A stretch of DNA of 62,592 nt, the filler included, from Choristocarpus tenellus KU-1152 (taxonomy: Eukaryota > Protista > Phaeophyceae), in assembly GCA_964200185.2 (NCBI GenBank). It is 16 parts of 16 records of this genome, joined end to end, with 100 filler letters (N's around TTAATTAATTAA, not from the genome) between each part and the next. Parts side by side here need not be neighbours in the genome. Positions count along the whole stretch, not along the records: positions 50,682 to 57,165 come from CAXNAD020008039.1; 15 more parts are not named here. One strand, 5' to 3'. The position numbers were made by a program, and so were the translations under genes. Shown piece after piece: positions 1 through 62,592 of the stretch (position 1 is the first letter of the stretch; every line of letters starts with the position of its first letter). The notes under the pieces are model-generated. The model was given only the letters and a program-made list of their open reading frames with translations, was not told the origin of the DNA and searched no databases.

Positions 1-3000
1 AATGACACATCCGCTGGGGCTGAGACGGGTACAGGGGGTATTGGGGGGGGGGAGGAGGGGCAGTTGCATGAACGATAGGGAGATAGAGTGGGGTTAACAT
101 GAAGTAAACAAGTTGGTTAAGGTTGATACATGACTTGTTGAATGAAAAAAAAATTGTGATCCAGAATTTCAGACCAAACCGATTGGTTTTTATCCATCTC
201 ATGTAACAGACACACAGCAGTGACCAGAAACCACTAGGTTCGTTGGCTGCCTTGATTGAAACCCAAGCACTCTCTTCTAGAAAATATTGAGGGGTGGGTT
301 ACATGATAATTCATTACCCCACATGCCAGAGAGAGTCCGGGACAACTTGGAGCATATTATCGACAGAGAAACCATGATTACACTTCCTTCCCACCATGAG
401 AAACAGGGTTTGAGTAGCATTGGTGCACATATTCTAGGCAGTTTCTACTTACTTTTGATTGATTGTGACACAGCATCAGCTCACAATATTTTAACTCAGG
501 AGGATCGATTGCGGTACTCAGAAATTAACTGCTTTTCGGCGTAAAAGGTTCTACAGTTTTGAGTGACAGTAGATATTATAGTTGAGGGTTTGCGAATAAT
601 GGGTTGGGAGTATTTGATTCTCGAGGTTTCAAGTCTTGAGCGGTTACTAAGTTGTGGAGGAGGTGAAGTTTGTACAGTAGCCGGATGTGTGGAGCCGGGA
701 CCAATCCCCAACTCAGAAAAGTTCAAAGGAAGTGATGTTCACAACTCACTGACTTCCAAATGTTGACTTGACATGACAAACCTCACACAGTAAAAGGCAC
801 AGGCAGGAAGTGGTGCAACACATGCAAAATCGTACTTCAAGAGAAATGAAAAAGTACTGCAGTAAAAAGAAAAAAAAAAAAACTTCACCTAGTGCTTCAC
901 ACACCTCCTCTTCCTCTTTCAAGCATGCATTGGAAACACTACAGTCAGAAGCAGCAACTAGTTTGCCCAAACAAAACGAAAAACTCCAACACCAAACCGA
1001 TCAACCAGACCTATGAACATATTATAAGCTTTCTTGTTTTCATATACCCTCCAACTAAACCAATCAACTCGATACAAGTAATCTTAGTTCCCAAACACGA
1101 TAAATCTGTTCGGAAGATATCACAAAGTATGGCCATCACTATACGCAAACCATGCCTGTCCCATAGTATCAGCTACACCAGTAAATCTTCCTCTTCACAT
1201 CTAAACACAACGTGATCCTTAGACCCCCAACATTAGCAATATTATCTACCAAAAATTTTCATATCCCCTCAATAGCTGTACTCACCAATTTCAAGGACCA
1301 GATCAACTGACCATTTGCTGGCGTCCTCACAATGTCTCTCTTATTGTCTACCTGAGTCCCAAAAACAGAGTTTATCAATACTGACCTTGTTTCCTGCTCA
1401 ATACTTGGTGCTAAAGCATTGTGGCACCCCAATGACCCCCCCATCACCAACCCCTCTCAGATGCATGACTTGCCACAATGTTATGAGCACTTCCACTATG
1501 TTTCCCCTTTTTTCGAATTAGACCGAAAATTCTCCTGAGGAACTGAGAAAAGGATAGGAACTGCGTACACTCATCAAGCCTTCCCATCCAACATCTCTGC
1601 CCACACACTGCACAGCACACTATATTGATGTAATCAATACGTAGAGGTGAGGAACCCTAGCTTATGCCCCCTAATACTAATAGACTCTGAGCTGGACATT
1701 CTTTCTCACCTGGCATTCCCACCCACCCCTGGAGTTCAACTTATGATAAGCATAGGGGCTCACCACCCACTGCCCACCTCCCAAACATCTGCCTAGTTGA
1801 TTGGGAGAGAAGAGGACCCTCCTGTGACCTGAGCCCTGCCGATGCCCCCCCCACTGGGCCGCACCTCCACTGGTGGGTCCCGGAGACCGAGCAAAGGCAG
1901 TGCTAGCAACCCTCCGCGCCAGCCCGTCCCTGAGACCACCCCCCTTCACTGCGGCCAGCAGGAAAAGGATAGCCAGAGTACCCGTCGGTGCCGCCCTGGG
2001 ACGAATCTTGAATCCTTCAGGTTTTATCCACACCAACAAGAATTGGGAGGTTCATGAGGGTGTAGAAGTACAAGTGAGAGAGAGTAGAGAGAAGGTCCTG
2101 AGAACTGGTAGGTGTGAGGGGTATATCAGGTCTTGACCGTTCAATAAAAGGTACCCCATATTTTGGGTTCAGACTTGGATGCGCACATCGTACCGGGAGC
2201 AAAACCACAACAAGAAATGACCTTAGATGCACACCATGCTCCAAGGATTGAGGGTGTAGAGATGTAGTGAACACTTGACCAGGTATGGGGTGGGAAAGCT
2301 CTTTCAAGACATCATTGCCTGCATTTACCATGTTTGAACAAGATCAAACTTTATAATTGTAGAGGCTTCCACACGACAGTTTTTGTGGCGCACAAGACTT
2401 GTCCCATAAGGTTGTCTCCTGTACGGCACGCAATCTTGAACCCTAATTTAAACTTTGGTACAAAAAATCAAATCTCAAATCCTTGGTTGACAACACGCCC
2501 TGCCGAGCGACAAACAACGTTCCAAACAGCTTTTCCTTCATCATTTCCACGCGGTGATTTGACGTTTCCTTCGAAAAGATCCAGTGAGGACTTGCAATGG
2601 TAAATCCGGGCGGGGACAGGTCCTAGGACAGCCACGCGAAAGGTAACGAAATCGAAACACATGCCATGCAACCCTTGCACCCCTCCGTCAGGGAACAAAT
2701 GTGAGAGACGGTTGGCATGCAATATGTGACTTGTCCACAGTGAACCAAGATCCACCAGAGCCTTTCTCTTCTACTGTGGCTTCGCTCCAGAGCTACATCG
2801 TGTATACAAGGAGGACGGTACGAAGCCACCATCAAAAATCCCCACCTGTGGCGGCTTCGCCGCCGAAGAGTTGGGAAATCGATCCAGTCTGCCGGCTACA
2901 CCGCAATGGCGTCCGTACTATACAATTGCACCCAACAGCGGTATCGTAAACTTCTTGTTTCCACCTCGACTTCCACTCCTCCCGTCTCGAGCCAGCAAGC

Positions 3001-3377
3001 CAAGACAACAGGATGGCGTTTTACAAGTTCTTAAACATGATACCACAGTACGCGCGAGTGATCGCGCGAAAAAGGTCCATCAAACCCGTGTTCATCCTTC
3101 TTCCTGAACGGGTAACGAACCTTCTGCAATATAAACTTAGCAGATTTGAATGCCCATGGACGCGACGGTCAGACTCCTTTTCACGTTTATCTCGCAACGG
3201 TTTTGGACTATCCAATACCACGTCACAAGCACAAAGGGATATACGCCTTGTACTATATCCTGTCTGTGCCTATAACCACAAAAACGTCAAGTCAAGATTG
3301 AGGGGGAAAAGTCGAGGAGGTTTAGTAGTTAATGTTCAACTCTAGATAAGAAATTGAAAATGATGTCGGAGATATAG

Positions 3378-4271
3378 ACCGTGGTGGTAGGCCCTACTGT
3401 CTTAAACATGCGCAAGATCTTGCTGGACACAAATACTGTGGCCATGCAATATGTGCAGCTAGAGTGTGTCTCAGAAATGAGTTTTGCCAACTGCTATGAG
3501 TAGTGAGTGACTGTGTTCAATCAATGGAAAGTGAGTGTTAAGTCTTATTTGCTCATGCTGATAATACCTTCAAACCTGCAGGTGAGATCAATTGGATTTT
3601 ACGGAGTGCATCCACATCCTATTGCACACATCATATGTTACTCCACTTTCCAGCGCTGTCTTAAAAATAAAAAGTACATTTGAGGGTTGCGATGGGATGC
3701 TCCACGAAAGTCTTCTATCCTCTGTGTAAAATAACCATTTTCGCGTAAAAGCAATCTTACTCCAACCAAGGTTTCCATGTGTTCTTACTAAATTCTAATA
3801 TCGATCAGGAGAAGTAGCAACAAACTGGAGGGATCACTAAGTCCTGGTCCAACCGTTGTAGTCACACCTCTCCCTCCTATCCAACCCTCACACATCCAAA
3901 CACATCGTGCATCCTCACATAAAACACGCATTCACCTGTCAAGACCAACACCAACAAGAGAGCAGGTGTTCAGGACGAACCTATCAAATGCACAAAAAAA
4001 GAGAAACACATCTTGGTAACCTCAATCCCCTGTAATGAATTAACCCTCTCTATTCTCCCGCTCTGCCTGGTGCCTCCCCACCAAATGAATAAAAAGGCAA
4101 ACGCCAATCTGTGTACTCTCTTGAAAAGAGGACACAACAAAAAGAAAATCCCTCTCTTTACTACTGACTAGAATACATGTACTCTATGTATCAATATCCC
4201 TCGGGCTGTCACCAGTTTGCCAAACCCTGGAAGAAATCAGCCTCACTTTGCCCATCCATCGCTGACATGAA
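3378..4271 (-). CDS. Internal exons of an unknown multi-exon protein-coding gene
   Basis: Three GT-AG-bounded, phase-compatible exons (~4213-4271, ~3936-3980, ~3378-3420) splice to FMSAMDGQSEADFFQGLANWFVLNTCSLVGVGLDSKILRMFKTVGPTTT. No family recognised. Confidence 0.45.
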
Positions 4272-5517
4272 CTGCCCGGACATCACATTCCAAGTCAATA
4301 CAACAATAACACCAGCGTAAGACCAGGAAGGGGGAAAGTGAAGGTGAGGAAGTAACATTTCAAGCATATACAATGAAATAATCCATATTGAACATAACAA
4401 CATTGCAAGGTCAACACAGAATATCCTCAGGAATGCCAAATAGTGACCCTTTAGAGAGTACAGCAAATGTATACATACATGTAAAAATCGAATTAGCTCC
4501 ACTGTGCCAAGCGCTCCTGTGGGGGCATATAAATCACAAAACGATACAGCAGTCAACTGAGAGACACCATGCCCCCAACACCTTCATTAGAAGTGTATTA
4601 CTGTGTACATACATAGAGTATATGTATAGATCAACAACCAACCACCCATCAACTATTCGTAACTCTAAATATACTCACTCAGGTTAGTACTTTTGCTTTT
4701 ATGGGGCCAATCATCAAATCATACCTCAAAGGAGATTCGAGAGTTACAAACAATCTGAACAGGAGACCTGGAATCACAACCCCATTCAAACAATTAATAC
4801 TCTGTAGTAGACCATTACTTCAGGCCTTTTTCACTCGTTGATTGTGATTTGGAGATTTTTAAAAAAGTATCAAAACAGAAAAATAAACATCCCGTTCACC
4901 CCCCAAGAACTACGGGCAGGGTCTCGTGATATATCAAATCATATGTGCTCTAACAAACACACATAAACAAGGTCGCCTCTTATGGGGGAGGAGAATGACG
5001 TCGCCAAAAACCGCAAATATCCTCATATGGTGTCACTTTGTTTTAGCTAACCTTGGCTTGTTAGTGTCCTGATCATTGATTTGACATGCGGAGAGCGAGT
5101 GCCTCCACGTGGGTATACAGTCATTGCCAATTCCGACTAGTTGTTCAAAAGCTCAATTTTCTCTTTTGAGACCTGAATATACAACATATAGAAACACCTA
5201 CCTATACATAGCAAACTTCATACAAATATAAAGATTTTATTTATGTACTTCATTGGATAGTTTGCAAAGTACTCCAGATTACATGTTTCTACACAGCATA
5301 TATTCAGGAGCATTAGGAAATTGAGCCTTTGAACAACCAATCAGAATTGACAATGATTGTATGCCCACGTCTAGGTACTTGCTCACCAACGTCATATCAA
5401 AAATCAAAACACCATTCAGTCAAGTATACCCTGAGAGAAATAGCACCATACAAGATCATTTGCAATTTCGGGGACATCATTTTCATGGAATGTAACAGGC
5501 AGCCTAAGTAAACACGT

Positions 5518-5520
<3 letters not shown>

Positions 5521-5553
<33 letters not shown>
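5521..5553. repeat. (CA)n microsatellite
   Basis: Visible CA tract. Confidence 0.95.
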
Positions 5554-5555
<2 letters not shown>

Positions 5556-5904
5556 TATGATAGGGGTCCTTGAACTTTTTATTCAAAAAAAAAATTAATG
5601 CTCTCTCTCTCAAGGAGACATTTAATCCTAGATGGAAAAAAATATAATACATATTCTACACTACTTACCTTGCACATTTATAATAGACTACTAAGGATGC
5701 TCTGCAAACTCTATCATAGTAATTCTATAATGAAAAAAACAATACATATCGGGAGTAAACTGGAAAGTATGTTGGCGCCCAAAGTAACCAAGGTAAGGAT
5801 CACAAGCAGACACAAGAGCAAGGATAGACAGCATGATAGGGGGGATTGGAATAGGCATGGGCAGGGGGCAATAGATACGGCATGATAGGATTGAGTATAG
5901 ACAG

Positions 5905-6648
5905 ACCTTGGGGTCCCCTTGGAACTCCTTGAGTTGGTCCTGGATTAGTTTAACCTCCTCTGGTGAGTAGAACCTGGAACACAACAACAAAACCCCATTG
6001 TCACTGTACAGATTCCTCACGGGGGGGTTACGCTTGACTGAGGGAATGGGAAAACCTTGAACACAAATCAAAATTGAATCTCAACACCCCGTGTTGCAGA
6101 AGAGATGTGTGCGGCAGGAGGGGAGGGGGTGGAAATGTTGATTCGAATCCCCAACACACACACAAAGCGATCAAGAGGGGGCTGCCCAATGCATTTCTTC
6201 CGCAGTCCCCAAAAAAAATGAACAAAAAAAAATCATATGTGAAATCATCACAGTGACACAATCTCAATTTACAGGGGGGGGAAATTCTCGAAACCCACCC
6301 TACCAGAAACATGCATAGGCAGCCCAAGCACATGCAGAGACCAATCACCGCCACAGTCAGCAACAAAGTGAAGACAGCCACAATACACATGGAAACGACA
6401 GCTCATCCCTCCCCTCCAAATAGAGCCAGTTGTGAGAAGCACATCAACTACACCAACAATCGCCACACCAACAATCGCCTCTCCCACCCCCCCACCACCG
6501 CATCGTGCCTGTGCATAACCTCTAGCGGGTTGTCCTCCCACTCTTCAGGGTTGTCCTTTATGTACAGAAGAAAGTCCAAGTCCAAATCGGTGATACCAGC
6601 CCCCTGTTGCAGCGCCTCACCCCCGGCTGGCTCGTACCAGGTGGGGTC
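5905..6648 (-). CDS. Probable upstream exons of the same unknown minus-strand gene
   Basis: Exon ~6520-6648 (DPTWYEPAGGEALQQGAGITDLDLDFLLYIKDNPEEWEDNPLE) and exon ~5906-5972 (FYSPEEVKLIQDQLKEFQGDPK), each flanked by cag/gt. Their phases do not join directly, so an exon is missing or one call is wrong. Confidence 0.4.
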
Positions 6649-7752
6649 TGAGACACCAAGAGCAGGTACAAGAGTGACAAGAAGGCGAACAAGAAAGGTA
6701 GGGGTCTACACCCATCCCCTATCCTGAGCAAACGACATAGGGATGTGAACGTCATGACAGCACAAAACCTCTGTCCCACTACTCAAGTATGTCTCCAGGC
6801 CGGGTCTTAAATTCGGGGGAGGAAGAGAGAAATTCCACGGCCATTAGGCAAAAGGATTGCTTATTAGAGACAAAACTGCATACCAATGGTGGAATGAAGG
6901 CTTCTTATTGGTCAGCTATAGCTCACCTCCCTTGTCCTTACAAAACTACCCTAACCCTAATCCTTAAAACGGGACTATTTCTTTAACAGGAGCATTTTCA
7001 TTGGCCGCCAATTTCACCAATAGTCTCCTCGCCTTCCAAAATATTAGAATTCAGCAGTCGCGATGCTAAGCACTCACTTAACCCTCTAGGCGGAACCAAT
7101 TAAAACTGGCGGAACAATTAAAACTCCACAAAATACTTTCGACAACATTTTCTCTTCTTTTCTTTCATTCATTGTTCACAGAAGGCGCTGCCGACTAAAC
7201 CCTAACCCTATAAGGCATATACATACGACAAGCACTCAACAGGGAAAGTAAACAACAATAAATAATAACAAAAAAAAACCATCAAAGCACTGATTTTCAA
7301 GAGCTTTTCTAGCACGCATCAGGACCTACTAGAAAATAATAATAATAATAACAATAATAATAATGAAAAAAGAGTCTGTGCACACAGCAGCACAGACAGC
7401 ATTATGCTCCAACACACAATTCTCCCTCTCTCGTGGCATCCCACCACATGCATCATGCAACCGTCCACATAAGCACTCACAGCCGTCTACCGCACACATA
7501 AACATAAAAAGCTGTAGCTGAGCTACAAATAAGCCTCTAACTACATTTATCTGTACCTCTGGCGTCTCTGCAGAACACTTACCTTAAGAAACTGCTCAAT
7601 AGGAAAGGTTATATATATACATACGGGGATCAACAATGAAGGCGTCAAAGACCGGGACCCTGCCAGACACCATCAAAAACGAATCGCATTGTGACCCAAC
7701 CATCCCCCCGATTGTCTTCAAAACAAACACTGTCGGGCTACGGGTAGGAGGG

Positions 7753-7936
7753 AAGGGGGGGGGGGGGGGGGGGGGACAAAAGTTTCAATTATCCCCCGCT
7801 TCGCATCAATGTAGCAAAAGGAAAAACCAGAGGGTCCTGCAAAACAGAGATCAAGNNNNNNNNNNGGGGATAGGGGGGGGGGGCGGGAGGTGGGGCCCCC
7901 CCGCCCTGTCGTACCCTCCCCGCTCACCGCGGGGAA

Positions 7937-7992
<56 letters not shown>

Positions 7993-8075
7993 GACAACAG
8001 TTGCAATTATCCACCGCTTCGCATCAATGTAGCAATAGGACAAACCAGAGGTTCCTGCAAACCAGAGATCGAGGG
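7753..8075. repeat. Poly-G tracts with an ~85-bp near-duplicate on either side of a 10-N gap (probable assembly artefact)
   Basis: 7772-7855 resembles 7990-8075, each follows a G homopolymer, and the N gap lies at 7856-7865. Confidence 0.7.
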
Positions 8076-8609
8076 GATCGGTTGGTCATTATGACATCGT
8101 AAGGTATACTGTACCTCCAAAATACATACCCTTGTCAGTTTCTTTCGCAGTCGTCGTTCTGTACCGCCAACTAGACCGAAAACCTAGAAATAAACATATA
8201 ATCCTTAATACGGGGGTGTTCTTAGCTCAGCTGCTCAACTAGAGAGAGGGGGGATACTTTTTCGGAGGTACGACTGCATAGGAGAGCTATTGACAACACA
8301 TAATAAGGAGAGGAGAACAGTGAAGCGATGGGTAGAGAGGAAACCACATAGGCAGGGGTGGGTACAACCACAGCCCTGAACACAGCACTGGACCGAGTTC
8401 CCACGAAGGACTAACCCCTTATCGATGTGGGTAGCAACCAACACTTGCTCCGGAAAAGAGAGATTCACAATCCATCATACGCTCCTCCATCAAGAGAATC
8501 TTCAGGGGAGTGGGTTCCTTTGAAACGCAAAAAAGGAGGGGGGGGGGGGGGGGGCAAGAGAGCCCGCTCTCGCAGCACCCCCCAGACTTTAACGCGGCCG
8601 CGGGACGGG

Positions 8610-8709
8610 NNNNNNNNNNNNNNNNNNNNNNNNNNNNNNNNNNNNNNNNNNNNTTAATTAATTAANNNNNNNNNNNNNNNNNNNNNNNNNNNNNNNNNNN
8701 NNNNNNNNN
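8610..8709. other. Artificial contig spacer N44-TTAATTAATTAA-N44 (first of 15)
   Basis: The same 100-nt spacer starts at 8610, 13550, 16407, 19296, 23111, 27504, 30524, 33743, 37956, 40826, 43850, 47628, 50582, 57166 and 59815. The 12-mer gives stops in all six frames. Confidence 0.99.
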
Positions 8710-9021
8710 CCCCACCCTGTCAGGTACGCTGATCTGCATTTATATATTTTCTCGGGCAAGTTGTTGGACTTGTATCACATTGCAGTGGGCGAACAGGGCA
8801 AGGGGTAGGTGGGAAGCGGTCGCGGGACACACGCGGCAGGCAGTAGTGAGCAACATGTTGCTGTCGACAGAAAGACCACGAGGGATAAAAATGATCAAAA
8901 GCGAAAAGGTCAACAATGGGCTGACTGACGATGAACCAAACAAAGGAAACTCGGTAACAACTTGGTAGATCAGAAGAGTCATCAGGTGATCATGGAATAA
9001 CGACAACACTCCATCACCCAC

Positions 9022-9460
9022 CGTTGGCAATTAGCCTCTCTTCTGCTTGGTTGAACTCCATGTAGACACGCATCATGAAAGCACGTTCGGGATCGAACTC
9101 TCTCTTCAGCACTGTTATTCTATGGTTTCCGTCCAGTGTTCGTCCTTGAATGGCAAGCGCGGTTTCGACGGTGAGCTGGTCCCCATTACCTAAAGAGTCT
9201 CGCTGGATTACCACAGATGGAGCAAACTGCTCCAGTCAGCCTTTCTCGTGGATAGACTTGCTGACGCGCGCAAGGCCACGCTCGCTCAGGGGACGCACCA
9301 TCTCCGTGCATGTGATGTTGCCAAGTTTCATCCGGTACGTGCCGAGGTAGAGATGTTCTAGGAGCGAGGACATGCCCTTCAGATCGCTGTCCCACGTTCT
9401 CAATCCGTGGGCAGCGCCATCGGCGGGCGGGTGGGTTATTGTTGAGCGAATGCTGGACAT
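9022..9460 (-). pseudogene. First exon of a ParB/Sulfiredoxin-like domain gene with one in-frame stop
   Basis: ORFs 9236-9655 and 9014-9214 are in the same frame across TGA 9236-9238: MVRPLSERGLARVSKSIHEKG*LEQFAPSVVIQ...RTLDGNHRITVLKREF. This fits the ParB-N pattern R..L...SI...G.L.P..V...DG.HR. ATG at 9460 in an accATG context; donor G|gtgggt at 9022. Confidence 0.7.
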
Positions 9461-9581
9461 GGTGAAGGTTGGGAGGGTGTGACGGGGATCGGTAAATAAC
9501 ATGTACGCGTGGTATGTACTCAAAGGAACGAATTGAAATGAGGACTGAGGGATGGGAGGTGCTGCTTTATTTAATCTGGTC

Positions 9582-10050
9582 ATTCGATCCTCAAAACTCA
9601 GATATGTCTTTCCCTTGACAATTGTGTTATAAAAAATACGAATATCGAACAGCATACGATTTCATATTGGAAAGAGTCAGAGAGTAGCAGTTTTTTGTGA
9701 CCTTTTCGTTTCGTACCTTTCAAACGTATTGGTTCAATGAAGGATGTGGTTTGTAATTGTCTTTGTTGATGTAAAGACTAGAATATTATTATTATTTCGG
9801 TGCTGCTTTATTTCATCTGTTCGTTCGGTCCTCAAAACTCAGATTTGTCTTTCCCTTGACAATTGTGTTATAAAAAATACGAATATCGAACAGCATACGA
9901 TTTTATATTGGAAAGATACAGAGAGTAACAGTTTTTTGTGACCTTTTCGTTTCGTACCTTTTAAACGTATTGGAACGTATTGGATCAATGAAGGATGTGG
10001 TTTGAATCTGTATTTGTTGATGTAAAGATTAGAATATCATTCTAATTTCG
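9582..10050. repeat. Tandem direct duplication, ~240-bp unit x2
   Basis: 9582-9799 resembles 9823-10050 (cctcaaaactcagat...aaatacgaatatcgaacagcatacg...ttgatgtaaaga). Confidence 0.9.
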
Positions 10051-10326
10051 TAAAAACCCTAACGCACGTGTTTTGGGTGTTCGACTGTAAACGCGATCCG
10101 GACGGATCTTTAATACCATAAATCCGCTTTTTTGTGGTCTCTAGTGTTTATTTAATTACTAAATCCGCTTCTTGGCGTCTTTAGTATTTAAATAAATTAT
10201 GGGTACCAGTTGGAAGTGTCCTTTTAGTTTCTGAAAATTGGAAACGTGTGAGACCCATAAAGTGTGTTCTTGGTATTTTCAAAAACTGTAAGAACGGTTA
10301 TTACTGGATTTACTATTTGTAAAAAT

Positions 10327-10585
10327 GAGCGAAAGTATCTTAGAGGGTAGAACCGCGTCCATTTGTTGCCCAAAATCCAATGTAGCGATTTTGATGTAAT
10401 TTTGGCTATTGTGTTCGTTAGGAAGTGTCAATATCCATGTTCTGGACAAACCTTTTCATAACGTATACATTTTACCTACCCTAAGCATTTTGAAATAGGA
10501 AAATGTCACAAAAAAAAACTATGGGAAGCCAAGCCCCAAATGGACAAACAGAGCAAAACTTGTACCCTCTAAGATACTTTCACTC
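10327..10585 (+). mobile_element. MITE family A (Sola-like), 259 bp, full length
   Basis: TIR GAG(C/T)GAAAGTATCTTAGAGGGTA at both ends; 4-bp TSD AAAT at 10323-10326 and 10586-10589. Confidence 0.9.
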
Positions 10586-10669
10586 AAATTCTAACGCAAG
10601 TGTTTAGGGTGTTCACGAGTAAAATCGATCCGATCGGATCACTTTTACTCAAAGAACCACTTTGTGTCG

Positions 10670-11326
10670 CCTCTACAATTTACAAGAATCTAAATGTCCA
10701 ATTTGGTAAGATTTTGTACTTCAAAAATGTAGAGAGTGCTAGATATTTTTTGACGTTTTGGTTACTGAACATTGGAAACATAAAAGATGAATGAAGTATG
10801 TGCTTTGTATTTTAAGCAATTTGTAAGTACGGATATAATCGGATTTACAACTTCCTAAAAACGTAATACACGGATTTTCAGGATCATGGATCTCAGGGTG
10901 GTCTCACGGATAGCCCAGAGCTCAAACAAAGTTCGTTTCGGAACGTTGGAAACGTACAAGATCAATGAAGTATGTGCTTTGTATTTAAAAAAAATTGTAA
11001 GTACGATATAATCTTATTTACAACTTCCAAAAAGTGTAACGCATGGATTTTCAGGATCATGGATCTCAAGATGGCCTCTACAATTTACAAGAATCCAAAT
11101 GTCCAATTTGGTAAGATTTTGTACTTCAGAAATGTAGAGGGTGCTAGTTGTTTTTTGACGTCATTGGAAACGTACAAGATAAATGAAGTATGTGCTTTGT
11201 ATTTTAAGCAATTTGTAAGTACGGATATAATCGGATTTACAACTTCCTAAAAACGTTATACACGGATTTTCAGGATCATGGATCTCAGGGTGGTCCCACG
11301 GATAGCCCAGAGCTCAAACAAAGTTC
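10670..11326. repeat. Nested direct repeats upstream of the transposase ATG
   Basis: ~125-bp unit (ttggaaac...aatgaagtatgtgctttgtattt...ggattttcaggatcatggatctca) at ~10771, ~10947 and ~11164; longer block 10670-10925 resembles 11075-11326. Confidence 0.85.
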
Positions 11327-11399
11327 ATACGCCCACCGTCGAATCTAATCACTCCTAGATCTTCTCACTGCCCAAGACCGCCTGTTGCCCGAAAACACC

Positions 11400-13373
11400 A
11401 TGACAGTTGCTTCCACAGCAAGGTGGATTTTGTCACCTGCGTCTCCCCCTGTGTTGCCCCCTCACCAGCCCGCCAACAATGATGTGCTGGAGCTTTCTAC
11501 CAATGACGCTTCAGCGACTGGCACCAAGCTTCGCCAAGGATGGGCTGAACCGATCCCGGTCAACGAACAGGGTGACTGCTACAAGCGCTTAGCCTGTGTG
11601 AAGAAGTTCGCGGCAGATAGCGAGTCCTTCCTTGCACGCAAGTTGGCCAAAGAGTAGGACATCATCCGGGCGCGTGAGAACCGCCGCGATCGAAAGCACT
11701 TCGTTGGCGACTGTGTACCTGTGATAAAATTGGGACCTGGAGGCGGATCTATGCTCGCGGCCGGCATTCCCGTCTGTATGCAGTTCTTCAAGGCATCGTT
11801 CGGAATATGCATTCATGTCATCGGCAAAGGCACACCTAACGCAAGAGCATCCACCGGAGTGGAGAGGTGGGTTTGACGTATGTACACAGTGTTATTTGTA
11901 CCCGGTATATTCTCCCCCCTGCTTGATGATTGAACAGTAGTCCAATCTCAGAACAATGTCATCCGACTGTACTCACCACATTCACGTTGCAGTTACCACG
12001 CCTAGATGTCTGATATACAAAGTTAGAGATCCCTCCAGCGTGGAGTTATGTGTTACCTATGCGCGTATATACGCGTGCGATATATTTTTTTATGCTGCCC
12101 AAATATCATCTCATCCGGCCGTCCCCGCGCTGCTGCAGTAGTAACCACGCGTAAATATATACAGAACTAGAGATCCGCAGGTGGCATACGATCCCTCTAG
12201 GATTCCATCCCCCGTCCCTTGTATCCACCTCCAACCCATCTCCCATCCATTTATATACATACGTGCGCTACTACAACAGGAACAGCACGAACAAAGATAA
12301 GGACATGGCTGCGAAACGAGACCTGGTGATGTCCTGGATAGACTACTGGGCTGATACATACGGGCAGTTCATGCCTCACAAGTCCACAATTGTGATCTAC
12401 GCCGCGAACAAAGAGGTAGGTTTTGCCCTTGGTTGGGGAGATGTTGGCCGCACCCTGTGTTGGAGTTAGTTCCAAACCATGTGACCCAGCAGTACGTAGA
12501 AGAAGTGGATCGAAGTAGTATTTCGAGTGGTGGGTGTTTATTACTTTAACTGGTCTGATGTTATGGTTAAAAGAACATGTGAAGATTCGTACCAAGGGCT
12601 ATTTTTTTCCTTTGCTATGTTGAGACTACAATGTTGATGATGATACTCTTCGTCGCTTTTACAAAGGAAGACACAATAACTGTTATTGCAACGCCGTGTA
12701 CACCTACTCTGCGGCCCCAGGCCCGGTCTGACATTGGTAGCAAAAGTGTGTACTTCGTATGTCTAAAGCGCTTCGCGATGATGATGATAATGATGGTAGA
12801 TTCGCCTCCTTTGCGAGTGAAAGTATCTTAGAGGGTACGACTTTTGCCCCGTTTGTCCATTTGGTACTTGACTTCCCTTGGGATTTTTACAACGTTTTCT
12901 ACTCCAATATATTTCGGAATAGGTAGAATGTACATGTTATGAGAGAGTGGGTCTGGAACAAGGATATTGACACTTCCTAACAAATACGACAGCCAACATT
13001 ATACCAGAGTCGCAACATTGGATTTTGATCCCCAAATGGACCCGGGTCTACCCTCTAAGATACTTTGACTCTTGCCGCTTCTGCAAACGGCGGCGAGGCC
13101 CGAACAGAATGACGCTCCTGGCAAATTTACGAAGATCATTATATTTGCTCTACATTGCAAAAACAAATTCCGTTACCCCTCTTTTTAGCTCCAATTAAAC
13201 AATGCGTAAGTAAGCATGGTACTATTTGCCAACTAACGACGGACATCATCGTTCGCGCAGGTTGTAACCTTGTCTGCACAGCCGCCCACCTTGCCCTCAC
13301 AAGGCTTATCGACAAGTACCGCAACAGCCTCGATCACGCGGGGAGTTGCATCATCCAGCACGCGCATTGGCAG
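11400..13373 (+). mobile_element. Intron-containing Sola-like (DUF7869-like) DNA transposase, decayed and internally deleted
   Basis: Exon 11400-11866 (MTVAST...CYKRLACVKKF...*...GIPVCMQFFKASFGI) joins in phase to exon 12280-12415 (DLVMSWIDYWADTYGQFMPHKSTIVIY). A later exon 13261-13373 reads GCNLVCTAAHLALTRL...IQHAHWQ. Motifs C..C, VC..FF...FGI, W...Y G..MP and G.N...T.....L recalled from this transposase group. Stop at 11655-11657. Confidence 0.6.
12815..13071 (-). mobile_element. MITE family A, 257 bp, inverted relative to the 10327 copy, inserted in a transposase intron
   Basis: TIR GAGT(G/C)AAAGTATCTTAGAGGGTA; 4-bp TSD TTGC at 12811-12814 and 13072-13075. Confidence 0.9.
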
Positions 13374-13649
13374 GTAAGAAAGGTTCATCTTGACACGACC
13401 TACTCAACACATACTCGCTGAATACCGGTCACCAAGTAGTAACTAACTGCACCGTCTTTAGTTTTGGTTTGTGCGTTGCAACCTGCATGTATGATGGCGG
13501 TGATGTAGAGCTTGCGCTCTAGAAGTACAGTACCTACCCCGATTTTGTGNNNNNNNNNNNNNNNNNNNNNNNNNNNNNNNNNNNNNNNNNNNNTTAATTA
13601 ATTAANNNNNNNNNNNNNNNNNNNNNNNNNNNNNNNNNNNNNNNNNNNN

Positions 13650-16406
13650 TTCTTTTACACATGAATAAAAAGCATATTCTTAACAAGTTCAACCAAACTC
13701 GTGTAATAATAATGAAACTTGGTTCAACAGTTCTTTGTGCAGAAGTCCAGCCATGCCCAAACCTTTGTCGTTTTCATCATAAAGAGTTCGTGTATCTGGC
13801 ACTGTTGAAGAACAAGAGGAAAATGACTTGGCAATTGACACAGCCAGTGATGTACCATGTATTTCTGAAAAATTGTTCGCAATCACCCTCAACTGAAAGG
13901 TTTTGATGTGCATCCTGTCCCACCTGGTGCAATAAATCTACGTGCAGCAAATGGTTCATCTTTGCATATCCGTGGATTTACTCGTTTTACACTTACACTT
14001 GGTGATACCACAGTGCCAGTTCAAGCTTTAGTGATTCCCCAACTTGGTCCCGATAAAATTCTGCTTGATGATAGTGTTATGCAGGCCTTCGGTGCAATCC
14101 TTGATTGGCAAGAACAACGTCTTTCATTTCACAAAGATTCGTGTACCATTCCAACAAGACATCACATGACAAGGAGCCCCACTCAAGTACGTGATACAAG
14201 TACGACTCCTTCGTGTTCTGTGGTGAGTGTGCAACATGATTTTGACCCTGTATCCGTCCTTGTACACAAACAGTATAATATACCACCCGGTCATGAAATC
14301 ATCGTACGTTGCACAACTGATACTAGTCCATCGTTGGATACCGCCGTAGTAATGGAGCCAATCATACACTCCATGCCTGCAATAGATCAAACCACTGAAC
14401 CTACACACCCATGGAATCGTATCGTAGCTGCCCGCACCCTCAGTACTTGGTCAGCAAGAGATAGATCAGAATCGGTTTAAATGGCAAATCCAACAACACG
14501 GAAAGTACACGTATCAGGAAGCATTTTGTGATAGCTCACTTAACCCCTATTTCAGATCAGGTAACAATCACTGTTAGTGCTCTAAATGCTAATTCTGCTC
14601 CATTCAGTAAAGCTAGAGAGGAGTTACATCAAGCCTTCATCAAGTCAAACGCATTCAAAGATACCGCGTTCAATCAGTCACAAGTGTCTCAGCTTTTAGA
14701 TCTCTGTGCTCGTTATAGATCGACATTTTCGTTGAATGCGGTAGAACTAGGCAGATGTACCCTAGCTGAAGCAGAAATTCCTATAGAGCCTGGTACCAAA
14801 CCTGTTGACAGGAACCCTTACAGAGCAACCCCCCGTACTCAACAAGTAATTGATTCGTGTGTTAATACTATGGAAGAGCAAGGCATTACTGAAAAACGCG
14901 TCAGCCCTTGGGGTAGTCCTGTTACTATTGTGGCCAAATTTGATGGCTCCCCACGATTCTGTGTGGACTATAGGTCAACTGTTAACAAACACCTTGTTCG
15001 ACATGTTTGGCCTATGCCTGATATAGAGTCTCATATTGGTACTGTTTGGGGTGCAAAACTTATCACCGTTTGTGATATTCAGAGTGCATATTGGCAGATT
15101 CCTGTTGCTGAAGATGTCATTGATAAAACCGCTTTTTCCACGTCCAGAGGCAAATACGTTTTTAAGAGGATGCCCTTTGGGATATCAAATGCCCCTTGGC
15201 AATTTCAAAGAATCATGTCCTTAGCCTTTGCCAACTTTGGTCTATTGAGTGGGTTGCTAGTAGTTTACATGGATGATCTGATTGCTTGTTCTCCCACATG
15301 GAAAGGGCATCTACACTTACTAGAACAGCAATTCAAAGCTTTACAAACAGCAGGTTTAACTTTGAAACCGTCAAAGATCCAGTTTGGACCCAAAGAAGTA
15401 CGTTACCTGGGTCACATTTTATCGTCTGAAGGGATTCGTGTCGGTGAGGATCGTGTCCGTGCAATCACTGAATTACCCAAACCCACCACCATCGAAGAAC
15501 TTCGATCTGTCCTAGGTATGATTAATTTTGTGCGTAAATTCATACCAAACTTAGCTACAGTAATTGAACCGTTAGTTCTTTACTATGAAAGGTGTCAATA
15601 AGAGAGTGGATAAAGAATGGGGATTGGACCAGGGTGTGGCATTTTTTTAAGTAAAACAATTACTCACTGCTGCCCCGGTTCTCGTGTTTCCTGACTTTAC
15701 CAAAGAATCCATTATCCATGTTGATGCCAGTGAGAGTGGTGCTGGAGGTGTTTAGCACAACCTTGATCCGATAATCCTGCAGACCTAGGTATCATTGCGT
15801 ACTTCAGCAAGAAATTTAATGAAGCTCAACGTCATTATTCAGCTACATTAAGATAGTGTGATGCAGTCGTTACAGCTATCACGCATTGGCGACCGTATCT
15901 TTGGGGTAGACACTTCACCTGCATCACAGATCATGCTGCATTGTGTTACTTGTATAGAATGCAGGATACCAGTAACATGCTTACCCGTTGGGCTATTGCT
16001 TTTTAAGCTTATGATTTCACGGTCAAACACAAGCCCGGTGAGCTCAATGTTATACCTGATACTCTATCTCGTATTTTCAAGTTTGAGGAACAGGAGAAAT
16101 TCGTTGCTCCAATGCTAGCATCAATCTGTCGTAATGTGCCTGAAGGGAGTCGTGCATTTACCACGTGTGTTCAAAAGGAATATGAGTTATCTGCTTCTAA
16201 CCTTGACCAAGCAACGCCCGTCCAAAGTGATCGTGAACTATTTACTAGTTCCACTACTGTGTTCCTTCAGTGGACCCGGAGCAATTGCGCAAGGAGCAGG
16301 AATCTGAGTTCGGACCATATTTCAGGTATTTGCAGTCCCCCAACGTCGCCCCACTGCCTGATAAGGAATCAACGACGTCTATGTCGTATTTTTTCCTTCG
16401 TAATGG
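13650..16406 (+). mobile_element. Ty3/Gypsy LTR retrotransposon pol fragment (protease-RT-RNase H), decayed
   Basis: Protease LAIDTASDV at ~13828-13855. RT motifs SPWGSPV, RFCVDYR, RMPFGISNAP and YMDD (15266-15277). RNase H motifs HVDAS, AYFSKKFNEAQRHYS, WRPYLWGRHF..TDH and KHKPGELNVIPDTLSR. Several stops and frameshifts. Confidence 0.95.
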
Positions 16407-16886
16407 NNNNNNNNNNNNNNNNNNNNNNNNNNNNNNNNNNNNNNNNNNNNTTAATTAATTAANNNNNNNNNNNNNNNNNNNNNNNNNNNNNNNNNNNNNN
16501 NNNNNNGGGGATGCAGACTGGGTGGTGTGGGGGGGGTGGTGGAGGCTCATGAGTTGTTGGTACCATTGTGAGAGGGGTTCTTACATACTGTGGTGTGAGA
16601 TATGCTACTCCGATGATACGATATTCAAGATGGTTGCATCACATTGGACCTTCATAACCAAATGCCCAACCTACAGATTCCCCCCCTTATTCCCAACATT
16701 CCCCTCCTAAATAACCCTGTTCGATGTGGCTGTGCATTGGTCCTCACTATTGTTGCTACTGCCCAATAAGTTTCATCCAACTTAAAAGCCCTAACCCTAA
16801 CCCCCCTCAACTCTTTTTTGTGCATATCCTATATCTTTCCTTGTCAATATTTCCTGCGCGGGTGGGGCTGTGTGCTTCACTTCAAG

Positions 16887-17059
16887 GGGACCACTTTGAA
16901 CCTATATCGCAGCTGATGTTCCAGGACTGCTCAGAGGTAGAGAGAGTAATTGAAGAGTTTGTTTCCCTGGATGCACTAGTGCATGCACGAGAGCATCAAC
17001 TGGGAATAGGGGAAACATGCTGTCCCCCTTCCTTCCCCCCCCTGTCCTCTAAGCTCTGA
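16887..17059 (+). CDS. Putative last exon of a peroxisomal protein (C-terminal SKL), possibly an alpha/beta hydrolase
   Basis: Acceptor ttcacttcaag|, then GDHFEPISQLMFQDCSEVERVIEEFV...PPLSSKL*. A His followed by an amphipathic helix resembles hydrolase C-termini (inference). Confidence 0.5.
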
Positions 17060-17879
17060 GGGTTGATTTATTTAACTTGTAGTACTTAAGAAATGTTTTT
17101 GCTGTAGACTTTGTTCAAGAGAGGTTGAAGGTCTCTCAAAAAGGTATGAATACATGTCTGTGTTTCACGTGGTAGAAACATCCTGTTTATGGAGGTATGT
17201 TAGATACTCAAAATGTATTTTACTGGAGTATTCTGAATAATACTATAGATCATTGCACATCCAGTTTTGATAGTATGATGTGTATGTAGTTAGAACTTTG
17301 CGAGCACCTTGCCATGCATATTTCATCTTTCATTTCCCATTTTAATGGAATGGTCAGATTGGAAAAACGGGTGACTCCACGCAGGAGTCCCTCTCTCTAG
17401 ATACCCTGGAGGCTTTTCTCATCAAGTTTAGTTGACCCGAACACTCTTGGTGGTCCACATTTCCATGATGACTGAATCTCCAAGAATAGTTCCCAATCCC
17501 ATTACCATTTGTGAGAAAAGTGGAGTTTCTCTAGAGGTAGGAGAAGGCAGCTGAGGTTGTGGGATGTGGACTGGGTTTGAAGCTGTCTTTTCTCAGGGCA
17601 GGAGGCAGCGACACCTTGTGCTGTTTGTTCTGGGGTTGGAATTGTGTGCAGGAATGCCTGCAGTTTCTACCCGGAATTGGTCTTGGTGTTGGGAATTACG
17701 TCATCCAATCTGAATCAGGTCTTGTACTACTAGTTTGAAATGTTTGCTGAAGGTTAAAATATATGTTGTCATTCTCTCCAGCAATATTTTTGAATCAAGG
17801 TCTTTGTGGACCACAACGAAGTCTAATTAGAGTAAGTGCACTTATGTATTACAGACCATAAGCTGTCTTCCTGGCTGGG

Positions 17880-19257
17880 CTATAACCTTGATGTAGGCGT
17901 GGTATCTGAGTCCTCAGTTACTGGCAGTGCTGCAGAAAAACAAGCTCTTCCATTTGAAATAACAGTTGTGCGCTTGTCACCTAGCCCAGTAGTCACCTCA
18001 AACAAAACCTCCACAGCTTTACCCCTTGATCCATCTTCCCCCACCCCAGTACCTGTCTTTTGTACTCTTCTTCCACGGCTACAGCGAGCAGAAAACCATA
18101 AGTGCACCTGGATAAAATTTAAATGGTGAGTTTTTATAGGCAATGTTGAGTGGGTAACGGTCAACAATAATATCAACCAATTGCATTTGATCAATGAGGA
18201 AATCATTGAACCATGGGGTAGGTGATGCACTAAATGAAGAGTAGTGCACAGGTTGAGAACACGAATGCGTATTGTGTGAGGGGACAACTACAGCAGTTGG
18301 ATCATCCACTATCACTATCACCAAGGTCAACAACCTAAGTGTATGGTCATGCATCCTTTATCCACTGTGTTCTTTTTGTGATAAGATCATGCATTTTATG
18401 CAGTTTTCAAGGGGCGTGCATGGTAAGCAAGGGAGCTGTCTTGACCTCGTCAGGGTAAGCAGTCAGAAAAATAATGCATTAAAAAACATTATGGAAGTCA
18501 TCATGTCACAATCTATTATGTTACAAATGCTATAGAGTACCTCCTTCCACCCCTCCCACTTCCCATATCCCGTTTCACAAGTTTTCTGAGACAAGAGCTG
18601 AACTGTACAGATTCATTCAGTTACCTGGCATATCAGCAATGCCTGTATAGTACATCTTTGTCACCAGGGGCAAGAAAAGTGAAGTATCACCTTAGCTCCT
18701 CCTTGATTGACCTACCACATCCTTTTTTCTAGACTTCTAATCACCAATTTCACAAGTTTTCTGATGAATTTTCAAAAGTTTGAGACTTCTAACACGGCCC
18801 CAATGATCTGCTCCTAAGAACAACACTCCCAAGTCTCAAAATTTTGAAAATTCATCAATTGTTGACCACGGCATCCAAATAGTCCCAACAATACCTTTTA
18901 TGCAAATCAATCTCCCCCCAATTCCCCACATTTCAATTGGTCTCTCAGTCAGAATGAACATTTGTGTGTTACACACTTTCTGTATCTGTAAAGTGAAAGC
19001 AAACCCAACGTATGGCCAAACAATTCGACCCTTGTAAAAAATCTCCAGCGTTTGGGAGCAGGTTTGAGATTGATAATTGAATGGAGCAATGGGGCTAAGG
19101 GGGTTGATGAATACCTCCATACACACAATACTTACAAGCACACACACCTGCATCACATCTCCAGGGTGAACTGGTTTTGCAAACCGGGCAGAGATAGATT
19201 GCAGTGATGCTGAACCGTCAGGTAAGGCATGGAGACACACCTGCCTCGTGGCCATGC
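17880..19257 (-). CDS. Last two exons of a peroxisomal MaoC-type (R)-enoyl-CoA hydratase 2 / MFE-2-like protein
   Basis: Exon 19148-19257 GMATRQV...SISARFAKPVHPGDVMQ matches MaoC RF.KPV.PGD. Phase-0 join to exon 17880-18107 VHLW...VLFEV...VISNGRACF...TSRL*, ending in PTS1 SRL. Confidence 0.85.
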
Positions 19258-20131
19258 CTGGGGGTGAGGGGTGGGCAAGGTAAGAGTTGGGCTAGNNNNN
19301 NNNNNNNNNNNNNNNNNNNNNNNNNNNNNNNNNNNNNNNTTAATTAATTAANNNNNNNNNNNNNNNNNNNNNNNNNNNNNNNNNNNNNNNNNNNNGTTGG
19401 GAGGGAGGATGGCCCCTTTTCTGGGGCGGCCCCAAAAGGCCCCCCTCGGGTGCCCCCCCCCCCCCCCCCCCCCTGATACTTTGAGCCTTTTGTTCAACCT
19501 TTTCGGACATGGCGGTTGGAAAATGTAAACCGGACACTGCAGGTGGTACACCGAAAGACTTTAGGGTGCGCCCTAGCCCCTCATACCTTAGGGTTCACCC
19601 AGGTGTATGTACAGTGGGTCCAGGCTTCAATTCTGGTGGTTTTCGTAGGTCATTCGGACACATGATAGTAAAAATGTGTTCTGAACCTGTGGGTGGTCCA
19701 TTTCAGTCGAAATGATAGGTTGGTCCATGTGATAACAATTGAACAATTGGGACCTTGCAGTAGGTAGACGTGGTTTCAAGAATTTAGTAAAAAGTTAGAC
19801 TAGTGAAATAATGTTATCAAAACTTGAGGTTGGGTCATATATAATCCCAAATAGTTCAGAAACAATATGTGATACAACTATCTTGAAGACGATTGGAGAG
19901 TTAGACGAAGAATGATTTTCGTATCTACATTTGAAGGCTCCAGATGACTTGTTGAAGGCAACAAAAAAGAAGACAGATATACGTGGTGGTTAAAGATAGT
20001 CGCAGGCGCATAACAGCAGGCATGTTGGAGATGGTGCCAGGAGGCGAGCCAACGTAGACGCAGATTTCAAAGATCCCTCACCTGTCAAGTTAGGGAGAGT
20101 GTTTCATCAGTTGTTGCACAGTATATGCAAA

Positions 20132-20359
20132 GAGTCAAAGTATGCGAGAGGTACCCAGGGTTGCATTGCATATTGTATTAAAGCGTGTAGGAAATTTCTA
20201 TGTTCTGTCGAGAATTTTCAAACAACAGAGAAATCAACACTCTCCTATCAATTTTAGTTGCCCATTTACAGAAATATTGGTGAATTGATGAAGACTTAAA
20301 GTGTCTCTTTAAAAATGCAAAACGGTCAAAACCTGGGTACCTCTCGTTTACTTTGGCTC
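20132..20359. mobile_element. MITE family B, 228 bp
   Basis: TIRs GAGTCAAAGTATGCGAGAGGTACCCAGG ... CCTGGGTACCTCTCGTTTACTTTGGCTC; TSD not preserved (caaa/agaa). Confidence 0.8.
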
Positions 20360-21306
20360 AGAATAACAAAAATTCGATGCATTCCTGGAACGGATTCCTG
20401 ATAGGAATGAGAGGTTGGGTGATTGTGGTGAGTCTAAGAGATACACCGACAGAGCAAGGAGAACTGGTAGTAACGAGGAGAGATAGTTTCTAGGTGGTAC
20501 AGTGGGATAGTATATGTGGGAGGGCGAAAGATGGAAGAATAGGAGGGGGGTTTCTAGGGACCCTAGAAACACAAGGGGTGTTTGTCCCAGAAGGCTAGTC
20601 ATGTTAAAGCAGTTCATAAAAATGTGCATAGCAGACGGAATTTCAAGACGGAAACGTGAAGACATGGCGGAAAACTAAAACTGTCAACCCGATCCCATTG
20701 ATCTCCTGGGAGGAGGTACTGTTAGGACGAAAGAGGGAGGAGAGGATATGTAGTATGATCTTGCAGGCAAACTGACTGGAGGAGGGATTGTAGACAGAAA
20801 ACTGGGGGAACATGTAAGAGACGAGAGAGCTTCGTCAGAGGAGAAATAAGAGATTTGGCTCAATACAAGTAGAGGAGAGGATAATGCAGTCAAGGGGATT
20901 TCAGGGTTTGTAGAATTTTGTTGTCGGGAAGGGGCAAACAAAGAGACAGTAGGAAGGCATTTGGATTGTATGTTGGGGGGATAGGAACGGCTACAAACTT
21001 TTCGAAGAGAGGGTTGACTCCCACTGAGATTCTTAAAGCGGGAACGAAGAAGTCGGAGGGGTTTATACTGTACGTCAAGGAAACTGAAGGTGGCTCGAAC
21101 AGAGGTTCAATCACATCCATTAGAAGGGGTTTGGTTTGTGGAGAGGGTGATAAGGTGGGAATTTATGTGAGAAGGCTGGATAAGTATAGAGATATTACCA
21201 AAGATTCTCGAAAAGGGGCTTGGGCAAGATATTGTTTCTTATGAAGAGAGTAACCATGTAGTGACTGTTATCCAGAGATGGGGACAGCTTCAGTGAGCAA
21301 GTGGTC

Positions 21307-21501
21307 GAACCTTTTGCAGCAGCCCTGGTCTCTCGTCGGGGCAACAGTAGCCTACAAACGATCCACTTTCGTCAGCAAAACCGTGTGGTGACTAGGTGGG
21401 AGTAGGTTTGGTGAGGAAGAGTGATAGAACCATTAGGAGCAGGCCTGATCTCTCGTTGGAGCAACTGGAACCTAGAAATAGTCAATTTTCGTGAGCAAAA
21501 C
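21307..21501. repeat. Diverged tandem duplication (~120-bp period)
   Basis: gaacc..gcag.cctg.tctctcgt.gg.gcaac...tttcgt.agcaaaac at ~21307 and ~21427. Confidence 0.7.
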
Positions 21502-23042
21502 AATGAGCATGTTGCTACTGTGTTGTTGCACAAGTCACAAGGTACTGCTCTTGGCGCTACAGCAAAGTGTCAAGCCCTGTGAAGCCAACGATTTTTGTTG
21601 CACAGGACATACGATAGGAAAATGTTTCATTCTCATCATTTTTGTTTTTATTATAGAAACACATTACTAACACTATATTAGTGTCCACTTATAAAATAAA
21701 TGAGTAGTGATTGGCCCAGTAAGAAATTGCAATTTTTTATTTGTTGTAGGTCCACTTCTCGACTCGCGACACCTACTATACACTACTACCTTATAGTAAT
21801 CTTACCTTGAGCAAATATGTCGTGTGGGACACGAAATGTTTCTTAGACTCCCAAGGTCGTTGCAGCCTTCTGGCTCGATTCAATCCATCCTTTTCTCCAA
21901 AGAAATACGAAATATGCCTCATTTTGAATCTCTCCCTGTTACCCAGGAACGGTGGATACCAAAGAAAACAATATGCCTACGTTCTGTCTCCTCTCCTTTC
22001 GTGTTGCTATTAGGGATCAAACAAAACGTTGCTGTCAATACATAGCACCCACGATATCTCCACAGACAAAAAAGAAAGTTGGACAATACTCAATTTATAT
22101 AATGTTTTCCCAGAGCATGCATGCATGGCTCATCATCATTATCATGCAGGCGTAGGTCATGGTGGTCGAACCTACCACAACCATCAACGTAGGAAGAATG
22201 GAGTTGGGTCTGCTTAGGCATGCAGAAAGTACATTTTTGGATCTCCCTACTATTGAGCCAAACCGATTGAGTCAAACCAACTCAGGGGTAGGCAGAGCTG
22301 CATTTTAAGGATCCCATGAAAGAGCAAACGGGTGCCATTTTGTACAATTGCAGAAAGAGGCATTCGTGATTTGTGGCGTCAATTTGTGTGTGGGAAGGGG
22401 AAATATCAAATTTGCGCACACTATTATTGTGGATATAAAGCAATAAAGTAGAGTATATTCCACAGGGTAAGAGAGACGGCTTAATGTACAAAAGGGTTCA
22501 AATCTACCTTACCTCTCAATTTTTCTTGCCCATTACATACATAAAGCTACTTTGTCCATACAAACACATACTTCGAAGAACAACCGTTTCTAATCTTTTA
22601 ATCTTTTACGCAAAACACAAAGTAGGGTCTTTTTGTTTTGTGTTGAATTTGGGTAGAGTCATTTCCTCGTTGGGGTCAGAGTTATCCGTGACTGTAGCCA
22701 TGACACTTCCTCTGGTCAGCATCACCCGAATAGTTTTCTGGTGAGACCGTAAGTGCACGAGATAGTATCAGGTTTTCATTCATTTTCGTGGAGGTCTTGC
22801 GAAACCCCACTGTAAGAGGTTGACCTAAGATTTCAACAAGATCCGACTTGAGTCTACCTATCCTACCTCGCCCATTGCAAAGTCATAACAATGCTCTCTT
22901 GATGCAGTGTTTTTCAGTCCCCACAAACTGTTCGATCTGATGCTGAACAGAGGAGGGAGAAGTATGGTGATAGTGCTTCTTCTGTAGATGGTATAGGTAG
23001 GTAGGTATAGTAGGTGTGGTTGGGGCGTCACATCCCCCTGAT

Positions 23043-23110
23043 AGGTCAAAGTATCTGGGGGGAGGGGGTGCCGGCGTCCGTTTTTGATCCTGGCTCGAAG
23101 TATCTTGGGG
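23043..23110 (+). mobile_element. Terminus of repeat family C (GGGTCAAAGTATCTGGGG...), truncated by the contig end
   Basis: Near-identical to 33675-33742; related to 57128-57165 and, inverted, to 30624-30650. Confidence 0.8.
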
Positions 23111-23534
23111 NNNNNNNNNNNNNNNNNNNNNNNNNNNNNNNNNNNNNNNNNNNNTTAATTAATTAANNNNNNNNNNNNNNNNNNNNNNNNNNNNNNNNNN
23201 NNNNNNNNNNCAATCTCCCCCCTCCCCCCGGCCCCCACCATTAACAATAAATAATAAAACATTCTTTGCAGGCCCTCTCGTTGAATGATGGGTGAGATGC
23301 TGCCTGCCATGTCGTCTCCTTAGTCCTGTTCCCTATCCCTATATACAGCCCTTTTCTGAAGGGAGTTCATAAACCAACTCTACAGATTGTGTGTGTGATG
23401 ATATCTACCGTCTACTGTATGTGTCTCTCTCTGTTGTAGGATCCAACTGTTTTTTATTCTATTTTTGCTATTGTGCGTTGCTTTTCCCGCACCTGCCTCT
23501 CCCTTTTCTTCTTCTTTTTTTAAATCTGAGTTAG

Positions 23535-26500
23535 GTGACGAGCCTGTTAAGTTACACCAGGCCTGAGCGCCTGGAGGGCTCTAACCAGTACCACTGTGAT
23601 AAGTGTAACTCCAAGCAGGATGCGCTCAGGTCCCAGACCCTCCGCAGCCTGCCTCCGTTGCTCATCTTCAGCCTTAACAGGTACTGTATGTATGTAACAG
23701 GTACTGTATGTATGTAACAGGCACTGCTTGTTACAATTCATGGACTAAATATATATATATATATTTTTGCGGGGGGCGGAGGCAGGGGCAGGGGCGGAGG
23801 GATTGGATCGTGCAGAATATTTGAGGAAGATTCTGATGATTTGATTTCATTGACTAAGGAATTGGAGGATGTGGAGTGCTCACTATGTGATGTTATTTGC
23901 CACTAGTGACATGAGTAATTCCACATATATTGTGGATGGTTTCTTGTACAGTCATACCATACTACTGAATATAGCTGCAACAATATTTAAGCCACTGGCA
24001 GGCACAGGTCTTGGGGTTACGTGTGTAGAGTGATGTGGAAGATTTTTGAGGGGGGTCTAGAATAGATTCTAGACGTCAGAATTATGTTTTTGGTGTTTTG
24101 GTCTGGATTCTGTAGATGTTGGGCTAGGGCCGCAGGGATCGAGAAGGGTTTGGCTTGGCCTAGTTTCTTGTCGGAAGGGTTTTTTGTTTTTTGAAGGGGG
24201 TTTCAGCAGAGTTCCAAATGAAAGGGTGATGCATGGAGTGATTCTTTGACCATAATAATAGGGCTTAGAGTTTGGGGGTTGAGGTTTCTGGACAAGGGGG
24301 TTAGGGTTTGGTTTGAAGGTTGCAGACGTTTGGGTTAGGGGTGGGGTTGAGATCTCTGTCCTAAGACAATAGTAATACCACACTGCTGGCTCTATTTTCT
24401 TACTATATTTATTTCCATGATGGAGGGTTAGGGGTTGGGTTTTGGGGTTTAGATCATTTGGTTCGGGGTCTTAGAGTCAAGTTAAACAGGAAGGGGGGGG
24501 TGCTACTGAGTTTTATGGGACTTTCTTTTTGACCCATGTTTTTGGATCACTCAGTCCTCACCTGTGTAGTGGATTTTAACTCTTGTTTTGTGGGTATGTT
24601 CAGTTTGTAGAAGCAAAGGTTGTACTTATCGATACCCTTTTTTAAATGTCTTCCATTTTCAATGACTTAAAAAAAAAAATAGACATTTAAAACTCGAAAA
24701 CGACCAAAAGCTCACACCCATCTCGGTTACTTCAACTCTTAGGATCTTAGTATTATGATTATATATATATACAATTGGGTTTAAGATTTAGATAGGAGGT
24801 TAGGGTTAAGATTTTTGATGTACGGCTAGGGTAGGGGTAGGTATCTTGCAGTACTATTACAGTTGTAGGGCAATGTGACTGGGATTTAGAAGGTAGGGAT
24901 ATTGATAGTAGAGGTCGAGAGCTGTCAAATGTGTGTGCTTTGTTGGTCCCATTGTGCTAGTCCATTTGTGCTCAGCAGAAGGTATTGGGGATGGTTTGAT
25001 GTAGGTGAGGGGGAAGAGTGTAAGAGGGTTTGTAGCTCTTGACTCAACTGCTTCTATATAATATTTTCAGCAGTCTTCTATTTGTAAGGCTCTTTAATTA
25101 ACCAGGAAACAAAACACCAACTGTCTGTGTTGTTGTCAATGAAGAAGCTGAAAAATAGTTGAAATGGTGTTTTGGTTAACAAGTTGGTCGTATCTTCCTT
25201 ACCAAGCAAGAAAGCCCAATCCCACCCCACCCCCCACCCCCCACCCCCCACCCCCCACCCCCCGCTCATCTTGTCCTCTTCCTATTTAATTTTTTGTTCC
25301 TGGTGATGGTGTGTGTTGCACTTGTCCACCCTGTGTGCGGTAAAAGGTTTGAATTTGACATGACTTCGTTGGAGAGGGTGAAGGTGAATGACAGGTTTGC
25401 GTATCCCCTCACCTTGGACATGTCTCCATTCTTGGAAGGGAGGGCATGGGAGGGCAATGACAACTCTGATGAGAGCCAGGTAATTTATGAGCACCGCTTT
25501 TTTTTTGGTTATCACTTTGCTGTAAGAATAAAAAGGAGAGTTTGCCCCCACCCCCTACAAGTATGGACAAGATGCAATGCCTGTTAGGTCCCTATGAAAC
25601 TTCCACCCCAGTGATGCAGTGTGACAGTGAAAGAAGCTGATGATGATTTCATGGATTCGGTTACATATTTTATTGATATTTTTTTGTACGGACCCTTTAT
25701 ACCTTAGTGCTGAGTCGGCGGAGATCTCTGATTTTTTATTGGAATTGGGCAGCCCTTGCCGATTTGTCTTATTTGCATCCCTGGTTCAGTCCTGTGATCC
25801 CTTTCTTTTTGAGTCCCCCCGTTGTTGGCCCCTGTTGTCGCCATGTGTGTGGATTGTTGTTGAGACTGTGTATACCAAATTCAAATGTAAAGGGTGATGA
25901 ATTGTTGTTAGGACTACTGATACCAAATCCAAACAGTACCTAAAAGGGTGATGAATAGTTGTTGGGACTACTGATACCAAATTCAAACAGTACTTAAAAG
26001 GGTGATGAACAGTTGTTGGGACTACTGATACCAAATTCAAACAGTACTTAAAAGGGTGATGAACAGTTGTTAGGACTACTGTACCAAATCCACAGAGCTC
26101 CACTGCCATTATTTATGATACTGATGGTTTTGAAGCACCACTGATGAATTTGTGTAATAGTTTATTTTAAAAAGGGTTTGATTGTTTGGCTGATTGGATC
26201 CTGCAATGTGTGGCACTCTTGTTGTATTCTAGTCTCTGTAGCAGCTTGGTTAGTCGATTGATTGGATCCTCAATGCAGAATGCCCTCTTCTTGTATTGAA
26301 GTAGTTTCTATGGTAGTATGATTGATTGGATCCTGAATGCAACTCGCTCTCATTTTTATCATGCTTAAGTGTGATACTACTGTGATGATTGATTTTTTCT
26401 TTTTATGGTATAATATACATATGTCACCTACTATTGTATGTTTGAATCCTGAGGGACAACACACTTGCAAACATGACTCTTGTTTTTTTTTCTGCTCTGT

Positions 26501-27503
26501 TGTTATGTGCTGTCCAGATTTCTTATGTTCCAGCAAAACCATACGTGTATTGGGGCAAATATTTTTTGACAGGAGAGGGGTGTGTATCTGCTGATTTGTG
26601 CGCATTCATGATTAATTTACAAGAATGTGATTTCAAAACATTTATTCTTCTGTGTAATCTTGCATTGTCTGTAGCACTACAGGGCATCTACAAATGTGCT
26701 ACTAGTGTCACGCATGTTGGCATGGAAGAGTGTTCTTCCCGGCATATCTTCTCCATTGATAGATAATGAATCGCCCAATATATTACTGTAGTAGTGTCTT
26801 ACCACCCCCCACCCCCCTACGCTCCATCATTGCATACTTGACTTACACCCACACGAAATCAACAACTGCCTCAGAAGTTGTGTTGTGTCAAAAAAATAAC
26901 ATCCAACTGAAGTGGTCCTTGCTTGTCTGTTTTCCTCTAACAATATTATTGATAATGATGTTTTTTTTTGTCATCAACTGGTATATTAGAACATAATAAA
27001 ATTCACTAGTCCTGAAGATGCAGTTTTCATTTTTGTTCAATCTACCCCTCGTAAAGATGCTTTAAAGTATGATTTAAAAAAAGTTGCACTCAATAGCACT
27101 GTTACCTATCCGTGATTCCTCAAGTCAAATAATTCTATGATACAGTAGTAAATAGTATTACCTTTGATTGCATCATCCCCTCAAGGTGGAGGCCCTTGCT
27201 GGGGATATCAATGCACCCGGCAGCCTCCGCTCCCAACAGACATGGATCAGGGAGGCATGGGCAGAGGCAGAGTCGGAAGCCCGACAAGTTTTGTTAGGTT
27301 CACCACACCGCCTGGTCTCCACACCAGAACTCCTCATGGGTTCATCCTTTGGGGATGCTGGGGTTGCCATTTCTGGTAGTGTCTCCAGATCAAATCCAAG
27401 TGCAGAAGGCTTAAGTCTGGAGGGAGGAGGTGGGGGGGGGGGAGTAGAGCCCAGGGCTAAGGCAGGGGCATCGGTGGCAGGGGGGGCTGAAGGGGGGCGG
27501 GGG
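23535..27503 (+). CDS. Ubiquitin-specific protease (peptidase C19, USP7/USP47-like), three internal exons
   Basis: Exons 23535-23680 (ERLEGSNQYHCDKCNSKQDA...LPPLLIFSLNR), 25347-25479 (FEFDMTSLERVKVNDRFAYPLTLDMSPF) and 27186-contig end. Splice phases agree; these are standard USP finger and LP...L.RF...K.ND...P..LD motifs. Confidence 0.93.
25855..26092. repeat. 54-bp minisatellite, ~4 copies, intronic
   Basis: Unit aagggtgatgaa(t/c)agttgttgggactactgataccaaattcaaacagtacttaa; seen as an 18-aa period in ORF 25786-26109. Confidence 0.9.
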
Positions 27504-27745
27504 NNNNNNNNNNNNNNNNNNNNNNNNNNNNNNNNNNNNNNNNNNNNTTAATTAATTAANNNNNNNNNNNNNNNNNNNNNNNNNNNNNNNNNNNNNNNNN
27601 NNNCTGCGCTGCGGTCGCTACCCCCACGTCTCATTATTTTCCATTGTCCAATTGTGTGTTAATGCATGTACATCACCGACTGTTGTATCTCACCTGTACT
27701 ACTTCGTACTGTTTTGCGCTACCAATTTCGTGGTACTTCGTAAAG

Positions 27746-29629
27746 GTGGATCCCCGCGTTACGTTGTTGCACCCAATTTATGATTTGGAAAAATACTATC
27801 CTACCTCTTTAACGCTCTCCTTCGATGACACGAGCGACAGGTATTCATGCCCAAAGTGCTCAATCACGCATATGGGCGAATGTGCCTACATGGAGATTGT
27901 AGGCGATGAGAGGCACAAGGATCGATTATGTATCAATTGCCCCATGGCACAGGAGAGCAGCGAAGGGTCTGGATCGGTAGGGAAGGAAGCGTCGGGTCGG
28001 GCGAGGGGCAAGGGCAAGGGTAAGGGCCACACAAGGAGCGCAGGCGGGTCACCCACGAGGCAAAGCCTTTTACGTCCCCCCTCACGCAGCGAAACGGCGG
28101 ACATGGAGAAGGGCATGTTGGTCTCGGCGTGGTTGCACATTATACGGACATACAAGTCGTCTCTGCGTGTTCAGTTTCGCATTGGTTTGCACTTGGGTCT
28201 TCGCTGCTTGTACATCATGTGGATTGCTTGTCCTTTGTGCATTGGATGTGTCGTTTTTTGGAGATTTCCATGGACCATGGAACTTAGTGTTTTGACGTCT
28301 ACCCTCCTTGCACGAGATGTATCTGATGGGTCTGGCGTTGTGGAGGGTGCGGCTTGGCTTTTTGGGGATGCCTTCGAAATATTGTCAGCATCTCACTTAA
28401 TGATACGATTGCCTGCACTGTTGCTTACGACGCTGCCCTTCTTGTCGTGCTGTCTGTATACCGTGTCGTGTGTCATGATGTCCAACTAGGACTGAGAACA
28501 CTGCACTACACGACCTTTGCCCTCTCAACCCTACATGATACCCTTAGACGGCCTCCTGAAAGAGTTCGCGTTCCTAAACGTGCCAAAGCTCGCCGTAGTC
28601 TCCATTGCCGCCGAGCCAAGACTCCTCAACGACGAAGAGGCGACCAATGAACACTTGTGCCAGGTGGTTAAGTGCTTGCAGATGAACCTATATCCTCAGG
28701 GCACCATCGCGCTATTTGCGCCCCAGCCGTGGGCTTCGCACTTACACCGCCTACACAGTGAGTTCGGGAGTTCACCAGCGCTGAAATACAGGGTATATTG
28801 CTGGAGACTATTGCAATCCGCCATGGCCGTTATCAGTCCGCCCGTGTGTCCATCAAATATTGTGCGGCCGTTCAGGAGATGCGGATTATGTCGTGTGTCT
28901 TTCTTTTTCACTTTCCCCATATTCTTTCATGTTCTTCGTACCTTGTATTTCCTTTTGTGTCTCTTGCTCTTTCCCCCGGGTCGTTCGTAGTTCTTTGTTT
29001 CATTGTACGCGAATCGCATGCTAGTGTAACTTGTCTTCACTGCATGACTTTTGCCGTCTTTCCTTCTATTACAGAATTTCCTTTAGTTTGCATTTTTTCC
29101 CCATTTGTTATTTGCCTTGCGTTCCACAGTCATGGTACTATTATAATATTAGTGGTATGAGATTTCATTAATCCCTACGATAACTACTTGTGTGATGTCA
29201 CTGTCACGTTTGACGCATGCCGGACCCACACGCTCGCTCCCACCTTCTCTTCATTCTGGACCTCTTATGGCGTCAAGGGTGGGCTTGGTTGTGGAGGATC
29301 ATCCCCTGCTTATAATGTACAAGACGAGGGGGGGGGGGCACCCTCTCGCAGGCATTGATAACCATCTCAGATGTTGCCAGGACATGATTCTTCTCGCGCA
29401 CAACGATGGGACAGAGTTCACGTACAACAAGCAAGTCACTGTCAACGACATCTTTGGCCACGGGAGTGATCCATCTCCTCCGGTACTCCAAACCATGTGT
29501 GAGGTCGAATATCAAGGTGCTGCAACGGACATCCCCATAAGGGCCCTCCACTTCCTCGTCAACAAGTTCGTTAATAACGTCACACACACCCTTCTTCACG
29601 GTAGCAGGGACTTTTTTGTACAGGTGTAG
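27746..29629 (+). pseudogene. Spliced gene with a PHD-like Cys/His finger and a degenerate amino-methyltransferase-like region, upstream of a transposase
   Basis: Exon ~27746-28111 contains CPKC..TH.GEC..(13)..LCINC. Exon ~28490-28792 reads D*EHC...VVSIAAEPRL...LCQVVKCLQMNLYPQGTIALF. Exon ~29279-29580 reads PLLIMYK...DMILLAHN...DIPIRALHFLVNKF. Confidence 0.45.
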
Positions 29630-29867
29630 AACATCGTTAAACACTAACACAACAAGCTGGGTGACGATTCAGGGGCGTCAAACCATACCACAAGTGACCT
29701 TCCACAAATCAGTATGTTAAGCGTCTGTCCGCACCAAAAGTGTGTTGCCCTATATCAGTAGGTTATTCTTTGATGTGTGATATGATGAATCCGTGCGCAA
29801 TACAATGTACTCCTCGGGATAATTGACGAACTGCCCTCCTATGATAGGTACACGCCAAAATATGTAA

Positions 29868-30523
29868 TGGACGGATTTTCAGGATCATGGATCTCAGGGT
29901 GGCCCCACCGACCGCCCAGGACTCAAACAAAGTTTGTACGCACGGTTTCGAATCTAATCACTCCTAGATCTTCTCACTGCCCGAGACCGCCTATTGCCCG
30001 AAAACACCATGACAGTTGCTTCCACAGCAAGGGGGTGGCTTTTGTCGCCTGCTCTTCCCCTGTGTTGCCGCCCCCTCACCAGCCCGCCAACAACGATACG
30101 CTGGAGGTTTCAACCAATGACGCTTCAGCGACCGGCGCCAACCTTTGCCGAGGATGGTCTGAACCCATCCCTGTCAAGGAACAGAGTGACTGCTGCAAGC
30201 GCTTAGCCTGTGTGAAGAAGTTCGTGGCAGATGGCGAGTCCTTCCTTGCAGGCACGTTGGTCAAGGAGCAGGACATCATCCGGGCGTGTGAGAACCGCCG
30301 CGATCGCAAGCACTTCGTTGGCGACCGTGCACTTGTGATTAAGTTGGGACCTGGAGGTGGATCTATACTCGCGGCCGGTATTCCCGTTTGTGTACGCGGT
30401 TTTTCAAGGCATCGTTCGGGATATCCAATCATGTCATCGACGCTTGCAAAGGCACACCTAACGCAAGAGCATCCACCGACGTGGATAGGTGGGTTTGATG
30501 TATGTACACGGTGTTACTTGTAC
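29868..30523 (+). mobile_element. Second copy of the Sola-like transposase 5' region (upstream sequence plus exon 1), frameshifted
   Basis: Colinear with 11263-11901. ATG at 30009; CCKRLACVKKF...GIPVC / FFKASFGISNHVIDACKG; same AG|gtgggt donor at ~30488. Confidence 0.75.
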
Positions 30524-33500
30524 NNNNNNNNNNNNNNNNNNNNNNNNNNNNNNNNNNNNNNNNNNNNTTAATTAATTAANNNNNNNNNNNNNNNNNNNNN
30601 NNNNNNNNNNNNNNNNNNNNNNNCCCCACCCCCCTCCCAGATACTTTGGGTCAAGCCTCACACGACCCCCTTTGCTGAACGTGATTACATGGTTGAAAGA
30701 AGAGAAGAGTGACCTTGGTGTGGTGTCTTCTCATTGCTTGTTTATTACTTATTTGTGCTTCATACAAAGGTCCATGGTTATGTCAAAGTAGTTGAATGCA
30801 GAATAAAAACCCATACATATTCCCATTCATGATCCGGATGTACTATCTCATTAGTTACATCTCTCATACAAAAAATAAGGTACACCTCACTATTGTCGTA
30901 CTTTGCACAAAACGAATGCTCCTTGTTCGCAAGGTGGGTCGCATGCATAAGGAATGAGCAACTGCCATGCATGTGGGAGCCGACCCTGTTTGGGAAACCA
31001 TCCACCATATCAAGGGAGGTAGGAATACGTGCAGGGATCACACCGTGATTGTGTCTGTTCAAGTTTCCTAACTTCCACCTGTCATCCTTCACCTCGCACA
31101 CAAAATTATAAATAGGTCGTTCAACGTGCCACAAAAGCAGATGGAAACATGAGGGGGTGACTCCCTTAACCCCCCCGCCTTCCCCCTCAAGCAGGGGTGA
31201 CTTCTCACGTGCACGGTAGTACCTCCCAGAGGTAACATTGATATTTGGGGAACTTGCAGATGGAAAGCAAAGCAAGTCGGACAGAAGAAGAACTAATGGA
31301 TGTGCCGACAAGATGATCTTGATGAGTTCGGAATCATGGTTGAGGAATAGAGTACAAGGGTAACAAATCAACACAGGCTGGTATTGCGAGTATGTGGTTG
31401 ATAGAACAAAGAGCTTAATGGTAAGTGAAACGTCAGAGAACCTGAGATGCTGGGTGACTTACAGCATCATGCTATGGCAGCTGGTGGTAAGGTACCCCCA
31501 AAAAGATCAGGGCACATTCGAATACTTACCACTGCCTGATGAATATTTTTTTTCTCGACGTTCTTGTCTACCTCTTTTTCTGTGTGTGACATGTTGTAAT
31601 TGGGGTCCGGACTAGTTTTTCCTTCCCCCCTGATCCCATAGGAGGACCCAGGTATTGGGTGCTAGTGCATCATGCATGGGTTTTCTTGGCTTACCCTTCA
31701 TAGAGCCTTCCTAGTTCAGGGGTGGTAGATTGGGCAGTGATCCTCTATCAATTTCGCGGGCTAGAACCTTTTCAACGCCAGACTTCTTTCAAGGAAGACC
31801 TTGTTTTTATGATCCATAGTCCATGTGCCAAGTAGTATAGATCGGGCACTTATTCTGTCCTGTAGGTTTCTACCATATCGTAAAAAAGTGGGAGAAACTA
31901 AAATGAGGTGGCAACCCTTAATTGCTGAGCTACGCCATGGCAAGTCAGCAAAATATTTGTGGGAGGAGGGGGAGTCACGACCAGTGGGGTGGCTGAACCA
32001 TGCACATCAGAAGGAAGACACAAACAGACGTAGCACAGAGCCAAAACCTATTGAGATATAGTCAGCTTTGGGCTCTATTGCATTCTAAGCCATCTTTCTT
32101 ACTCTGTGCAATAAACTCTATTTATTATTGCTTTGTGTCCACAATAGTGTACGCAAAGCTGACATCCCCCCTTTCCACAATCAAAGCTAACCACAATTCA
32201 GAAAAGGCTCTTTGCGGAACTATTCAGAATTACCATTTTTTTCCCCTTTTTTTGGATCCTCAAAATTCAATTTTGTCTACCTCTCAGTTAATTAGATTCG
32301 CAATCAGTTGTAGTGCAACAGATAGTGAGTGGATAGTATTAGAATATGTGGACTGTGTTGAATCTCTGACGACCGGAATAATCACAAGGCTGAAGCGAAC
32401 ACTACTACTGTTCAAAGTAACTTCCAAGAAATTTGGAATATATATATTTTTCTCCTTTTTTTCTGCTTTCTTGCTATGTTTCAGTTGTATTTCCTCTGTC
32501 TGTTCAGTACCATTTTTTGACCAATCTGTAGGATCGTCTAAGCATGGAGAACAAGGTGGTATCAGATTTGTATGGTGTTTTGAGGGGGTCATTCAAAAAC
32601 CTATCATTATGAGGTATCTTAGGCTCTCAGCGAAATCCGACTTAGCCTATACCTGTTCTTCGCATCCAGTTGCGAAACCGCAAGAAATGCTTTCCGATGC
32701 AGTATTTCCAACCTCCCTCCCGCAAACTGTTCAAACTGATGATGCTGACAGAGGAAATAGAATTATATGACATTATTTTCCTTTTGACTATAAAAACTGT
32801 TGTTTTTGTGTGTGATATTTTTGTACAATATAGAGGTAGGTGTGCACAGCTGGTGCTGAAGAAATGGATCCGTTTGTTGCGGAAAAAGCACATGGACCAT
32901 ATTGTGTATCCTCTTCCACCCTTCGACCACAATTCCCCCCAAACCAGTTCCGGAAAAGATAAACCCCTAACCCCGTTCCTAAACTCGTCCAAGTTTCAGA
33001 ACCAAAACAACTCGATAATTAATTCCAAATTTGATGTTCAAAATATAGTTGTATTTTACCCAAACTGAACATATCTCTCCTCTGATGCCGCTATTGTATT
33101 AGAGAATGTACAATATTCCACACAAAGATCATTCCACCTCCCGACAAACCTCGTTTAACGACCCCAATCACCTACAACAAAAATATCTTACAATAAAAAA
33201 AATGATTTAATTCACATGTCGTCTGAAGAAGCTGGAGCCAATAATCAATAATTTGAGAAAAAAGCTTGAGATCTTCTACTACAACCACTATTAATTCTAA
33301 TATGTACTGTTAATGATATGTAGAAATATTAGGACACTGAATTCCCTTCTCAAGCTTAAACGTAGGTCAAATTCCATCCTCCATCCAGGGGATGGAACAA
33401 CTTAGTTACCCCTCCTTTCCACTCAGTGGCAAGAAGGACATGAAGCGTAGGTGGCCATTGCAGTTCACAGTAGCCTTGCACCTGTTCTTACCAAACACTC

Positions 33501-33593
33501 CATTGAGCCCGCTTCTCATTCTAATATAAAGTGATGTTGGATAGTGATTACCTCATCAAGTTCGAGGGCTTGTTTATACCGGATTTCTTTCTA

Positions 33594-33674
33594 GAGCCAA
33601 AGTATATTAGAGTGTAGGGTCTTGTCCATTTGGGGGTCAAAACCCATTGTTGCGATTTTGATGTAGTTTTTGCT
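33594..33674 (+). mobile_element. MITE family A 5' portion, interrupted by a family C element
   Basis: gagccaaagtatattagagtgtag...gtccatttggggg.caaaa...gcgattttgatgta matches 10327-10400. Confidence 0.75.
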
Positions 33675-33742
33675 GGGTCAAAGTATCTGGGGTGGGGGGT
33701 GCCGGCGTCCGTTTTTGACCCTGGCTCAATGTATCTAGGGGG
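33675..33742 (+). mobile_element. Repeat family C terminus
   Basis: gggtcaaagtatctgggg...gccggcgtccgtttttga.cctggctc matches 23043-23110. Confidence 0.8.
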
Positions 33743-33947
33743 NNNNNNNNNNNNNNNNNNNNNNNNNNNNNNNNNNNNNNNNNNNNTTAATTAATTAANN
33801 NNNNNNNNNNNNNNNNNNNNNNNNNNNNNNNNNNNNNNNNNNCCTATTCCTTACCAAAGGAAAATATAACCCCTTCCCCACCCCCCCCCCCCCCCCCCCC
33901 CCAGTAAGTAGGAATGTCAGGAAATTAAAAATATGTACGCCATTCAC

Positions 33948-35007
33948 CTGCAAGCTTGTCCGGCCCCAGGATAAGGGCAGCAACTGCAAGGCACACGGCA
34001 ATCTCAGGAGCCCCCAGACCAAACAGACCCATGGACATTCCAGATGAACCCTGCCCACGACGGTTTGTGCTTGTTGAGACGGCTCTTGGTGCCAACTGAA
34101 AGCTGGCAGCCATGAAGGCACTGTTACGTTGCCTGGCGGATTGTAACAAGGATTGGATTAGCAATGAAGGGAAAATGTAATCACAGAGGTAGAAGGGGGG
34201 AAGGGATTGGATCATACGGTGTTTGCTGCCAACTAATACAAATTACAGACCCACAGGGAAAGACAGAAACTAAAACACTCCTACAGTTCAGAGGGGTAGT
34301 ACAGCACTGATGGAACAGATGCGGGCTAAGCACACTGCAAGTGACAGAGGTGAGAATAAAATCGACATCGCAGTCGATGAAACACCAAGATTTTGTTACA
34401 GTCTAAAGTAATCACCTAATCACTTGGCGGAATTTGAATAACTTGTTGAAGAGGGTGAGGATATTTCCTGGAAAGAAGCACATTGGTAGTGCACCGCGAG
34501 CCCATTCAGAAATTCATTGAGTTGTCTGGCCAGGGGCGGGACAGATATACATCGTAACATCAAGTTCCCCGTCTGTTGAGTCCCACGATGCTACTATATC
34601 GTGTCCTGCTTCGTAACCTAGATTGAAGGATTAAGTCACAACAAAACCATTTCTTGCTTCGGATCATCTTGATCACAAATTGTTGCCACATCTGAGAGAA
34701 ATACTAAAGATAAAACAACCGCGATTACAACCGTCTTGACTAGAGTTTAGAGTAGAGACATTGCGACACAGGCTGAGAGGGGTACAACACCGGGAAGACA
34801 AGAGAGGCTCCCAGCGTTAGGAAAACAGTTCCAGTTGGAGGTGTGCATTTAGTGCCGTGATCACCTCAATGGCGCTGTTGCTGATGAGAAAGACAAAGCC
34901 GCCCTCTCTTGAGCAAGTGCCGGGCGTGGGGTAGCGATATGGACAAAGGCGTGTCCCACACGTGAGCCCAGAGCACACAGGCAGGCGAACGCGGCAACCA
35001 GCTTCAT
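33948..35007 (-). CDS. Plastid thylakoid Tat translocase subunit TatA/TatB (Tha4/Hcf106 family), first two exons
   Basis: Exon 34865-35007 MKLVAAFACLCALGSRVGHA-FV... (signal peptide plus Phe). Phase-2 join to exon 33948-34132 ...MGLFGLGAPEIAVCLAVAALILGPDKLA, the TatA/B transmembrane-hinge motif. Confidence 0.9.
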
Positions 35008-35916
35008 GATGACTAGCGTATGAATGTCCTGCACAAGGGAGGGTGCGGTTTCAAATCGTGCTGGTTAGCCGAATTCCACAAAGTGGCGCTGCAGTCACAT
35101 GGTCTCAGTTTTGAATGATTTGTAGGACAAAGAAACTGGCTCCCCAACAAGAAGTTGGGCCCTTATCGAGCAACAGTGATGCAGAAATCAAAGCAGAACT
35201 GAGTACATAGTTTAATGTTGAACCAAACGGTGATGATATGCACTTCTAGGCAGATCCTTCATGGAGCAAACCTGAATTCGACAATAAAGTCAACATTACT
35301 TTCCCTTCAATTCCGTTCGACTAACATTCATGAATATGAACGACACTCTGCACACTCTTCGCAAACGTCGAATAGGATATCATGGCAAAATCTATTTCTA
35401 CGAATCTAAACCAAAAGGAGTTACCGGTTGAGGAAGAGATTCCTGACTCGATTTGAAACTCAGACTAGATGGGCAAGAGAGGTGAGAGGTTGGCAACCCC
35501 ACACACCCTTTTGCATGAAGAACGCCATCTATTGTAGTAGTTGAAGTTAACTATTGAATTTGATATAATCCAACCAATAATCAAATTCATGTAAGAGGTA
35601 TAGTATACATGAATACAATAATATAATCCAACAAACTTTGAACATAGTTGAAAGGTAATGTGATTGTTTGTGCTTTTTTGTTGGGAACTCTCAAGATGGA
35701 TAGTGTATTGATGAAGACAAGTGTCATATGTGTTGACGACCACAATCATCTTTGCCCACTCCCTAAACGAGTCAACAGTCAACCTGTGACGTGGAGAGGA
35801 GAAAGAAGGGTTAGACAGCTCTACCCTTCCAAATTTAGTACGGAATTTGTTGTGCTAAGAATTGCTTTAGACAGTGGGGTGCAACATCCACAACCGTTGT
35901 AATCGTTGAACCTTGG
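35008..35916. promoter_or_regulatory. Putative bidirectional promoter / 5' UTR region
   Basis: ~0.9 kb between divergent start codons at 35007 (-) and 35917 or 35935 (+). Confidence 0.55.
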
Positions 35917-37101
35917 ATGCTTGCTTCAGCGACCATGAAGGGTTTTGTGGTGGCCCTTGCATTCGATTCCGTTTGCAATGGGTTTGCGACTTCATATGTC
36001 AAAATCTCCTCACCGGGACAAGGCGTGCGAGTGTCAGCGTCTCTTCACAGGGAGGGGCATCTTGCTGGAGGTCGAGGGTCCGAATCGCACCCTTCCTTGG
36101 GGTTCTCCTCTACTCGTAGCGGCATGTCGGGACGGGTGCGAACGACTGGTAAAGATAGCCTCCGTAATGTTCTTCTGACGCTTCGTGCGGGATCGGATGA
36201 GTTGGTGGAGGGAGAAACACCAGCATCTCTAGAGGACACGTCAGAAGAGGTTAGTGGAGGACGGCTGTCGATTTTAATCCACCCTGTGTACGGTTTATTC
36301 CTTGCAGGAAAGCTCTTGTTGGATGAAGAGGTTTTCATGAAACTCATGGTTTCGGCTTAACGCTTTAAAACTCCGGCACAGTCTTGGATATCCCTATGCA
36401 ATCCTAAACCTGGGGATATGCTTGCAAATTGTACCATTTTAGAGAGGAGACAGGTTGGCTTCATTGGATGGACTGTACTGACGTTGGCAACCCGCTTCTA
36501 TTTCTGTAGAACTGCTGTGATTGCAGGAAGCGCTGAAGCTGTTTATTGTCATGAATGGTTACTCTCGTGTCCCCTCGGGTGAATCAATGTCCGTCTTGGT
36601 GGTCGGCGCGCCGTTGATAAGAGTGACTGAGATAAAGAGTACCACCATGTTGTTCACCCATGGAAGATGCTGTGTTGCTCCTCCGAGTAATGAATAGGAT
36701 CTCTTCAGTAGCAGAATCCTCACCGACCAACACCGGGACCTGACCGGATCATCCTTCCCAAGTCCTCCTGGAACGGACGGAACCCCCCACTGTGTTTAAC
36801 GCAGTCACAAACCCAAGTTTTAACCATACATTCGCGAGCAAACCTTTCCTCAGTAAATACCATGGTTTCCATTGTAGGTAATGCCCACTCTTCCTTCCCA
36901 CGTATGTGTCGCCAGGAACAGGCAAAGGTTGTTCCTTTGATGGTGGCATCAACAGTAGAGGGGGGAGCAACCCCCAAAGTTAAAGAACCAGGTTTCCTCG
37001 AGAGTCTCATCCCTACCAAGATCGAACGTAAGAAGCTTCTTCCCCTGGGAATGATGTTCTTCTGTATCCTCTTCAATTACACCATCCTGAGGGACACCAA
37101 G
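35917..37101 (+). CDS. NTT: Plastid nucleotide (ATP/ADP) transporter, TLC/NTT family, first two exons
   Basis: Exon 35917-36249 has a presequence (MKGFVVALAFDSVCNG-F). Phase-0 join to exon 36916-37101 ending KKLLPLGMMFFCILFNYTILRDTK, the conserved NTT TM1 signature. Confidence 0.93.
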
Positions 37102-37172
37102 GTTTGCGCTCCCCCAATGGTTGCATGATGTGGCAGAGATAAAGCTCTTGATGGCGTAATGCGCATTGTGTG

Positions 37173-37195
37173 TAGGGTTAGGGTTAGGGTTAGGG
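37173..37195. repeat. Interstitial telomere-type (TTAGGG)n tract
   Basis: Further tracts at ~6949, 16789, 45550-45567, 57491-57508 and 58201-58217. Confidence 0.85.
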
Positions 37196-38714
37196 ATTCT
37201 TACCAACTGTGATGTGCTGTGTTTCTATTCATCTCCCGTTGTGTTAACTGCAAATTGCAGTTCACTCTTAATGGTCCTTATTCAAGTGTGTTTTATGAGG
37301 GACCCTATTGCTTGCTTATTTGCATTGTGTGTTAGTGAGAACAACTCCCAGCGTGGAAACTGCCATCTTTACTTCAGGTCGGTGTTGGTGCTTTTTCTGT
37401 CCCTACCTCCCCCTCCACTGATATCCCAGACGTACCCACACCTTCTCAACACTTCCAAATAATCAAATGCAGTGATCAGTAACATATCAGTCAGTCTGTG
37501 TGCTGTTTCAGTTTGAATATTGCTGCTCATGAATATAGTCTGGCGTTCTTAGTGTAAGAAATCTTCAGTGTCTCAAAACATACCCAAAGTCTGTCTTTGT
37601 CGTCCTTTTTTCTACCTTTCACCTTCCAGGGCGAAATCGTCTAAAAGGGGGGCCGATCCAGACCTTCTGAGTCTAAAAACCTTTTTTGACCTTGTGCAGT
37701 ATGTACACCATACCCAAGCCTCAAATGCATGTAACTCCCATTAGTAGTGTGTACTGCCTCAGAAGAGAAGAACGCCTCTAAAACAGAGTCCTATGAAACA
37801 TACTGCTGGTTAAAAGCAACCTCTACAGTGCCCAAAACACAATGCACCGCTTACTTACCAGCAGTCACAGGAGTCCTAAAAAGATACCCCCTTCTTCAAC
37901 ACCATCCCTCTCCCCTACCCCACCGACGAGTTCATATTTAACTGCTCCACACATANNNNNNNNNNNNNNNNNNNNNNNNNNNNNNNNNNNNNNNNNNNNT
38001 TAATTAATTAANNNNNNNNNNNNNNNNNNNNNNNNNNNNNNNNNNNNNNNNNNNNCCGTTTTCGCAAAACAACCATCCTCATAGTCCCGGGGCCATCCTC
38101 AATTTTGAGGATCCCCTATTATTGGTTATTTTGGTGATACATCTGAAAATATGAGAGGCCATAATAATAAATATTGTGTAGAGAATATATTTTGTGGTTA
38201 GAGTCAGTTTACCTATATAAGAGAGGGTAAATGACTCGTCACAAGTTTTCAGACTATAAGAGAAGTTTCAGCGTTTTCTTCCCATTCTCTCTTATATCGA
38301 GCAAATTTCCGTTGTTTTTCAGTACCTGACCGAGGTTTCCCAAAAAGCCATGTCTAAAGTTAACCAAATATAATAAAGGAACAAACCTGCTCAACACCAG
38401 CAGTACACAACATAGCAGTCTTTTGTCTCTCAGTACTGCACAGTAGAGTACATACGGTATATCAGGTCAAGGGTTAGACGAATGCATTGTACAGATACAA
38501 CGATGCGCTGAGCAGTGGGATCCAGCTGCAACATGCAAGGTAATACTCCTGGCCCACCACACTATACTTGCCCTAAGTGTTGCATTGTAGCGACTATCTT
38601 CGTGGCATTTGCGGTGTCGCGGATCCTTTTGTTGCCAGCGAAATGAAACGTATGTGCAAATTGCGTGTGAGCCTCACCAAGCGCAAGGCTTTGAGTCCTC
38701 CAGCTAGTGACAAC

Positions 38715-39512
38715 ATGGCGTCGAAGCGCCATGATAACAAGAACAAGGGCAAGGAAAATTTGCTGCCAAATATATCTACGAAGAAAGTCGCGTCCTACAA
38801 GCCTCGCAGTGCCCACAATCGTAAACGCTTCAATTTTGCAGAGAAGGTGAAAGCATTGAAACTCCTGAAGACCATGATGGGAACTGCAGTTGGTAAAAAG
38901 TTTGGAATCGGTCACAGCACCCTCTAGAAGTTGAAGAAGGAGGCAAGAACCATAATGGAGAATGCACAAACGCTAAAGCCTGACACCAAGTCTACGAGGG
39001 GCGCTAAACATGCCGAGGTGCTTCAGCGTGTGGATTGAAATTCTGAAAGTAGGTTGATTGTGATCGTGATTGAATTGTCTTTATGCACTGTTTGCTTATG
39101 ATGATCATGATTGAATTTTTGAAATGTCTGTACCGTGTACTGTAGTATTACACGTGGTCATTTCTTTTCGTAGAGGTAACGTCCCACACAAGGCGTCCCT
39201 ATATATCAATGAGGATCTCTCTAGTGCTCTTGACGTTCTGCACCTCAGATCTGTTGGAAAGTCGTCTCAGGCTTCCATCAACGCAGTAAGAGCGTGGATC
39301 GGTGTGAAAGACAACAATGAAGTGGCCTATGGGACACTAGAGGACATGAAAGGCCAGCTGCCCAAGAAATTCTTGTACCAGTCAGACAATGAAAGCTCGG
39401 GTGACGAGGATGACGATGTTTTTATGGGAGGGGGCAGCGCATCGGGAGCCATGAGGAAAGGAGCAGCCTCTTCGGTGTCCTCGATTCCTCCACCGTCGAA
39501 GAGGCAGCATGA
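38715..39512 (+). mobile_element. pogo/Tigger (CENP-B-like HTH) transposase relic
   Basis: RKRFNFAEKVKALKLLK..MGTAVGKKFGIGHSTL*KLKKE...KSTRGAKHAE matches the psq/CENP-B N-terminal HTH. An acidic C-terminal segment follows (ORF 39124-39579); no DDD core seen. Confidence 0.7.
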
Positions 39513-39769
39513 GATTCAAAGTATTTTAGAGGGTAGCACCGCGTCCATTTGGGGCCTAAATCCAACGTTGCCATTTTGATGAAATTTTGACTGTCGTGTT
39601 TGTTAGGAAGAGCCGATATCCTTGTTCCGGACACACTTTTTCATAACGTATACATGTTACCTACTCTGAAACATTTCGGAGTAGGAAAATGTCATAAAAA
39701 AAACATGGGAAGCCAAGCCCCAAATTGGCAAATAGGGCAAAACTCATATCCTCTAAGATACTTTCACTC
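39513..39769 (+). mobile_element. MITE family A, third full-length copy
   Basis: gattcaaagtattttagagggtag ... tatcctctaagatactttcactc; interior colinear with 10327-10585; TSD not exact. Confidence 0.88.
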
Positions 39770-40388
39770 TGAACGATATTTCGACCATCTCTGGAAAGCA
39801 AAGCTGTTTTGGCTCAGCACAATCGGAGTAAGGACAATCAAACAAGCGGACATTTGAGATTTTATTGGCAGTCGCGATTATTTTATCAGCGAATAGTTTG
39901 TTTTAATCAGTGCGTGCAATGGGAGGTGCATGGCGGTGCAGCTACATTTTGATCCATGTGTTAAAGTATCGCCCAAATCATCCAAGAGGATAAAGATGAT
40001 AAACCCAGCAAGATTACTTGATGTCTGTAGAGTGGTTAAGCTAAGTGGGGCATGCAGAACCCCATAAAATAAGAAATATTTCCTTTCATATGAGAACTTT
40101 TCTCATACAGCTAATCACTAGTAAAATGTTCTGATAACTCAACTACTAATGATTGTTCTCTTACTCCATACATATTTTACCGTAACTGTCCGATAGAGTT
40201 GGAAGAGTCTAATCGAACACCCTCCCTAGCTCCAACACTCTTGAGAACTTACAAGAAAACAATTATGGATCCTAGGAGACTCCTCAGGTCAATCCTGTAG
40301 GACTGGAAAACAACCAGCTATTGAACTCACTGAAAAGAAGTACATCCAAACAAATTCAAAGAAATTCAAATCAGGAAGAAACAAACCA

Positions 40389-40825
40389 CTAAACATAGTC
40401 TAAATTTAGCAAAGCCCCTGCATGCCTCCAAAAAGATACTTCTCCTAAAGGCTTGGTAAACACATCTGCACGCTGCTCATCTGAGGTAACATGAACAATC
40501 CTTATTTGTCCATTGACTACCAAGTCCCTTAGGAAATGATGTCGCACATCTATATCCTTAGTCCTGTCAGAACTCAATGGTTTATTAACCAAATGGATGG
40601 CTCCTGTGTTGTCCTCATACACTACGTAACACGACCCAGTCCTATCAGGTTGCACGAACTCCAAAACACCTCCCAAAAACAACTCCTTCACACAGTCCCC
40701 CATGGCTATGTACTCTGCCTCTGCAGTCGACAGTGCTATGACACGCTGGGTCCTGGAAAGCCAAGAAACTGCTGCGCCACGACACATCACTGCACGCGCA
40801 TACACCGAACGTCCACCAAAAATAT
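40389..40825 (-). mobile_element. Ty1/Copia pol C-terminus (RNase H)
   Basis: GAAVSWLSRTQ..IALSTAEAEY, VYEDNTGAI, RTKDIDVRHHFLRD, EQRADVFTKPL. Confidence 0.95.
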
Positions 40826-43797
40826 NNNNNNNNNNNNNNNNNNNNNNNNNNNNNNNNNNNNNNNNNNNNTTAATTAATTAANNNNNNNNNNNNNNNNNNN
40901 NNNNNNNNNNNNNNNNNNNNNNNNNCGCTCTTTCCGATCGGGGCAATGTCAGGGACAGGTTCCTTTTTGGGGATCTCCGACACACACGTTATGTATAAGA
41001 TGCGCGGTCAGATACAATTACACGCGCCAAACACGTCATTTGAACTCATCCATACAGACCAGTCCAAAGAAACAGTCACACCCATGAGGTCTGGATTTGA
41101 CCAAAGAGCCAAAATGGATCCTCAGAACGAAGAACCATTCCGATTCTGACAAATCCATTTCTTTGCTGTGATGTTGCTCAGTCATTCTGGAACATCTGTC
41201 GTGTTCTGAAAGGGTTGTTCTGTTCTGGATTTACTGATCTGTTACGAGATTAGAGCCAAGACCTTGAGACTTGGTCCACCCTCTGAGGTGAAGGAGTTTT
41301 CATTCCGGTGATTGTGATTGCCCCCTTGAGCAGAGAACTTGGCACCTTTGACACTTCCACATATACTTCTTGTGACAATACAGTGAAAAAAACAAGATTG
41401 CTCCAGAGGGGTAAACTACTGGTACCACTTCGATATGTAGACGTGTCAGCGAAAAAGTCAAATCAATATCACAACGAACTCGTCCGAATGTTGGCTTGAC
41501 TTTTTCCCTTTAGATATTTTTAGTATTATATCTTTTGATATTTTGAAGACGTGTTTATACATTTATATTATTATGCTCCTACATATTTTGTTGATGCATC
41601 AAAAGAGAAAACAATGAAAAAACAGCCAATCATAATATCGTTCATGATTATGCTTGGTCTACCAACAACAAATGGTCACGGGTGGAGAGGCATACAGGCG
41701 GTCCTGCAGCCTTGAGACATGAACTTGGCAGAGATTGACAGACATACATACCATGACCAATATGGAGATTCACAGTGGATTGCAGCAAAATGACCCGAGA
41801 AATAGAGGATGATACAAATAATGTGCTTTGTGCTCGAGAATTAATTCGGATCGAGAGCACAGGCCATCACCAATAATTACATAAATGAGTGCGAAAGAAA
41901 CGTTATCATTGTCGTGTACAATAGCCTTCAACAGTACAGATGCTGCTGTGCATGTACTGTTGTTGTATGAACACAAGGGAGGTATTTGGCACTATTTTTT
42001 GTGAAGGTGATCTGTCATTTGAAGGAAATAACTTTTTGTCGGATCCTCTTGTCTCAAACTTCTACTGCGGCAAACAGGAAAACTGTAACACCCACCCACA
42101 CTATATAGATCCTAAACTTAAGACAGACTTCTATCATGACCTGGAAAAAAAACAAACATCATCAGGACCTCAACCGAACAAGCTCTTTGTGGTCCTCCTT
42201 GTATTTCTATAGCGTGGTATGAGTTTCCTTCTCATTTAATCAAATCCCATCTCCATCCACATACTACCCAGACCCTCTGCCCCCTCACCCTTTGTCATGC
42301 CCACCCGAGAGAAACCTGTATAAAGTTCACAGTAGAAGGCATCTCGCAGACCAGCATTCTGTGCCCAGTCTTTGTTGACCTCCAACTCTCCGACATAAAA
42401 TTTGCATTGAACACGTCTAACAGTACGTGACAAGTACGTTATCTGTCCTTTTTCGGGTCATTGCGGCAATGGAAATTTCGGGATTCTACATCGGTATTCA
42501 GCTGAGAGATAGTTCAACGTCCTTGCATACACCCGTGCTCCTTCGTGCCACCCTGCCTCCGTCTGTGTGATCAATGCATTTAGGGGCATATTGTGCACTT
42601 TCACTGCACCAAATGCCAAGGCCAGCTTGGTTAAGGACTACTACCCAATAGGTTCATGTGAACACTCCCTTTTAAAGGAGAACAATATGTAAATACTTAA
42701 AGTATGGAGTTGCATCCACCAGAGTTATGACACTGTGTTTCATCAAAACGAATAATAAAAAACAAGTTTCTGCAACCAAAAACGGGATAACGAACACGAC
42801 ACAAGCCTAGAAGTAAATGCTTGCAGCATCAAGGACAACTGCAGCAGCCCAAGAACGAAATACAAAATAATGTATTGTTATCCGCACTAGGGGGGGTAGA
42901 TATAGTCCCTTTTGAGTATAGGATTCTCTTAAAATCTGACGCCCCCATTCACATGTCCGAGATGTAGGAAAACCCAATCAGGAGGCTGAGCCTATTGAAG
43001 AGGAGATGAACATTCGTCCAGGCAAGCACATAATCGCCCACAAGAATACCTGGAGTATATGTATCACAACGTAATTGTAGAGGCCCCAAGCTATCAAAGG
43101 CATCCCCTCTGGGGTAATATGACTCCAAGTTTCCATACAATACAGTCAGACTGATGGGACTTGAGTCCCTGAGTCAAATAGAGCTAATTCTCCCGCATAC
43201 AAACTCTGACTGGTGTAAATGCTCGTCCTCAAGCGAAAGGTACACCAGTGCGGCTGCTTGAACTTCAGTCCTCCTGCCAAACCACCTTTGCCTTCCATCC
43301 CCTCCACCGTATCTTTCAATGGAGGAAACGGGACGGTGAACTGCCTCCTGGACCTTAGCACCCCCCTTGAAGTTGTCTCTCAGGGTTTCCTCTCTCCACA
43401 GCTGATGGTAGGGGGTGCGAAACCTACGCTTTCAGGGCCATTCCTCCTCCTCCTTCTCCTCGTCCATTAGAGCATGTACATGTAAACACCACAATCACAC
43501 CTCCATTTACCACCTGCCTTCCTCTCACTACCTTCAAGATTAAGGCATCATCGGACAATGATAAACTGGAAGAAGATGCACTTCGATCTCTCTCACTCTT
43601 TCACCTGTTCCTCCCGTCCATCTTCTTGCTGGGAATTGAGGTTACAATAGAGAAGGAACCACTGTGTGTTGTTATGGGAAAAATAGAGCTTTGCTTTTAG
43701 GCGGGGTGTTGACAGAGGAATTATGTATGGGGACAAGAAATATGTTCATTTTTTTTCGGAATTTCCAGAGAAGGAAAACCATGTCAAGTGTCAAAGT

Positions 43798-43849
43798 GAG
43801 TGAAACTATCTTAGAGGGTACGAATTTTTCCCTGTTTGTCCATTCGTGG
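43798..43849 (-). mobile_element. MITE family A terminus at the contig end
   Basis: gagtgaaactatcttagagggtacga...gtttgtccatt matches 12815-12861. Confidence 0.85.
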
Positions 43850-44858
43850 NNNNNNNNNNNNNNNNNNNNNNNNNNNNNNNNNNNNNNNNNNNNTTAATTA
43901 ATTAANNNNNNNNNNNNNNNNNNNNNNNNNNNNNNNNNNNNNNNNNNNNATTTCCGTAGTGCAAGGTAGTGGGGGAGGGGGGGGGGGGGATTTACTCTTG
44001 ATCTTTGAGTTTGTTGTTGTGTGTCTCTGGAGGATTGTTATTCTGTGTGGGATGCCTTGTGTTATTTTCTATTTTTTATGTATGAGGATATAATCTCGTG
44101 TAGTAGGTGTGTGGTCCTTGGCAGTTACAGTTACATCAATAGACCAATAGAAATGGAGAGATCTAGTTGCTTGTAGCTCGTGGAAATTGTGAAGATAGGG
44201 TTAGGGTTGTCTTTGAATGATGTTAATTGTTGTTATAACCTTGTTATAACACTCTCCGTTTTGGTGTCCAATATAATGACTATGTTGTGTATCCTGTGAG
44301 TCAATGCTAAGTACTTGGTAACCAAATGCCATTAGGTAATTAATGAACCTCTGCATAAGTACTGCACATGAATATATATATATATACATGTGTTGCGTTT
44401 GTGCACTATATGTGTGAATGTTGGATGGAACTTGATTTTGTTGCATGTTTATGATAACAACTCCTTAAAACTGATGTGCGAAGTGCTTGTGAACAAACCA
44501 AACCCTCTCAATACGTGCCTGCCAAGTCATAGAAAATGATATATTTTTAGTCCTGAGGGAAGTGGTTCCTCCATGTCCAATTTTGTCATTCGTTGAGAGC
44601 CCTTGAGATGAGGGTTATATTCTGAATAATGTCAAAAAAGACTAGTGACTGCGTAACATAGCACTCTCTACTCCTAACATTAGACAAGTTTATTATTATA
44701 TCACTCCAATCCCCCCCCCAAAAAAATAAATAAATAAAACCTTATTTTTGTTTTCTTGTGATGTGTGCCTGTGTGGCGACTCGTGATGTACACTCGTGTG
44801 CAAATGACTCTTGATGTGTGGTATTGCGTCAAGCAGTAGTTTCTTTAGCTCCTATCAG

Positions 44859-45742
44859 GAGGAGATGCTGGATGCATTGATGGATTTGGACCAGGACGGA
44901 ATACCAGAGGTTCGGAATAATATTATTTCACTCAGGGTGAGATGGGCATACAAATGGGCCCCCTTGTGTTGTCTGAGCCTACGTTTGACTGTTGTAGTGA
45001 CTGTTGTAGTGTGTGTTTCCATGTGTGGTGTGGGCACACAATCAAAGCAGTCTATAATCAGTCTATTTTATCAGTCTATAATCAATCTATTTTATCAATC
45101 TCCATAGCGATCGAAGTGTGTGCTAGTAGTAGTACTGAGGGGTAGTACTGATTTATCTATTTTTATTGATAGTATTCAGTAGTGGTAGCTCATTATTCTA
45201 CATGCAATGTACAATGTAGCTCAAATTGTTTTCAGGAAGATGTTACTTTTCCTTGTCTGGGTGTAGGTAGATGATAAAATATAGATTATAGATTATACTC
45301 CAATTATAGATTATATATCTTAACAATACTTGTTGGCCTGGTTAATGGGTTTTGTAGAGCAATGATAGGCGGTGTATGTGTCTAACCCTAACCCTATTAT
45401 ACTATACTATACTATACCATACTATACCATTGCACACCCTCCCTCATCCGTTTTTAGTCCTGACCTGTTGATGTGATGTGTGTGGTGTGTCTGCTCTATT
45501 CCATGCAGACTCAATTGTGTCTGAATTAGGTCTACCTATTTCTTCCTTGTTAGGGTTAGGGTTAGGGTTAAGGTTTTCTTTTAGTGACCTGTATTTACCG
45601 TGTCTGTCATTTTTTTTCTCTTTTTTACTGTGTACAGGAAAAAATGACATTTGAAAAAACAGCAATGCACAGACTGCAGAAGGTGATCAAAACTGCCACG
45701 GAGGTAAGATCAACATTTATTATTATTGTTATTATTTTTATC

Positions 45743-45774
<32 letters not shown>

Positions 45775-47071
45775 CCTGAATGTGCATGAAGACACTCTTT
45801 TGGTAAGGTTTGTAATCAAAATCCTTCAGAGACTATTACTGTAATTAATGCATGTGCATGGTAGTGACGATCATATTCCTTGTGGGAAATGGATCAGGTA
45901 TCGGCTTTCAGTGGTTGATGGCTGATCAATCAACATGTTCTCTGAGAATTGAGATGTGCAGATGACTGCACTGACTGGAGTTATTGTAGTTACTGTAGTT
46001 ATTGCATACAGTCCTTCAATGTCGGTCTTGTGGAGTTATTGCCAATTGATGGAGTGCTCTATTCTATGTTCTATTCTATGAATCTCTTGCGTACGTCCTG
46101 TGTATTTGTTGTGTATGCTTGATCTTTGGATGGAAGCTGGTCTTCTATGTGGTAGATAATGGTGCCTCTTGAGATGAGACTTGATTGGAAGTATTACATA
46201 GCCCGCTCTAAAGTCAACCTTGATGATATCACTTGGACTGCAGGTGGTGATGTACTGGTGATGTTAGATGTGAAACTGTGTACCAGGTTAAGGCATGCGT
46301 GTAGAAATACTTCAAGAAAAAAATTGTTGTGAATGTTGTTGATGAGTTTTGATTTGACTAGCACTGGGTTTTCTTTGGTGGGTTTTTAGTCCCCTTGATG
46401 GTTGTTTGTGTTGATTGATGGGGGCATTGCTTCAATAGGAAGGTCTGAACTGAAGGTTAGTTTTGACTCTTTGGATTCACTGCATCTATTGCACAAATAA
46501 TGTCACCTCATTCAATGGGGGGGAAGGGGGGGTGCAGATACGTTATTTTCCTGAACTCACAAGCACCAAATACCTACCATAACCCACTATTCAATTATTT
46601 ATTTATTTTTTAGTTCTTACCTCTGACCTACATTGTTGATATTTTTATTATTTTTTTCAGAGCATGACCCCTGAGGCACTGGGGCTAATTCAGTTCTCAG
46701 AGACTGAAACCATACTTGCCGGTCGTCAACCCTCCATGGTAAGTGACGATTCCAGCACAGAGCTCTGGGCTGCCACCACGGACATCACCGCTACCACACC
46801 CCAAGCACATACAGAATACACTCTGTTGGAAGGCATCTGCACTGAAGCAAGCAATATTCTGCAGGAAACCCTAAGGGGAAGGGGCATAGAGGATGGGTTT
46901 CGTGCAGGCGTTGTTGTGGGTGCAGGTACCCATGAGGACACAATGGGCAGGGAAGAGAGGGCGGTGGAGGCATTGGGGGATCCTATGGACAAATACATGA
47001 AAGTGTGCTCTGAGATGGTAGGTTGCATGTCATCCACTGCCAGCTTCCTTCGGGCATGGGAGATTGGGGAG
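44859..47071 (+). CDS. Three internal exons of an uncharacterised protein
   Basis: Phase-0 GT-AG exons 44859-44909 (EEMLDALMDLDQDGIPE), 45638-45703 (EKMTFEKTAMHRLQKVIKTATE) and 46661-47071 (137 codons). Confidence 0.75.
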
Positions 47072-48527
47072 GTAAGATGTGGTTGGTTGTGTTTGTAGAT
47101 AGAAATCAAGTATATATTTTGACACCAAGGCATAGACTTGAAATATTTTACCTTTTCTCCTTTGTGATGATTGATTTGCTGTGCTCATTAGTCCATTAAT
47201 GGCTGAGATATAGAACCAATTTTCTGAGCGCTTTCTGTCAAGACTTATCTTAGCAATCTTTTGAAGTATTGGTTGTTTGTGAGGTAAGAGTGTTGCCTAT
47301 TTTGTGTTTTGAAAAGAGATTACACCCGAACAGGAGGGGTTAAGTGTATGGAACAAAAGTATTTGAATTTGATACGTTTGATTGGTTGAGGTGTAACATA
47401 ACCATCGTTAGTGCAGGCTGGGGTGACTGAGATAGGAAATCAACAGTTCAGTCTCTTCTCTTCCGATTTTGCTGGCCTTAGCTTGCTATTGAAATTTTGA
47501 GGGTCTCTTGAGTCTTTTGATGTCATGAATACTCTGTCAAAGGAGTGGACTTTAATTCTTTTTTTTTGCAGTTGATGAACATTTTTTTTTTTGTCTATAT
47601 GTAGCCTTTTCATGTTCAGTCAAGGTTNNNNNNNNNNNNNNNNNNNNNNNNNNNNNNNNNNNNNNNNNNNNTTAATTAATTAANNNNNNNNNNNNNNNNN
47701 NNNNNNNNNNNNNNNNNNNNNNNNNNNGTGTCCGCCGTTTGCCCTCCCCATTTCGGGGGGGGGTTTTAACCACCACCAACCCCCCCCCCCCCCCCCCCCC
47801 CCACAAAAAAAACATGCTCAAAAAGAGAAAGTGAGCATGTACATGAGAGCAACACAAGCAACCAACCAAACCAGCCAGCCACAGGTAAGAACAAACGTCA
47901 GAAATATTATTTCATATCTCTATTTTTGTACCCTACATCAGTACACATTACCAGTCAGCCTCACTCAGCCTTCATGGGGTCACTCCAATGGCCTGTATCT
48001 AAAAAAACGGACACAATTACAGAGCAGTGCATCAATGCAACTGACGCTCAGGTTCAGAGGGGCAAAAGATTTCAAACCTATGCTTCGCATTGCAATCATT
48101 GCCTCACCCAATGCTTCTTTCCACAAATGATTTGACTGTTGTCAGAGCAACACGACAACATTGCCCACAATAAATGTTTGCGATTCTTTCACGTCCTGGA
48201 CTTTGAACAGGGCATGTCTTTCATCTTCAATAAGTTGTGACACTGAGCTCTAGGCGTACAAGGCAGGACTTCAGGCAGCAGGGCATGAGATGTGATCCAA
48301 GGAGGAAGTCCGCGTTGGAGAGAGTGGTCCTCCCCCTTTGAAAGCGTGCCATGGCGTAAGAAAGGGCTCCCAAGATCAAATCAAGATACATTTTATTACT
48401 GTGAAAGATCATTTTATTGCTGTGAAAGCTGTTTTCCAGTGTAATTTTCGCGGAGGTGATGGGAGCTGTGATCACCTCCTTTACACAACATACACCAAAT
48501 GTATCCTTTGTAGTGCTCAAGCGCTAC

Positions 48528-48593
48528 TATATAGTAGTACTTGTATAGTTATATAGTAGTACTTGTATAGTTGTATAGTAGTACTTGTATAGT
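48528..48593. repeat. 22-bp tandem repeat x3
   Basis: tatatagtagtacttgtatagt. Confidence 0.9.
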
Positions 48594-48957
48594 TCATACT
48601 GAACATGTCAATAGTTGAAGAAAAATTCAACTGTCTGTGGTACAAGTATGCTTCGATGAGCAGCGAACTTGAGAACTTGAATCTTGAGACTCATTTATCG
48701 CATCAAGGGCAAACTTTGTCAGCACACAACTCAAATTTTTATATAGAGAATATGAAACCACTAGCGAAGTAGCTGCTAAACCCAAGCACAAGTCCGGACA
48801 CATGAACACCTTGATCATGAAAAGCACATTGACACTTGAGATCGGGAACTGCCCTGTTCTACACTGCAAAAATCGTATGTATGTGATAGATTATTCCATT
48901 CGCCTGCGGCTCTATCTCCAGAAGGGCATGTGCTTCAGCTTTCTGCACAGACTAACA

Positions 48958-50581
48958 CCCCTACCTGGTGGGATTTTTCGGTGGAGTTGGAAACATTGGC
49001 GTTGGGGTCCCAAATGGGGTAGAACGTGCACTCCTAGACATTCGCCCAAGGAATGAGTGTGGAGAATGGGTTATCAGTCTAGATGAAAGAAATGCTTTCA
49101 ATAGTGTGCACCACTCGGCCTTCATCAAGGCTCTCCCAGAGACTCTACCAGGACTCCTACCTTGTGTCTCCAAGGTATATGGGGACATCCGAAATCTACA
49201 TTTCCCCCTGGATGAGGGAGGGATGAAGATCCTACCGTCAAGATCAGAGGCAGAACAAGAAGACCCCCTGGGCCCCCTCTTATACTGCATGGCAACACAT
49301 AAGGCACTACAGCAGATCCAATCTGCTTTTGGATCCCAGGGTATTTTCCCCCGAAGCTATCTGGACGACACATCCATATCTGGAAGGGACGTCGACCCTG
49401 ACACCATAGCTGCTTTCGGTCAGTTAAAAACTATCTCCATGCGGTAGGCATTGACTTGGATATGGACAAGACCTTTGCCGCATCTCCCCAGGGTCACCAG
49501 CCCACGTCCCCAGAACTGGAGCTTCTTTCTACAGCGGGAATCAACCTAGCCCTGAACCCCAATGGTTTTGTCACATTGGGAACAAATAGATTTATTCAAG
49601 CCCATATGGCTGAGGTGATCGAGAGCTCTAGGACACGAACTTGGCCACACACCTCAGTGAGATGGGGGACAAATAGGTGGCCTGGTTCCTCAACTCCTGG
49701 TCCCTCTCCTCCCACCTAGGCTATGTTGCGAGGGTCACCCCCCCCCTCCTGGCACGCTCCACCATCGAGCAAACAGACAACACCTCATTTTGGACAATAG
49801 AGAAGATAATAGAGGTAGCAGACTCAACAGAGATGACGGAATTTTTTGAGGGGGGGTGTAACAATGGATCTCTCCACCTAGAGACCCACCAATAAGTACA
49901 GGCACAGATGCCCACAGGTGCGGGGGGCTTGGGCCTCTCCTCTATGAAACACCGCCAACACGTGACTTTCGTAGGATCACTGGTGGCCACTCTCCCCATC
50001 ATCCCAGCAAGGCAGCGAGGACCTCATGGCGAGTCCTTCTCATAAGCTGTTTGCACAAGCCCACAGTAACAGACTTTAGGATAATCCATTCACACCCTCC
50101 ATTCTATTCTACAGGTACCCCCCCAGAAGACCTTGCAGAAATCATTGGCCAAGACTGGGTAACCTGGGGGGGAACAACATCCCCCGCACCTGCCACAGAA
50201 GTCCACATCCTGGCAGCTTATGACACCAGGATCACGAGGAGGGCTCAACATGAGATCACACGCCTTCTGAACAGGATCCGTTTCAACTCTTTTTGGACAC
50301 AACTAGTCGGCTTACCAAGTGAAGTACAACAGGGGAAGGAAACTTCCTCATTAGCCCTAACACCCCACCAGAGCCAGTGTTTACAAGGGGCAAACGCATG
50401 GGCCCCAACGCAACCCCTGGAGCCGACATGCCAGATCCCCCCTATAGAATTCAATCTCACAGTCAGCAGATCCCTAGGGAGGGAGGAGGCCCTATCAAAC
50501 AGGTGCCCAGTGGTGGGGTGCAGGAGGCAAAACGTCGATACCAGACATGCCCATACCTTCCCCAGGGCAGGAGGCCAGGTG
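48958..50581 (+). mobile_element. CRE-like non-LTR retrotransposon (RT plus C-terminal Cys/His region), 5'-truncated and decayed
   Basis: GVGVPNGVE, LDERNAFNSV, decayed QGDPLGP (EQEDPLGPLLY), YLDD at 49358-49369, MP.GAGGLGL, GANAW..TQP and CPVVGC...DTRHAH; stops and frameshifts present. Confidence 0.85.
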
Positions 50582-52786
50582 NNNNNNNNNNNNNNNNNNN
50601 NNNNNNNNNNNNNNNNNNNNNNNNNTTAATTAATTAANNNNNNNNNNNNNNNNNNNNNNNNNNNNNNNNNNNNNNNNNNNNCTGCAGGTCGTGGTCTGTC
50701 GGGGGGAGGGGGGGGGGGGGGATAGTGCACCGTGTGAGGTTTTTAGACAACAACCCGTGCAAATGTGTTAGGCGTTCGGAACGAAGTTGGTCGGGGAACA
50801 GTTTTGATTGTAAAGAGAAGTGTTCTCTCTTTCTTTCTTTCTTTCTTTCTTTCTTTTTTTTTTTTCGTTGCAGTATGCCCGCCTCAAGCGAGGTCAACAA
50901 CAACGGATGTACTACGCTATGTAAAGAGGACCCGCTGCTACACTTGAGGCCTTGCCGGGACTCATCCCGATTTGCCCCTTCCTCGTCGCGTGGCTCCCTC
51001 ACAGTGTAGATGAGTGGCGTGGTCCTGATCTTTGCGGATGACACCGCCGTCCTCCCTTAGATGGCAAGAGTAAGTAAGCCAGGCGGGCTGGGCTTGCATT
51101 GCTTGTAAGGGAGAGAGAGAGAGAGAGTAGTCATACTGCATTTTTATTTATTTTTATTTTCCTGGCTTTTGCACGTAGTGGGTTGGAAGGCGATGCTATA
51201 TTACATGTGATGTGTGTTTTGTGTCCGTGTGTCCGTGTGAGTGGCGTGTTTGTGTAGGAACAGCTTGATTCACCTTTTTTGTATTGAGTGTTCTTTTTAC
51301 GGGGTACTGCATTGTCTCCTTGTTGGTGCAGTATGCACGAGATACAGACTGTTCTGCTTGGCGATTTTTTTTTTTCTTGGGTGCGGTTGCATAGATAGCT
51401 TAAGAAATAAAATAATACAACCATGCGTGTATCATTTATTTATTTTTTCACTTTGGAGGGTGTTGTTTGTGTTGACAGTTTTTTAATTTAAGTTCTACAA
51501 CAGGGAAGCAAAACTGGCTCTTTTAGGTAGAGGTGACTTAAGAGAAACTAACTCCGCTACAAATTTGCTTTGGTCGGGAGTGCTCCTTGTTTCAAAATTA
51601 GGTGGGAAAAGAATGCAGCGACCTTCCTGCTGTTATTGTTATCGCTGTTACGGTATCATCTTGATGCTTTGGAGGAGGAGTTTTGAGCACTACACATCTA
51701 ACATGGGGATCACTTGAGCGCAGATTCGCTCATTGAAAAACAAGAGTGACATTTCGTAGAAACCGTGCGTTTTTTTTTTTTTTAATAGAACTGAAACCAA
51801 TTTTTCTCGTGAATTCTAACTTATATAGTTTATCACTGGTGGGGGGAGTTTGTTGAATGACTCGTAATCTCGAGCTTTGTCATGCGCGCGCGCGCGCTCA
51901 GTTGGCATTTAGAGTTCAATATAGAATATACTATTGTGTTATTATTGTCCTATTGCACCTACCTCACTCCGTTGTCGCAGTAACTAGTTCATCTCAATAT
52001 ATATGATACAGATTCTTGTATATGCCAAGCAGTCAGCAAAACATTGTGTCCCTACTCCGAAAAAAACTCGACGCTATAAAATCAATACAACTATTATTAC
52101 TAGTAGTAGAAGTAGTAGTGATATACGATCGTCATATTATCAGTACTGCTTTTCCGAAAAATTTTCCGAAAAAAAATCTATATTTCACAGAGGGACCAAG
52201 CATTATGTCCATTGTTCCTTATCATCACCTTTTTGACCCTCCTCTCCTCCATTGGGGGAATGCAATCGGAGAAGTAGATAAGAGTGAGCAATGTCCAGTT
52301 ATTGCATATTTTCATTGCATAACAATGATGATAACAAAGGTGGTTCGATGATGAGTTCAACAAGAGTGTATGGTACTCTACTTGAAGTAGTACATAATAA
52401 TGTGATACATACACCCATCGTATAATGCAGTGATTTTGTCTATGTTGCGGTCGCGTTTCGAAGAGCGTACACTGTACACGATCTGTGAGGTTTTGTCTAA
52501 ATTCTTGTGCTCCCTCAGAGCACACTGCCACAATTTATGGTGTAAGTACAGTGTAAATAGGTACCAGTCGTAACCCTACCTGTATTTCGATCCTCTTTCA
52601 GCATACAAAGAAAAATTACCCATCCATTGTTATGCGGCAACCAATTCCGGTGCATTATACTTCAGGAACCCATTTAGCGATATATTGCAGGGATACGACT
52701 ACCCTGAGTAGTACATACTATACACTCATTCTTCTTGTTAACTACTACAAAATTGGTAGTAGTATTAATGGCGTTACTGTAATGAT

Positions 52787-52820
<34 letters not shown>
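52787..52820. repeat. (AGT)n microsatellite
   Basis: Visible tract. Confidence 0.95.
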
Positions 52821-52821
<1 letters not shown>

Positions 52822-54152
52822 ACAGAAGTAGTACTGGCATTGCTCTAAAAATATTTAATATGGAAATTGAGAGCAATATCTGTCCTGTGGGAGGATACTA
52901 TTTTGGGCAGTGTACACTCACTATCGTTCTGAAAGGTGCACTCGTAGGTAGTGGAGTGTACATAGAGCAACAATAAAGTGGTATGCATGCAGTAACAACT
53001 CCTCCACAGCACATTTCCTCAGCAGCATCACCGAATGCAAGGATATGCCAATCTACCACCCAGAAGAGAGTGTAAGGCTGACAAAGAGAGGTTATGCTAT
53101 GGTGTATATTTTAACAAAATCAATCAGGTCACGACATATTGATAAGTTAGCCAATTGAGCACGCACTTCCTATTTCCTTTGGGGGAATCATCAGAGAGCG
53201 TGCACAGAAGGATACATCCAGAAATCTAGCCCGATTCTATTAATGTATGTAAGCAGACTTTTTATTTGCCACACCTAAGAGAGAATTCATAAAGGTTGAA
53301 GTAAGAAGACAAGGAGCCTTTAATGACTGTCACATAACGTCTATGAATAAAATCCAGCACATCCAAATGCCAACCAATACATACCAACACAGTAGTAGAG
53401 ACACACAACACACACACACAGATTGAACATTACTCCGCAAAAAAATGACTTCCGTGAGACAGCCCTGGTCCCACTTCACAGCACTCATTTCAGGGACTTC
53501 GGTGAGGTCTAGGTATCAACCCCTGTGACCATTTTTGAGGTGTTAACACCTACGACCCTTTTGAATTACATACCATGGCATTGCTGCTATCGGAAAACTC
53601 AGCACACATGGAAGTGCCCATGCTATTATTGACCTCAAATCCCTCTGCCCTTGTTTCACGCTGCTGAAAGTAGGAGACCACAGAGGACGAAACAACAGGC
53701 CACACTCCCAATCACAAGAACCACTATTAGCGACAATGTTTATCAACACAAAACATACAAAACATACACACAATAATAGCACGTGTACCACTGAGGATAA
53801 GTGATAAAAACATGAGTAAATACATACATCTCTTTTGACTTCCCTCCTCCCTCCACAAAAACAATAAACAGTGCTTTGACACAAATCTCCATAGGGGAAC
53901 ACGACAAAACGTACCCTCGTTTGCCAGATGATCAGTACATAGAGCCATCTCAAATCTGTGTACTTATCACACTACCACCCAGCACGTGAACGTATCCCTG
54001 ATGTTCAGGCTGTTGCCCCTAGCCCCGTTTCCACACCTTGTCTCCGCACAGCATACTCAAGTCCATTCCTGCCACCATATCACCCACCACAACCTCCCCT
54101 TCCCTCACCATGGCTGCAACATGCTGCAGAGTGGGGTGTATATAGCAGGTGG

Positions 54153-55531
54153 CTAGGAGATCCGGGGATTGAGTACCGCAATCCTTTCCAACACTTTGTC
54201 AATGAATTCTTGTCTTCCATTTCCAGGACAGCTCTCAAGAGCCTTCTCAAGACACGGTCGCCGGTCCACCTACAGCATCGCCAATAGTGAACGAGGTGGT
54301 CCAAAAATGGGAAAGTTGAAGGTAGTGAATTTTTGGGGTGCGAGTTTTGAGGTTGTGGTCGTTGGCTATCACCTCTTGTAACCTCTCACCTTATCCAGGT
54401 CCATAAGTTCATGAATGTCAAACTCTATGGGCAATTCGTCCTCATCCTCCACCTGCGCCATCATTGAAAATAACAAGTTAACTATTCAATAGAGGTAAAG
54501 AAGAATTGAGCATGAGGGGGAGGTCGCTAGGAGGATAAACATGACTCCAATAAACACCATAGATGGTTGAGCAAGCGGGACAGGAGTATTGTTGGTTAAG
54601 GTATGAAAGTAAAATTCGTGTACATACACCTTACATCTACTCCTTCACTGCAATATGTCCTCTATCTCCACGGGGTTGTACGGTCAGTTCAGAGAGGGGG
54701 AGATATTGTAGTAAGGGCGAAAGTGTACTAGGGGACAAACAGACAACAGTACCAGATGCTCACAGATTACTGTCTGGTTAGTGAACAAATTCTTGGGTCT
54801 TCCTTTCCCCTACCCTGAAAACCAGGTCTCTGCTATATAACATTACATAAAAAGCCTTCGTAAGTCCATAAATATCTCCCGCCATCGCCCCTCCATACAC
54901 ACATGCAACAGTATTTCCTATACAACGTAACTACCGCTGGAGTGTCCTCTCCATGTGACACAACATCGTACTTTTTGCAATTGCACTTCACTTCAATACA
55001 TGAAGACTACACCATCACAACTCCTCTTCTCCATTTTATCTGGAATCCCTCATTCCCTTGTTCGTCTTTCCCTTGTAAATCTTTGTCTACATGTGCCACC
55101 ACCATCCCCGCACCTTGTACATAACGACAAGTTCATGCAAAGCCTCGACCTCGACCTGAGCAATCTCCTTCAGGATCGACATATTGTACTTTCCAGTATG
55201 CATCTTGTACTCCACCTGAGGACAAACGTGTGGATTGTTCGTTAGATGGATGGTGTAAACAGCTATATTTGATATGTCGCCAACCCAATCAGTTGTTGTA
55301 GGTGATGCTTGATGAGGTCTGTCCCCGAAGTCACAAATAAATGAACTTTGCCAAGTGATGGTTTACACAGTACACAAGCAACGAAATATGCCTCGTTCGC
55401 GAAGCACTGGATTCCTTTGTCAATCTATTTGTTCTCGACAATTAGGCATCAGCGAAGGTAGTGATGGAGGAAGGCAATGCATCATAGCGTAGAGAACTGC
55501 CTACCTTGCTTGATGGCGAAGACTGAATCAT
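54153..55531 (-). CDS. Complete 4-exon gene encoding a 102-aa CPI-17/PHI-1 (PPP1R14)-like protein phosphatase 1 inhibitor
   Basis: Phase-0 GT-AG exons 55505-55531, 55114-55215, 54390-54452 and 54153-54269 give MIQSSPSSKVEYKMHTGKYNMSILKEIAQVEVEALHELVVMYKVEDEDELPIEFDIHELMDLDKVDRRPCLEKALESCPGNGRQEFIDKVLERIAVLNPRIS*. The pattern matches the recalled CPI-17 core. The start codon is the least certain part. Confidence 0.8.
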
Positions 55532-56798
55532 TGGGAAAAGTATTTCAGATGTTCGTCGACGAGTCTTTGGTGTTCCCCCAAAGTCACGGGTGAGGAGTCT
55601 GTGGAGGTAGATGTATTTAGTGAGATCTACACCAGTAAAGTGAAGGTTGGTCCAACTGACGACATATCCTGAATCTGATCAGCTGGCATCATTCTAGTAA
55701 AACTCCTCTCAACTTGGTACATGGCCCAACGAACCTAACATAAATTGATTTGAATTTTCTAGCAGCAAGTTGTTCTGGCCGTTTTGGGGTTATTGGTGTG
55801 GATTCGGATATTATATTTTTTATGACGAAATTGTGGTAGAATATCGCACATGTGCAGCAGGGGTATTCGAAAAGGGGAGACCTGAGACCTGAGAACTGAG
55901 AACTGAGAACCACAAAAACAAAATTAGAAAATTGAAGTGGAGATAGGTCTCAAAAACAAGAAAAAACAATGGAAATTAGAAAAAGAGGGTCAGCGCGTAC
56001 GTAGAAATAACCTATCATAATTGCAAATACCAAATGAAGAAATCAGATATTTGATTGGAAGAGAGAGGTGACATATGGAAATACAAAAAAGAACTAGAAA
56101 ATAGAGGCGGTCCCTTAGATCTACAAGCAAGTACAAGTCGTATATACTTAATTATATATGGAGATATTTGATTGGAAGATTAGAGGATTGATTGCTATTA
56201 GATCCAAGAGAAACTTGAAATGGTTGGTGGATTTCCATGTAGGACCACGTTCATCTATATTTATTTATCCGTCAAAACTACAACCTACAACACATCATTA
56301 TTGTTATATAGATTAAGTTGGGGGAGTTGAAGGTTGAGGTTGAGAGATAGGTGTTTCCGTTTTTGAATCAGAGAAGGATGTCAAGTTCTACATAGATCGA
56401 CGAACTTGCCTCTGTCGTCTGGATGGTACGTGGATGTGAAATAACAGATCAGGTTTATGCAGTTGAATGTGTTTGGGACATCAGGTTAAAGATCTGGTTA
56501 GATATTGCGGTCAGGTCATCTGACGCAAGGTCGTTGAACTGGACAGTGTTCATCTGCATTTAGTTATCGTTGAAGAGGGGATAGGTCGAATAAACATGAA
56601 ACGATAGTCAGTCACACAAGTTTCACGTTCAAACCACTTGTTGACCGTCTGATACGTAAGCAGGGGAGGTATTTCCTCCAATTTTTCAAGTTTTCACGAA
56701 GCAAAGAGAGCAGGATGTAATCAGCGTGAAGCAAGTACATCCTTGAAATAACCAAATCAAAATGAAAATAATTACATGAAACCAAGGAACCAGGCAAT

Positions 56799-57060
56799 AA
56801 CAGCCGATTTCAAAAATTGAGTATGGAGCTTTTCATTGAGGATGGGCTTGACCCAAAATTGACTGGGATAGAGTGTAGATATGTTTTTTGTTTTAAATGA
56901 GCATTGATTGCGATATTTTGTAAAGAAAAAGAAAAAGAAATAAAACGGGGTAACAGATTGACGGTCAGAAAAAAACATATCGATACTTTATCCCAGTCAA
57001 TTTTGATTCAAGCCCATCCTCAATGAAAAGCTCCATCCTCAATTTTTGAAATCGGCCGTT
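56799..57060. mobile_element. Foldback/MITE-like element with ~90-bp inverted arms
   Basis: 56799-56888 is the near reverse complement of 56969-57060. Confidence 0.8.
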
Positions 57061-57127
57061 CTGTGTGTTCGCGCACCCACTCTTTGACATTGGCAAGGAT
57101 GTCCTCGTCGACGCCCAGAACGAAACA

Positions 57128-57165
57128 GGGTCAAAGTATCTGGGGGGAGGGGGTGGTTTGTGAGG
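57128..57165 (+). mobile_element. Repeat family C terminus at the contig end
   Basis: gggtcaaagtatctggggggagggggtg. Confidence 0.7.
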
Positions 57166-57698
57166 NNNNNNNNNNNNNNNNNNNNNNNNNNNNNNNNNNN
57201 NNNNNNNNNTTAATTAATTAANNNNNNNNNNNNNNNNNNNNNNNNNNNNNNNNNNNNNNNNNNNNTGGTATTAATTGCTCGTATAGAAAATCCCCCCCCC
57301 CCCCCCCTCCCCCCTCCCCCCATTTTTTTTTGCCTCTTGCAAGCCGTTCCCCATTTGATTCCTAGTGTTACCAACATGCAATTGCACAAGACAAACGACA
57401 ATTCCTCACTCTTTCCTCTTTAATTGTATACTTCCCCCATCCCCCCAGGGCATTCCCTTTCCTAATAAAGATATAACAATAAACTATAAATAACCCTAAC
57501 CCTAACCCCAACAAAGACCAGTGGAATTGCAAACCATTCAAGACTGAACTGGAAAATAGTCAGCATCACACCAACACAAGAAAAAAATCAATACCCACCT
57601 CATCCATCCCCTCATCACTGTACCAGTTTTCCCATATTCCACCAGCATTATTGGTAGTATAGTTTACCATTAGTGTACTATACTACACTAGACTGTAC

Positions 57699-59378
57699 CT
57701 TTGTTGTTCCTCCAATTGCCTGGCCACCAACAGCTCATACTCTCTAGTGACCACAGACACCTTGTCTCCCTCCTCCAATCCTGACCCTGCCCACCCCGCC
57801 AGTGTGCTCTGCTCCCCTGCCCCAGTGACTGTCCCTGACTGCTGAGAAGGACAAAGAGTACATGGGAACAGGGAGGGGGGGGAGAGAAAGGATTGCTGGG
57901 ATAGTGTCTGAACTTCAACACAGATGAGACAATTTATTTATATCTATATTTCCATTAAAACTGTGTTACTATTGCTAACATATGCAGGGCAAAAAAAGGT
58001 ACACCCTTTGTCAAAGTACGTAATTGCAAATTTGGGGTGTACCTCATACATCGATATCAACCCACCAAACCCCTCATCATTAGTCCGTGACAATCTCCAC
58101 TTCATCTATGGTCAAAACCTTTTCTATTAGTGCTATTATCATTTCATGACCCTGCGCAATTTCAGGCCATCTTTTTATGCCCTGCCCTCAACCATTGCAA
58201 ACCCTAACCCTAACCCTATCATACCTCGAACATATCCTTCCTCCCAATTCACGCCCTCTGGATTCACACAATAAGACTGGTATCTGTTGCAGAAACTTGC
58301 ACCTGGAATGAAGTTGAAAATCTCTCCATCCCAATGGCTGCAGTACCACCAACACCACCCCTAGTTTGTCCATGCCCCTCCTCAATGCCTCCTGTGCCTC
58401 CTCTGCCTAGAGAGCATCTTGGGAGGGTACCAGACCAGGTACTGTGGAACCGTCCCTCTGGGGCCCTGTGGGCAAAGCGATCTCCCTTGTAGTCCCAGAT
58501 GCGACCAGTGCTGAGCTCCAAGCTGTTAGGATGTATTAATAGTTGAGGTTCTCACTGAGGAGTTAACCAAAAGATGCTTAAAATGCGAAAAGTATGTCTT
58601 TTTGCGACTCTTTATGACTTTCCGGTATAGAACTGAACTGGTTCACCCTTCCACTTATGATTCGACTGAATACAAGAAAAAAGGGACCTGAGCAAGAAGA
58701 GCGTCACATTGTGCTTTTAGTTTTTTTTTTCCTTTCTCTGTGCTATCATGCCAATACTATGAGAATAATTATGATATTGTTTTCATATTATTACTATTTT
58801 TCCTTCCAGTTAAGGCGTTTAGGTGTAAAGGTCAGGTTAGGGTTAGGAATGCATGGCAATAGCACATCTGTATGCACCACCTAACCTGGCTGACCAAGTC
58901 TACACAGGTGCTACTTCCTGATGTTAATTGGAACTACCAAGTCTACAACAACGAGGGGAACAACTGGATCAGCTATGTTAACTCCTCTCTCAATCTCCTA
59001 CTGCCTCCCTCACACCACCCTCCTTGCTCCTATGCTATCCCATGCCTTCTCTTCTTCATCAGTCTCTTCAGCAGGACACATCCATCTCCTCTTCTTCATG
59101 GGACAAAGACAAAACAACACCATTCAGGCATTGGCAACTCCTTCCTTTGCCTTGTATTACCCTCATCCATATGAACACACTTTTTTTGTCACCCGACCTA
59201 CTTTCTCGATCTCTTGCTATGTAGTGTTTCAATAGATAAGAAGAGGCCTGTTGAATTGTGAAATTTGTACTGTTGATATGAAATAACACTATCTGGAAAA
59301 ACAGGGTATACCTCTTCTTGTTACCTGTATGAATGCTGGAAGATTCGGAAGTGCTCATTGGCATGCTCTTTGATGTAC
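57699..59378 (-). CDS. BRAP: BRAP2/IMP-like E3 ligase (end of zf-UBP plus start of coiled coil), three internal exons
   Basis: Exons 59325-59378, 58303-58522 and 57699-57838 splice in phase to RYIKEHANEHFRIFQHSYSLELSTGRIWDYKGDRFAHR...DKVSVVTREYELLVARQLEEQQR, matching BRAP RVWDY.GD.YVHR and EY..LL..QLE.QR. Confidence 0.88.
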
Positions 59379-60159
59379 CTGAGAATCAATACATTCCAAA
59401 CAAGTGTACCCAATTTGGAGTGAAAAATTATGTAAGGGTAGGGGGAGGGGGAGGGGGGCAGAAGAGAAAGTAATCACCCACAAAAGATGCCTAGAATGAG
59501 AAAACTATTAAATAGTGCTACTTTGGAGTAAGAAGTAACAGCAATAATAATAATAATAATAAGGATAAATTACCATGTTATGTTACAAGAGATTTTTGAG
59601 ATGCGTTACCAATTTGCATTTTTGATAACAGAAAAAAAAATGTATCTTGTTGAGGGAGGATTATACTTGATGAAAAGATGAGTTGACAGTAACACTAAGC
59701 AAGTTTTAAGTACCAGAGGAGATAGAGTACAATTACGCACAGGTATAAGGTGATCGACCAACCCCCCCCCCCCCAGACTTCCTCTCCGACTTCAGTGACC
59801 ATCAAAGCCCATTGNNNNNNNNNNNNNNNNNNNNNNNNNNNNNNNNNNNNNNNNNNNNTTAATTAATTAANNNNNNNNNNNNNNNNNNNNNNNNNNNNNN
59901 NNNNNNNNNNNNNNCCCCCCTCCCCCCCACCCCCCCCCCCCCCCCCCCCCTCCCTACCTTTCCCTGCTGTCAAAGTCTTCAGATACTAGTATTGTATACA
60001 CCACTGAGGCAATTATCTCACTTGTGGGACTACTGCCCTAGAAAGAGGTATAGTGGTATCTCAAGTATCTCAACTCCTTGCATATGTACATATATATATA
60101 TATATATATTTATGTGCATGTATAGTATTTTTTTTAATTATTATGGCAATTTGAACCAG

Positions 60160-62294
60160 GAGCACAAGCGGCAGATGAGGGAGTTGGAGGAGGAGGAAAG
60201 GCAAAAGAGGCGGCAGGAGGTGGTTCGCCTAAGGGAAATGAAGAAGAGAGAGGAGCAGCTCAAGAGGGAGAAGGATGAGGCAGAGAGGAGGTAAGATGTA
60301 GACCAAACAGAAATATTTTTGCATACATACAAACATACATACATACATCTATATATATATCCCATGCTGAGCCTGAACCCCAAACCATGCCTGCTTACGA
60401 CTGTTTAATCCTATTGACTTTTCCAGGATGAAAAGGGAAGAGAGGGAAGAGGAGTTGGCCAGGTTGAGGCATGAGAAGCTGGAGGCCAGGCAACGGTAAA
60501 CACTTATGTACCTGTTGGTATGGTTCACTTCAATTCAAATAGTTTTTTTTAATCCTTTTTGAACATTTTTTTTTGTGTTGGGAAGTGAAGTATCCCAGAC
60601 AACTTATCTCTCGTTACTGCAATGCTTTCATAAACGAACATATATGTGTGTGTGTGTGTGAGTTTATAATTTTTTGCAGGCGTTACTTACTTTTCGTTTA
60701 GGTATACCAGAATACATGGTTCAAACTGCGACTTACTGTGTTTATTGTATGAAAAAATACAATCATTTTATTTGTATGAAAAGTGTAAACACTTTATTTC
60801 ATGAAAGGTAACAATATTTTATTATGTGAAGAAGGAAGCGGTCAAAACAAAAACAAAAAGTCAAGTAGTACATAGGTTTGCCTCAATAATTTTTTTTAAC
60901 ATTATTTTTCTGTTTTTTGTCCAATTACAACACCAGGGATTCGTAGTGTATACCCATTTTTTTACATGAATAGGGCTTAGGGTTAGGTCTGACCCTTACT
61001 CTAAGTTTGCCATGAGTGAAGACGCCGGACTCCAACTGACTTCAACATAAAGTCATCTGGTGGAAGAACAGTACCTGTTTTTGACCCTCCTCCTGACCCT
61101 ATTCCAAACTTCAACCCTAATCCTAATACTGTAGAAATGAGGCCCTGAGGCTAAAGTCCAAGGTCAAGTCCATGACAAAGATGGAGATGCTGGAGATGAT
61201 GCGCTTGAAGCGCCAGGGGATGGGCGTTGGCAAGGGTGAGTGAGGGGAGACGGTCGTGTGAGGTTTAACAGACCCGTATGTATGTACTACAGACATAGGT
61301 ATATTACTGTAACTCTATGCAGACGTGTGAAGAGGTATACCTTTTTTGTAGGGGCTTCCACAGGATCCACTAGGAGCTAACCTGTCTAAGAGCACTGAAA
61401 ACCTGGGTAGCAATAGTCTGGGCAGTTTTTTTATTCTCATGAGTTAAGGTTCTGTTGTTGTGCATCTCTCCAAGAAAGTAGAGGGTAAACGTTGGCTCTT
61501 GTGTGGATTGGGGCTACCAATGAGTTTTGAAAATCTCCCACTGTATCTGCCCCAAATTGGTGAAATTGATTGGATGGTATGGGTGTACAGTGTTGATTGT
61601 TGTCAATGTAAGGTATACCCTAAATAGTGTGAACAGTTTCTTGCGCAGTATCACGGTACAACCGGCTCTATTTCTTCTCCTGATACTGTGTAGAAAGTTG
61701 AGAAACATACTTCATCGTCATCACAATCAATGCCCTTTATTGTGCATAACAGAGTCCAATGGTACTGGGAGGCTGTACAACAGTACGTGCATATTTAATG
61801 GGGGTCAAATGCTGACAAGGGCCCGAGCTAAGCATTGCTCTCCCTTCCTCTTTCCTCCCCCTCCTACCAGTGTGTGGGGGGGAGGACTGACTGGGATAGT
61901 AGTATTTGTCAATCTGTTTGCGGTCATGAAATGTTTTGTGTCCTAAGGGGAGTTTTACCTCGATTCTTATTTAGCGCCAGTATGCAATTTATGAGGTGTT
62001 GGGTGGTAGGTTTTGCAGATTTTTCAGGCTCCTCTTCCCCCATCCTTGAATTCCTTGGATCAAAGCAACCACTACTTACTATTCATAGGTCAATGTGCCT
62101 TACAGTGATCCCTGATGGTTTTTGCGTTGTCTACCAACCCACCTTAATCCTACCACCCTACCTACTCCTCATGCATTGCATTTTAACTGTTTGGCCTCCC
62201 TGTTTGTTCAACTCAACTTACAGGTGGTCGGACACCTCATCAACCGGGCATGGGGTCGGTTGCTGAGGAGATTGAGGGCTCAAGCTTTGTAGGG
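60160..62294 (+). CDS. Four internal exons of a charged coiled-coil protein, function unknown
   Basis: Phase-consistent GT-AG exons 60160-60290, 60427-60495, 61135-61235 and 62224-62294; E/R/K-rich. Confidence 0.8.
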
Positions 62295-62592
62295 GTGAGA
62301 GCACCTTAGGGGGAGAGGATGAAGGACATGATTTACTGGTGGGGAGTTGGATGGATTGTGAAACCGTTCGTAGGTAATAGTGTGGATAGGTTATTGAATT
62401 GACCAGTGGATGGATGGATGGATGGATGAAATGTTGGCCTCACGTGTGGAGGATTTTTGTGACCTAAACGTGTACAGTGTCTCCAAATTATGCTTATTAT
62501 GCTTTGATCTTGGTTGGATTCTGTGTGGGCTATGAAACGACTCTCCCTTCCTTCCACCTGGATAATTCATGGGGTTTTTTTTTACAACCCCC

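Follow-up and report, generated by a model that had tools for sequence, protein, structure and literature searches.

A small gene lies on the minus strand of the window (the whole stretch of DNA analysed, 62,592 nucleotides with filler), with three exons between positions 54153 and 55215 and a candidate first exon at 55505-55531. This part of the window, 50682-57165, is the exact reverse complement of CAXNAD020008039.1 (6,484 nt), a contig of assembly GCA_964200185.2 from Choristocarpus tenellus, a brown alga of the class Phaeophyceae within the PX clade of the Stramenopiles. A GenBank CDS on the same contig corresponds to window positions 55203..54153 on the minus strand and specifies an 89-aa "unnamed protein product", here called P0004, whose residues are accounted for without a break by exon 2 (from Met 55203) together with exons 3 and 4. 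The features of the locus, in the order of transcription, are as follows.

55505..55531, minus strand: candidate exon 1; 9 codons, ATG at 55531, donor AAG/GTAGGC
55216..55504, minus strand: candidate intron 1; 289 nt, GT..AG, covered unspliced by an RNA-like contig
55114..55215, minus strand: exon 2; 34 codons with the putative inhibitory motif K-M-H-T-G-K-Y-N and helix A, annotated CDS start within it (ATG 55203), P0004 residues 1-30
55195..55197, minus strand: codon for the Thr predicted to accept the phosphate; residue 3 of P0004 and residue 16 of the 102-aa model, aligned to CPI-17 Thr38
54453..55113, minus strand: intron 2; 661 nt, GT..AG, joint in an RNA-like contig
54390..54452, minus strand: exon 3; 21 codons with an acidic linker, the L-P-I-E-F-D-I-H-E-L segment and helix B, P0004 residues 31-51
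54270..54389, minus strand: intron 3; 120 nt, GT..AG, joint in an RNA-like contig
54153..54269, minus strand: exon 4; 38 codons and TAG, with helices C and D and the L-E-S-C and E-F-I-D-K-V-L-E-R-I segments, P0004 residues 52-89
53356..54152, minus strand: 3' UTR of about 800 nt; an RNA-like contig extends from exon 4 to 53356

All exon boundaries have the form AAG/GT...AG/GTG and fall in phase 0, and the four exons together make 102 codons. The original prediction had described four phase-0 segments of this total length as a hidden gene; our sequence read-out agrees with the segments and their positions, but the gene is already annotated in GCA_964200185.2 as the 89-aa CDS and its protein carries a PF05361 tag. 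The exons were missing from the default ORF list because each is shorter than 60 codons, and they appear when the minimum is lowered to 30 aa. An ORF scan of the piece revealed no convincing ORF in the 3' UTR (53356-54152), and an Rfam scan of the piece gave no match.

Transcription and splicing

Three sequencing runs of a single study (X1, X2 and X3) hold the stretch, none of them recorded as RNA. X1 and X2 are represented by single long contigs that cross the whole stretch at even depth and are DNA-like. X3 is RNA-like: its contigs skip introns, their coverage is confined to 53356-55532, and no X3 contig lies over 53000-53273 or 55603-56287. A 979-nt X3 contig runs through 53356-54266 and continues at 54387-54454, giving the junction 54269/54390 of intron 3 within a 3-nt ambiguity, and a second joint, from 54449 to 55111, becomes 54452/55114 of intron 2 with a cut of +3; one X3 contig of lower depth retains intron 2. 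Exons 2-4 are real and transcribed, and introns 2 and 3 are spliced exactly as predicted.

Intron 1 had been predicted along with the other two, which are supported by both the X3 contigs and the GenBank CDS; for intron 1 there is an unspliced contig only. No 55505/55215 joint is listed among the X3 contigs, and the sole contig in this region, 55111-55532, is continuous, although contig assembly loses short branches, so that a missing joint is no proof against splicing. Mean X3 contig depth was 363 for 55111-55532, 1028-1308 for the exon contigs and 65 for the retained intron 2, a pattern that fits a mostly spliced intron 1 and to which we give no weight, contig depth being unfit for ranking parts of a gene.

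Assignment to the CPI-17/PPP1R14 family

Whole-domain tests were carried out with the 89-aa P0004, and the other searches used single exons. Against the Pfam family PF05361 (PP1_inhibitor), P0004 scored 25.4 bits (cut-off 22.4, E 1.6e-5), with residues 3-84 on profile positions 35-115 of 141; the score is only 3 bits above the threshold of a model that is animal-based. Among the relatives described below, PF05361 scores were 34.6 (Tribonema, P0008), 40.8 and 24.0 bits, and neither the Cladosiphon protein P0002 nor P0001 had a Pfam match. The diverged Ectocarpales copies are below the PF05361 threshold or undetected. Single-exon searches of Pfam gave no match because the pieces are too short, and exon 2 alone, likewise too short a piece, had no phmmer match in PDB. 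An HTH_16 assignment of exon 2 alone in the ESM Atlas was discarded as spurious.

The reciprocal comparison used a profile built from stramenopile sequences only (A6), which was searched against 177,635 PDB sequences. Its top three matches were the CPI-17 chains 1j2m/2rlt, 1k5o and 1j2n (pig), with E-values of 9.8e-6, 2.2e-5 and 6e-5, in an alignment that spans nearly the whole PHIN domain and places the algal Thr on Thr38 and the algal K-Y-D on K40-D42. The T-G-K-Y-N motif occupies residues 3-7 of P0004, and it is the Thr column of the stramenopile profile that falls on Thr38. P0004 alone also ranked CPI-17 first in PDB (E 0.12), as did an earlier fragment-based profile, A3 (E 0.08), which is superseded by the deeper A6. 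In a phmmer search of PDB with the Cladosiphon P0002 domain, CPI-17 was not found, because the Ectocarpales branch is too diverged for single-sequence searches to reach it. The CPI-17-like similarity with Thr at the Thr38 position, first noticed in the original prediction, is thus reproduced by HMMER, and with the family profile (E 1e-5) it goes well beyond chance.

Structural comparisons point in the same direction. Among the ESM Atlas feature matches of P0004, the best 3 of 30 are PF05361 clusters, the nearest being PPP1R14B-like (Nematoda) and PPP1R14/14D (Chordata), and P0004 as modelled by the Atlas itself compares to a chordate PPP1R14 cluster with TM 0.80. An AF2 model of P0004 built with A6 (pLDDT 84.5, pTM 0.72) has four helices. 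Its best PDB match is CPI-17(22-120) T38D, 1j2n (probability 0.93, TM 0.58/0.54, 26% identity, Foldseek E 0.28), the next rows having probabilities of 0.2 or less, and its best Atlas match is PPP1R14, with TM 0.80 and an rmsd of 2.1 Å over 87 residues. An earlier and weaker model of the Cladosiphon P0002 domain (pLDDT 76) gave generic helical matches only in Foldseek and VIA searches of PDB, with no CPI-17 among them. The Pfam and AlphaFold comparisons that had been suggested as checks on the assignment therefore both came out in its favour, and membership of P0004 in the CPI-17/PPP1R14 family (PF05361) is established by sequence, reciprocal profile and modelled fold.

CPI-17/PPP1R14A (pig and human; 1j2m, 2rlt, 1j2n, 1k5o) and the algal protein are colinear in the four-helix PHIN domain over about 80 residues. 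The T-x-K-Y-[DN] of the alga lies on Thr38-Tyr41, and the two share an acidic linker with Pro, an I-x-E-L-h-x-L helix, an S-C turn and an F-I/V-x-x-h-L helix. Identity is about 25%, and the algal protein differs in having Gly rather than Val at +1, a single basic residue before the Thr, at -3, and very short tails; at 102 or 89 aa, in contrast to the 147 aa of CPI-17, it does without the long disordered C-terminal tail. The vertebrate paralogues PHI-1/PPP1R14B, KEPI and GBPI belong to the same Pfam family PF05361, as do nematode and other animal proteins. PHI-1, KEPI and GBPI have an RVxF-type PP1-docking motif (PMC11939891), whereas none is evident in the short algal N-terminus. The established logic by which one phospho-Thr makes a small protein into a PP1 inhibitor is common to CPI-17 and to Inhibitor-1/DARPP-32, which had no match in any search of this analysis. 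Inhibitor-1 and DARPP-32 are disordered proteins of unrelated sequence that use RVxF for docking.

Homologues and selection

When exon 2 alone was searched with phmmer against 1.8 billion representative proteins, two matches were obtained, from Discosporangium mesarthrocarpum (69% identity) and Cladosiphon okamuranus, the C. okamuranus model being colinear with exons 2 to 4 over its residues 25-120. Further members came from profile searches: Scytosiphon, Pylaiella, Phaeothamnion, Tribonema minus and Heterococcus, as well as one MMETSP transcript and two intron-less environmental genes. Homologues colinear with exons 2-4 are present in about ten PX-clade algae, and in the alignment exon 4 is colinear with all homologues. 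The PX-clade orthologues (P0001, P0002, P0005, P0008 and P0013-P0016) are 42-56% identical to P0004 where full-length and 62-70% identical in two part-length rows; motif and domain order are the same, and what sets the Choristocarpus protein apart is its N instead of D at +4, its H at -1 and an N-terminal tail that is shorter and unrelated.

Discosporangium, 69-73% identical in exon 2, shares the phase-0 boundaries of exons 2 and 3, and its exon 3 is of equal length and phase. The position of intron 2 is common to Discosporangium and the copies at an Ectocarpales-like locus (L002); intron 3 is kept in Discosporangium and missing at L002. The Ectocarpales-type copies differ further in having a Ser acceptor in place of Thr and in being tandemly duplicated, and the Tribonema minus gene has its introns at positions different from those of Choristocarpus.

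In comparison with Discosporangium, pS and pN are 0.81 and 0.16 for exon 2 and 0.62 and 0.25 for exon 3, and identity over the initial 60 nt of intron 2 is 33%. Judged from these sequences, the protein is under purifying selection, with synonymous sites saturated while the protein is conserved. That the four segments are chance open frames with no gene behind them might have been suspected from the exon-by-exon Pfam and PDB searches, which gave no match, but it is hardly credible in view of the spliced RNA-like contigs, the colinear homologues in many species, the contrast between pS and pN, and the annotated CDS; for exons 2-4 it is refuted. We consider it highly probable, at roughly 0.85, that the locus is a small, transcribed nuclear gene on which purifying selection acts and whose product is almost wholly a PHIN domain of the CPI-17/PPP1R14 family.

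Position of the start codon

The N-terminus is the part of the gene where annotation and homology disagree. Full-length homologues have 20-50 residues ahead of the [TS]-G-K-Y-D motif, and all of them have Lys or Arg at -3 except that of Tribonema, which has Lys at -2 and -4. In Choristocarpus the codon for the -3 Lys lies directly upstream of the annotated Met, within exon 2, and the frame of this exon is open back to a strong acceptor (TTTGTCCTCAG/GTG), with no in-frame ATG between the exon-2 acceptor and the upstream stop at 55365. The upstream -3 Lys, the open frame and the lack of an in-frame ATG indicate that the coding region most likely continues into an upstream exon. Candidate exon 1 is the sole phase-0 ATG...GT first exon inside the RNA-covered zone; it has the same length, 27 nt, as the annotated first coding exon of Discosporangium. 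Against it, no spliced contig includes it, the X3 contig 55111-55532 reaches only 1 nt beyond its ATG, the context of that ATG is weak, and the peptide does not look like the M-N-F... beginning of the other homologues.

The annotated three-exon, 89-aa model would instead start at ATG 55203, with 55216-55532 as an unspliced 5' leader and exon 1 noncoding. It agrees with the GenBank CDS (55203..54153) and with the continuous X3 contig, for which no 55505/55215 joint is listed, and the nucleotide at -3 of ATG 55203 is A, in contrast to the C, a weak context, at -3 of ATG 55531. On the other hand, this model makes the acceptor Thr residue 3, bereft of upstream kinase determinants, and deprives the protein of the 20-50 residue tail of its full-length homologues and of the -3 basic residue that all but the Tribonema one have. 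The leader would carry four upstream ATGs, three of which exon-1 splicing would remove, and the Phaeothamnion model from the same assembly set is cut at the equivalent Met although conserved H-K-K-S-D-S-K codons extend upstream of it in frame. The missing joint proves nothing, since contigs drop short branches. The 89-aa model is possible but rather doubtful, and we think it reasonably probable that translation begins upstream of the annotated Met, with exon 1 as the probable site and a protein of 102 aa as the result. Of the four-exon gene originally proposed, exons 2-4 are thus borne out by the RNA-like contigs and the GenBank CDS, and exon 1 is plausible, with no spliced contig that includes it.

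Proposed function of the protein

Control of PP1 is exerted almost wholly by its partner proteins, among which the CPI-17 family is the standard example of a phospho-switched inhibitor. Tyr41 of CPI-17 shields the phospho-Thr from hydrolysis. PKC and ROCK phosphorylate Thr38, whereupon the four-helix PHIN domain shifts its conformation (PMC9006046, PMC11939891). The docking site of phospho-Thr38 is the PP1 active site itself (PMC9006046). Alignment of the full-length algal proteins shows no variation in the +1 to +3 residues G, K and Y, nor in the L and E that come after them in helix A. By analogy with CPI-17, we propose that a kinase phosphorylates the Thr (codon 55197-55195) of the T-G-K-Y-N motif; the phospho-Thr would then dock in the catalytic site of a PP1 holoenzyme and act as a pseudo-substrate that is hydrolysed poorly, and the helical bundle would hold the loop in place, so that the phosphatase is switched off. 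The unphosphorylated protein would not be expected to bind PP1. The same phospho-switch inhibition of a PP1 holoenzyme as in CPI-17 is therefore, on this analogy, the most likely function of the algal protein.

The kinase may be a basophilic one, of AGC or CaMK/CDPK type, as suggested by the single conserved basic residue at -3, which in Choristocarpus is part of the protein only if coding starts upstream of the annotated Met. The original prediction had held that the basic residues before the Thr are reduced in comparison with CPI-17, and had taken this to suggest a different kinase; the reduction is a fair description, yet Lys or Arg at -3 is kept in every full-length homologue other than that of Tribonema. 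We know of no MYPT1/smooth-muscle myosin II system in stramenopiles, and for this reason the target PP1 holoenzyme should differ from the animal one.

The same consideration could be turned against an inhibitory function altogether. The protein might be a true PHIN-domain relative that in algae is no phospho-dependent inhibitor of PP1 and is perhaps a constitutive binder or has another partner; the MYPT1 holoenzyme that is the animal target is, to our knowledge, missing from stramenopiles, the acceptor is Ser in the Ectocarpales-type copies, and identity to CPI-17 is only about 25%. We regard this as unlikely, given that the conserved residues are precisely the motif around the acceptor and the following L and E, that among solved structures the phosphomimetic T38D form gives the best match, and that the acceptor column is aligned with CPI-17 Thr38, which in its phosphorylated form docks at the PP1 active site (PMC9006046).

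Origin and distribution of the family

The contig is short (6.5 kb) and holds no other recognisable gene, and the family is mainly described from animals, features that would suit contamination from an animal or other organism, or a recent transfer of the gene from animals. However, the closest relatives are PX-clade algae and follow algal taxonomy, the match to CPI-17 is only E 0.12 for P0004 alone with about 25% identity to animal proteins, the contig has even coverage in two DNA runs of the same study, and one of its flanks consists of a repeat that is highly abundant in that genome. Scans of viral and metagenome contigs with profile A7, which were limited by their search patterns, confirmed no relative. 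On these sequence comparisons, contamination or a recent animal transfer is very unlikely. Contamination had been named in the original prediction as a possible source of the gene; what we found is even DNA coverage and PX-clade relatives as the closest ones.

For the older history of the gene, either ancient vertical descent or an ancient transfer may apply on present evidence. We tentatively propose, at somewhat less than even odds, that the PHIN-domain PP1 phospho-switch is not an animal or vertebrate invention, and that brown, yellow-green and phaeothamniophyte algae hold a vertically inherited PX-clade branch of it that acts on a non-myosin PP1 holoenzyme under a basophilic kinase, with the Ectocarpales having duplicated the gene and changed its acceptor to Ser.

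Prior annotation and significance

The PPP1R14 family, whose animal genes have four exons, was called vertebrate-specific in 2020 (PMC7460850), and a family listing includes four vertebrate genes only (PMC11939891). The restriction to vertebrates (PMC7460850), which concerns range and not structure, does not hold, as the gene is present in a brown alga with relatives in Xanthophyceae and Phaeothamniophyceae, and one Atlas PF05361 cluster is mostly nematode. A literature search returned no paper linking CPI-17/PPP1R14 to algae or stramenopiles, and the family is not mentioned in the 60-genome brown-alga preprint (10.1101/2024.02.19.579948). The databases are ahead of the literature in this respect: in NCBI and UniRef the orthologue from Tribonema minus already bears the name "protein phosphatase 1 regulatory subunit 14B", and precomputed PF05361 tags are attached to P0004, to the Tribonema, Phaeothamnion and MMETSP proteins and to one environmental protein. 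The original prediction had itself allowed that an earlier annotation of the family in stramenopiles would remove its novelty, and with the Tribonema entry most of that novelty is gone. The gene extends a known family, with good support, to a lineage in which it was not expected. This is a modest extension and no discovery, and its value is limited in that the Pfam assignment and the PPP1R14B name were already in databases and the function is assigned by analogy.

Nonetheless, a family member that is expressed and conserved in brown algae of early-branching lineages and in the sister classes of brown algae would point to a greater age, or a greater mobility, of the PHIN domain than the vertebrate-specific view allows, and for brown-alga biology the protein is a candidate node joining kinase signalling to PP1. 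Several public gene models need correction: that of Choristocarpus is probably cut at the N-terminus, as is that of Phaeothamnion, that of Discosporangium reads into an intron, and that of Cladosiphon is a fusion of two tandem copies.

Intron positions and gene models in related algae

The Tribonema minus orthologue (locus L004, 3001-7277) has four coding exons, as does the C. tenellus model, but its introns are placed elsewhere than in C. tenellus, within helix A and after G-D-R; the PX clade therefore does not share conserved intron positions in the PP1-inhibitor gene. Upstream, the Tribonema gene is flanked by one for a PX-domain protein kinase.

Public models of the family are faulty in Discosporangium (L001, 6001-8677) and Phaeothamnion (L005, 2207-2821). 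The Discosporangium model ignores the donor of exon 2, so that the reading runs into the intron and then meets a stop; exon 3 is unannotated at this locus and exon 4 lies past the end of the contig. The Phaeothamnion model starts at a Met two residues ahead of the acceptor Thr, although conserved codons extend upstream of it.

Tandem and intron-less members

An Ectocarpales-like contig (L002, ENA ERZ6864208) carries two copies of the PP1-inhibitor gene in tandem at 5633-6996, both of which lack intron 3 and have Ser in place of Thr as the acceptor residue.

Coding segments of the tandem copies (L002 coordinates)
5633-5752, copy 1, exon 2
5998-6219, copy 1, fused exons 3 and 4
6450-6551, copy 2, exon 2
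6784-6996, copy 2, fused exons 3 and 4

In Cladosiphon okamuranus, the 182-aa protein model P0002 appears to be a fused product in which copy 1 is joined to exon 2 of the second copy.

Family members without introns were found on environmental contigs at three loci, namely L006 and L007 (JGI 3300068088; SRR33577138) and L008 (ENA ERZ23498679), and one of them is adjoined by an intron-less gene for an 1122-aa kinesin. The source organisms of these contigs are intron-poor eukaryotes, and the family may thus extend beyond the named PX-clade algae.

Remainder of the 6.5-kb contig

Outside the PP1-inhibitor gene, no further recognisable gene, tRNA-like family or Rfam family was found on the 6.5-kb contig, which also carries the following repeats.

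Repeats on the contig (window coordinates)
50823-50864, (TTCT)n microsatellite, about 10 copies
52787-52833, (TAG)n microsatellite, about 16 copies
56799-57060, MITE-like element with two 91-nt inverted arms

The arms of the MITE-like element (56799-56889 and 56970-57060) are 92% complementary and separated by an 80-nt spacer. Because its summed contig depth in the DNA-like runs reaches 1e5, against a single-copy depth of 9-20, and because it is connected to different flanks in many contigs, the element is a very high-copy dispersed repeat of the C. tenellus genome. The RNA-like run contains the element as well. The same run has a 359-nt contig matching 56322-56680, an interval in which no convincing ORF was found; this contig, at a very low depth of about 4, points to weak expression of a transcript upstream of the PP1-inhibitor gene.
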